This document shows, one piece after another, positions 1 through 64,000 of a stretch of DNA of 64,000 nucleotides. Positions within the stretch are counted from its first letter, which is position 1. The number at the start of each line of letters is the position of its first letter. The stretch lies in assembly GCA_951406725.2 (NCBI GenBank), contig OX597818.1, forward strand, positions 4,340,001-4,404,000, read 5' to 3'. Both the position numbers and the translations under genes were made by a program. Source of the DNA: Octopus vulgaris. Lineage: Eukaryota. Below the pieces are notes generated by a model, which saw nothing but the letters and a program-made list of their open reading frames with translations, was not told the DNA's origin and searched no databases.

Positions 1-327
1 ATATATATACACATACCCATGTACGTACACACAAATACACATATACATACATATATATACATACATGTATACACACTCGCACATATATATACATACACAC
101 ATATATACACATGCATATACATGCACACACATACACACACATTTTTATTCTCTTATTTTAATTTTATTATTACTACTTTTGTTTATATCTTTATTTTTAT
201 CTTGACCTCGGTCAGCCGGTCTCAAGGGATGATCTAAAGAGTCCGTTTATCTATCTACTCACTGATACGAACGCAAGCACTCACTCACGCCCACACACTC
301 ACACGTACACACATACTCATACGCACA

Positions 328-960
328 CACACGTGTTATATTCATACACGCATACATCTACATACATTCACGTATATTCACATACGTACACGTACCTACT
401 GATTCATATCTACACGCATACACATACATACCTCAATACACCCACAGAAGACTAGTCCATACATATACACTAATTAATATATATACACATATACATATAC
501 ACATACATATATATACATACACATATACATATATATACATATATATACATATACATATACATACACATATACATTCATACATATATACACATACACACAC
601 ACATATATATATATATATATGCGTACACATACACACACACACACACGCATCTATATATACACATAAGTACATACATGCATAAATGTATACATATGTCTAT
701 ACATATGCATACACATCCACACACACACGCGCCTCCTTATGTTCATAAATACATACATGCATACAGGCATATACATATATACATACATGCATACTCAAAT
801 AGTAATAATAAATATATATACGTGCAGTTACCCATTATACAGACGGATACATACATATAAACATACCCATATATACCTATTTACACATATGTATATATAC
901 ATACATACATACACACATAACTCTACATACCTACATATACATAAACAGACAAGCGTACAC

Positions 961-997
<37 letters not shown>

Positions 998-1107
998 CAC
1001 ATACATATATACATATATACACACACATACACACACATATATATACATTTACACACACATTTACACATATATATATACACATACACATACATATACATAT
1101 ATATATA

Positions 1108-1151
<44 letters not shown>

Positions 1152-1321
1152 AGCACATACATGCATAAATGTATACATATGTTTATACAAATGCATGTAT
1201 GTATTTATGAACATAAGTGTGTGTGTGGATGTGTATGCATATGTATAGACATATGTATACATTTATGCATGTATGTACTTATGTGTATATATATATGCGT
1301 GTGTGTGTGTGTGTATGTGTA

Positions 1322-1366
<45 letters not shown>

Positions 1367-1629
1367 ATGTGTATATATGTATGAATGTATATGTGTATGT
1401 ATATGTATATATATGTATATATATATGTATATGTGTATGTATATGTATGTATGTGTATGTATGTGTATATGTGTATATATATTAATTAGTGCATATGTAT
1501 GAACTAGTCTTCTGTGGGTGTATTGAGGTATGTATGTGTATGCGTGTAGATATGAATCAGTAGGTACGTGTACGTATGTGAATATACGTGAATGTATGTA
1601 GATGTATGCGTGTATGAATATAACACGTG
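328..1629. repeat. inverted duplication, ~435-bp arms (328-762 / 1191-1629)
   Basis: Non-periodic anchors such as gtacctactgattcatatc and cccacagaagactagt recur reverse-complemented at 1503-1570. Confidence 0.85.
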
Positions 1630-1630
1630 C

Positions 1631-1775
1631 GTTGAGCAAATCGACCCCAGGACTTATTCTTTGTAAGCCAAGTACTTATTCTATCGGTCTCTTTTGTCGA
1701 ACCGCTAAGTGACGGGGTCATGAACACACCAGCATCGGTTGTCAAGCGATGTGGGGGGACAAACACAGACACACA

Positions 1776-1825
<50 letters not shown>

Positions 1826-1995
1826 CATATACACGACAGACTTCTTTCAGTTTCTGTCTACCAAATCCACTCACAAGGCTTTGGTCGGCCCGAGGCTATA
1901 GTAGAAGACAGCCCAAAGTGCCACGCAGTAGAACTGAACCCGGAACCATGTGGTTGGTAAACAAGCTACTTACCACACAGCCACTCCTGCGCCTA
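1631..1995 (-). mobile_element. tRNA-derived SINE with internal microsatellite
   Basis: A/B-box-like head aggcgcaggagtggctgtgtggtaag...ggttcagtt; second copy at 51176-51581. Confidence 0.85.
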
Positions 1996-2898
1996 TGTAT
2001 ATATATATATATATACACACACACATATATACACATATATATACATATATATTTACATATATCTATATATACATACATATATATATACATATACATACAT
2101 ATACATACATATACACAAACATATATATATACACACATATATATATACATATATATTTATATATACATACATACATACATATATACACATACATATATAT
2201 ATATACATACATATATATATACATACTTTCCTTCTCTTTTCCATTGACAATCCTTTCAGATACACAGGCACCCCCCCACACACACACACACATACGCACA
2301 CACACACATACGCACACACACACATACGCACACTCTCTCTCTCTCACCAGACAATGATAAAAAGAAATCTAGACAATTTTTTGAAAAATAACATTTATTG
2401 AAACAAGAACCCCCACTCCCCCACTTGGAGTTGCGACTTGGTTTTACCATTTTTAAAGGCCAAGAATCACTTTCTATTGAAAGAACTGACCAGCTGTATA
2501 GAAGTAAACACATTTTTTCTTCTTTCTCTCTTCCTTCTTCCTCTCCTTCTCTTTTCCATTGACACTTCTTTCAGATACAAAGGCACACACACACATACAC
2601 ATGCACTCTCTCTCACTTTCTCCGCATTCCACACCCTCTTTTACTATCCTGTATCTCTCTCCACCCCTACACACTCAATAATACTATAAAAAGAAACAAA
2701 TCTCCTGAAAAAATTCAATCTGAAGAATCATATATATATGATTTATAAAAACATGTGACATATTAATATAAATCTGTAAATTTAAAACCATCCAGATTTC
2801 TGAGTACCTTATTTCTTCTAATATATAATATCTGTACATCACCTCCAAACCTTCTAATATATACATACATATTTACACATACATATATATATATATAT

Positions 2899-2960
<62 letters not shown>

Positions 2961-2965
<5 letters not shown>

Positions 2966-3457
2966 GATGTGTGTATTTTTCCCTTGTTAACAGTTAACAC
3001 GGAAAAATTAGATAGATAGTTAGTAGGGTAGCAAAAAATCACACAAGTAAAAAGGTTGTAATTCCTTGTTTTTAAAGGTAGAGACTTTGGGTTTACGTGA
3101 AATTTTTGTATAATATATAAATTAATAAATGGAGTTTAACGCACGTGTAATTCAAATTCTTTTACTTCCAACACATGTTTCGAAGATATCACTGATATTA
3201 TTCCAAAGGAATAAAATGGTGTAAAACAATGTAATCTTATCTTCAGGGAAGTGAAGAAATGAAACTTGTCAATAAGACATTTTAACAGAAAATGATGGAT
3301 ATGAATAGTGATTAACTGAACGCTATTAATATTGTTTCAAAAAACTTTATAGGATATAATGTTGACACTTTCAATGATAAGGCCGAATTTTATAACTCTG
3401 CCTTATTTAAAGCAGAGTTAAAGAATTTGAATTACACCTGCGTTAAACTCCATTTAT
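2961..3457 (-). mobile_element. non-coding foldback mini-PLE with hammerhead
   Basis: 38-bp inverted arms 3125-3162 / 3420-3457, unique tail 2961-3124, (TA)n flanks. Confidence 0.75.
3161..3255 (-). ncRNA. hammerhead ribozyme
   Basis: Minus: TTCACTTCC-CTGAAGA-tAAGAT...ATCTTc-GAAAC-ATGT-GTT-GGAAGTAAA; 8/9-bp stem I; first stem II pair mismatched. Confidence 0.75.
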
Positions 3458-3507
3458 CTATTTATATATACATACACATATATACAAACGTACATATATA
3501 TACATAC

Positions 3508-3540
<33 letters not shown>

Positions 3541-3629
3541 CATACATACATGTATATATATACACACATATATATATATACATACATATATATATACATA
3601 TATACATATATATATACATATATATATAC

Positions 3630-3735
<106 letters not shown>

Positions 3736-3751
3736 ATATATATATGTATGT

Positions 3752-3785
<34 letters not shown>

Positions 3786-3787
3786 GT

Positions 3788-3828
<41 letters not shown>

Positions 3829-3913
3829 TATGTATGTATATATATATATATGTATGTATATATATATATATGTATGTATATATATATATATGTATGTATA
3901 TATATATATGTAT

Positions 3914-4104
3914 GTATATATATTGTATATAAGAAAAAGGGACAAGCAACAGGTTGCTTGACCCTTTTTCTTATATACAATATATATACTGAACTTTACA
4001 GAAGTTCCTGCCGGTAATCGGCTATATTTACATACCGAATTCTACCAGTAAATAATAGTGGTTTTTTAAAAAACCTTTATAGAAATTATTTACTCTTATT
4101 ATTA
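3914..4104 (+). mobile_element. tiny hairpin + tail element in (TA)n
   Basis: 37-bp arms 3914-3950 / 3953-3989 with one mismatch, then ~115-bp tail containing atagtggtttt as in the other mini-PLE tails. Confidence 0.6.
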
Positions 4105-4144
4105 TATGTATGTATATATATATGTATGTATTTATATTATATTA

Positions 4145-4221
<77 letters not shown>

Positions 4222-4354
4222 TATATATATTATTATATATATATATATATTATTATATATATATTTATATATATATATTTATAAGAATGAATGTTTTTAT
4301 ATATAATGAACGTGAAATACAGGAAGGGACGAACACGGAACACAGACAAATCAT

Positions 4355-4675
<321 letters not shown>

Positions 4676-5386
4676 CGGGGCAACGAAGAATTATTTGAAA
4701 CAATGACTTAATTATCACAGATATACTTTTAAAAATAGAAATAGGAGTAATTCTACAGGGTTAAGTACATATATATGGGAACTTAAGGATAAAAAAATAA
4801 ATTATAATTTACAATGGAAGATACTAATATCAGCACCTTCGAATAATAATAAAAATAGAAAATGTTCATTATGCATTAATGAAACTTTCTTTCTAATTAG
4901 GGCTAATTTACTGATTATTAACAATTTTAAGGAACGTAATATCTCATGTCTTCATAAAATTGGGTATACTTTCTCCAGATATAAATAGTACTTATTATAA
5001 TCTACTCTTTGAACTCAATACAACTAGTTATAGTGAGCATATATAATGAAATATATATATATAGTAGTAGTTAAATTGTAATGAGTTGTGGATATATGGC
5101 TCTTTGTGTATTTGTGTATATGTGTGTAATGTGTGTATATGTCTGAGTATGTGTTTGTATATATAGGTGTATATATGTGTATATATATGTGCTTGTATCT
5201 ATATGTGCTTGTGTGTGTTTGTATGTCTATCCATATGTATATGCATACTAGTATACATTTGCATTTGTTGTTAAGTGGGAACTTATGTACTATGCATGTG
5301 TGCATGTACATGTCCACATGCATATACTTGGTTCTGGATTCATATATATATATGTGTGCATGTATGTGTATATATATGTAATATAT

Positions 5387-5428
<42 letters not shown>

Positions 5429-5709
5429 GTATGTATAAGTTTTCAATTATCGTTTTATGTTATTAATTATGTATATTAGGTCTTATAGGTAGGTCATTGT
5501 GTATGTATGTGTATATATATGTAGTCTAGATTATACTTATGTAGATATATGTGTTTTTATATATTTAAATTAGGATATATTAGTATCTTCCATTGTAAAT
5601 TATAATTTATTTTTTTATCCCATATATACCTGTAATTGTATTTTTATATGTGTGTGGATATTTTGCATATGTATGTGTATGTATGTATGTATACATATGT
5701 ATATATGTA

Positions 5710-5926
5710 CATCACGTGATCATGTGACCGATCAGACCATCAGCAGGCCAACAGAAGAAAGAGTGGTGAATGAGTACAGCAGGGATCACCACCCCCTGCC
5801 GGAGCGTCGTGGAGCTTTTAGGTGTTTTTGCTCAATAAACACTCACAACGCACGGCCAGGGAATCGAAACCGTGATCCTATGACTGCGAGTCCGCTGCCC
5901 TAACCACTGGGCCATTGCGCCTCCAC
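5710..5926 (-). mobile_element. tRNA-derived SINE
   Basis: Head tggaggcgcaatggcccagtggttagggc...gtttcgattcc; paralog at 34260. Confidence 0.85.
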
Positions 5927-5927
5927 A

Positions 5928-5958
<31 letters not shown>

Positions 5959-6461
5959 GTGTATGTGTGTGTGTGTGTATATATATATATGTGTGTGTAT
6001 GTGTGGCTGTGTGTGTTGAGTGGTATGTAAATATGTGCTTGCATATGTATATTTGTATGTAAGTATGTGTATATGGAGGTTCTTTGAGGATATATGTGTA
6101 TATATATTTATACTCATGTGTGGAAGAATATAATATGTGTATGTACATGTTTATGCATGTGAACGTATGGGTATATTTATATATGCATGTACATATATAT
6201 GTATGTATAAATATGTTATGTGTGGTTATATATGGGTATATATGTTTATCAGATAATATCGTATGTATGGATAATATAGTGTGTCTATACAAATGTATTT
6301 ATACACATAGGTAAGTTCTCGTTTATTTATTTAATTATTTAATAAATGTGTCGGGTATATAATTATTTTACTTATAATTAGTTTATTTATTTAATTGTAG
6401 ACCTAAATGTATATAAATATATGGATATGTGTTTGTATATATTGATGTGAAAATGTATGTG

Positions 6462-6497
<36 letters not shown>

Positions 6498-6501
<4 letters not shown>

Positions 6502-6785
6502 CATTATTGGTGAATTGAAGAAATGGAGCTGAACGCAGATTGAACAGAAATCGTTTTATTTCATTCAGTGAATGAAATAAAACGATTTCTGTTCAATCTG
6601 CGTTCAGCTCCATTTCTTCAATTCACCAATAATGTTTTAATTTCAATTATCCGCACCAACGCACGGTTGCAACACCATATGGTTGTACCTCCAACCGTGC
6701 TGTTTACTGCTGTGATTTTTGCTACTAAGGTATCGGTTAAACTTTTGATTAATCTACTACAAGATTAGTCATCTTTCTATTTCAC

Positions 6786-6790
<5 letters not shown>
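6498..6790 (+). mobile_element. foldback mini-PLE, family A
   Basis: Perfect 70-bp arms 6498-6567 / 6569-6638 around one base, then a tail nearly identical to 33215-33369. Confidence 0.85.
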
Positions 6791-6833
<43 letters not shown>

Positions 6834-7009
6834 GTAGGACTGTATATATGTATATATGTATCTGTGACTTTCTATAAGAATATATCAATATATATGTATG
6901 CATGTATATTTATGTATATGAGCGTGGGTATATATAAGTATATATTTGTATATTTCAACGGATATACGTTTATGGTATGTGATGTGTGTATGTATGTTTA
7001 TGTATGCAT

Positions 7010-7053
<44 letters not shown>

Positions 7054-7798
7054 CATATGGTTGGATTTTTATATGCTTTATTAAACTAATTATTCATGTA
7101 CTAACTTACACTTGTATTGCTTATTGTAAGAATTCTTTGTTTATGATAAATATCTAAAAGTTAATTTAAAGATATAAATTGTAAATGCGGGAGATTAACA
7201 TGGTTTATTTACTTAATCATTCAGTCTTCTATTAACTAACTGTAACTGAGACGTAGAAATTCAAATTTGTTAACCAATTAGATATAGCTTATGATTTAAA
7301 ATAATTGCTCCCTAACCCCCAATAGTTTTAAAACTCTAAAATATTAATATATAACATATAACATGGCTCTTATAGCTTATCTATCATATCTTAACAAATG
7401 TTTTATTATTATGAAATATTCTGTAAAAATATTCTGTGAAATCATATTAATTCGATGGATTAAAATATACATATAAGTATAATTTAACTTTGATGAAAAG
7501 AAAAAAAATCCTCATATTGGTATTGGTGTATATTTGTACGTATGTGTATATATGTACATGTTGCCCATACGCATGGACTTGTGTGTGTGAAGAAGAACAA
7601 TATTCTAACAGCCCTGGTCTAACTGTTTGTTTTTATATATATATTTGTATGGATTGTGGATTTAAAATTTATAAAATTAAATCTACCGTAACAAATTGTT
7701 TATATTGTATTGTAATATATGATATATTGGAATCCACTATAATATGTATTGTGAAGTGAAGATTACTCTAAATCTAATAATATTGTTATTATTGATAG

Positions 7799-7860
<62 letters not shown>

Positions 7861-8370
7861 GTAATAATAATAATAATACGTATTGAGAAGAGCATTGTCG
7901 ATGTGAGAACTATTACTATCCATGTATTTTAATTTAACTTAAAAAAAAATAAAATGAACGAACTAGTGAGTTTAGTTTAATGGCCTACCAATGTATACTA
8001 TGAGTTTCATTGCCCTAGGAGTCAAGAAGACACTCGGCAAGAAATGGAAGCAAATTTGAAAGAGGAAAAAAAAAAGATAATAATAATAATAATATTAGTA
8101 ATAATCGATTATTGTTTATGTAGTCATGAGCATAGACGTATGTACTGTATATGTTCCAATATATATGTATATGACAAATGGTCTATCTGCTTGGACCTAT
8201 CGTTTACTTGTGCTTATTTATGTATTTATACACATGTAAAGGTGTATATACTTTGCTTATGTATGTATATATGTATACGTGTATGTGTATATGAATATTT
8301 GTTTATATTTATATATATTAAATTGTATGTGTATCCTGTTTCATGTATTCATATTTTTAAAGTTCTTTAT

Positions 8371-8500
8371 AATCTTTGACGAGGCCTATATTATATATAA
8401 GTACCCTATTTTTAAATGCCTACAACCTCAATATAATTGACAACTATAGGCACTGGAAAAAAAACTACTTTTATCCATAGGCTGAAACACCTGTAAGAGT
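8371..8500 (+). ncRNA. degenerate hammerhead ribozyme
   Basis: TCT-TTGACGA-GGCCTAT...ATAGGCT-GAAAC-ACCT-GTA-AGA; C3 replaced by T without compensation. Confidence 0.6.
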
Positions 8501-8699
8501 GATTTTAATGATTTCAATAATTTATATTAAGATTTTTATAATTGTATTCTTATATTATATGTATTGAATTATAATGTATATATGTATGCTATTAAGGTTC
8601 TTGTTTTTGTTAAAAGAATAAATAAGTCCACATTCTAATATCCGAAAGCTGCTGAACCAACTAAATTGTTTCTCCATTTATTAATTTGTATTATATATG

Positions 8700-8743
<44 letters not shown>

Positions 8744-8862
8744 TATACATATATACACACACATATACATGCATACATATATATATAGATATATACATAT
8801 ATATACATTTACATATAAATATTTACACATATATATATATGCATCTGTACATACATATATAC

Positions 8863-8920
<58 letters not shown>

Positions 8921-9009
8921 GCATATATATATATACATTTACATATAAATATTTACACATATATATATATGCATCTGTACATACATATATACATATGTAT
9001 ACTTATATA

Positions 9010-9057
<48 letters not shown>

Positions 9058-9242
9058 TATATATATATACATATATACATATATATACATATACATACCT
9101 ATACCTACATATATATATTTACGCATTTATATATATATATATACATATATATACATACATATATATACATAAATATATATATTTAGATACATATATATAC
9201 ATATATATAAATACATATATATATATATACATACATATATAC

Positions 9243-9296
<54 letters not shown>

Positions 9297-9646
9297 GTAT
9301 ATATATATGTATGTATATATATATATATGTATATATATATGTATATATATGTATATATATATGTATATATATGTATATATATATGTATATATATGTATAT
9401 ATATATGTATATATATGTATATATATATGTATATATATGTATATATATATGTATATATATATGTATATATATATGTATATATACATATATGTGTATATAT
9501 ATATATATATATGTGTGTGTATATGTATATGTGTGTGTATATATGTGTGTATGTATATATATATATGTGTATATATATATGTATATATATGTATATGTAT
9601 GTATATATATATATGTATGTATATATATATATGTATGTATATATGT

Positions 9647-9679
<33 letters not shown>

Positions 9680-9742
9680 CATACATATATATATATACAT
9701 ACATATATATATATATACATACATATATATATATATACATAC

Positions 9743-9773
<31 letters not shown>

Positions 9774-9980
9774 CATATATACTACAAAATTAGAGAATGG
9801 AGAAACATACTTAAATCAGTAAAACATCAACTATCCGATGATACTCAATCCATACTTTAATACACCATTACATATGAGTAAAGGCAATATATAAAATGAA
9901 ATGAGATATACAGTAATAGTAAAAGTAAAAAGATAAAGAGATATAAGTAAAAAATTTCAAATATAATATGCAAATAAATC

Positions 9981-10096
9981 AAAACTGACAGCTGTTTCGG
10001 CAGTGAGGACAGTCATACCTCATTTAACCTATAAGCCATAAAGGCAGGTATAAATGAGGCATTAACAAGGATGCCCCACGGCCTCTTCAGAGAATT
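9981..10096 (-). ncRNA. hammerhead ribozyme, copy in the inverted pLTR
   Basis: Reverse complement of 15955-16071. Confidence 0.8.
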
Positions 10097-10434
10097 AAAT
10101 TAAATTTGTTATAATAGTGAAAAATATTATATAATCATATACATATAAATATAAAAATATAAAAATGTAAAATATAAAAACTTATACATCATAATGCTAC
10201 ACTTATATAATATAATACACATTTGTACAAAAAGGAAGGTAAACAGAACAAAATAAAACAAAATATATAACAGTGTATATATTAATATTAATAAGTACCG
10301 ATATTATACATATTTGGCTAATAGTTTTTTTTATAAAAAAAAAAGGGCTAACACATATGGAGATGAAAAATAATAATTAAATCCGTGGTACAGTTCATAA
10401 AATTCTAAAGCTATAAAAGTTAATAAAAATTACT

Positions 10435-10492
<58 letters not shown>

Positions 10493-11473
10493 TAATAAAA
10501 ATAGATACAGTTAAGTTAGCACCAAGTCCATCCTTTCAAGATCGAAATAACTATGAGTTAAGAAATGCTGACCACTAGGTAAAGAAAATTTAGATTAATT
10601 CGATTGGCTATTGGTTTGAAATTTAAATCACAAAAGAAAATTATACGGTTGGTTAGTCAGGGAACGCCAATATTCACACACGCATCTACAGATCAATCGC
10701 ACATACACACATAGTTATATGTATATACATACACTTATACACATACATAATCACAAGCAACAACTAGCACTTAGATAAACAAAAAGGGAAGCAACTATGC
10801 TAACATTTAGTCCTTCAAAATTATAACTGAGCCTCAATAACAAAAAAAGAACCATCCATGCATTCTATAAAATATTTAATTTAGATATAAATATATTTTT
10901 AAATATCAGTATGTTACTAATTCAGATAATTATTTCATGGGTAACTTAAAATTTATAACACCGGTTTGTTGCAGAGTAAACATACGGTTGTTAGGTTTAT
11001 CGTAAGTTTGTTATGATTTTAAGTACGCTAAATTATAAAATATAAAATATAAAATATATATTAATTTAAATATTATAAATAAGTCACTTATTAACTTAAT
11101 AAATATAGTGCCATAATATACCAGTTTAGGCATTAAAGAATAGAAGGGGAAGTATTAATGTAAACGCTTATGAGAACATCACAGAAATTTTAAATAAATT
11201 TTATATTATAAAGACTTAAGATGAAAAGAGATAAAATAAATAAAAAGGAATAAATACGAAGGAATAAATACGGTTATACACATAATTATAAGTACAAACT
11301 AGTATATATGTATTCATATATTATTAAAATTAAATAAAAATAAATGATAGATATGTATGTATAAAACTACACCAGTATAAGTAAATAAGTAAAAAATAAA
11401 TAGGTAACAAATTAGATGACTTGATATGTATGTAAACATCTACACTTAAATAGGCAAATAAATAAATAAATAC

Positions 11474-13847
11474 AAGGAAATAACCAAGAAATACAAAGTA
11501 GTACCTTCTAGTACACTTAGAAAACTGAACCTGGAGATCAGAGAAATCATATTTGACTACTACCTAGAAGAAAAAACGGAACCCTACACCCCATCCAGAC
11601 CGAGAATTACACTAAAGGATCATAAAGAGAATTTTCTTGGAAACACACAGGTCAGATTAATTTGCCCCACTAAATCTGACTTAGGCAGACTAAGTAAACT
11701 CATTCTAGACAAATATCTACCCACCATCCGCAATAAAATCAAACTAAACCTTTGGAAGAATACTCAGGGTGCTTTGGATTGGTTTTCTACCATTAAGGTC
11801 TGTGACAGTAACAACTTTAGCTATAATAGAAATAAATTTATACAATTCGATATACAGAATTATTACACTTCAATTAACCCTATTATATTAAATAAGTCCT
11901 TAATTTTTGCTAGAAAACACACTAAATTAAGTATGGGGGAGATTAAGGTTATACTAACAGCCAGGAAAACTTTAATAGAGTTTGATAATAAACTTTGGGC
12001 TAGAAAGGACACACCCAACTTGTTCGATATCACAATGGGATCGCCGGACTCAGCGGAGGTGACTGATCTAGTTGGGATGTATCTATTAGATAACTTTAGT
12101 AGGGAATTCCCTGAATTAAAAGGTGGATTATACAGGGATGACGCCTTATTTTGTGTTAGGAATACATCAAATAGGAGATTAGATCTTCTGAAAAAAAGAA
12201 TAAATAAATTTTTTAAAAGCTTCGGCCTATCCATTATCATTGAAAGTGAAAATTATTCTGCTAATTATTTAGATGTTAATTGTAACATTACTAATGGTTT
12301 ACATGAACCCTATATTAAACCTAATTCTAACCTAATATACATTAACCGTTCTAGTAATCACCCCCTCAAATTAAAAATGCACTAGTGCGTAGCATTAGTC
12401 AGAGAATTTCTAGTTTATCCTCAAACGAGGAAATTTTTAACAAACACTGTGATAGATACAATGCAGCATTACTTAAGGCAGGATATAAAAGTAAGATTTG
12501 GTTTATACCTAAGGGGAACCCCCTAATGGAGGTAGAACTATCAGGAACAACACAAATAGATTTAGGATAATCAACAATATACATAAGAATAGTAAAAATA
12601 GAATATATGATAACACCTATAATAAATGTAGAAGTGACGTTAACCTTGGAAAGGTGAACGGTAGCTCAAATAGATCTAAACATACGGGTAATAGTAGTAA
12701 TATTAATAATAATATACGAATTAAAACTTATGGTAGACATGATAATGGTAAAGTTTACTTGCGCAATAACCATGGTAATATTGATATAGATAGATATAAC
12801 AATGACAGTGGTAAGAATAGTAATCCTATGAGTTGGTCTACGAATAGGATTTTTACAAATAACATTAATTCTATAGGCAATCCTAATTCTGATAAGGATA
12901 CTCTTTGGTTGATTATCCCGTATGCAATGCAGATTAAAACAAACATAGTGAGAGCTTTGCATAATGTTATTTTTAGGCATTTTGGTAAGGATAGGAATAA
13001 ATTTAGTCCTTTAATTAACAACGGTACTGTTAGAGTGGGATATAGCATTACTCATAATCTAGCCACCATTATCTCCTCTTTTAATAACAAGAAACTGGAT
13101 CACTTCTATAAGGATAGAAAATTGAATTTAGACCAGGAAAACTTGCCCCTCTTCATTAATAATAGGAATAGAAATTTTCTTGGAACAAATGGGAACAACC
13201 TCCTTACTAATAATGAGTGCACCATACCTGTCAGAGATAATATAAATGTAATAGATCATACTACTACTACCAATACTAGTACTAGTGATAGGAATATAGT
13301 CGATAATGTGAAATTAACTCATTCGTTGATTTTGGGTTTGGATGATGATAACAATTGTAACACTTATAATGTGAATAGTAGTATAGGGGTGGTGTCCAAT
13401 CTTAGATTTCCTCATTCTGTTAATCTTTGTAATTGCAGAAATAAAAATAAATGTGTATTTGGTAATCAATGCCTCAGGAAGGAGGTAGTTTACCAATGCA
13501 CTGTAGATACACAATTGAGTAGTAGGGTGTATATCGGGGCAACTATGAATAGCATAAAACAAAGATGGAATTATCACAGATATACTTTTAGGAATAAAAA
13601 TAGAATGTACTCTACAGGGCTAAGTGCATACATTTGGGAACTTAAAAGTAAGAACTTAGATTTTAGATTAAACTGGAAAATACTAACTTCAGCACCTGTG
13701 TATAATGGAAAAAATAAAAAATGCTCTCTATGTATTAATGAAATTTTCTTCATTATTAAAGCGGGTCGGCAAATTATTAACAACATTAATGAGAAAAACT
13801 TCTTTTGTATTCATAGGCTACCGTTCACCTTTTCTAGATTCAAATAG
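11474..13847 (+). pseudogene. PLE reverse transcriptase + GIY-YIG endonuclease, frameshifted
   Basis: ITLKDHKENF..RLICPTKS, FDIQNYYTSI, FDITMGSPDSAEV, LYRDD, YINRSSNHP; then CNCRNKNKC, VVY..VYIGAT..KQRWNYH, CSLC..CIH. Frameshifts/stops near 12370-12650. Confidence 0.93.
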
Positions 13848-15558
13848 AACTTAGCACTTCCACTATTATTAATTTTTTAATTCCCTTCTTTAACTAAATA
13901 TACCTGTGGTCTTCTATAATTCTAAAGTATACAATTTATAAATTTCATAATTTTATAATTTTTATAGCTACATTTGTATAATAATTAATGGATGTGTCTA
14001 GTATTATTGGTTTCTTGGTTTTTGTATGTGGGTTTTTGTTTGCTTTTTTAAGAGAAATGCAATATGACATAAAATAACATATTCATTTTGGTATTTGCCT
14101 TGTAATGTGTGATTTTTGAAGTTTTCCAATATTGCATAGTATATTGCATAGTATATATGTATATCTTGGTTGGATACCTAGCTCTGGATAATGTAATGAT
14201 ATTGTATAATATGTAATATATGAGAGCCTTTTGTGAGTTTGGTGGGTTTAGGTTGAGATTATAGGTTTTTTGTATGTGTTTATTTGGAAGGTTTTTATTA
14301 TATATTTGGTCTTTTTGTACTCACCTTAATTTGTATCTTATGCTATTCACTGATAAACCTTTTTCATTTTTTTCATTTTCTCATTTACATGCATTTTGCT
14401 TTATAATTATTACCAGCCTCATATATTTAGTTTATATCTATAGTCCTCTGGATCTGTACTTTAAACTATCCTTCCATACATATTTACTTTCAACAATATA
14501 AAATATATATATTCACTTTATTTATTTTTATTTATTTCCCATTTTATTGTAATATTATCAATCTTTGCATCTAGTCTTCTATTTATTTATTTATTTGCCT
14601 ATTTAAGTGTAGATGTTTACATACATATCAAGTCATCTAATTTGTTACCTATTTATTTTTTACTTATTTACTTATACTGGTGTAGTTTTATACATACATA
14701 TCTGTCATTTATTTTTATTTAATTTTAATAATATATGAATACATATATACTAGTTTGTACTTATAATTATGTGTATAACCGTATTTATTCCTTCGTATTT
14801 ATTCCTTTTTATTTATTTTATCTCTTTTCATCTTAAGTCTTTATAATATAAAATTTATTTAAAATTTCTGTGATGTTCTCATAAGCGTTTACATTAATAC
14901 TTCCCCTTCTATTCTTTAATGCCTAAACTGGTATATTATGGCACTATATTTATTAAGTTAATAAGTGACTTATTTATAATATTTAAATTAATATATATTT
15001 TATATTTTATATTTTATAATTTAGCGTACTTAAAATCATAACAAACTTACGATAAACCTAACAACCGTATGTTTACTCTGCAACAAACCGGTGTTATAAA
15101 TTTTAAGTTACCCATGAAATAATTATCTGAATTAGTAACATACTGATATTTAAAAATATATTTATATCTAAATTAAATATTTTATAGAATGCATGGATGG
15201 TTCTTTTTTTGTTATTGAGGCTCAGTTATAATTTTGAAGGACTAAATGTTAGCATAGTTGCTTCCTTTTTGTTTATCTAAGTGCTAGTTGTTGCTTGTGA
15301 TTATGTATGTGTATAAGTGTATGTATATACATATAACTATGTGTGTATGTGCGATTGATCTGTAGATGCGTGTGTGAATATTGGCGTTCCCTGACTAACC
15401 AACCGTATAATTTTCTTTTGTGATTTAAATTTCAAACCAATAGCCAATCGAATTAATCTAAATTTTCTTTACCTAGTGGTCAGCATTTCTTAACTCATAG
15501 TTATTTCGATCTTGAAAGGATGGACTTGGTGCTAACTTAACTGTATCTATTTTTATTA

Positions 15559-15616
<58 letters not shown>

Positions 15617-15954
15617 AGTAATTTTTATTAACTTTTATAGCTTTAGAATTTTATGAACTGTACCACGGATTTAATTATTATTTTTCATCTCCATATGTGT
15701 TAGCCCTTTTTTTTTTTATAAAAAAAACTATTAGCCAAATATGTATAATATCGGTACTTATTAATATTAATATATACACTGTTATATATTTTGTTTTATT
15801 TTGTTCTGTTTACCTTCCTTTTTGTACAAATGTGTATTATATTATATAAGTGTAGCATTATGATGTATAAGTTTTTATATTTTACATTTTTATATTTTTA
15901 TATTTATATGTATATGATTATATAATATTTTTCACTATTATAACAAATTTAATT

Positions 15955-16071
15955 TAATTCTCTGAAGAGGCCGTGGGGCATCCTTGTTAATGCCTCATTT
16001 ATACCTGCCTTTATGGCTTATAGGTTAAATGAGGTATGACTGTCCTCACTGCCGAAACAGCTGTCAGTTTT
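15955..16071 (+). ncRNA. type I hammerhead ribozyme in pLTR, long stem II
   Basis: CTGAAGA 15962-15968; stem II GGC.GTGGGG/CCTCAC.GCC enclosing GCCTCATTTA/TAAATGAGGT; GAAAC-AGCT-GTC 16054-16065. Stem I weak. Confidence 0.8.
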
Positions 16072-16438
16072 GATTTATTTGCATATTATATTTGAAATTT
16101 TTTACTTATATCTCTTTATCTTTTTACTTTTACTATTACTGTATATCTCATTTCATTTTATATATTGCCTTTACTCATATGTAATGGTGTATTAAAGTAT
16201 GGATTGAGTATCATCGGATAGTTGATGTTTTACTGATTTAAGTATGTTTCTCCATTCTCTAATTTTGTAGTATTAATTTACGGTAATATTATTACCTTTA
16301 CCCATTTAATACAATAGATGAACTGATTGCTTGACAATTTTTAACATCTATGTATTAATTTTGTTGGGTACCTATCTAGCAGTATATTGGATATATATTA
16401 TCCCATGGTGGGTTGAATTTTCAACCCCTATCTCATTT

Positions 16439-16484
<46 letters not shown>

Positions 16485-16486
16485 TA

Positions 16487-18436
16487 ACTTCTTCGCCTTC
16501 AATGACAACTTCTACCGACAAAAATCGGGGACTGCGATGGGTACACGAATGGCCCCCTCCTTTGCCAACCTAGTCATAGGATACCTAGAGATCAGTCTGT
16601 ATCGTAAGGTTCTAGAAAGATATGGCAGCCCTTTCTCCATCTACATAGAAAACAACTGGAAGAGATATCTAGATGACTGTTTCATTCTTTGGCATAAAAA
16701 TATAGAAAAACTCATAGAATTCCAGGAAATTTTAAATGGACTGGACGCAAACATCCAATTCACGATGGAATATAGCCAGCAACAACTCCCCTTCCTCGAT
16801 ATCCTCATTAAGAAAGCTAATAATATAATAGAAACAGACATATACTATAAGCCTACAGACTCTAAGCAATATCTTCCATTCAATTCTTGCCACCCCAGAC
16901 ACACCAGGATGAATATCCCCTTCAATCTAGCAAAAAGGATATGCACTATAGTCTCTAAGGCAAACACCAGAGACACACGACTACAAGAACTAAAAGATAC
17001 CCTTATCACCAGGAACTATCCACCTTCACTTATTGACAAGTGCATTCAACGTGCCCTTCAACTTAAAATCAAGGAACTGAGACATCCCAAATCAAAGAAA
17101 AACTTACAACCAAAAGCCTTACCATACATCTCCACACACAACCCTCTCAATAACGAAGCCTTCGGCAACATCCTCCACAACATACCCCTCCTAAAAAAAG
17201 ACCACAGAATGAACACAATCCTCCAAACACACACGGTCATAAAAAAGCAAAAGACAGCCTAGATCCATGAAAAGTCTCCTAACACAAGCCCGAATTCACT
17301 CTTCAACACAGAAGCCGACAGTAAAAAAATGTGGAAGACCCAATTGCGGGATATGCGACTATCTAATTGAGGGATCAGAGTTCTCCTTCAAACAGGGACA
17401 ACGGTTAACAGTGAAAAGCAACTTCACATGTGCTTCGGAGAACCTAATATACTCACTAACCTGCTCCGGGTGTCAAGAGCAGTACATAGGCCAAACAAAA
17501 AATGGTTTGCGTAAACGAATGGCCCTGCACAGATCCCAGATAAAAATTCCCCAAAACAGAAAAATAGCTTTTAGCCAACACATAGATACTTGCGCCAACA
17601 AAAAAACACCAAACTTCAGGATTTTCCCCCTCTACCAATTTAGGGACGATACAACCTCGAGACAACGAATAAGTAAAGAAAATCTCTTTATTACAAAATA
17701 CAGGCCACTTCTTAACGGGTCTACGACAAACAATTAATATACCTCAACTTTAGAATAAAAGAAATATATACACACACAAATATTACATTCCATAGAATCC
17801 ATTACTAATCAGCCCCATCACAGCTATGCTTTCACCCATTCATATTCTCCCTTCTCTGTTTTTTTCTTCTTCTTCCTCTTCTTCTTCATCATCATCATTA
17901 TCATCATCATCGTCGTCATCATCATCACCACCATCATCATCATCATCATCTCCTTCTTCTTCTTCTTCATCATCATCATCATCAACATCGTCATCTTCTT
18001 CTTCTTCTACTTCTCCACCTTCTACCCCTTAACCTTGTCACTAATGCCTTTCAGTATAACGCCTACGCAAATTCCATAAACAATTCCTGAATTGAACTGC
18101 GACTGCTGTCCGCCACTGACCATTCAAAATACGACCATCAAGGCATTCCCAGATTTCCCCACCCCCTCTCCACATCAGCCTTCTGCTTCTCCTACCCTAC
18201 CAAGAACTCACAATGACCTCGAACACACAAGTGCAAACAAGGGAGTCAGAGAAAGGCAGAATGCCACTTATATCTGAACACTACTATAGAAATATTCCTT
18301 TAAAAAAACTTTTCTTCTAATTTTTCTAAATTTAATTATTTAATCGTTACAGTTGAAAAGGTCTCAAAATGACCGAAACCGGTACTGAAAGATTCACTAT
18401 AAAATTATCTTAGCATTTTCTATTTTTGACTTGTTT

Positions 18437-18442
<6 letters not shown>
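16487..18442 (+). mobile_element. Neptune-like Penelope element, 5'-truncated (RT C-half, Zn linker, GIY-YIG, 3'UTR)
   Basis: GTAMGTRMAPSFANL, RYLDD, LPFLD, YYKPTD..YL..SCHP, CGRPNCGIC, LIY..CSGC..YIGQT; frameshift near 17255, stop 17737; (TCA/TCT)n in UTR; (TA)n flanks. Confidence 0.9.
18342..18394 (+). ncRNA. minimal hammerhead ribozyme with U3-A8 core variant
   Basis: CAG-TTGAAAA-GGTC-tcaaaat-GACC-GAAAC-CG-GTA-CTG: all three stems pair, stem III is the palindrome ACCGGT, and it sits at the PLE 3' end. Confidence 0.75.
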
Positions 18443-18486
<44 letters not shown>

Positions 18487-18491
<5 letters not shown>

Positions 18492-18799
18492 CGGGGCGAC
18501 GAAGAATTATTTGAAACAATGACTTAATTATCACAGATATACTTTTAAAAATAGAAATAGGAGTAATTCTACAGGGTTAAGTACATATATATGGGAACTT
18601 AAGGATAAAAAAATAAATTATAATTTACAATGGAAGATACTAATATCAGCACCTTCGAATAATAATAAAAATAGAAAATGTTCACTATGCATTAATGAAA
18701 CTTTCTTTCTAATTAGGGCTAATTTACTGATTATTAACAATTTTAAGGAACGCAATATCTCATGTCTTCATAAAATTGGGTATACTTTCTCCAGATATA
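18487..18799 (+). repeat. 313-bp direct duplicate of the PLE EN fragment at 4671-4983
   Basis: Same 5' breakpoint (tatatcgggg), same internal TGA, about three substitutions by eye. Confidence 0.9.
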
Positions 18800-19045
18800 T
18801 TTTTGTTTGACACCCATTGACAGTGGCACTTTTGGACAGTGGCATATTGTCCAAAAGAGGAGAGATGTTTGGATCATCTGAGTCAAACCAATCTTGGTAC
18901 TTCATTTTAAAATACCCAAATGCTTCACAGGATGACTCAAATACAGCATTTTTAAAAGCATACCATACTGATTCAATATCTGTGTTGACTAAGATGCCAG
19001 CAAGTTTGTTGTTACAGGTTGTCTGAAATGAGGTTAAATTGTCAT
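18800..19045 (-). mobile_element. RTE (BovB-like) linker fragment
   Basis: WYAFKNAVFE..FG..QDWFDSDDPNISPLLD resembles the QDWFDEND motif. Confidence 0.6.
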
Positions 19046-19084
19046 TAGTGTGCATATATATGTATATATATGGGTGGAGAAATT

Positions 19085-20578
19085 ACAGGTGTGGAAACAA
19101 GGATTAGAATCAACCTAGCTAAAACCAAAGTCCTAATAAGTAGGAAGGCAAGCAAACCACAAATCCCTTCAGGTAGATGGCCCTGCTTGATCTGTAGTAG
19201 AGGCGTAGGTAGAAACTCTATAAGATGTACCCAGTGTAAGCTATGGACACATAAGAGGTGCAATAATATCAAAGGGAGGCTAATGGGGAAGATAGTTTTT
19301 GTATGTGGCAGATGCTCAGGAGCAATAAACACTGAAAATGCGCAGAGAACAACTTCCACCACATTCCAGGGAGAAAAACTAGAAATAGTTGATAGCTTCT
19401 GTTACCTAGGTGACCAAGTCAGTAGCGAGGAAGGGTGTGCTGAAAGTGAAGCTGCTAGAATAAGAATAGCTTGGGCAAAGTTCAGAGAGCTCTTACCTCT
19501 GCTGGTGACAAAGGGCCTCTCGCTCAGAGTAAAAGGTAGACTGTATGATGCATGTGTACGAACTGCCATGCTACATGGCAGTGAAACATGGGCCGTGACT
19601 GCTGAGGACATGCGTAAGCTCGCAAGGAATGAAGCCAGTATGATCCGATGAATGTGTAATGTCAGTGTGCATACTCGACAGAGTGTAAGTACCCTGAGAG
19701 AAAAGTTGGACCTTAGAAGCATCAGATGTGGTGTGCAAGAGAGACAACTGCGCTGATATGGTCATGTGGCAAGAATGGATGAGGACAGCTGTGTGTAAAA
19801 GTGCCACACCCTAACGGTTGAGGGAACCTGTGGAAGAGGAAGACCTGGGATGAAGTGGTGAAGCACAACCTTCGAACTTTGAACCTCACCAAGGAAATGA
19901 CTAGTGACCGAGACCTTTGGAAATATGCTGTGCGTGAGAAGACCTGGCAAGCCAAATGAGACCATAACCTCATGGCCTATGCCTGGGGCATTACCAGCCT
20001 ACTTATGCATACCTTTTCCTTCTTTGGACACTAAAACTCTGCTTGCAAAGACCTGTTGAAGCAAGTGAAATCAAAAATCAAAATCAAATTCGATGACTGA
20101 CGTCAGTGCTAGCGGGGTGCAAAGAGCACCATATGAGTGTGACCATTGACAGAGCGACTAACCGGCTTCCGCGCCAGTGGCACTTAAAAGGAACCATTCG
20201 AGCGTGATCATTACCAGTGTCGCCTTAAAGAGCACCATCCCAGCGTGATCGTTGCTGGAGTGGATATCTGGCCTCCATGCCAGTGGCACATAAAAGACAC
20301 CATTCGAGCGTGATCGTTACCAGCATCGCCTTACTGGCACCTGTGCCGGTGGCATGTGTAAAAGATTCGAGCAAGGTCATTGCCAGTACCGACTAAAAGC
20401 ACCCACTACACTCTCGGAGTGGTTAGCGTTAGGAAGGGCATCCAGCTGTAGAAACTCTGCCAGATCAAGATTGAAGCTTGGTGCAGCCATCTGGTTTACC
20501 AGCCCTCAGTCATTCGTCCTACCCATGCTAGCATGGAAAGCGGACGTTAAACGACGACGACGATGATGATGATGATGA
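19085..20578 (+). mobile_element. RTE-clade LINE, 5'-truncated, decayed
   Basis: PHD-like Cys/His segment, YLGD, AWAKFREL, LHGSETW, stops; 3' end catgctagcatggaaagcggacgttaaa(cga/gat)n. Confidence 0.92.
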
Positions 20579-21795
20579 GGGGGTATCCAAAAGAAACCAG
20601 AATTTTGCAATATTATTTTATTTACTTATTTTACATGTTTACACTTTTATCGCCTTCAAAGTATTCTACATTTGAAGCAATGGATTGGTCCAAATGTGTC
20701 TTCCACTGTTCAAAGTAGTCCTGGAATTCTTGCAAAGTGATGCCTTTTCATGCCCCTATTGATTTTTCTCCACCTCTTCCACATCTGACGAATGTTGAAC
20801 TTTAAGGAATTTTTTCATTCAAGAAAACAAAAAAGTTGCAAGAAGCAAAACTGGGTGAATAGGGAGGGTGAGTAGGCAGGATCCACCCATTTTTGCTCAA
20901 GAACTGTTTCACACTCAAGGTGGTGTGCACAGGAGCATTGTCATGATGAAACCACCACTCTCCACTTTACCACAGGTTGGGGCGTTTTCATCTCATTGTG
21001 TCTCACAAACGCTTCAGAACTGCCAAGTAAAACATCTGGTTAACAATTTGATCAGGAGGAGAAAATTCTGTGTAGCCAATTTCTATTACATTGATGAAAC
21101 AAATCAGCACTGTCTTGACATTGAACTTCACTTGACATGCTTTTTCGGAGTGTGGTGACATTGAATGCTTCCACTGACTTGATTGATGACCTTAAAAAAA
21201 AAAGTCCAGATCAACTTCCAACTATTCTTTCAGTTCATGACATGCATTCACTTGTGACTACTTTTGATCTTCCATGAGCAAGCAAGGCACAACATTTGCT
21301 GCAATTCTTTTCATTCACAATTCCTTGCTCAAAATTTGTTGGCAGGAGATCCAGGACACACCATATCAACAAGCTTGTGACAGTCCTCCAAAATCAGTTC
21401 AGGAATTTTCATTGTTTCCATTTGTTCAGGAGGTTGAAGGTCACCCTGAACTAAGTTGGTCTTCAAGCAACAAGCAACCATTCCTAAAGCGTGAAAACTA
21501 CTTGTAAACTTATTTTGCTTATGGCAGTATCCTTGTAAGCTGTTTAAAGCATGACAACTGTTTTAGCTGAAAACAGAAAGCAGAATTTCACAGAGGCATG
21601 TTTTTCCTTTGTTTCAACCATCACAAACATTGACAAACAAGGGAGAAGCACTGCAAAACAAAGATGTACTACATGGCAGTATGACTTCAATCAATGATAC
21701 CAATGAGCAGACTGATGCCTGAGGGTTACTAGTGGCAGAAGCCTGAACTATTATGGGCTTGTTCCACAAAGAACATTTCTGGCACCACCTTGTAT
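20576..21795 (-). mobile_element. decayed mariner transposon
   Basis: Minus strand FHHDNAPVH and HPPYSPSFASCNF (YSPDLAP-type motif); TIR-like ends. Confidence 0.85.
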
Positions 21796-21885
21796 AACAT
21801 ATATATGTGTGTGTGTGTGTGTGTGCGTGCGTGTGTGTGTGTATATACAAGGTGGTGCCAGAAATGTTCTCTGTGGAACAAGCCC

Positions 21886-21936
<51 letters not shown>

Positions 21937-21994
21937 TGTAAAAAATGAAGTTCGAAAATGCTGCTGTATTATACAATTTTTAATTTTTATATAT

Positions 21995-22045
21995 ACATTA
22001 TAACATGTTTCAGTTCCTGAAATGAACCTTATCAAAAAAAGTTAT
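21995..22045 (-). ncRNA. minimal hammerhead ribozyme with U3-A8 core variant
   Basis: Minus: TTGATAA-GGTTC-atttcag-GAACT-GAAAC-AT-GTT; stem III palindrome ACATGT; stem I weak; ~70 nt from (TA)n. Confidence 0.6.
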
Positions 22046-22415
22046 ATATAAAAAGAGACGGCTCATGCCGTCAAACACAAGAAATTCATTTATAATACAC
22101 AGCGGAGTCAGACATCTTAGAGTTCATGTATAGTTGATATATAGTTCATGTATAGTTGATATATAGTTTGAAGTATATGTTCAAAGTGTTCGATGCAGTG
22201 GCCCACGGTGGCGATACGTATTCAATACAAAAAACAGATCAAAGTGGTGGAAAGCGGTCAATACAGAAGATTGATGTTTCCGAAAGAGCGAGGAATTCAT
22301 TTTTACCTTAAGCAATTGTGATGACCCATGGTGGAAGTTCGCTGGGTGGTTCTAGTGGGTTTTTGTGAAATGCTCGGTTTTATAATGCCTGTTAGGTGGT
22401 CAATCTAGCGTAGCG

Positions 22416-22587
22416 TGACGTCATCAATGTTTTGACCAATCGTTTCGTTAGGTGGCTTTAATCAAGTGGAACGGGACGTCATCATTATTTTGACCAATCG
22501 CTGCATTATAACTCCCTCTTGTTTGTTTCCTGTCTTGACCAGTCGCTTCGTTAGTCAAGCGGGACGTCATCCAGATTCTGCCCAATC
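22416..22587. promoter_or_regulatory. three GACGTCATC-N10-CCAATC composite motifs (CRE-like + CCAAT box)
   Basis: Starts at 22417, 22475 and 22563, each with exactly 10 nt before CCAAT. Confidence 0.5.
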
Positions 22588-22858
22588 ACGACTTATAGCT
22601 ACATTAGATCTGCCCCCTGTCTGTACTTGTTAGGTGACTTAGGTGACTGTATATATATATATACACACACACACATATAAGATGAGATCATTCATATGTT
22701 AAATAGTCTCGCAGAAAACTGCCTGGAAAACAGTTATTATTTACCTTTCATCCTTTTGGGGTCGATGAAATAAGTACCAGTTGAACACTGAGGTCAATGT
22801 AATTGACTCATCCTCTCCCCCAAAATTGCTGTCCTTGTGGCAAAATTTGAAACCACTA

Positions 22859-22898
<40 letters not shown>

Positions 22899-23115
22899 GA
22901 TTTATAACATAGACACAAGACTTCACATTTGAGGGGTGTACAATCAATCATATTGGTCTAACATCTCACTGATCCTTATTTTACCAACCCATGAAGAGTT
23001 GGTAATGTGAAATGAACTTAGACTATAAAGAAGGATAAGTAAGCAGTAGATAGTACTTTGTCTGCTGTTCTTTTGATTCTGTCAAACCACTGTCCAAATA
23101 ATATTAATAATGATG

Positions 23116-23332
23116 TGGCGAGCTGGCAGAATCATTACCACACCAAGCAAAACACTTAGTAACATTTCATCCATCTCTACATTCTGAGTTCAAATGCTGT
23201 CAGGGTCGAGTTTGCTTTTCATTCTTTTGGAGTTGATAAAATAAGTACCAGTTGAATACTGGGATTGTTGTCATTGATTTATCCCCTCCCCTGAAATTAC
23301 TGACCTTGTGCCAAAATTTGAAATCAATATTA
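23116..23332 (+). mobile_element. old SINE (3' fragment of the same family at 22741-22860)
   Basis: ggcgagctggcagaa...gagttcaaat...aataagtaccagttgaa...ccttgtgccaaaatttgaaa shared by both. Confidence 0.7.
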
Positions 23333-23452
23333 ATAATGATAATAAATATGAATATTAAGTTACAAAATTAAACCATTAAATTTTATATTTGAAGGAAGAC
23401 TCACTTAAATAACATATCAATAATAATAAAGTAATGTTGATGAGACACTCAC

Positions 23453-23509
23453 CTCTGGGTCAAAATTAATATTTAGCCATTCAGATAAAGTTCCCTGTGT
23501 GGGATCTGG
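23453..23509 (-). CDS. candidate symmetric 57-bp exon of an unidentified gene (PDPTQGTLSEWLNINFDPE)
   Basis: Minus strand: ttttctatcttggcag acceptor, GAG|gtgagt donor, length divisible by 3, only one frame open, in non-repetitive sequence. Protein not recognised. Confidence 0.6.
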
Positions 23510-24758
23510 CTGCCAAGATAGAAAATATACATATCTTTAATTTACATAAAATAATAATGCAGGTGTATGCATACACAAACATATACACATAGAGTAAATT
23601 GTGGAAATTATAATTTTTACAGTTGAATCTTCATCAAATGACTACTCACTCAAGATGAATATGCCATTAGTTTGTATTTTTCAGCTAGGTTGTGGGTGGT
23701 TTTTTTAAGGGTCCAACACAATTGATAGACTGGATAGAAGACTTTGATTCAAGAATATGAGGCCATTACTCTCACAGATAGCAAAACTTATGCTAATCAT
23801 GACAAATAATGATGACTAAACATGAAACAGTTCTGATACAGAAGTGAATATTATAATACTTTTTTCTAAGCAAAATTAAATGATATATTTATGAAACTTT
23901 CTTTATTAGAACTTCAACTTTAGACCAAGATAAACCATAATTATATATTACTGTTAGGAATTATGAGCACTACTAGTTGCTATTGCCACTGGACCTAAAT
24001 GTCTTAAACAAGGAGTTAGATCATTATTTTTTATCATTAAAAGACAAGATGATACTTATATTCCTATTTTGTTTTATATTTGTGTAGTGTAGTATATAGA
24101 GTGTGATATATGACAAATGTGTAGAACTCCTTGTGTTTGATTATAGTTAGAATGTTCCATTTGTGAAGAGAAATATAATTATTAATCTAAATATTTTGTT
24201 GAAGTTACCTATCAATATTTTGAACACAGAGTAGATATAGTTAGCAAGAATGGAGATAAAATTCCATATTTATTCAATACATTTTTGCATACATTTCATT
24301 AATGAAAATTTCTGTTATATATGGAATTACCTCATTTTCAGATTATGGCAAATCATCAGAGATGTTAAGATTAAAAAGAAAAGGAAAAAAGCATTTTTAG
24401 CAATCTGATACTGGCCTGATAGAATCAGGATTTCCTTAGTACCCACTTCTGTAGTGAAATAGGTCAAGGAATTATTTAAATATCTAAAGGATAAGGGTAG
24501 AGGTTTTTTATCACAATAGAAAAAATGCTAAGTGGGTTTTCATGACATTCAGTTTGTTGTAATGGATATAGATGGATATAAGATATCAAATACAACAGTT
24601 AACAATGGTTTATTTTTTATTTTTTCACTACAAGTGGGTAATTAAAATATAATTTCCATGCACTCACTGATCCAAATTCTTTGGTATACATATTCATATA
24701 TCTATATTTTGACATTTATACAGAGAATCATAGACACACATTTAGATACATACATAAA

Positions 24759-24825
<67 letters not shown>

Positions 24826-24827
24826 AC

Positions 24828-25670
24828 AAGAGGGCACCCAAAAGGAACTGGAATTTTTTGCAATATTATTTTATTCACTAAGTTTTAGATGTTCACACTT
24901 CTTATCACCTTCAAAGTATTCTCCATTTGAAGCAATGGATCAGTCCAGGCATGTTTTCCAATGCTCAAAGCAGGGCTGGAACTCTTGCCTTTTAACACCT
25001 CCATCACTTTTTTTCACCTCTTCCGCAACTGCAAATTCTATAGCACCAGCTTTTGTCACCAGTGATAACCTTCACAAAATGGTCCAAATCAACTTCCAAC
25101 TGTTCTTTCATTTCACAATATGCATTCAGTCATGACTGCTTTGATCTTCCATGAGCAAGTGAGGCACAAGTTTTGGTGCAACTTTTCATTCGTAATTCCT
25201 CGCTCAAAATTTTTTGGCAGGAGCTACAAGACACACCAGTCATATCAACAAGTTCATCAGTTTTTCAGTGATGGTCCTCCAAGATCAGGTTTTCTATGAT
25301 ATTTTCATTTGTGCAGGAGGTTGATGGTCACTCTGAACAAGGTTGGTCTTCAAGTGACAAGTGACCATTCCTAAAGCATGGAAACCACTTGTAAGCTTGT
25401 GTTTTGTCCATAGCAGTGTCCTTGTAAGCTGTTTGAATCATGACAACTATTTTGGCCACCAATTTCCCCAGCAGAAAGCAGAATTTCCCAGAAGCATACT
25501 ATTCCTTCATTTCAGCCATTGCAAAAATCGATGAACAGAGGAGAATCACTGCAAAACAAAGATGCACCACATGCCAGAACAACCTCACAGGACAACATTG
25601 GCTGGAAAACTGATCCTGAGGGTTGCATCAAGTGGCTTCTAGCAGTGGAAGCCTGAACTACTATGAGAAA
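24828..25670 (-). mobile_element. second decayed mariner copy, internally deleted
   Basis: Collinear with 20576-21750; VITGDKSW motif. Confidence 0.8.
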
Positions 25671-26235
25671 TTGCAGGAGGCCATAAGCGGCCTCGTGCCA
25701 CTTATATCACAGTCTTCTCCCCCGCACTCTTTAATTACTAGTTTGTTTTCTTCTTTATTTACATATCCTCTGTAACGGTCTTAACTTTTGCCCTTTGTTC
25801 AAATATAATTGACCAGTTGTAGAGATGGATAAATCTTGGTCAATTCAATTGTGAACAACAGGTGGTGGTCTCTACAATATTTCAGTAAGTACACCATTAC
25901 AAGAACCCTATGGTTTTGTTTTTAGAAAAATTTTTAACTAGCCCTGTTTACGATATCATAAGAACTATTCTTTTTCTAGACATATTGGTAATTCTTGTCT
26001 TATTTTAGTACTAACTTTATTTCACTACTAGTCAAACACCCTGGTTCCCCCTTTATATAGAAATAACTGTAGATATTTCCCTAGGCCACTGTTAGTTTCA
26101 CTCTTTTGACAATCAACTTCAAGCTCCATGCTGTAAGATGGTATGATTTTAATACATTGAGCCTTCTGGCCTCATCTCTAGGCCCTGTTCTTTCCTATTC
26201 CCTCTTCCCTTCATTTATTTTATTTTACGCTTTTG

Positions 26236-26358
26236 TATTCACTCTGATGATGTTCCATGTACTAGATCGAATGTGCTATAAAGATGATGAATATTATTTT
26301 TGGAATTTCTTTCGTAAGCACCAACTAACACTGGAAGTGGAAACAGCTGTAAGAAATA
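26236..26358 (+). ncRNA. hammerhead ribozyme with long stem II, in a probable PLE 3' remnant (~25680-26615)
   Basis: CT-CTGATGA-TGTTCCA...TGGAAGTG-GAAAC-AGCT-GTA-AG; remnant ends in (TA)n ~260 nt downstream. Confidence 0.7.
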
Positions 26359-26609
26359 TTATGTCATGTTTTGTATTAAAAAATAATCAACCGATGTGGT
26401 TCAATTTGTTTGTTGATCAAAAGTTTTCTCCATTTTCTGATTATTTAAATTTGATTTCTGATAAACTTTTGTTTATTCTGTTGTTACCTGTACCCTATGA
26501 GCATAATGTGCCTGCATGCCCATGCCCAGGCATAGCACAGGTAATTGATATTGACGTAAATCCGGAAACTATCATCGCTTAGTCAGTTATTACAACCACT
26601 AACTCTGCT

Positions 26610-26642
<33 letters not shown>

Positions 26643-26652
<10 letters not shown>

Positions 26653-27048
26653 TATTAGAGACAAAACCACTATTTTGCAAAACAAACAAGGAAAGACTTA
26701 ATCAATACATAAAATTTTAATAAATAGTCAAAAAAAACGCCACTACAATCGTTTCTTGTCTTGATCGACAATCTTCAGGTGGACTTCAATAAGTCAGTTT
26801 CAAAATTTGAAACTGACTTATTGAAGTCCACCTGAAGATTGTCGATCAAGACAAGAAACGATTGTAGTGGCGTTTTTTTTGACTATTTATTAAAATTTTA
26901 TGTATTGATTAAGTCTTTCCTTGTTTGTTTTGCAAAATAGTGGTTTTGTCTCTAATAATATTTTATAATATTTTACTATAAAATTGGATTTAATCTTAAA
27001 TCTGATTTTTTCCCTGTAAATTTGGATTTATTCCCTAATATTTATTAT
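26643..27048 (+). mobile_element. foldback mini-PLE, family B
   Basis: 162-bp arms 26643-26804 / 26806-26967, perfect by eye, plus ~80-bp tail; (TA)n flanks. Confidence 0.88.
26826..26872 (+). ncRNA. minimal hammerhead ribozyme (mirror copy on - at 26738-26784)
   Basis: CCAC-CTGAAGA-TTGTC-gatcaa-GACAA-GAAAC-GATT-GTA-GTGG. Confidence 0.85.
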
Positions 27049-27099
27049 TATATATATATATATATATATATATAATGATATATATACATAAACAAATGT

Positions 27100-27325
27100 G
27101 AAGGTGCGTGGCTCAGTGGTTAGAGCATCGAGCTTACAATTGTGAGGTTTTGAGTTCTGTTCCCAGATCAGGTTGCATGTTGTTTTCTTGAGCAAGACAC
27201 TTTATTTCACGTTACTCCAGTTCACTTAGCTGTAGAAATGAGTTGCGACGTCACTTGGGCCAAGTTGTATCAGCCTTTGCTTTTCCCTTGGATAACATCG
27301 GTGGTGTGGAGAAGGGTGACTGCTG
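27100..27325 (+). mobile_element. tRNA-derived SINE, older
   Basis: gtggctcagtggttagagc...cttgagcaagacacttta core. Confidence 0.75.
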
Positions 27326-27914
27326 GTCTTCCTCCCAAGAGAACAACCTTCGGTTTTGTGTTTGCCGGTGAGGTGACTTTCTGCCCAGAATTGTACCCCA
27401 GAGGGGCACCCCATAAGTGCACCCAATATATATATTTTGGATGACTGAAGTTGCGAAATTTCTTGTCAAGAACAGCCACATAAATGGTGTAATGAAATTG
27501 AAAGGAAAACATTGAAATTTCCTCTCTGCAAGTTTATGTTTTTCAACAGCAAAGGGAGCTATATTTTTTTTGAGAGATAAGCTAACAAAAGCCCCTTTAT
27601 TCTGTCTTCCCATATAGCCTGCACATAAAGTAACAGCAAATGCTGCATGAAGTTAAAAGGTTGATTCTTTGGGACAAATCATATGTGGTTGTTTAAAAAA
27701 GGTTACAATGACAATGCTAAAACATATTTGAAACAATGGACAACAGTTGAAATATGATAATGGATGGGTAAATAATCATCCTCAAAGTGAAACAACACAG
27801 TGATAGGTAAACAAAGGTATTAACAAACAAAAAAATTAATGCAGTTTGAATATGGAGATTAAGATTGTTTGATATTGGATATTCATCGCAAACAATGTTC
27901 ATAGTTAATTTAAT

Positions 27915-28375
27915 CACCATGGCAGGTGGACAGTCGAAATAAATAAATAGACAAAATCCTTTCAGTTTTATAAAAAAGGTTAAAAAAGTATAGAAGACCC
28001 TACACATACAAAAACTATGTCCATTTAGATCCATTTAGGCAGAAGTTCTGGGCAAAGTGTTTAGGGCATGACCATCCTTGGGGCATAAGTAATGTGTGTG
28101 TAAAGTTTTATGAAAATCAGTTGAGAATTGTGGAAATGTGTGTGTTCAGTGTTCCTAGTCAATTTAATCACAGTCACTGGTGGACAGTGGAAATAAATAG
28201 ACAAAATTCTTTCATTTTTATAAAAAGATTAAAAATGTATTGAAAACTATGTCCATTTATGCGGGAGCTCTAGTCAAAATGTTATATTGCATGACCATCC
28301 CTGGGACATAAGTACTGTGCATGTAAAGTTTGGTGAAAATTGGTTGAGAATTGTAGAAACGTATGCATTAGTCAT
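27915..28375. repeat. diverged ~250-bp tandem pair, possibly non-autonomous Helitron/Helentron-like
   Basis: ggtggacagt..aaatagacaaaat..aactatgtccattta..gcatgaccatcc..gtaaagttt..gttgagaattgt occurs twice. Class is a guess. Confidence 0.5.
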
Positions 28376-28531
28376 TATACACACAAATACTGTAACATAT
28401 ATACTAGATATAAATGTATATATGTGTATGTATATATATGTATATATTTTACATATATATATATATATATATTATATATACATACACATATATATATACA
28501 CATACATATATATATATATATTTATATATGT

Positions 28532-28573
<42 letters not shown>

Positions 28574-29094
28574 TAGTAGCTAAGCCCAGTTTCACCCAGT
28601 TGGTTTGGATGATGTGGCTGTAAAACCTGCTCCGCATAAGCATTCAACTTGTTTGGGCACGCTTACATTAAAAAAAAAAAACAATTTTAGAATGACTTTT
28701 TTCTATCAAAATGCTAAAAATAACTGACCAACTAAAAAAAAATAACTGACCAACTAAAAAAAACACAATTCCACCCAGCTGTTTGACCATGAATCCCAAG
28801 ACAAGAATCTTCTCTCTTCGCTCCTTTGTGCCACATGGGCTCAACTCTCCTCCCCTCTTCATCTAACCCTCCTCCTCTATCCTCTCTTGCTCTGACACCT
28901 ACTTCCTCTCTTCACTCCTACCTACCTTCTCCCTTCCACCCTCTCCCTTCATCATCACCCCTCCCCCGTTACCCCACCTTTACACATTCCAACCCACCAT
29001 CCTATACATCCCATCCCACTCCACACTATCCCTTGCACCTTACTCCTACATACCCCATCCCTACCCCCACCCACACCCCAACAAACCACACACC

Positions 29095-31072
29095 ACGTGA
29101 AGTTGGTTCATCTGGGACACCTGACAGGAGGAGATCCAGTTTCATTTTAAAGACATCTGCATCTACCCCATGCAGGTCTCTTAGGTTCTTCGGGAGGATA
29201 TTGAAGAGCTGTGGGCCTCGGAAGCCCAGGCTATCACAGTATCTTGTCCTACATCTTGATGGCAAATTTGGAGTCCTAGGCACCACGCAGTGGCGCCCAG
29301 TTCTGGCATTTGTCTAACTCACGTTGCCAAAGTTCGGGACACGTCCCTCCAGGATCTTCCAGATGTATATTATGACATATCTTTCCCGCCTATGCTCCAA
29401 GGAATATAGTTTTAATCTTTTGAGTCTTTCCCAGTAGCTTACATTCTGCATAGAGGCTGTCTTCTTCGTGTAGCTACGTTGGATCACCTCGAGTTCTGTG
29501 ATCAACTTGACGCTGGATGGTGACCATAACTGAGAGCAGTAGTCAAAGTGGCTTAGGACAAGTGACTTCCAGAGGACCATCATGGTTTCTTGTTCTCTTG
29601 TTCTGAAGGTTCTGAGAATCCATCCGGCCAGTCGTCTACATTTCATTGCCAAATTAGCAACATGTACACGAAAGGTTGCGTCATCACTCTTGTAAATACC
29701 CAGGTCACGCACTGATTGTGCCTCTGGGATTGCAATTCCTCCGGGTCCAGTTTATTCATTGGGTATTGCATTTAGTTTTGCATGCTGATAGTATAAAGCT
29801 TGAAACTTTCCAGCATTGAACTGCATGCTATTCTTTTCAGCCCACTTGTATATTTTGTCCAGCTCACATTGCAGGCGTTTAGTGTCCTCAGGGTTCTGTA
29901 TTGCCTGTGAAACTTTTGTATCATCTGCATAACTTGTGATCGTGGCTCTCTGCGTGGCTGAGGGCATGTCTGAGAGGGCCATTATGAACATTAGTGGACC
30001 CAGAACAGTGCCCTGCGGGACACCGCTCACTATTTGCATGTTAATGGAAGTGGCCCCATTGGCCACTACCATCTGACTTCTATCTTTCAGAAAGTCATGA
30101 AGCCATTCTCCCAGTTTTCCAACTATGTTGAGATCACGCAGTTTGTGACATATCATTCCATGATCGACTTTATCAAAGGCCTTTGCAAAGTCGAGATATA
30201 TCACTTCCACATTTGAGTGGTTGAGCAGCCGTTTCAGCACCCAGTCATAGTGTTGTAGGAGCTGAGTTAAACAGCTTCTCCCTGGTCGGAAACCATGTTG
30301 GGTGTCGGGCAGCAAGTCATTTTCTTCAAGGAAGGTGATCAGTTTCCTTCTGACTGTTCGTTCCATGACCTTGCTGATGTGTGAGGTCAGAGAGATAGGT
30401 CTGTAGTTCTTGGCCTCCGCTCTGCTGCCTCCTTTATGAATGGGGCATATTTTACCTTCCTTCAGTTTTCCTGGAAGTTTGCCAGCTGCAAGGAAGCTCT
30501 GAAAGAGGAACTGCAGTGGTCTTGCTAGGACTCTCTTACATGCTTTTAGGAGGATTGCGGGAATCCATCGGGGCCAGTAGCTGAGTCTGTTTTCATTTCA
30601 TCTATAGCCTTTATTACATCGTCTTCCTTTATATCGATGTAATCTATCGTCGCCGCCTCTGATTTTATATCTGCAGTGGTAAAGAAGTCAGTTGGATTGG
30701 TGATTTGGAGATGCCCAAGGGGTGGAGTGAAAACACTCTTGAATTGCTCATTCAGTATTTCACTTACCCTCATTGGTTTTTCTGTAAGTGTGCCATCCTT
30801 TTCAAGGAGTGGCCCTATTCTACAGTGCACTGTAGCTGTTTCTTTGGCATACCTGTAGAAAGCTCTGGAGTTAGATTTTATGTTGTCTATAGCCCAGGCT
30901 TCTTTGTCTGCTCTTTCCTTTTCATGGGAGAGTTGCAGACATTTTTCAATTTCCAACAGTTTTATTTTTAGGCGGGACTTTTCACTGCTTTCAATCTGTT
31001 TGTTTAGGCGATTTGAAATTTTCGTATGCTGTCTCATTAAAATTTTCCTCTCTCTGGGGATTTTGTTCTTTT
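29095..31072 (-). mobile_element. CR1-clade LINE RT region
   Basis: GPDG, QHGFRPGRSCLTQLL, YLDFAKAFDKVDH, SGVPQGTVLGP, YADDTK, RDLG, YCSQLWSP. Confidence 0.93.
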
Positions 31073-31074
31073 GT

Positions 31075-33896
<2,822 letters not shown>

Positions 33897-33903
33897 ATAT
33901 ATG

Positions 33904-33960
<57 letters not shown>

Positions 33961-34065
33961 GTATATATATATGTATATATATATATATATTTATGTATAT
34001 ATATATGTATGTATATATATATATATTTATGTATATATATATGTATGTATATATATATATTTATG

Positions 34066-34096
<31 letters not shown>

Positions 34097-34226
34097 GTAT
34101 ATATATATGTATATATATATACGTATATATATACATAAATATATATATATATATATGTATATATATATGTATATATATACATAAATATATATATATATAT
34201 ATATGTATATATATGTATATATATAC

Positions 34227-34259
<33 letters not shown>

Positions 34260-34262
<3 letters not shown>

Positions 34263-34455
34263 AGGCGCAATGGCCTAGTGGTTAGGGCAGCGGACTTGCG
34301 GTCGGAGGATCGCGGTTTCGATTCCCAGACCGGGCGTTGTGTGTGTTTATTGAGCGAAAAAACACCTAAAAGCTCCACGAGGCTCCGGCAGGAGGTGGTG
34401 ATCCCTGCTGTACTCTTTCCCCACTATAAAAGGGGGTGCTCCAGCATGGCCGCAT
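34260..34455 (+). mobile_element. tRNA-derived SINE
   Basis: A box tggcctagtgg, B box gtttcgattcc, non-tRNA body; (TA)n flank. Confidence 0.85.
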
Positions 34456-34469
34456 AAAAATTACTTAAA

Positions 34470-34506
<37 letters not shown>

Positions 34507-34518
34507 GTATATATATAC

Positions 34519-34564
<46 letters not shown>

Positions 34565-34616
34565 ATATATATATATATGTATATATATACATAAATATAT
34601 ATATATATATATATAT

Positions 34617-34784
34617 AGGCGTTAGGAAGGGTATTGGCGTTAGGAAGGGCATCCAGCTGTAGAAACACTGCCAGATCTGACTGGCCTGGTGCAGCCTTCG
34701 GGCTTGCCAGACCCCAGTTGAACCATCCAACACATGCTAGCATGGAAAGCGGACGTTAAACGATGATGATGATGATGATGATGA
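34617..34784 (+). mobile_element. RTE 3' terminal fragment
   Basis: ggcgttaggaagggcatccagctgtagaaac...ggacgttaaac(gat)n. Confidence 0.85.
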
Positions 34785-34790
34785 TATGTG

Positions 34791-34877
<87 letters not shown>

Positions 34878-34889
34878 ATATATATATAT

Positions 34890-35028
<139 letters not shown>

Positions 35029-35065
35029 ATATATATATATATGTGTGTATATATATATATATGTG

Positions 35066-35132
<67 letters not shown>

Positions 35133-35299
35133 ATATATATATGTATATATATATATGTGTATATATATATATATGTATGTATATATATATGTGTATATAT
35201 ATATATATGTATGTATATATATATGTGTATATATATATATATGTATGTATATATATATGTGTATATATATATATATGTATGTATATATATATATATATG

Positions 35300-35345
<46 letters not shown>

Positions 35346-35348
<3 letters not shown>

Positions 35349-38300
35349 TCATCATCATCATCATCATCATCGTTTAACGTCCGCTTTCCGCGCTAGCACG
35401 GGTTGGACGGTTCGACCGGGTCTGGGAAGCCAGGGGCCGCTCCAGGCTCCAGTCTGAATCTGGCAGAGTTTCTACGGCTGGATGCCCTTCCTAACGCCAA
35501 CCACTCCGTGAGTGGATTGGGTGCTTTTTACGTGCCACCTGCACAGGGGCCGGAGGGTCCAGCATCGGTCATGATCGGTTCGAGCTTTTAATGTGTCAGC
35601 GGCACGGGGGCAACGAGGTCCGGGGTACTTTGGGGATTGGGGTACTTTGGGGATCTGGGGTACTTAGAATGGGTAGGGAGTATGTGGAATTGCTGCAGAA
35701 AGCAGCCCGGGTCTTTGTAGTCACAGCATATCTCCAGAGATCTCGGTCCTTCGCCATTGCCTCAGTGAGGCCCAATGCTCTGAGGTCATGCTTGACTACC
35801 TCATCCCATGTGTTCCTGGGTCTATCTCTCCCCTGATACCTTCAACTGTTTGGGAGTGGCACTTCTTCACACATCTCTCTTCATCCATCCGCAGCACATG
35901 ACCATACCATCGCAAGCGTCGCTCTTGCACACCACATCTGATGCTTCTTATATCCAGCATTTCTCTCAGGATGCTTACACTCTGTCTTGCGTGCACACTG
36001 ACACTACACATCCAGCGGATCATGCTAGCTTCATTTCTTTCAAGTCTACGCATGTCTTCTGCAGTCATAGCCCATGTTTCATTACCGTGAAGCATGGCAG
36101 TTCGCACACATGCATCATACAATCTACCTTTTGCTCTGAGGGAGAGACCTTTTGTTGCCAGTAGGGGTAGGAGCTTTCTGAACTTTGCCCAGGCTATTCG
36201 TATTCTAGTGGTGATACTCTCTGTGCATCCACCTCCGCTACTAACTTGGTCACCCAGGTAGCAGAAACTATCAACTACTTCTAGTTTCTCTCCCTGGAGT
36301 GTGATGGAATCTGTTTTCTGAGTGTCTGTTGTGTCTATTGTCCCTGTGCATCTGCCGCACATGAAAGCTATCTTATCTGTTAATTTCCCTTTAATGTTGC
36401 TGCACCTCTTATGTGTCCATAACTTACATTGGGTGCATCTTATGGAGTTTCTACCTGTACCTTTCCTACAGGTTGAGCAGGGCCACATACCCGAGGGGGT
36501 GTGTGCTGAGTACCGCTTGCTGCTTACTAATACTTTGGTCTTTGCTACATTTATTCTAAGGCCCTTTGATTCCAACCCTTGCTTCCACACCCGAAATTTC
36601 TCTTCTAGTTCCGGTAGTGATTCTGCTATGAGAGCTAGGTCATCGGCATAGAGGAGCTCCCAGGGGCATCCCGTTTTGAATTCCTCTGTTATTGCCTGAA
36701 GGACTATGATGAATAAAAGGGGACTGAGGGCTGAGCCCTGGTGCACACTTACTTCTACCCGGAATTCTTCACTATATTCGTTGCCAATCCTAACCTTGCT
36801 GACAGCCTCTCTGTATAGAGCCTGTACAGCCCTTATTAGCCATTCTTCAATCTCCAGTTTCCGCATCGACCACCAGATAAGGGAACGGGGAACCCTGTCA
36901 AAGGCTTTCTCCAAGTCTACAAAAGCTATGTAGAGGGGTTTATCTTTAGCTAGGTACTTCTCCTGCAGTTGTCGGACCAGGAATATAGCATCAGTGGTGC
37001 TTCTACCTGGTACAAAACCGAACTACATTTCATCTAAACAAATTCTCTCCCTAATGAGATTGGTTATGACCTTCTCTGAGACCTTCATCACCTGGTCCAA
37101 CAGTTTGATACCTCTGTAGTTATTTCTATCTAGAGCATCACCCTTACCCTTGTAGCAGTTGACTATGGTGCTGCTGCACCAGTCATTGGGTATGACTCCA
37201 TTGTGAACTACCTGGTTTACAATGCGGGTGAGTATGGCATAGCCCACATAGCCAGCTGTTTTAAGCATCTCAGCAGTGATTCCTGATAGGCCAGGGGCTT
37301 TGCCTGGTTTCATATCCTTAATTGCCTTATCTACAAGGGAGCTGTCTATTCGGGTAGCTGGTCCCTCTACTGGGTCAACATTTGGCAGGCTCTCCTCCTC
37401 CCATTCATTCTCCTCATTCAGCAGTCTTTCATAATGGCTTCTCCAAGCCTCTTTCTTTTCACTAGTAGTAAAAGCAAGTGCCCCATCATCTATGCGGACA
37501 CATTTCTCTCCTATAACATCGCTATTTTCTCTGACACACTGTCTGGCAATCTGAAATACTTCAGCTCTTTGATCCTCGCGACGCTGGACATTGGCAAACT
37601 TCTTCTTTTCTGCTACATCTTTGGCAATGTATACCTGCCGCCCAGCCTCCCTTTTGGCTATCTGGTACAGTTCCCTGCTGCCCCCATCCTTCCAGGCTTT
37701 CCAGGCCCGTCTCTTTTCACAGATGGCTTTATCTACTGCACTATTCCACCACCACGTAATTCTAGGTCTGGAAGGGACTTTGCACCATCCACAGACTTGG
37801 TCTGTGGCACTCAGCAAGCTGTCCCGTAGGAATTCCCTTCTATGTCTGACGTCTGAAGCTCCTCCTCCCTCTCATCAAATTTCTTGATGAGTATGTCCCT
37901 AAATTTCTGACCATGCGAAGGGTTCTTTAGCCTCCAAATCCTTCTTTTCTGGATTGGTTTGTTTCTTGGAGTCCTTCTGGCCTCAAGCTTAAAGTCACTG
38001 ATGATTAGTCTATGCTGAGGGATACATTCTTCACCCGGGAGGGTCTTTGTATTCAAGAGCAACCCTGCATCCCGTTGTCTGGTGAGGATGAAGTCTATTT
38101 GGCTAGCGGAGTCTCCTGACTGATAAGTTATAAGGTGGCAGACTGGCTTCTTGAAGTTAGTGTTGCAGATTGAAAGGTTACATGCATCACAGAATTCCAG
38201 CAGTCTAGTTCCCTCATCATTTCTGGTGTCAATACCATAGCCACCATGTACCCCAGTGAAGATACCCGATTCCCGCCCAACATGCCCATTAAAATCTCCA

Positions 38301-38737
38301 CCTACAAAGATGAGGTCCTTGTTACTAGTCTTTGAAGTAGCCTGCAGAAGGATATCATAAAAGTTGTCCTTCTGATCATTTGGTAGTCCCGCTTGTGGGG
38401 CATAGGCTGAGATAATCATAGCTGTGCCACTCTGTAGGACCAACCTGAGCTTAAGCACTCTATCACAAACCCTGACAACTTCTATGACCTTATCCACCCA
38501 TTCCTCCGCAAGGAGAATGCCTACACCCCCTACACCTTCCGCGTTACCTTGCCAGTAGAGTTTGTACCTAAGTGCCTTGCCCGTGAGGACCCTAGCCGAA
38601 GCATCTCTCCATCTTACCTCTTGTATGCAGCATACATCAACCTGTCTTCTCTCTAGCATCTCTACAATCTCACTAGACTTGCCTGTCAATGTACCAACAT
38701 TGATAGTGCCAACTCTGAAAACTGGGAAGGAGATGTG

Positions 38738-38740
<3 letters not shown>
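35346..38740 (-). mobile_element. RTE-clade LINE, near full-length ORF2 (APE + RT), few disablements
   Basis: [29 protein letters not shown]; DLEKAFD, HQGSALSPLLF, YADD; (GAT)n tail. Confidence 0.95.
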
Positions 38741-38825
<85 letters not shown>

Positions 38826-38828
<3 letters not shown>

Positions 38829-39480
38829 GATTGATTGATTGATTCTAGTTTCAGCTCATGAGCTGTGGCCATGCTGGGGCACCGCCATTTGGTGTTGCTA
38901 CACGGTTTCACTTCACGAAAGCCTCTCAGCAACTGCCACTTGGTGCATGAGAGAGTTCAATGCAGCTGCCCTCATCTGCACCTCCTGCCGTGAAGTTGGT
39001 TCATCTGGGACACCTGACAGGAAGAGATCCAGTTCCATTTTAAAGACATCTGCATCCACCCCATGCAGGTCTCTCAGGTTCTTCGGGAGGATATTGAAGA
39101 GCTGAGGGCCTCGGAAGCCCAGGCTATCACAGTATCTTGTCCTACATCTTGATGGCAAATTTGGAGTCCTAGGCACCACGCAGTGACGCCCAGTTCTGGC
39201 ATTTGTACTCTCAATGCCAAAGTTTGGGACACGTCTTCCAGGATCTTCCAGATGTATATTATGGCATATCTTTCCCGCCACGCTCCAAGGAATATAGTTT
39301 TAATCTCTAGAGTCTTTCCCAGCTTACATTCCGCATAGAGGCTATCTTCTTCGTGTAGCTACGCTGGATCGCCTCGAGCTCTGTGATCAACTTGACACTG
39401 GATGACTTGCCTACCATAACTGAGAGCAATAGTCAAAGCGGCTTAGGACAAGTGTCAAGAGGACCATCATGGTTTAGGAC
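38826..39480 (-). mobile_element. CR1 3' end, same family, (TCAA)n tail
   Basis: 38988-39480 duplicates 29095-29585; ttgattgattgattgatt tail. Confidence 0.85.
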
Positions 39481-39934
39481 CATCATATATGTATATATAT
39501 GTATATATATATATATACATATGTATATATATATATATCATCATCATCATTCCAGATGTATATTATGGTTATCTGGGGTTGGGGAGCCCGCCTGCACCAG
39601 GCCCAAGGAGATATGGCAGTTTTTCTACAGCTGGATGCCCTTCCCAGTACGCCACATTCCGCATAGAGTGCGTGATCTTTTCGTGCCACCGTACAGCTAG
39701 ACGAGGCTGGATCGGCCACACTCGATGGTGCTGTTTTCTTTGTGATCAACTTGACACTGGATGACAGGTGCCATAACTGAGAGCAGACGTAGCTCAAAGC
39801 GGCTTATGTGCCACACACAGGTGTCCTCAGCCATGATCGGATGGCCAGTCGATGCGGTACTGGCTACGGACCATCATATCGGATGTATATATATGTATAT
39901 ATATATATATACATATGATATATATATATATATA

Positions 39935-42411
39935 TCATCTATCATCATTTAACGTCCGCTTTCCATCCCAGCATGGGCTGGATTTGATTTTCAACTGGGG
40001 TCTGGGGAGCCCGAAGGCTGCAACCAGGTCTTCACAAGATGTTCAGATCTGGCATTTGTTTTTCTACAGCTGATTTTGATGCCCTTGCCTAACAGGTCTT
40101 CACAACCACTCCGAGAGTGTAGTGCGTGATTTTAGCTGGACTGCCACCGACACAGGTAGGGGCCAGACGAGTTGCTGGCCTGAACTAGTCACACTTCGGA
40201 TGGTGCTGTTTCTTTGCCATGTGCCACCGACACAGGTGCCAGACGAGGCTGGCAGACGGCCACGCTCGGATGGTGTTTTTATGCGGTGCCACCGACACAG
40301 GTGCCAGATGAGGCTGGTGAACAGCCATGATCGGATGGCCAGTCGATGCGGTACTGGCTACGGCCACGCCCTCGGATGGTTTTCTTGTATGCCACCGGCA
40401 CTGGTACCACAAAGATACAAATTCCATTGATGTTCATCTATTTTGATTTGTTTTGATTTGATTTGATTTGATTTTCATTTTCACTTGCCTCAACAGGTCT
40501 TCACAAGATGTTCATCTATTTTGATTTGTTTTGATTTGATCTGATTTGATTTTGATTTTCACTTGCCTCAACAGGTCTTCACAAGTGTCACAAGAAGGAA
40601 GGTATGCACAGGTGGACTGACTACGTCCCAGGTAGGGGCCACGGGTTATGGCCTGACTAGTCTTGCCGGGTCTTCGGATGGTGTTTTTATGTGCCACCGA
40701 CACAGGTGCCAGACGAGGCTAACAGACGGCCACGCTCGGATGGTGTTTTTATGTGCCACTGACACAGGTGCCAGATGAGGCTGGTGAACAGCCACGATCG
40801 GATGGCCAGTCGATGCGGTACTGGCTACGGCCACGTTCGGATGGTTTTCTTGTATGCCACCGGCACTGGTACCACAAAGATACAAATTCCATTGATGTTC
40901 ATCTATTTTGATTTGTTTTGATTTGATTTGATTTGATTTTCATTTTCACTTGCCTCAACAGGTCTTCACAAGATGTTCATCTATTTTGATTTGTTTTGAT
41001 TTGATCTGATTTGATTTTTGATTTTCACTTGCCTCAACAGGTCTTCACAAGTGTCACAAGAAGGAAGGTATGCACAGCTGGACTGACTACGTCCCAGGTA
41101 GGGGCCACGGGTTATGGCCTGACTAGTCTTGCCGGGTCTTCGGATGGTGTTTTTATGTGCCACCGACACAGGTGCCAGACGAGGCTAACAGACGGCCACG
41201 CTCGGATGGTGTTTTTATGTGCCACTGACACAGGTGCCAGATGAGGCTGGTGAACAGCCACGATCGGATGGCCAATAGTCGATGCGGTACTGGCTACGGC
41301 CACGTTCGGATGGTTTTCTTGTATGCCACCGGCACTGGTACCACAAAGATACAAATTCCATTGATGTTCATCTATTTTGATTTGTTTTGATTTGATTTGA
41401 TTTGATTTTCATTTTCACTTGCCTCAACAGGTCTTCACAAGATGTTCATCTATTTTGATTTGTTTTGATTTGATTTGATTTGATTTTGATTTTCACTTGC
41501 CTCAACAGGTCTTCACAAGTGTCACAAGAAGGAAGGTATGCACAGGTGGACTGACTACGTCCCAGGTAGGGGCCACGGGTTATGGCCTGACTAGTCTTGC
41601 CGGGTCTTCGGATGGTGTTTTTATGTGCCACTGACACAGGTGCCAGATGAGGCTGGCGAACGGCCACGATCGGATGGTGTTTGTTACGTGCCCACAGCAC
41701 GGAGGCCAGTCGATGCGGTACTGGCTACGGCCACGTTCGGATGGTTTTCTTGTGTGCCACCGGCACTGGTACCACAAAGATACAAATTCCATTGATGTTC
41801 ATCTATTTTGATTTGTTTTGATTTTCACTTGCCTCAACAGGTCTTCACAAGTGTCACAAGAAAGAAGGTATGCACAGGTGGACTGACTACGTCCCAGGTA
41901 GGGGCTACGGGTTATGTCCTGACTCGTCTTGCCGGGTCTTCGGATGGTGTTTTTATGTGCCACCGACACAGGTGCAAGATGAGGCTGGCGAACAGCCACG
42001 ATCGGATGGTTTGTTACGTGCCCACAGCACGGAGGCCAGTCGATGCAGTACTGGCTACAGCCACGTTCGGATGGTTTTCTTGTGTGCCACCGGCACTGGT
42101 ACCACAAAGATACAAATTCCATTGATGTTCATCTATCTTGATTTGTTTTGATTTTGATTTTGATTTTCACTTGCCTCAACAGGTCTTCACAAGTGTCACA
42201 AGAAGGAAGGTATGCACAGGTGGACTGACTACGTCCCAGGTAGGGCCACGTGTTATGGCCTGACTCGTCTTGCCGGGTCTTCTCACGCACAGCATACTTC
42301 CATAGGTTTTGGTCACTAGTCATTTCCTTGGTGAGACCTAAAGTTCGAAGGTCGTGCTTCACCACCTCGTCCCAGGTTTTCCTGGGTCAACCTCTTCCAC
42401 AGGTTCCCTCA
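39935..42411 (-). mobile_element. RTE LINE 3' end with tandemly amplified 3'UTR
   Basis: RKTWDEVVKHDLRTLGL end at 42260-42411; UTR units start near 40430, 40895, 41364, 41795, 42125. Confidence 0.85.
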
Positions 42412-42511
42412 NNNNNNNNNNNNNNNNNNNNNNNNNNNNNNNNNNNNNNNNNNNNNNNNNNNNNNNNNNNNNNNNNNNNNNNNNNNNNNNNNNNNNNNNN
42501 NNNNNNNNNNN
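42412..42511. other. assembly gap (100 N)
   Basis: Seen directly. Confidence 1.
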
Positions 42512-45500
42512 CGTCCGCTTTCCGCGCTAGCACGGGTTGGACGGTTTGACCGGGTCTGGGAAGCCAGGGGCCGCTCCAGGCTCCAGTCTGAATCTGGCAG
42601 AGTTTCTACGGCTGGATGCCCTTCCTAACGCCAACCACTCCGTGAGTGGATTGGGTGCTTTTTACGTGCCACCTGCACAGGGGCCGGAGGGTCCGGCATC
42701 GTCACGATCGGATTCGAGCATTTTAACGTGTCAGCGGCACGGGGGCAACGAGGTCCGGGGTACTTTGGGGATCGGGGTATTTTGGGGATCCAGGGTACTT
42801 TGGGGATCCGGGGTACTTTGGGGATCCGGGGTACTTAGAATGGGTAGGGGGGTACTTAGAATGGGTAGGGGGGTACTTAGAATGGGTAGGGGGTATGTGG
42901 AATTGCTGCAGAAAGCAGCCCGGGTCTTTGTAGTCACAGCATATCTCCAGAGATCTCGGTCCTTCGCCATTGCCTCAGTGAGGCCCAATGCTCTGAGGTC
43001 ATGCTTGACCACCTCATCCCATGTCTTCCTGGGTCTACCTCTCCCCCTGATACCTTCAACTGTTTGGGAGTGGCACTTCTTCACACATCTCTCTTCATCC
43101 ATCCGCAGCACATGACCATACCATCGCAAGCGTCGCTCTTGCACACCACATCTGATGCTTCTTATATCCAGCATTTCTCTCAGGATACTTACACTCTGTT
43201 TTGCGTGCACACTGACACTACACATCCAGCGGATCATGCTAGCTTCATTTCTTTCAAGTCTACGCATGTCTTCTGCAGTCACAGCCCATGTTTCATTACC
43301 GTGAAGCATGGCAGTTCGCACACATGCATCATATAATCTACCTTTTGCTCTGAGGGAGAGGCCTTTTGTTGCCAGTAGGGGTAGGAGCTTTCTGAACTTT
43401 GCCCAGGCTATTCGTATTCTAGTGGTGATACTCTCTGTGCATCCACCTCCGCTACTAACTTGGTCTCCCAGGTAGCGGAAACTATCAACTACTTCTAGTT
43501 TCTCTCCCTGGAGTGTGATGGAATCTGTTTTCTGAGTGTCTGTTGTGTCTATTGTCCCTGTGCATCTGCCGCACATGAAAGCTATCTTATCTGTTAATTT
43601 CCCTTTAATGTTGCTGCACCTCTTATGTGTCCATAACTTACATTGGGTGCATCTTATGGAGTTTCTACCTGTACCTTTCCTACAGGTTGAGCAGGGCCAC
43701 CTACCCGAGGGGATGTGTGTTGAGTACCTCTTGCTGCTTACTAATACTTTGGTCTTTGCTACATTTATTCTAAGGCCCTTTGATTCCAACCCTTGCTTCC
43801 ATACCCGAAATTTCTCTTCTAGTTCCGGTAGTGATTCTGCTATGAGAGCTAGGTCATCGGCATAGAGGAGCTCCCAGGGGCATCCCGTTTTGAATTCCTC
43901 TGTTATTGCTTGAAGGACTATGATGAACAAAAGGGGACTGAGGGCTGAGCCCTGGTGCACACCTACTTCTACTCGGAATTCTTCACTATATTCGTTGCCA
44001 ATCCTAACCTTGCTAACAGCCTCTCTGTATAGAGCCTGTACAGCCCTTATTAGCCATTCTTCAATCTCCAGTTTCCGCATCGACCACCAGATAAGGGAAC
44101 GGGGAACCCTGTCAAAGGCTTTCTCCAAGTCTACAAAAGCTATGTAGAGGGGTTTATCTTTAGCTAGGTACTTCTCCTGCAGTTGTCGGACCAGGAATAT
44201 AGCATCAGTGGTGCTTCTACCTGGTACAAAACCGAACTGCATTTCATCTAAACAAATTCTCTCCCTAATGAGATTGGTTATGACCTTCTCTGAGACCTTC
44301 ATCACCTGGTCCAACAGTTTGATACCTCTGTAGTTATTTCTATCTAGAGCATCACCCTTACCCTTGTAGCAGTTGACTATGGTGCTGCTGCACCAGTCAT
44401 TGGGTATGACTCCATTGTGAACTACCTGGTTTACAATGCGGGTGACTATGGCATAAGCCCACATAGCCAGCTGTTTTAAGCATCTCAGCAGTGATTCCTG
44501 ATAGGCCAGGGGCTTTGCCTGGTTTCATATCCTTAATTGCCTTATCTACAAGGGAGCTGTCTATTCGGGTAGCTGGTCCCTCTACTGGGTCAACATTTGG
44601 CAGGCTCTCCTCCTCCCATTCATTCTCCTCATTCAGCAGTCTTTCATAATGGCTTCTCCAAGCCTCTTTCTTTTCACTAGTAGTAAAAGCAAGTGCCCCA
44701 TCATCCATGCGGACACATTTCTCTCCTATAACATCGCTATTTTCTCTGACACACTGTCTGGCAATCCGAAATACTTCAGCTCTTTGATCCTCGCGACGCT
44801 GGACATTGGCAAACTTCTTCTTTTCTGCTACATCTTTGGCAATGTATACCTGCTGCCCAGCCTCATTTTTGGCTATCTGGTACAGTTCCCTGCTGCCCCC
44901 ATCCTTCCAGGCTTTCCAGGCCCGTCTCTTTTCACAGATGGCTTTATCTACTGCACTATTCCACCACCACGTAATTCTAGGTCTGGAAGGGACTTTGCAC
45001 CATCCACAGACTTGGTCTGTGGCACTCAACAAGCTGTCCCGTAGGAATTCCCAGCTACCTTCTATGTCTGACGTCTGAAGCTCCTCCTCCCTCTCATCAA
45101 ATTTCTTGATGAGTATGTCCCTAAATTTCTGACCATGCGAAGGGTTCTTTAGCCTCCAAATCCTTCTTTTCTGGATTGGTTTGTTTCTTGGAGTCCTTCT
45201 GGCCTCAAGCTTAAAGTCACTGATGATTAGTCTATGCTGAGGGATACATTCTTCACCCGGGAGGGTCTTTGTATTCAAGAGCAACCCTGCATCCCGTTGT
45301 CTGGTGAGGATGAAGTCTATTTGGCTAGCGGAGTCTCCTGACTGATAAGTTATAAGGTGGCAGACTGGCTTCTTGAAGTTAGTGTTGCAGATTGAAAGGT
45401 TACATGCATCACAGAATTCCAGCAGTCTAGTTCCCTCATCATTTCTGGTGCCAATACCATAGCCACCATGTACCCCAGTGAAGATATATATCCCCGCCTT

Positions 45501-45760
45501 ATATATATATATATATCTCCTACAAAGATGAGGTCCTTGGACAACTTCCTGAAGTGGGGGCCAGAGTAGAAGGGTATCATAAACAGTTGTCACAGCTATA
45601 GCATTGATCATTTGGTGGTCTTCAACGCTTGTGGGGCCATAGGCTGAGATAAGTATTCCATGTGCATGTTGACCATTACCTGAGCTTAAGCACTCTATCA
45701 CAAACCCTGACAACCTCTATGACCTTATCCACCCATTCCTCCGCATAGGAGAATGCCTAC
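42512..45760 (-). mobile_element. RTE-clade LINE, near-identical to 35373-38560
   Basis: ORFs 42731-44464 and 44397-45713; starts exactly at the gap; 5' part degrades into noisy sequence. Confidence 0.95.
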
Positions 45761-45779
45761 ATGTCAGTACCTTTTCTGC

Positions 45780-46000
45780 AAGTAGAGTCGTTTCTATGCA
45801 GTAGGTCATCTTCCGTCGAGTTCTATATGCATACTAGTATGTCTTCTTTAGAGAGGTGTCCACAACTAGTTTGTCATGAATTACTGATAATGCTTCATCA
45901 AGTTGAGACTTTGGTGAACAGACTTAATACATCTAGATTCACCATGGGGTATCTTTGGATCAGTCCTGTGATAATGTGTGGAATTCTCCTCCATGTGATA
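45780..46000 (-). pseudogene. Penelope/Poseidon-like RT fragment
   Basis: Minus strand MVNLDVLSLFTKVST/DEALSVIHDKLVVDTSLKKT (one frameshift), resembling the SFDVxSLFTxVPxDEAL motif of Poseidon-type RTs. Confidence 0.6.
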
Positions 46001-47371
46001 CTGACTTACTTGATGAGAATATCTCACTAGCCGTTATGAACTTTACATCCGATCATTGTACATACTATTTCCTGTCTGTCTCAAACAATATCTAATATAT
46101 ATATTTGCACTTGTTTGTTTGTTTATCTGTTTGCATGTATGTATGTATGTATGTATTTATGTATTTATGTATGTATGTATGTATGTATGTATGTATTTAT
46201 GTATTTATGTATGTATGTATGTATGTAGCACTACAGTAACAGTTAAGCTTCGTGTAATGGCCATGTGTGATAACGAGTGGAGCAGCCATAATCTATCTAT
46301 GTATGTATCTTATGAATGTATGTATGTATTTATCGGTATGTATGCATGTGTACACAGAAGTGTGCATATACATGTGAAATCAGATGATAAGGTTGTTAGC
46401 CTGATATACTTTGGATTTTAATATCTAAATGAGAACAGGGTGTATTATTTTTAGAAAGTTGCCACCAAAATATTGATAATTTTATCTTTAGCTAAAGCCA
46501 TTTCAAATTTCCATCCTTTCACCAATAAATAAGGAAAATGAGCAAGAAAGTCTATCATACTGAAGTCAGAAAACATATAAAACAAGAGCATTCAGAGAGT
46601 GCAAACCTCTGCCAAGGCAACACCAATGTCCTCTCAACAATTAGCTAGAGATGATTTTTATATATGAGAATTATCTGAAATAAACTCGACTGCTCTCACA
46701 AAATGAGAATACTAAAAATGAACCCAACTGCTCTCAAAAATTAAGTATAAAAAACAGGAAAAATAATCCAGAATCCTTGTCTATATAGGATTGATCCCAA
46801 AATCTATCAGTTTATGCCAGCCATGAAGCCAAACATTCCTAAAAGTTTCATCTGAATCCACCCAGGTAGAGGTAATAATTGCCAAAATTATGTCACTTGC
46901 TCTTCCATTTTCCATAACATTTTTAACTATCAAGAAGTATTTTTTAATTTGTTGCAATGTAATTAGTTGAATCCTTTATCATTTCTTTTTTCTTTTCCCT
47001 ATTTTGATGACTTTCTGTGCCCATCCCACCAACCAACCCACCGACCAACACTTTTCAAAATTGGATTAGTTGAACTAGTTTCAAACATAGGTATATAGTC
47101 GAGAAATTCTTCTTCAAAAGTGGTACAAGAACCTCATCCATATTGTTATAAGCACGCAATGTATGAATACACAATCACACACACATCATAGATATAAATT
47201 GGCATGGGAAAAAAATCATGTTATATATATGTGAGCATATGTGCATTTTTTTGTCTCTCACCACTTGTCAACTGGTGTGTTGGTTTGTTTATGTCCCCTT
47301 GTGACTCAGTAGATCAGTAAAAAGAAACAAATAGAATAATTACTAATATATATGTATATTATATATATATG

Positions 47372-47420
<49 letters not shown>

Positions 47421-48019
47421 GTATATGTATATATGTATATGTATATATATATATGTATATATATATATATGTATATATATATATGTATATGTATATATAT
47501 ATATGTATATATATATATATGTATATATATATGTATATATATATATGTATATATATATATATGTATATATATATATGTATATATATATATGTATATATAT
47601 ATGTATATATATATGTATATATATATGTATATATATATATATGTATATACATATATATGTATATATATATATGTATATATATATGTATATATATATATGT
47701 ATCTATATATACATATATATATGTATATATGTATATATATATATATGTATATGTATATATGTATATATATATATATGTATATATATATATGTATATATAT
47801 ATATGTATATATGTATATGTATATATATATATATGTATATGTATATATATATATGTATATATGTATATGTATATATGTATATATATATATATGTATATAT
47901 ATATATGTATATATATATATGTATATATGTATATGTATATATATGTATATATATATGTATATATATATATGTATATATGTATATGCATATATATATATGT
48001 ATATATGTATATATATATG

Positions 48020-48080
<61 letters not shown>

Positions 48081-48099
48081 GTATATATGTATATGTATC

Positions 48100-50035
48100 T
48101 TTTTTTTTCTCTTCCCTTCTTCTCCCCAAACTCTATTGCTCACTTTCGTCGTCTGTCTGACATTCCCTCTTCCTACCAGAGGTGGCTTGCTTATGCATAC
48201 TTAAGCTAGTAAACTGCCTCCATTCTTGATTCCGAATTCCTTTTGCCAAGTCTGTCCGTAAACGAAGTGATCTCAAGATAAGAAATCTTTGAACTCCTTT
48301 AATTCATCCGTATCTCTATTTATTATTATTATTTATTAATTATTATTATTCTGATCCACCTCAGTCGCCACTCTGTTTACTATTTCAGCCTCGCCTCAGT
48401 TTTGCATATTCTGTATAATTCACTAGTTATCGTTATAGATATTTTAAGATCTATCTCCCTATAGAAATTACTGACATAGCCCCGATTCTTCACGGGGTTT
48501 TTCTCTTCCCTTCTCTCCCCTGGCTTGTTACATTGTCGCCTGTCTGACTCCTCTCTTCCTACCACCCGCTCATGGCTATGCATACTTAAGCTAGTAAACT
48601 GCCTCATTCTTGATTCCGAATTCACCTTTGCCAAGTCTGTCCGTAAACGAAGTGATCTCAAGATAAGAAATCTTTGAACACCTCATCCGCATCTCTATTT
48701 ATTACATTATTATTTATTAATTATTATTATTCTGATCCCCCCTAGTCGCCACTCTGTTTACTATTTCAGCCTCGCCTGCTTTGCATATTCTGTATAATTC
48801 ACATAGTTATCGTTATAGATATTTTAAGATCTATCTCCCTGTATATAAATTGGCTGCCGATTCTTCACGGGGTTTTTTCTCTTTATCTCTCACCCTTCTC
48901 TTGTTACATTGTCATCTGTCTGGACCACTGTATCTTCCTACCACCCGCCATGGCTGATGATACTTAAGTTAGTAATACTGCCTCATTCTTGATTCCGAAT
49001 TCACTTTGCCAAGTCTGTCCGTAAACGAAGTGATCTCAAGATAAGAAATCTTTGAACTTTAATTCATCCGTATATCTCTATTTATTATTATTATTTATTA
49101 ATTATTATTATTCTGATCCCCCTAGTCGCCACTCTGTTTACTATTTCAGCCTCGCCTCGTTTTGCATATTCTGTATAATTCACTAGTTATCGTTATAGAT
49201 ATTTTAAGATCTATCTCCCTTATAGAAATTGGCTGCCCATACTCATTCATATACATACATTTTACTAGGTATTTTTCTCTCCCTTCTTCTCCCCCTCTTG
49301 TTACATTGTCGTCTGTCTGGACTCCTCTCTTCCTACCACCCGCCATGGCTATGCATACTTGCGGTTTAGTAATATCATCATTCTTGATTCCGAATTCCTT
49401 TTGCCAAGTCTGTCCGTAAACGAAGTGATCTCAAGATAAGAAATCTCTTTGAACTTTAATTCATCCGTATACACATATCTATATTATTATTATTTATTAA
49501 TTATTATTATTCTGATCCCCTAGTCGCCACTCTGTTTACTATTTCAGCCTCGCCTCGTTTTACACATATTCTGTATAATTCACGAACATTATCGTTATAG
49601 ATATTTTACAGATCTATCTCCCTTATAGAAATTGGCTGCCGATTCTTCACGGGGTTTTTTCTCTTCCCTTCTCTCCCCCTCTGTGTTACATTGCCAATGA
49701 CCTGTCTGGACTCCTTCCTACGACCCGCCATGGCTATGCATATTTAAGCTAGTAAACTGCCTCATTCTTGATTCCGAATTCCTTTTGCCAAGTCTGTCCG
49801 TAAACGAAGTGATCTCAAGATAAGAAATCTTTGAACTTTAATTCATCCGTATCTCCTATTTATTATTATTATTTATTAATTATTATTATTCTGATCCCCC
49901 TCCTCTAGTCGCCACTCTGTTTACTATTTCAGCCCTCGCCTCGTTTTGCATATTCTGTATAATTCAGTTTCCTAGTTATCGTTATAGATATTTTAAGATC
50001 TATCTCCCTTATAGAAATTGGCTGCCGATTCTTCG
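48100..50035. repeat. tandem satellite, ~385-bp unit x ~5
   Basis: cattcttgattccgaattc recurs near 48221, 48605, 48984, 49378, 49763. Confidence 0.95.
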
Positions 50036-50114
50036 CCGCGGCGCGCCCGCCCTACCCACCCCCACCACCAATACCGGATATCTCTCTATTTTGCTCCAAC
50101 TATACCGGATGTCG

Positions 50115-50905
50115 TTTTCTCCACCACCATTATAGGTGTCTACTCTTTGAACCCCCCTCTTCAATACGCTATTTCACCATGCATTACCCCTCTCTCGATA
50201 TCCGTACGTTCTACTTGCCTAGAACCTGTCCTCTGACCACCCCTCCCACTGGTGCCTAATTCCCTCCCACTGGTGCTCACCCCTCCCACTGGTGCTCACC
50301 CCTCCCACTGGTGCTCCCCTATATTTCTGCATCCCCCCACCACCATTATAGGTGTCTACTCTTTGAACCCCCTCTTCAATACGCTATTTCACCATGCTGG
50401 GCTTTACCCCCTCTCTCGATATCCTACGTTCTACTTGCCTAGAACTGTCCTCTGGAACCAGTGGAATAGACGTGGCCTCCCACTGGTGCTCCCCTATATT
50501 TCTGCACCCCCCCCACCACCATTATAGGTGTCTACTCTTTGAACCCCCTCTCTCAATACGCTATTCACCATGCATTACCCCTCTCTCGATATCCTACCGT
50601 CTACTTGCCTAGAACCTGTCCTCTGAACCACCCCTCCCACTGGTGCCCACCCCTCCCACTGGTGCTCCCCTATATTTCTGCACCCCCCCCCCCACCACCA
50701 TTATAGGTGTCTACTCTTGAACCCCTCTTCAATACGCTATTTCACCATGCATTACCCCTCTCTCGATATCCTACGTTCTTACTTGCCTAGAACCTGTCCC
50801 CTGAACCTACACCTCCCACTGGTGCCTTACCCTCATATTGTTTCACCCCCCACCACCATTATAGCGTGTCTACTCTTTGAACCCCCTCTTCAATACGCTA
50901 TCTTC
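50115..50905. repeat. tandem satellite, ~160-215-bp C-rich unit x ~4.5
   Basis: ccaccattataggtgtctactc recurs near 50124, 50340, 50516, 50696, 50853; internal cccctcccactggtgc subrepeat. Confidence 0.92.
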
Positions 50906-50933
50906 TACTCATGCATATATATATATATATGCC

Positions 50934-51098
<165 letters not shown>

Positions 51099-51175
51099 CA
51101 CACACACACAAATATATATATATATATATGCACACACACATATATATATACACACACACACACAAACATGCATAC

Positions 51176-51581
51176 TCTCTTTACTCTTTTACTTGTTTCA
51201 GTCATATGACAGCGGCCATGCTTGAGCACCGCCTTTAGTTGGGCAAATCGACCCCGGGACTTATTCTTTGTAAGCCCAGTACTTATTCTATCGGTCTCTT
51301 TTGCCGAACCGCTAAGTGACGGGGATGTAAACATACCAGCATTGGTTGTCAAGCAATGCTAGGGGAACAAACAGAGACACACAAGCACACACACACATAT
51401 ATATATATACATATATATGACAGGCTTCTTTCAGTTTCCGTCTACCAAATCCACTCACAAGGCTTTGGTCGGCCCGAGGCTATAGTAGAAGACACTTGCT
51501 CAAAATGCCATGCAGTGGGACTGAACCCGGAACCATGCGGTTGGTTAGGAAGCTACTTACCACACAGCCACTCCTGCGCCT
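51176..51581 (-). mobile_element. tRNA-derived SINE, same family as 1631-1995
   Basis: Collinear high identity with 1631-1995. Confidence 0.85.
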
Positions 51582-51786
51582 ATAATACATGTATTTGTGG
51601 TTAAAAAGTCTGGTTCACATTGTTGTTTCTGTCCAACTGGTATGTTAAAATTACATATTTTTGTGGAATGCTCTGCAATGTACATACTAATATAGTGAGC
51701 AAAAAAATTCAATCAGTTAAACTATTGAATATACATCTATCTGTCCTTCCATGTGTGTATGTATGATGATAACTATTCATGTATAT

Positions 51787-51824
<38 letters not shown>

Positions 51825-52344
51825 GTTTAGTTAATGACACAGTTTTTGAAAGCTAAGTAAACCCTTTCTATTTAAGATTTTTAAAGATATTTTAATAAGT
51901 TTTATTGTATTGTATACTATATAACTACTGATTGTTAATCTGATTCTATAATTATTTAGTTGTTGATGATATGTATTTAATTATTAGATTATAACTGTAC
52001 GTTATTTGTAAGATATTACTTAGCCAACGAGATATATTCATCATAAGATAGTTATACGGTTCTTTTAAGATAGGTTATATGTTTATTATTTGATTATATT
52101 TGGACTATAACTGAGTTAAGGATATTCGTGAGTTTATTATGTTTTTTTTGATGCCATATTATATCTTCATAGATAAATACATATTTCTATCTATTTTTTT
52201 TACCTTAAAAATAAATATTTAACATAATAAATGGGTTGTATGACATAATCCTAATGTTTTAAGTTTCTAATGGAGTTTTTTTTATAAGAAAAATTATTTT
52301 ATTTATTTCTTAAAAAATATTAACTCTATTTGCTTATTCATTAA

Positions 52345-52563
52345 CCCTTTAGTATTCAGATTATTCTATCAAAATGATGCTTATTTATTCACATTGTTTT
52401 GATTTAATCATGGCTTATCTCATAGCTTCGAGATTTCAATGATGTGATTGATTGTTTTTAGAATGACATTTAAGGGTACATGTGAGAGGTCAGATCTGGC
52501 TGGTCTGAACATAAAACGGGTGGAATATTTGGGCCGGATATGGCCGGTTTAAATGCTAAAGGG
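52345..52563. mobile_element. piggyBac-type MITE
   Basis: TTAA TSDs 52341-52344 / 52564-52567; TIR ccctttagtatt/aatgctaaaggg. Confidence 0.9.
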
Positions 52564-52567
52564 TTAA

Positions 52568-52650
52568 CCTGAATATTGACTATAATTTTAGTTTGAATTT
52601 AAACTTAATTGTAATTCAAATTTAATTATAGCCATGAAACGTATGTAGTG
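52568..52650 (+). ncRNA. degenerate hammerhead in an old PLE 3' remnant (~51825-52915)
   Basis: CTGAATA-TTGACTATAATT...AATTATAGCCAT-GAAAC-GTAT-GTA; downstream tail 52803-52912 resembles the family B tail. Confidence 0.55.
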
Positions 52651-52698
52651 TTTTTACTTATTATATTATATTTATCATTCTTTTTATACTTTTTTGAA

Positions 52699-52734
<36 letters not shown>

Positions 52735-53148
52735 TGTTAATTATATTTATATTATTTGTTATTTATGTATTGGTTTATGTCTACTACTGTTTGAGTTGCC
52801 TAATAGTGGTTTTATCTCTAATTCATATTTTTTATATACTTATACTGTGAAATTTGATTTAATCCTAAATTTAATTTTTCCCTGTAAGTTTGGAGCCATA
52901 CTCCCTAACATTTTAAGAAGTGAAAAAAAGTTTCTTTTTTACAAATATAAACTACGTGTTTGAAATAATATACTTAAGCCCAATTACTTTGATTTCAATT
53001 CAACTGTTTAGATGGCAGCTGAATAATTTATTTCCCATTTAATGGTGGGTATCCTTCTAGTTTATATAACTACATAGAATAAATTTTATGTTAAATGGCT
53101 ATGTGGAAACTGAAACTTTATATTTTATTTTTTTCTTCTTGTGAATAG

Positions 53149-53256
<108 letters not shown>

Positions 53257-53376
53257 TAGGTAGTGATCAATATTTTCAAATTTCATTTCATACAAATATC
53301 TATTTATCCATCTGTCCCTTCCCCCTCTCCCTTTCTCTATCAATCAATCAATGATTCAATGGATCAATTGATTTAA

Positions 53377-56655
<3,279 letters not shown>

Positions 56656-58244
56656 TTAGCAGTGTAATTGTATTTGGTAAAAAGTTTGAGTAAGGCTGTA
56701 TGTAGCAACTTGAGGGCGCTTGTTAATCATTTCTGGATGCATTGAAAGAGACTAATGCAAAAAAGTATTTCATACTTATAGATTTTATTCCACCTTTACA
56801 AAATTTTCACTACTACTATTCTGAAGTTAAAACATATGTTGGTCAACTTTGATAGAAAATCTCTTGTAGTTGTAAAAGCCTGTTACTAAGTTGAAGTGAA
56901 AGTCACGCATGGTTGCCATTAATGACAAAATTAACAATCTGCTAGTAGCTGAGGTAAAGAGGGAGAGAGAAGTTGACTCTCCAAAAGTTGCTGGGTAAAG
57001 AGAAGACTTTTCTACAGGTAATTGGAAATTATAGCTGTCCTAAAGTTGAATTTGGGCAATAACAGTAGAGTTGGTTCAGCTATCTAAATTAAACTCTTTG
57101 TTACTTAAAATAGAGGTCACTTTACAGGTTGAACTAATAATTCTAAGTGCAAATTCCCAGAACAGTGAAGACCCAGGTTTTGATTTTTAATGATTAATTC
57201 AGTGTATGTCTGTTACACTTCCATTGATCTTTCAGGTTGTCATGAACCATCCTCCTCCTTTGGTTTTCCCCTCTCTTCTCACTCAATGTCAAAACTTGCA
57301 TGGGAAGGATGTTTCTTAGATTAGCTGCTAAGTATTTGATGCAATCCTGTAGGTACAGGTAACTATTTTATACACAACTTGGGGGTCTCATTCATCTGTG
57401 TTTCCAATGTAAAAAATCTTACACTGAGGAAGGGTGCTCATTTAGAGTTAAGTAGGGCAACTCAGAGGCTGGGGTCTATGAGGTAGAGGCAGTAGCAGCA
57501 GCATTGGTAGCAATAGCAATAACAACAACAACAGCAGCAGCACCAACAATGTAGGGACTGGTACATAGAAATATGTTGGAGCAAGATCAGACTAAATAAC
57601 CACAGGCTCTCTGTTAGGACCTCAAGGAAGCACAATGTTATGACATTGGCCAGTTACATTTGGCATTTAAAAGAAGAGTCAATAACATACAAAATTAAAT
57701 AGAAGTTCCTAAAACAGCCAGGGCCATACCTCAGTGGAAGCAGATGGCTCAAACTTTGATTGATTGTTAGGGCAAGAGACCTAGAAAATTCAATTGATTT
57801 GGGTACCTTCTTTAATTTAAAAAATGAGGATTTTAGTCAATGCTCTAATGACAGAAAATTCATGTTAGAAACATGGGCTTCCCTGCTTGCTATTAAATGG
57901 AAAATGTACATAAACTGACCCATTTTGGTTACAGGTAGAATTGTTCATAGGGAAGTAACTCCGTCTCTTCTTGAAGGGGTTTTTGTTGTTGCAGGAGTTT
58001 TGTTCACCCCCAAGCTGACTAATACTATATTTTTGCATCCATTAGCGAAGAGGTTATGTGCTTCTGGCCAGAAGGTCTGATGAGCTGCCTATATTACTTA
58101 GTGCAATAGTAGACATGAAACTAATGGTAACTTTCTGATAGCTCACAACTGACTTACATAACATATATTACTGCACAAAAAATTTTTTAGTGTGTTTTTT
58201 TTTTATTACTTATGGACAGCTAACATATTATAAATATGTACGTA

Positions 58245-58830
58245 TATGAAAGTCATGGGAACAGTTATTGCAAAATTGATTAGAAACAAATTTAACCTGG
58301 GTGAGATGAAGTTCAGTTTCTTTGTGAAACAAATACAAAAATATTTAGCTAGGTGCAAATCTCTGAACTTAGCATTTATTAACATGAAGAAGCCATTTGA
58401 TAGGATACCTTGCTCTGTGAAGAAGCCATTTGGTAGGATGCCTTGCTGTTGAGGAAGACGAAAACAAATGGCTTTTGATGGCTTTACAAGCTATGAACAG
58501 AGCTGCTTCCAATATGATGAACCAACAACTAGTTCAGTGATGAATTTAGTGTCCATGGGGTCCACTTCCCTTTTATTAGAATCCTACAAGCTTTACAAAG
58601 GAGTTTTTTATGACTGATTTCCAGTGGAGCTCAATGACACAGTTCTCAGGAGAGGATTTGGAGAAGAAATTCTGACATGGAAGCAAAATCTGGAACTGGA
58701 AAGCCTTCAGTAAACATAACAAAGTAATTAGGAAAGAAGACGGGACTCTGCTACTACCATCAGAAAATGGAAGTGCTTAGCATGCAGAAAATTAGCAGGT
58801 AGAAATTACATAGTGTGCTGGTGTAAATAT
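58245..58830 (+). mobile_element. old RTE RT remnant
   Basis: MKVMGTVIAKLIR..LAFINMKKPFDRIP aligns by eye to MKVTERVIAQLI..AFVDMEKAFDRVP. Confidence 0.7.
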
Positions 58831-59089
58831 TGTATTGGATGATCCCATTAGTAAAGCCGGTTTTTTAATACTTCTTTTATTTTTCATTCTTTTAAAATCT
58901 AAATTGCACTCTCCTTCATTTTATACAATGCACTTCCACTTATCTAGTAAACTTGCAAGGCTTCTCTTTCAAAATTCACTTGTCTGTGATGAAAAATACT
59001 CTTCCTCTACTCTTCTGACCTTGTTTACAGAATTCATATTTTTTTTCCATCCAAATGATTTTGAAGACTGCAGAATAAATGATAATTAG

Positions 59090-60320
59090 ATGGGGCAATG
59101 TCTGTCAAATATGGTGGTTGGGGCATCATTTCCCATTCAAACTGCTCCAGCCTTTAGAATGTCATCCCTACTGTATGTGTCTGAGCATTATCCTGATGGA
59201 AGAATACCCTTTGTCTTGAAACCAAAGATGGTTGCTTTTCTTCTATTGCTGACTTTTGGTCCATACAGAGACAGCTGTATTATGCTATGATCCAAAACTA
59301 ATGTTGGCATGACTTTCATATCATGAATGATGTCAATATTGTTTGTGAAGCTGAGATCCAAAATGTTATTTGCCCTAGTTGATCTGAGTACAACTTGTTC
59401 CATGAATAGGGCATTGGTGAGGTTGAGCAGGGATTCCAGCTGTGCTTCTTTGCAATGAGTCATTCCTGAGAGCATGAGGCCTTTGGGCCATTTGACATTG
59501 GGGGAGTTGAAATCACCCATAAGAAAAAGGCTCACATGGTGTTCCAGTTTCATGAGGATTTCTTTAATTTTTGTGAGGCAATCTTCAAACTTGCCTATGT
59601 GGTTTGGAGCATCTGGTAGGTGATGTATTGCATATGGCTATACTGTGTTGTCTTATGTATACAATTAGAGTGTCACATTCTGAATTTGAGTATGACAGAA
59701 AGACCTGGGGTGTGATGTCTTCACGGATGTATACAGCAAATCCACCATGACTCCTTTCCCTTCTGTCTGTTCACAGTATGGTGTATTTCAGTATGTGTAG
59801 TTCTGCATCCTCTGTATCAGGGCTCAGGTGCGTTTCCATGAGTGCTATGCATAGGGCTAGATTGCATGCAGCAAGGTCTCTCAGGAAAAAAATTCTGCAT
59901 TTGTTGTGATGCAACAGGCTCCCAATGTTTAGTAAAAATATTTGCATGAAACTGTGCAGATGTTAGGGGAGGCCATCCCATGTCTGTTGATTGTGGTGAT
60001 CTTGTGCAGTGGTGGGCAAGGTTCCTTGTTTGTACTTGATGTAGCCAGGTCAGCTGCTGCACTATCTTTTGCACCATGCACAAAACGATTTGCCCAGCTG
60101 CTGCCTTGCGCATAACATCTGAAGAGCACACTGCATTTGTTCATTTTTTCTTTGGAGGTGATTGGTGCCTTTCCTCAGGGAAGTATTTCCCCTTAAGGCC
60201 CCTGTAGTTTTGGCAGGATCTCGGGTGAACAAACTGGCAGTTTGTACCGTCTTCCCCATACCAACATTTGTCTTGTAGGTAAAATGTGCGGGTCCTCTAT
60301 GTGCACATACATGCATACGT
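59090..60320 (-). mobile_element. decayed CR1-like LINE 5' part (APE, possible ORF1 remnant)
   Basis: MGDFNSPNVKW, QVVLRSTRANNILDL; extent beyond 59800 uncertain. Confidence 0.65.
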
Positions 60321-60457
60321 GTGCTTGTGTTTGTAGTTTGATAGGCTAGTCTATTGGCCTCTTACTCTGGTGTTTCCACAGCATTACAGACAAGTCTAAA
60401 CTGGCAAAGAAACATGCCTCATCTACCTGACAGCAGAAGTAGCATAGAAAAAAGTTT

Positions 60458-62500
60458 GGATCTTTTCCTTTTGAACGGTAGTTTGTAACATAATTTCTAG
60501 GTAACTAAAAAATTTTAAACTTCGTATACTGGTAGAATGTGTTTATAAAACATCATTTTCTCTTGGCTTTATTGAGAAAATTCTATAGGTTGTAACATAT
60601 TTCGTCTAAAATTTCTTGCATTTCGGCAATTTTAACCAATCAATTACCTCCATTGACATAAATAACATTCTGTGCATAATGAATATGTCCCTCGTTTAAC
60701 CCTTTCGTTACTATATTTCTGACCAAAATACACCCCTCATGAGTTTCAATTAAATTCTAAAATAATCATGAATTTAGGCTTGTTTCATTAAATAACTGTA
60801 ACTTTTTTACTTATCAACATACAAATGTGATATTTTGAACATAATTAAAGAAAGGGTTCTTAACCAATTCTATTGCATAACTTTTGTCTCAAAGTGACTT
60901 TAATTACAGGTAAATCCAGGTAAATTGAGCAAAAGGTAAAAATATTAAAATTTTAAATTGAGCAAAAGGTAAAAAATTAAAATTTTGTTTAAACATCACT
61001 ATAGAAAATGAATCATCAGCTAATATTCAAATGGGTATGCAACAAAATTTTGAAAAAGAAGAATTGTGCACATCACTATATCATTAGTTGAATTTAATGC
61101 ACAACAGGTGTACCATAAAGGTGGAATAAACTGAAATATTGGAATCCACCGCAAGTTTGACCGAACTAAAGAAATCGGTCAAAAAATAATATACGGCCCT
61201 GGTTATGGTATGGAAGTGATAAATTCCAGACCACATCGTACCCTAAGCCATGCTGACTAACATTATTTTCCCTGTATAAAAACTAAATCCACGCAGTACC
61301 CAGTATTTGCTTCATAAATTTCCCAAACTTTGATCCCCCATTTTGGGTTTGTTTACAATCTGCGTAAGTTTGTTTCCGACGTGATCGCTTCAAACTAGCA
61401 TACTGAAAAAAATAAAAGTCTAATGGTTTCGCTTCCTAAGAAAGACTATAGATAAACTATCTCCTCAGAAAAATTGCTAATAAAAACATTTTAAAAGTTT
61501 TTTTACTTCACTCCGATGTAAAATCGTCTTCGCCGCTTTGTTTCTTCGGAAGGCGCTGCTTTCATTTTCGGATAAAATAATATTCATTATTTTGTACACC
61601 ACATGCTTTGGTACCTATTTCATTTTTTTTCTCCATATCTCCCTATTTTCCGTTGACAAAGCTTTAAATTCGGAATCAATGCTTGATAACATGAAACTCC
61701 TATCCATTTTCAAAGTTGAAGAAAAATCGATGCCGAAAAACATGTGGAAAAAAATCTCCCAAAATTCACTGAGTTGAGATATCACTTCAAGCAATGTCGG
61801 ATACTATAACTTAACTATTTACAATGTGAAATCACGTGCTTTAACGAATGTACCAACGAGATTTGGGTTCAAATTTACATTTAAATAACAATAGGTTCTC
61901 ATGGCCGGGTACGGCCGGGTTAGTAACGAAAGGGTTAAGAAACAGATTGGGTTTATTTACATTTGTGAAGAAAAAAGATACCCTTCCCCCACCCCTAACC
62001 CTAACTAACCCTAACTCTAATCCTAAATCTAAAATAGATTGAAATGCAATAGATCGATACTAGGGTTATAATTATGGGTGACAATTTCATACGACACCGC
62101 TATAAAAAACTTAGCTGTGTCGTATGAAATTGTCACCCATAATTATAACCCTAGTATCGATCTATTGCATTTCAATCTATTTTAGAGTTAGGGTGGGTTA
62201 GGGGTGGGGGAAGGGTATCTTTTTTTCTTCACAAATGTAAATAAACCCAATCTGTTTCTTAAAGGAGGGACATATTCATTATGCACAGAATTTTATTTAC
62301 GTCAATGGAGGTAATTGATTGGTTAAAATTGCTGAAATGCAAGAAATTTTAGACGAAATATGTTACAACCTATAGAATTTTCTCAGTAAAGCCAAGAGAA
62401 AATGATGTTTTATAAACACATTCTACCAGTATACGAAGTTTAAAATTTTTTAGTTACCTAGAAATTATGTTACAAACTGCCGTTCAAAAGGAAAAGATCC
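60458..62500. mobile_element. foldback MITE (~400-bp arms, 8-bp TSD, GG termini; Merlin-like by inference) interrupted by the piggyBac element
   Basis: TSD aaaagttt 60450-60457 / 62501-62508; arms rejoin once 60700-61938 is removed; apex near 62103-62111; ccctaa repeats. Confidence 0.85.
60700..61934. mobile_element. non-autonomous piggyBac element
   Basis: TTAA TSDs 60696-60699 / 61935-61938; perfect 14-bp TIR ccctttcgttacta. Confidence 0.93.
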
Positions 62501-62942
62501 AAAAGTTTATAGATAGTGTGAAAGGAATAATAATAACAATAATACATATAGGAGCCCAGGAAATGAGGCAGGAGGAAATGATTCACACATTTTATGTAAT
62601 TTCAAATTTTTCTGTTGTTGCAGTTTCATTCCATGAAACTTTTTTTTGTCTCTTAAACACACTGTGTAATCTCTGTTTTCATTTCATTAATTTCATTCCT
62701 TGTTATGGTTCACCTTAGGATTTAGACATGTTTCTCATTCAGAAATAATAGCTAAAAATATTGAAGAGGATCTTGTTGATGTGAAATTCTTCATTTCATT
62801 CTTATATCTAATTTTAGGTTTATCTAAATTTAGTAATCAATGTTTTACCATTTTTGGTATCTAGGATCATTGGATTTAATCGAACACTGATCCTTTAATC
62901 ACTTTCTTGATGAGTGTCTGGAACTTTTAAATTTATATTTAG

Positions 62943-63134
<192 letters not shown>

Positions 63135-63534
63135 TAACTCTTGCTGGATTATTATATTTATATGCTGGATGCATTAGCTTATGTTTGTTTTTGCCCAGTA
63201 TCTTTTCATGTATATGAATAACAATATTGTTGTTTGCACAAATTTAAGGATGCTGTAGTCTAAGAGGTCTTCAGTTTTAATTCTTAACGTCATAAACCAC
63301 TCCAATCTGCGGTAGACACTCATTCATGAACCACCTGAAAACGAGCCTTGTCATTAGGTACACAAACTGGTTGCACAGGATATGACCCATAACATTAAAG
63401 TTGCACCTACGCACAGAAAGCTTTGTAAAAGCTTGATTTCTGCTTTACCCTGGCCATACTTGTTTTGGTTGTGCTTTGAGATCATTTTTCAATATTTTTT
63501 ACAAATTTATTTTGGGCAAGTTTGTTGTGAAAAT

Positions 63535-64000
63535 GGTTGATGCTGCGTCTGATAGCAATTCTTCATTTAGCAATTTTGTTAGTCATGATTGAGGAGAATG
63601 TACAAGTGATGTATCTGTGTCGTCAGTGTATACAAGTGATCTTTTGGATTTCAGTGAGGCAGAAATTTCAGACTTGTCAAGTTCAGATGATTTGGATTAT
63701 GATGATTTGGAGTAGACTGGCATTATCAGAGGCACCATAATGGGTACGTTTAATGAAGCTAGTGGGTCTACAAGACCTCTGTCAGTGACAGCAGAACCAA
63801 TTGATTACTTTATTCAATTGTTTCCAATTACAATGTCTGAGGGATCAGTTGAGCTGACAAGCTTGAATGCTAGTTAGAAGAACAATGAAAACTTTACAAT
63901 CAGTGTGGCTGAAATGAAAGCGAATGTGGGAATTTTATTTCTTGTGGGGATTGTGCGACTACCTAGTTATAGGCAGTAGTGGGGTAAAGATGAAGTCTTC
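63535..64000 (+). pseudogene. piggyBac transposase N-terminal remnant
   Basis: Acidic Ser/Asp tract, then EPIDYFIQLFP..ELT..EMKANVGILFLVGIVRLPSYRQ*W with stops. Confidence 0.75.

What the first reader, a model, noticed from the sequence alone, without database searches (positions are those of the whole stretch)
6498..6790. Palindrome apex coincides with the hammerhead self-cleavage site
Seen: this element is a perfect 70-bp hairpin plus tail and has no HHR core. Its sibling at 32921-33369 keeps the HHR, with predicted cleavage GUA^GAAUGAAAUAAAACG. The sense arm here begins GAATGAAATAAAACG at 6570, so the fold-back apex is within 2 nt of the cleavage point. Established: PLE pseudo-LTRs carry minimal HHRs and PLE insertions are often inverted, but the role of the ribozyme in integration is unclear. 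Inference: the ribozyme-cut ~220-nt 3' fragment was itself the template; RT ran to the cut end and folded back, leaving a genomic record of in vivo self-cleavage.
Basis: partly seen in the sequence, partly recalled or inferred. Interest (0 to 1): 0.85.

Follow-up and report, generated by a model that had tools for sequence, protein, structure and literature searches.

The report
Penelope hairpin ending at ribozyme cut
This is a short hairpin-shaped copy of a jumping gene whose two arms both stop exactly at the predicted cut site of the element's own self-cutting RNA motif; it likely records a rare copying of cut RNA, whereas nearly all other copies in the genome run straight through that site and many stop instead at the likely capped start of the RNA.

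Summary
Observation confirmed: 6498-6638 is a perfect hairpin and both arms end exactly at the first base after the predicted hammerhead cut (+1), joined by AGT. The element is a Hydra-clade Penelope-like retrotransposon (3.6-kb unit, 899-aa ORF, 1155 exact tail matches). The sibling itself reads through the cut to that site. Fold-back is not the family's mechanism: arms start at two fixed sites (+55-74, +211-222) and in 26 of 57 the inverted arm is the longer, which points to twin priming. Yet among blunt symmetric hairpins 10 of 31 converge at -2..+1 (2.3 expected), and a second hammerhead family shows a similar excess and an exact twin. Other clusters of like size exist, so cleavage is likely, not shown. 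Verdict: partly supported; cut RNA is at most a rare side template.

The parts
6466..6497 (.). (TA)n target, left flank
6498..6566 (-). short (inverted) arm, element positions +69 to +1; outer end at the AT-rich internal start site
6567..6569 (.). AGT, not in the element at this place; each arm is followed by an A on its cDNA strand
6570..6638 (+). long arm, +1 to +69; first base is the one after the predicted ribozyme cut
6639..6790 (+). tail of about 150 nt between the two start sites, ending at about +222
6791..6829 (.). (TA)n target, right flank
32923..33152 (-). sibling: inverted arm, +64 to -167, reads through the ribozyme
32978..33068 (-). sibling: predicted type I hammerhead, cut predicted between 32987 and 32986
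33153..33155 (-). sibling: extra G ahead of G-167 (likely cap copy) and 2 further junction bases
33156..33369 (+). sibling: long arm, +8 to +222

Best explanation
The hairpin is a 5'-truncated, head-to-head insertion of a Hydra-clade Penelope-like retrotransposon, likely made when the two ends of a cut (TA)n site each primed a cDNA on the element RNA (at about +222 and +69), both cDNAs likely ran off an RNA end left by the predicted hammerhead cut, gained untemplated bases and were joined. Shown: anatomy, the two fixed outer ends, arms of either length, stop rates at +1 and -168, the extra G, the cluster at -2..+1. Inferred: twin priming, -168 as capped start, cleavage in vivo. The main template of the family is uncut, capped RNA; cut RNA would account for roughly 0.5% of arms.
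For: Two fixed outer ends: 50 of 57 inverted arms start at +55..+74, 94 of 95 tails end at +211..+222, 88 of 95 followed by TA-rich DNA. Inverted arm longer by >15 nt in 26 of 57, shorter in 15, within 15 nt in 16 (3.5 expected, 0 of 20000 permutations). Extra G on both arm types (15 short, 13 long of 28), in 6 short arms whose partner stops >15 nt downstream. Real RNA ends leave peaks: 150 arms start at -168 against 964 continuing. At the cut: 10 of 31 symmetric (<=5 nt) low-microhomology (<=1 nt) hairpins at -2..+1, 6 exactly at +1, 2.3 expected, p 5e-5 under a uniform null; 6 of 12 such junctions have inserts against 7 of 43 elsewhere, p 0.024. Second family: 15 of 35 arm ends at +1/-1/-2 in a 14-position range, by eye, and one twin with both arms at +1 (G000:C6:116842822). 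Core intact in 176 of 188 arms.
Against: Over all arms the stop rate at +1 is 0.8% against a mean of 0.44% per base; 4 against 3.7 expected in the negative-letter set (a set that under-samples symmetric hairpins at some registers). The uniform null is too kind: 9 of the same 31 lie at +6..+8, and 6 of 8 further upstream lie at -37..-41 where no RNA end is known. Several cluster members have one arm at -1 or -2, which a cut RNA explains only by chance or added bases. Helix III is 2 bp and does not form in the monomer fold. In the anole element cleavage was dispensable in vitro and no RNA reads ended at the cut (PMC11167929). No RNA data for this element were seen.
Confidence: 0.5

Rival explanations
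1. Same twin-primed insertion, but on uncut RNA: both cDNAs stopped at +1 through a structural or sequence pause, or by chance, one of several hot spots.
For: 99% of arms pass +1; clusters of like size at +6..+8 and -37..-41, and palindrome-bound ones at -16 and -9; counts per position are overdispersed, mean 4.6, variance 11.8; the finding was picked after the fact.
Against: +1 was named beforehand by the ribozyme fold; it is the sharpest cluster at a site that is not self-complementary (6 exactly at +1); insert-rich junctions; excess and twin in a second family of unrelated sequence.
Confidence: 0.36
2. One reading: the cut 3' fragment was the template, one cDNA ran to the cut end, folded back and copied itself.
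For: Fits the focal copy alone; arm ends are coupled (16 of 57 within 15 nt); self-priming was proposed for PLE palindromes (PMC3846280).
Against: Cannot give inverted arms longer than their partner (26 of 57), nor short arms with the extra G beside a much shorter long arm (6 of 28, the sibling among them), nor the fixed outer end at +55..+74.
Confidence: 0.08
3. A longer palindromic insertion later lost its centre by cruciform cutting and end joining, and the new apex fell at +1 by chance.
For: Perfect hairpins pile up at natural 8-bp palindromes (-16: 8; -9: 4 with 8-nt overlap); long palindromes are unstable (established knowledge, recalled).
Against: The copy is young (tail 99% identical to 39 other top hits; arms identical); the route predicts no preference for +1.
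Confidence: 0.06

Closest known systems
Hydra clade of C-terminal EN+ Penelope-like elements (Craig et al. 2021, PMC8557442; passages read)
   Same: RT then GIY-YIG-like domain; RW(K/L), DKT, CxxC and CxH round E and N; (TA)n targets; hammerhead in the pLTR; inverted 5'-truncated copy and tail.
   Different: 3.6-kb unit and 899 aa (Hydra usually <3 kb); linker CxCX5C degenerate in the copy examined; tail about 150 nt, not 30-40; helix II of 55 nt.
Anole Poseidon element PAc (Frangieh et al. 2024, PMC11167929; parts 1-2 of 4 read)
   Same: Two RT start sites with the tail between them, both DNA strands extended, AT-rich target, uncut RNA the main template.
   Different: Here the evidence is genomic; start sites 150 nt apart; a capped-start peak and a small cluster at the cut are visible, whereas that paper found no RNA reads ending at the cut.
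R2 elements with HDV-like ribozymes (Eickbush et al. 2013, PMC3774820; abstract read)
   Same: A ribozyme cut site can be read from genomic 5' junctions.
   Different: In R2 the cut defines the template's 5' end; here fewer than 1% of arms end at it.
L1 twin priming and untemplated 5' G (PMC12934576, passages read; Ostertag and Kazazian 2001 seen as a reference title only; cap origin of the G recalled)
   Same: Inversion from two primers; extra G at full-length 5' ends.
   Different: Second primer at a fixed site and arms that overlap, giving palindromes; L1 inverted pieces do not overlap (recalled).
Minimal PLE hammerheads and non-LTR retrozymes (PMC4209133, parts 1-2 of 4; bioRxiv 10.64898/2026.07.22.740005, part 1 of 5)
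   Same: Type I fold, 2-bp helix III with palindromic loop (ACGU in 176 of 188 arms), expected to cut as a dimer.
   Different: Autonomous element, dispersed hairpins without the ribozyme, not tandem short monomers.

Membership tests
EN+ Penelope-like element | Single ORF with RT and C-terminal GIY-YIG endonuclease | tested here: met
   899-aa ORF in L106 and L140; YRDD and a C-terminal VY...YVG region align with 11 homologues. Pfam gave 0 families, so the domains rest on motifs, not profile hits.
EN+ Penelope-like element | Tandem or partial tandem units, inverted 5'-truncated copy, tail | tested here: met
   Period 3624-3626; 57 of 95 copies inverted.
Hydra clade | RWK, DKT, CxxC and CxH flanking E and N | tested here: met
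   RWL (RWK/RWR in homologues), SDKT, CNLC..E..N..CPH (against the text).
Hydra clade | Linker CxCX5C | tested here: inconclusive
   Present in 10 of 11 homologues, degenerate in L106.
Hydra clade | Placement in the RT tree with reference clades | not tested
   No named reference PLE proteins were held.
Hydra clade | (TA)n insertion | tested here: met
   88 of 95.
Neptune/Nematis clades | CX2-5CxxC linker and DKG | tested here: not met
   DKT; no such linker. My first label 'Neptune-like' was dropped.
Type I hammerhead ribozyme | CUGANGA, GAAA, UH core with three helices | tested here: met
   176, 186 and 183 of 188 arms by the counts shown; helix II first pair p 0.99.
Type I hammerhead ribozyme | Covariation in helices | tested here: inconclusive
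   Family too young; one double change in 2 of 188 arms; the second family varies helix II in pairs in 6 copies seen.
Type I hammerhead ribozyme | Self-cleavage at GUA | not testable with these tools
   Needs an assay.
Inr/DPE internal Pol II promoter | Inr at the start, DPE at +28 to +32, capped 5' end | tested here: inconclusive
   CAGTTT at -169 and AGTTC 28-32 nt from A-168 (consensus motifs recalled); sharp stop peak with extra G; no RNA 5'-end data.

The most novel reading that the evidence does not exclude
The genome stores a quantitative record of how a Penelope-like element copies itself in vivo: sense, capped RNA is primed internally from both target ends at two fixed sites, which explains the inverted pseudo-LTRs; the cap is copied as a G; and a distinct class of blunt hairpins, the focal copy among them, is the fossil of hammerhead cleavage in vivo, showing that the ribozyme does cut but on under 1% of productive templates.
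Probability: 0.45. Interest if true: 0.72.

Novelty: new variant of a known kind. Interest (0 to 1): 0.55.

Why it matters
What the PLE hammerhead does and how inverted pseudo-LTRs form are stated as open in PMC8557442 and PMC11167929. Junction counts in a young family of over a thousand copies make both testable from DNA alone. They favour sense, capped, uncut templates and two primers over the antisense self-priming proposed in PMC3846280, put a ceiling of about 1% on cut templates, and give a candidate signature of cleavage in vivo. Searches for Penelope-like plus twin priming and for Penelope-like plus cap or non-templated bases found no paper on this in the open library; subscription papers and unread supplements of PMC11167929 and PMC8557442 may bear on it.

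Tried and rejected
(query starting at +1) is biased to copies that reach +1 and was not used for counts. The negative-letter search under-samples symmetric hairpins at some registers, so a two-anchor search replaced it for hairpins. 11 of its 197 hits were dropped by eye as small indels before fetching, 17 more by script. Rfam, Pfam and PDB sequences gave nothing for the element. No RNA holder listed. Contigs of 4 runs did not bridge the focal junction and cannot show RNA ends. Regex errors voided the family-1 helix counts; one search is the valid one. The templated-or-not test for the extra G was too crude (12 of 22 unknown). Monomer folding did not give the active fold. One older-subfamily hairpin (L527) is mis-scored, and variant tolerance merges +7 into +6 there. 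No earlier findings were returned. The Neptune label was rejected.

Full report
Observation. The hairpin is real and perfect, 6498-6638, with AGT at its centre. Taking +1 as the G after the predicted cut GUA^G, it is the reverse complement of +1..+69, then AGT, then +1..+222, between two (TA)n runs. Both arms stop exactly at +1. The sibling holds a type I hammerhead on the minus strand, but that arm runs through the cut to -167 and bears one extra G, and its long arm starts at +8.

The family. The genome has 2.8 Gb in 227 contigs; size and a homologue named from Argonauta suggest an octopus, which is inference. A 33-nt tail motif has 1155 exact matches. Tandem units repeat every 3624-3626 nt and carry an 899-aa ORF. 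Its motifs match the Hydra clade as described in PMC8557442; no tree was built. The ribozyme core is intact in 176 of 188 arms, with a 2-bp helix III and palindromic loop, the form said to need a dimer (PMC4209133).

Anatomy across copies. I fetched 97 of the first 100 listed tail matches, 95 distinct. 57 have an inverted partner, 30 none, 6 are tandem-internal, 2 unresolved. Outer ends are fixed (50 of 57 at +55..+74; 94 of 95 at +211..+222), inner ends range from +82 to about -3300. The inverted arm reaches more than 15 nt further upstream than the long arm in 26 of 57, the reverse in 15, and they end within 15 nt in 16 (3.5 expected). An arm cannot be copied from a shorter cDNA, so fold-back is not the general route. 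Two primers at two fixed sites fit, and agree with the two start sites and two-strand extension shown in vitro for the anole element (PMC11167929). The coupling means that the two cDNAs often stop together, as at an RNA end or a strong stop.

A positive control. At -168 lies CAGTTT with AGTTC 28-32 nt on, like Inr and DPE (motifs recalled; an internal promoter with both is shown for Drosophila Penelope in PMC2377424, passages). 150 arms begin exactly there against 964 that continue; 28 of 30 checked are true ends (the script gave 29, one is an insertion by eye). 61 of the 100 listed have a G in front, against 21% expected; at -167, 30 of 68 against 26% (by-eye counts; p 1e-17 and 0.001). In a 40-position window 11 of 30 held ends lie at -169..-167 and 2 upstream of -170; by eye 40 of the first 100 of 200. 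The G occurs on both arm types. I read it as the copied cap, as for L1 (untemplated G noted in PMC12934576; cap origin recalled). These templates were sense, capped and uncut.

1236 arms read through in register against 169 ends in -18..+19 (186 of 197 hits examined): 4 at +1 (3.7 expected), 34 at +1..+7 (32.4), 21 at -1..+2 (13.7, p 0.04), 19 at +8. With a pattern of the same size as at -168, 23 arms lack the A at -1, 19 of them ends (about four look like internal deletions), against 2314 that keep it. That is 0.8%, against a rough mean of 0.44% per base and 13% at -168. No general peak exists.

The test on hairpins. A two-anchor search found 142 short hairpins, 117 with the tail anchor; all 117 were examined, 115 after merging three copies with the same flanks. 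68 of 115 have an arm reaching -4 or beyond. Of 31 with arms within 5 nt and at most 1 nt of overlap, 10 converge at -2..+1, six exactly at +1 (2.3 expected; p 5e-5; the nine settings tried gave p 5e-5 to 0.005). Half of that cluster has inserted bases (6 of 12 against 7 of 43, p 0.024), as run-off ends would. Against this, 9 of the 31 lie at +6..+8, and of 8 such hairpins among 42 of 49 longer ones, 6 lie at -37..-41, so clusters arise without known RNA ends and the uniform p-values overstate the case. The +6..+8 group may be a pause at helix I, joining at a self-complementary TA, or trimmed cut ends; I cannot tell.

Replication. A second hammerhead family occurs in the window. Most of the first 100 of its 283 short hairpins turn in an A/T-rich stretch downstream of its cut (by eye). 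Among 49 listed arms that include +3..+10, 35 end between +3 and -11, 15 of them at +1, -1 or -2 (by eye; p about 0.005, computed for n=36; 0.011 by element). One has both arms at +1 round a 6-nt insert, a twin of the focal copy. The gap limit favours shorter arms and TA partners inflate -2, so this is modest support.

Verdict. Shown: the anatomy, two start sites, read-through as the rule, a strong G-marked stop at -168, a small cluster at the cut. Inferred: twin priming, the cap, cleavage. I put the focal copy at about even odds of recording a cut RNA by joining of two cDNAs (0.5), against a pause or chance on uncut RNA (0.36), fold-back (0.08) and later collapse (0.06). Read-through alone does not exclude cut and re-ligated circles as templates for long copies; the cap-marked copies do exclude it for themselves.

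Noticed in passing
G000-wide, element position -168/-167; window 33152-33153: Sharp stop with an extra G at an Inr-like site: 150 and 68 arms, G in 61 of 100 and 30 of 68; likely a genomic record of the capped start of a PLE transcript.
   Followed up: yes
window 26640-27050 and 33500-33900; fragment 52762-52913: Second hammerhead-bearing hairpin-plus-tail family in (TA)n, arms of about 164 nt, apices about 60 nt upstream of its cut; at least 283 short hairpins genome-wide; its ORF and start site were not sought.
   Followed up: partly
L106-L107 (G000:C1:119513900-119533000): Tandem array of units 3624 nt apart with an open 899-aa ORF; would fit long read-through RNA or a circular template.
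   Followed up: partly
L106:4764-7460 (-): Long Asn/Ser-rich inserts between RT and endonuclease, linker cysteines partly lost; recalls the N-rich inserts in rotifer Penelopes (PMC3846280). No Pfam hit for the whole ORF.
   Followed up: no
G000, element positions +8, -9, -16, -35 to -44: Other apex hot spots, at short natural palindromes and near the tip of helix II; almost none from -45 to -62.
   Followed up: partly
L190, L450, L456, L476, L508; family 2 listing: Junctions with repeated short templated inserts, as from repeated realignment of the cDNA end.
   Followed up: no
G000:C29:29148271, 29233594, 30260030: Three copies of one hairpin with the same flanks, a segmental duplication; counted once.
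   Followed up: yes
window 3912-3990, 21758-21882, 62057-62157: Further short inverted-repeat elements (38-bp arms at 3950; two that score weakly as miRNA hairpins), probably MITE-like.
   Followed up: no
window 10090 (-) and 15962 (+); 37998 and 45220 (+): Pairs of identical repeat stretches, one pair inverted about 6 kb apart, one direct about 7.2 kb apart, seen in the motif scan.
   Followed up: no

Follow-up and report, generated by a model that had tools for sequence, protein, structure and literature searches.

Family B of the octopus genome is best explained as a set of short insertions, each derived from the 3′ end (pseudo-LTR) of a Penelope-like retroelement (PLE), the end that bears the hammerhead. 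They were likely made in trans by PLE RT/GIY-YIG at (TA)n arrays, and two separately primed cDNAs likely gave rise to the mirror arm during insertion; we place the probability of this reading at about 0.85. Established are the anatomy, the occurrence of one donor's alleles on both arms, centres that differ from copy to copy, and an inner end that is constant and adjoins (TA)n in many copies. The window analysed is a 64,000-nt stretch of Octopus vulgaris DNA, and it holds two palindromic copies (B1 and B2) and an older piece (B3), laid out as follows.

26615–26646: left (TA)16 target array of B1; its final TATA overlaps the arm end as microhomology
26643–26804, minus strand: B1 inverted arm, 162 bp long and identical throughout to the right arm; it would be the cDNA primed from the inner start site
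26740–26782, minus strand: the minimal type I hammerhead as mirrored on this strand, from the motif scan
26805: B1 centre, 1 nt, where the two arms join
26806–26967, plus strand: B1 sense arm
26815–26828, plus strand: small predicted hairpin GACUU/AAGUC immediately 5′ of stem I, with family insertions in or at its loop (behind 26818–26822)
26828–26870, plus strand: hammerhead motif of the minimal type I form, with its core at 26832 and cleavage predicted after 26866
26968–27048, plus strand: tail of 81 bp without a counterpart on the other side, bounded by two inferred RT start sites and predicted to form a 13-bp hairpin
27049–27074: right (TA)n array of B1
33498–33897, plus strand: B2, with left arm 33498–33653, loop CTGAC 33654–33658, right arm from 33659, core at 33678, tail to 33897 and (TA)n on both sides
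about 52735–52913, plus strand: B3, an old diverged piece of 78% identity that starts 3′ of the hammerhead, with (TA)n before it

The sequence-only reading had described 162-bp perfect arms, a hammerhead on both strands and a tail of about 80 bp, and measurement agreed: the two B1 arms do not differ at a single position, only one A lies between them, and the tail is 81 bp long. The tail of B2 is of similar size, and (TA)n flanks each of these copies on both sides. It had also expected no TSD beyond (TA)n, and only (TA)n flanks were found, a TA duplication being indistinguishable within such an array. B1 shares with EN+ PLE insertions (PMC3846280, PMC8557442, PMC11167929) an AT-rich or microsatellite target with the TSD absent or hidden, a head-to-head inverted, 5′-truncated copy adjoining the 5′ end through a palindromic junction, a one-sided tail lying between what would be two RT start sites, and a hammerhead motif near the 3′ end, its core 216 nt from that end. 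Unlike those insertions, family B consists of one short unit plus its mirror, has no linked coding frame and reaches a very high copy number; its 81-bp tail also exceeds the 30–40 bp described for PLE insertions, together with the inverted 5′-truncated copy at the 5′ end and the (TA)n preference, by Craig et al. (2021, PMC8557442), which counts against our explanation. The stretches at both inferred start sites (26945–26967 and 27030–27050) have a common CYCTAAT about 10–15 nt before the junction, and TCTCTAATT stands at the equivalent place ahead of the inner end of a neighbouring PLE, element A. The mirror arm also places the hexamer TCAGTT (26794–26799), which we take to be an initiator-like motif, just upstream of the B1 sense arm.

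The hammerhead of B1 is of type I, with a 4-bp stem I (CCAC/GUGG), the core CUGAAGA, a 5-bp stem II, GAAA and the stem III hexamer CGAUUG, and it was recognised by a descriptor for the minimal type I form (core CUGANGA, GAAA and NUH with helices I, II and III). In its strict form the descriptor matched three times in the window, always in family B, whereas 100 dinucleotide-shuffled versions of the window gave a mean of 0 matches; when the 243-nt sense unit was shuffled, 1 of 20000 shuffles matched. Stem III is self-complementary, as for a dimer form, and the hexamers CGAUUG and CAAUUG would each duplex fully (−2.4 and −3.0 kcal/mol, respectively). The G10.1-C11.1 pair at the base of stem II, called "highly conserved" in PMC4209133, is absent, both B1 and B2 having U-A; many Hydra-clade entries in the supplement table of PMC8557442 likewise deviate at this pair, and the core and stem II of family B resemble entries of the same table in spelling (ctgaagat-tgNc...gNca). 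No compensatory change was seen between the B1 and B2 hammerheads. Rfam gave 0 matches in the window at gathering score and 23 around B1 at E<=10, none of them a hammerhead and the only models being generic miRNA hairpins. The earlier warning that such an element could be mis-annotated as a MITE holds, and confusion with a miRNA is a further risk. Since the ribozyme region folds no more stably than its shuffles (z +0.4), the call rests on the core motif and not on folding energy, and the B1 hammerhead is a predicted self-cleaving motif. The AAGUC 5′ of stem I can pair either with the upstream GACUU or with GACU 3′ of the cleavage site, a possible folding switch. Two minimal hammerheads on opposite strands, whose short palindromic helix III should require dimerisation, are also known from Schistosoma mansoni, where they lie 100–700 bp apart and were ascribed to truncated PLEs (Cervera and De la Pena 2014, PMC4209133); in family B, unlike these, the cores are 54 bp apart and the base of stem II is U-A and not G-C.

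A search of public sequencing runs found the stretch, whole or in part, in 20 of the 24 runs listed, and half or more of its words in 12 (10 studies, 7 organism labels); none of the listed runs that contain it was recorded as RNA. Contigs from four of the 24 (X1, X2, X7 and X17; organisms A and C) were aligned onto the 241-nt sense unit, to which 14438, 1230, 2567 and 84 contigs, respectively, could be placed. These counts make family B very repetitive in organisms A and C, the summed depth being no measure of copy number. Loose ends behind 26967 were (TA)n in 39 X1 and 19 X7 contigs, which marks a constant outer end for the mirror arm; the inner arm end joined to (TA)n recurs under two organism labels. 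Some family contigs extend upstream of the B1 centre. Among the joints listed for the four runs there was no strand-switch, circular or tail-to-head joint, and contigs do not prove absence. Summed contig depth at the hammerhead core was about one third of its peak in X1 and X7 and below one tenth in X2 and X17, and upstream of 26823 it reached at most about 3% of the peak; we did not use this profile as evidence, because contig overlap, the private deletion of B1, poly-T tracts, end effects and PCR hairpin dropout could each produce it. Exact family B patterns occurred at 0 loci in viral contigs, metagenome contigs and prokaryote genomes. None of the short family B motifs searched for occurs in the Craig et al. 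supplement (PMC8557442) with its curated Naiad/Hydra consensus sequences, a point against our explanation; a match to CCTGTAAGTT in a Naiad and two other entries of that supplement was judged to be due to chance. No published description of family B was found in a literature search that lay outside most subscription journals and outside Repbase/Dfam.

Comparison of the copies bears on how the palindrome arose. A sister copy with similar ends and arms and a different apex had been reported from the sequence, and B2 is indeed 90% identical to B1 around a different centre; its own arms carry 7 internal differences, and the hammerhead in its left arm is damaged. B3 has neither a hammerhead nor a clear mirror arm. 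Alleles private to one copy are mirrored within it. In B1 the G after 26822, present in about 90% of X1 depth, is missing from both arms, and the T at 26873, where 89–100% of family contig depth has G, also stands on both; in B2 a longer upstream loop, a G in loop II and an A in loop III likewise occur on both arms. The B1-private alleles therefore point to one template, or donor, per insertion. The claim of a single template thus stands on the missing G and the T at 26873, while the example first given for it, the GATT loop, falls away: G>A at 26860 reached 1% in none of the four runs, hence GATT is not private to B1 and seems to be the family majority.

The centres differ in the two palindromic copies (2 of 2). 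That of B2 reads AA-CTGAC-TT, and AACTGACTT is ordinary sense sequence, intact in B1; its cDNA ends would lie at −14 and −21 from the core (B1 numbering), joined on 2 bp. For B1, provided that the family sequence at this place is AATT, ends at −26 and −28 would have met over 1 bp. This AATT was read from a loose-end consensus of 12 contigs that runs about 12 nt past the centre, and with a median loose length of 12 its far letters rest on few contigs. As each centre can be rebuilt from sense sequence and 1–2 bp of microhomology, the mirror arm was likely made at insertion.

A relaxed descriptor scan brought out further hammerheads in the window with self-complementary stem III hexamers. The neighbouring elements that concern us are these.

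9781–16272 (to 16440 with tail): element A, a Hydra-type PLE plus a tail of about 165 bp, with a frameshifted RT/GIY-YIG frame
16480–18441: 5′-truncated Neptune-type PLE with a CX2-5CxxC linker and a GIY-YIG with CCHH, between (TA)n arrays and directly after element A
6498–6790: C1, both arms of which begin at the base after the predicted cleavage site; in (TA)n
32923–33367: C2, whose antisense arm holds the ribozyme and about 90 nt upstream, and whose sense piece starts 7 nt past the cleavage site; in (TA)n
about 2960–3460, minus strand: E, the reverse of the C2 arrangement, with about 170 nt upstream; in (TA)n

Element A has the motifs CxCX5C, CxxC and CxH without CCHH, which by eye agree with how Craig et al. 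(PMC8557442) describe and align the Hydra clade; its DKT region is truncated, its linker is Asn-rich, and 2.1 kb of non-coding sequence separates the stop from the hammerhead. That hammerhead, at 15962, is related to the one in family B and carries a long stem II insertion. The inverted arm of element A is 1.7 kb long at 99.6% identity; of the two 5′ ends of the element, one is about 1.4 kb and the other about 4.5 kb upstream of the ribozyme core. Its best named relatives are Argonauta hians proteins (48% and 42%; 2 of 39 matches name a species), which makes an octopod host probable.

In C2 and E one arm starts 4–8 nt past the predicted cleavage site and the other runs through the ribozyme, while the C copies have private alleles common to both arms. 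Because one arm holds sequence that the other is without, a single snap-back is ruled out for C2 and E, and the unequal arms of the neighbours make two primed cDNAs the simplest common mechanism. It does count against our explanation that B1 and B2 by themselves also fit the snap-back of a single cDNA, so that their two-cDNA step is borrowed from these neighbours. In 3 of the 6 inverted-arm insertions (A, B1, B2, C1, C2 and E) an arm stops no more than about 8 nt downstream of where cleavage is predicted, a post-hoc count from which an element at 26244 was left out. The ends of C1, C2 and E may be a footprint left in vivo by the copying of cleaved RNA, and by the use of two RNA templates in each insertion. 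The tails of the neighbours, at about 150–165 bp, are longer still than the 81-bp tail of B1.

Several other features were noted in the window. The element left out of the count (26244–26614) has a hammerhead-like core, a CAGCTG stem III and a stem I of only 2 bp, lies about 350 bp ahead of the (TA)n flanking B1, and is perhaps another PLE end in the same (TA)n array. The Neptune-type PLE has a degenerate hammerhead-like core near 18350. Two fragments, at 4669–5620 and 18487–18799, are about 73% similar to the endonuclease region of element A and each directly follows a (TA)n array; the former has a short inverted repeat (4787–4830 / 5577–5620). Heads of tRNA-like SINEs, recognised by eye, follow the (TA)n downstream of B1 (27100–27300) and of B2 (34260–34425), and ARAGORN found 0 tRNAs. 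A 328-bp palindrome at 61935–62262 has TTAA flanks, CCCTAA-like repeats in its arms and no hammerhead, abuts one of a pair of 245-bp inverted repeats (60455–60699 / 62259–62503), and may be a true DNA-type element. Three RUVBL2 (TIP49) exons lie on the plus strand at 53149–53256, 53400–53496 and 62943–63071, and no earlier exon of the gene was found in the window. B1 and B2, and with them much of the window, may therefore lie in one long intron, though a gap of 100 N (42412–42511) separates the two copies from these exons.

Family B may alternatively be, much as the sequence-only reading had it, a free-standing, non-autonomous, PLE-dependent and SINE-like family with a defined RNA of about 250 nt that starts about 30 nt upstream of the hammerhead. 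The PLE mechanism would be the same, small trimming at the join giving the different centres, and this possibility, to which we attach roughly one chance in three, would refine our explanation and not exclude it. It would account for the clustering of the inferred cDNA ends of B1 and B2 within about 14 nt, for sense arms that each start 26 nt before their own core, and for the lack of any coding remnant next to the window copies (3 of 3) of so repetitive a family; pLTRs, moreover, have promoter-like motifs and suffice in cis (PMC3846280). The missing remnants say little, however, since the stretch between stop and hammerhead in element A is itself non-coding for 2.1 kb. Only two palindromic copies are available and their ends do not fall on the same nucleotide, the loose-end consensus continues past the B1 centre (with the reservation given above on its far letters), and the shorter, hammerhead-less B3 starts 3′ of the ribozyme. 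Neighbours of the same plan end anywhere between the cleavage site and 4.5 kb upstream of the core, and a palindromic copy would bury its own ribozyme and signals in dsRNA. An origin of the palindrome in an assembly or library artefact, or in gene conversion or replication slippage after insertion, is barely credible. Long-read hairpin artefacts do occur and the B1 arms are 100% identical, but the B2 arms differ at 7 sites and still share private alleles, the junction of the inner end with (TA)n recurs in contigs of two organism labels, and the neighbours have unequal arms.

Two more familiar classes of element have also to be weighed. As a palindromic MITE of a TA-targeting DDE transposon, family B would have the right size, TA on both sides and termini that share a loose AT-rich likeness over about 15 nt, its hammerhead-like motif being there by chance. 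We consider this very improbable: the long inverted partner of the left end sits 81 bp inside the right end, so that terminal inverted repeats are not found at both ends as the definition of a MITE has it; the centres differ between copies, where a uniform inherited centre would be expected, yet private alleles are mirrored; a strict hammerhead arises by chance in only 1 of 20000 shuffles; and the same plan is joined to an RT/GIY-YIG frame in element A. A non-LTR retrozyme, replicating through a circular RNA excised by hammerheads, is highly improbable as well. Family B resembles the metazoan non-LTR retrozymes (Cervera and De la Pena 2020, PMC7229834; Li et al. 2026, bioRxiv 10.64898/2026.07.22.740005) in being short and non-coding, with a type I hammerhead and a presumed dependence on PLEs; it also has low GC and a unit of about 240 nt, inside the published range of 150–450 bp (PMC7229834), and retrozymes have been proposed to derive from pLTRs (bioRxiv 10.64898/2026.07.22.740005). 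Retrozymes are, however, defined in these two sources by same-strand tandem hammerheads, which yield circRNA, whereas family B is a single head-to-head unit plus tail. No head-to-tail repeat with at least two same-strand hammerheads was found in the window, the ends of the copies do not match the cleavage site, and no tail-to-head joint was among the contig joints listed, which are no proof of absence. Because its two hammerheads lie on opposite strands, excision of a unit-length RNA is impossible, and the label "retrozyme-like" of the sequence-only reading is not supported in this defined sense.

The insertion of PLE ends, which we prefer, has published precedents. Palindromes at the inverted junction and solo pLTRs were described by Arkhipova et al. 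(2013, PMC3846280) and read there as self-priming, hammerheads occur in Hydra and canonical PLEs (PMC8557442), and a purified PLE protein cuts and extends both strands from two start sites whose spacing equals the tail, ribozyme cleavage not being needed in vitro (Frangieh et al. 2024, PMC11167929); for general background see PMC8969392, PMC2997562 and PMC6962438. For family B, the endonuclease would cut both strands of a (TA)n array, and one nicked strand would then prime cDNA synthesis from 27048, the outer start site, and the other from 26967, the inner one; two separate start sites would leave the 81-bp tail on one side only. Both cDNAs would pass an uncleaved hammerhead and stop 14–28 nt upstream of the core (B1 numbering), after which their 3′ ends may anneal on 1–2 bp and be filled in, giving the head-to-head palindrome. 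In read-through transcripts the palindrome would form a 160-bp hairpin, with the ribozyme buried inside it and A-to-I editing likely, and most copies are therefore probably dead ends.

That family B is mobilised by PLE RT/GIY-YIG had been suggested from the sequence, and the suggestion gains from the PLE insertion anatomy and from the attachment of the same plan to an RT/GIY-YIG frame in element A. No RT/EN frame contiguous with family B was found in the window, and comparison with the ends of the two coding PLEs there (element A and the Neptune-type element at 16480–18441) gave no real similarity; both points speak against our explanation and against a simple link to these two. As the mobiliser, a Hydra-clade PLE is more likely than a Neptune-type one. 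Family B shares the (TA)n target and a similar core and stem II spelling with Hydra-clade elements such as Hydra-1_Obim, Penelope-5_HM and Penelope-13_HM (PMC8557442), the last of which also has an attached inverted copy and hammerheads on both strands, and a Hydra-clade PLE, element A, is itself present in the window. In contrast to these elements, stem III of family B is shorter and family B is known without any protein. As to the source RNA, we lean slightly towards an autonomous element.

The run X17, guessed to be RNA, comes from a different individual than the DNA runs. Of 26 listed differences, 11 reached 1% in X17 only, and all 11 were A>G or T>C, as against 3 of the 15 that reached 1% in the DNA runs (Fisher p 5e-5, the sites not being independent). 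All 11 X17-only changes lie in the arm and 0 in the tail, the part that X17 covers most deeply (p about 0.008, treating the sites as independent); none has a 5′ G, and 5 of the 11 rest on a single contig. The strongest, at 26937, reached 75% over 17 contigs and stayed below 1% in DNA, and that at 26939, in UAG, reached 51% over 9 contigs. The predicted 160-bp hairpin of B1 has a folding energy of −272 kcal/mol, and the X17 pattern is as expected for ADAR A-to-I editing of such a hairpin, which we consider likely on a hint from one run; an expressed divergent locus would be the alternative source of these changes. In octopus, both the rate of hyper-editing and the density of near-perfect dsRNA loci are exceptionally high (PMC5625713; further editing context in PMC9068888), and it is omitted from the repeat analysis of PMC5625713. 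The palindromic Harbinger repeat of Xenopus (Porath et al. 2017, PMC5625713) is, like family B, a self-complementary repeat that forms dsRNA without a partner. It is heavily edited, whereas editing of family B is a hint from one run and the B palindrome is likely a by-product of retrotransposition. We found no description of PLE palindromes as octopod editing substrates in the literature searched, most subscription journals lying outside it.

A bolder proposal is also conceivable, though we regard it as unlikely in its entirety: family B would be a free-standing non-coding parasite of Hydra-type PLEs, in which two RNAs of about 250 nt, paired through the self-complementary stem III, are reverse-transcribed from both cut strands of (TA)n, so that each insertion is palindromic by design. 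The 160-bp intronic hairpins would then be a main substrate of the extreme A-to-I hyper-editing in octopods, and the neighbours ending at cleavage sites a footprint of PLE hammerhead cutting in vivo.

The structure of family B is the known form of a PLE insertion in miniature, and one readily misfiled as a MITE or a miRNA hairpin. PMC8557442 and PMC11167929 leave open how PLE inverted repeats form and whether the hammerhead acts in vivo, and short junctions by the thousand, each built separately, would offer natural material for both questions. For the octopus itself, palindromes made by PLEs are a concrete candidate source of its dsRNA and hyper-editing loci.
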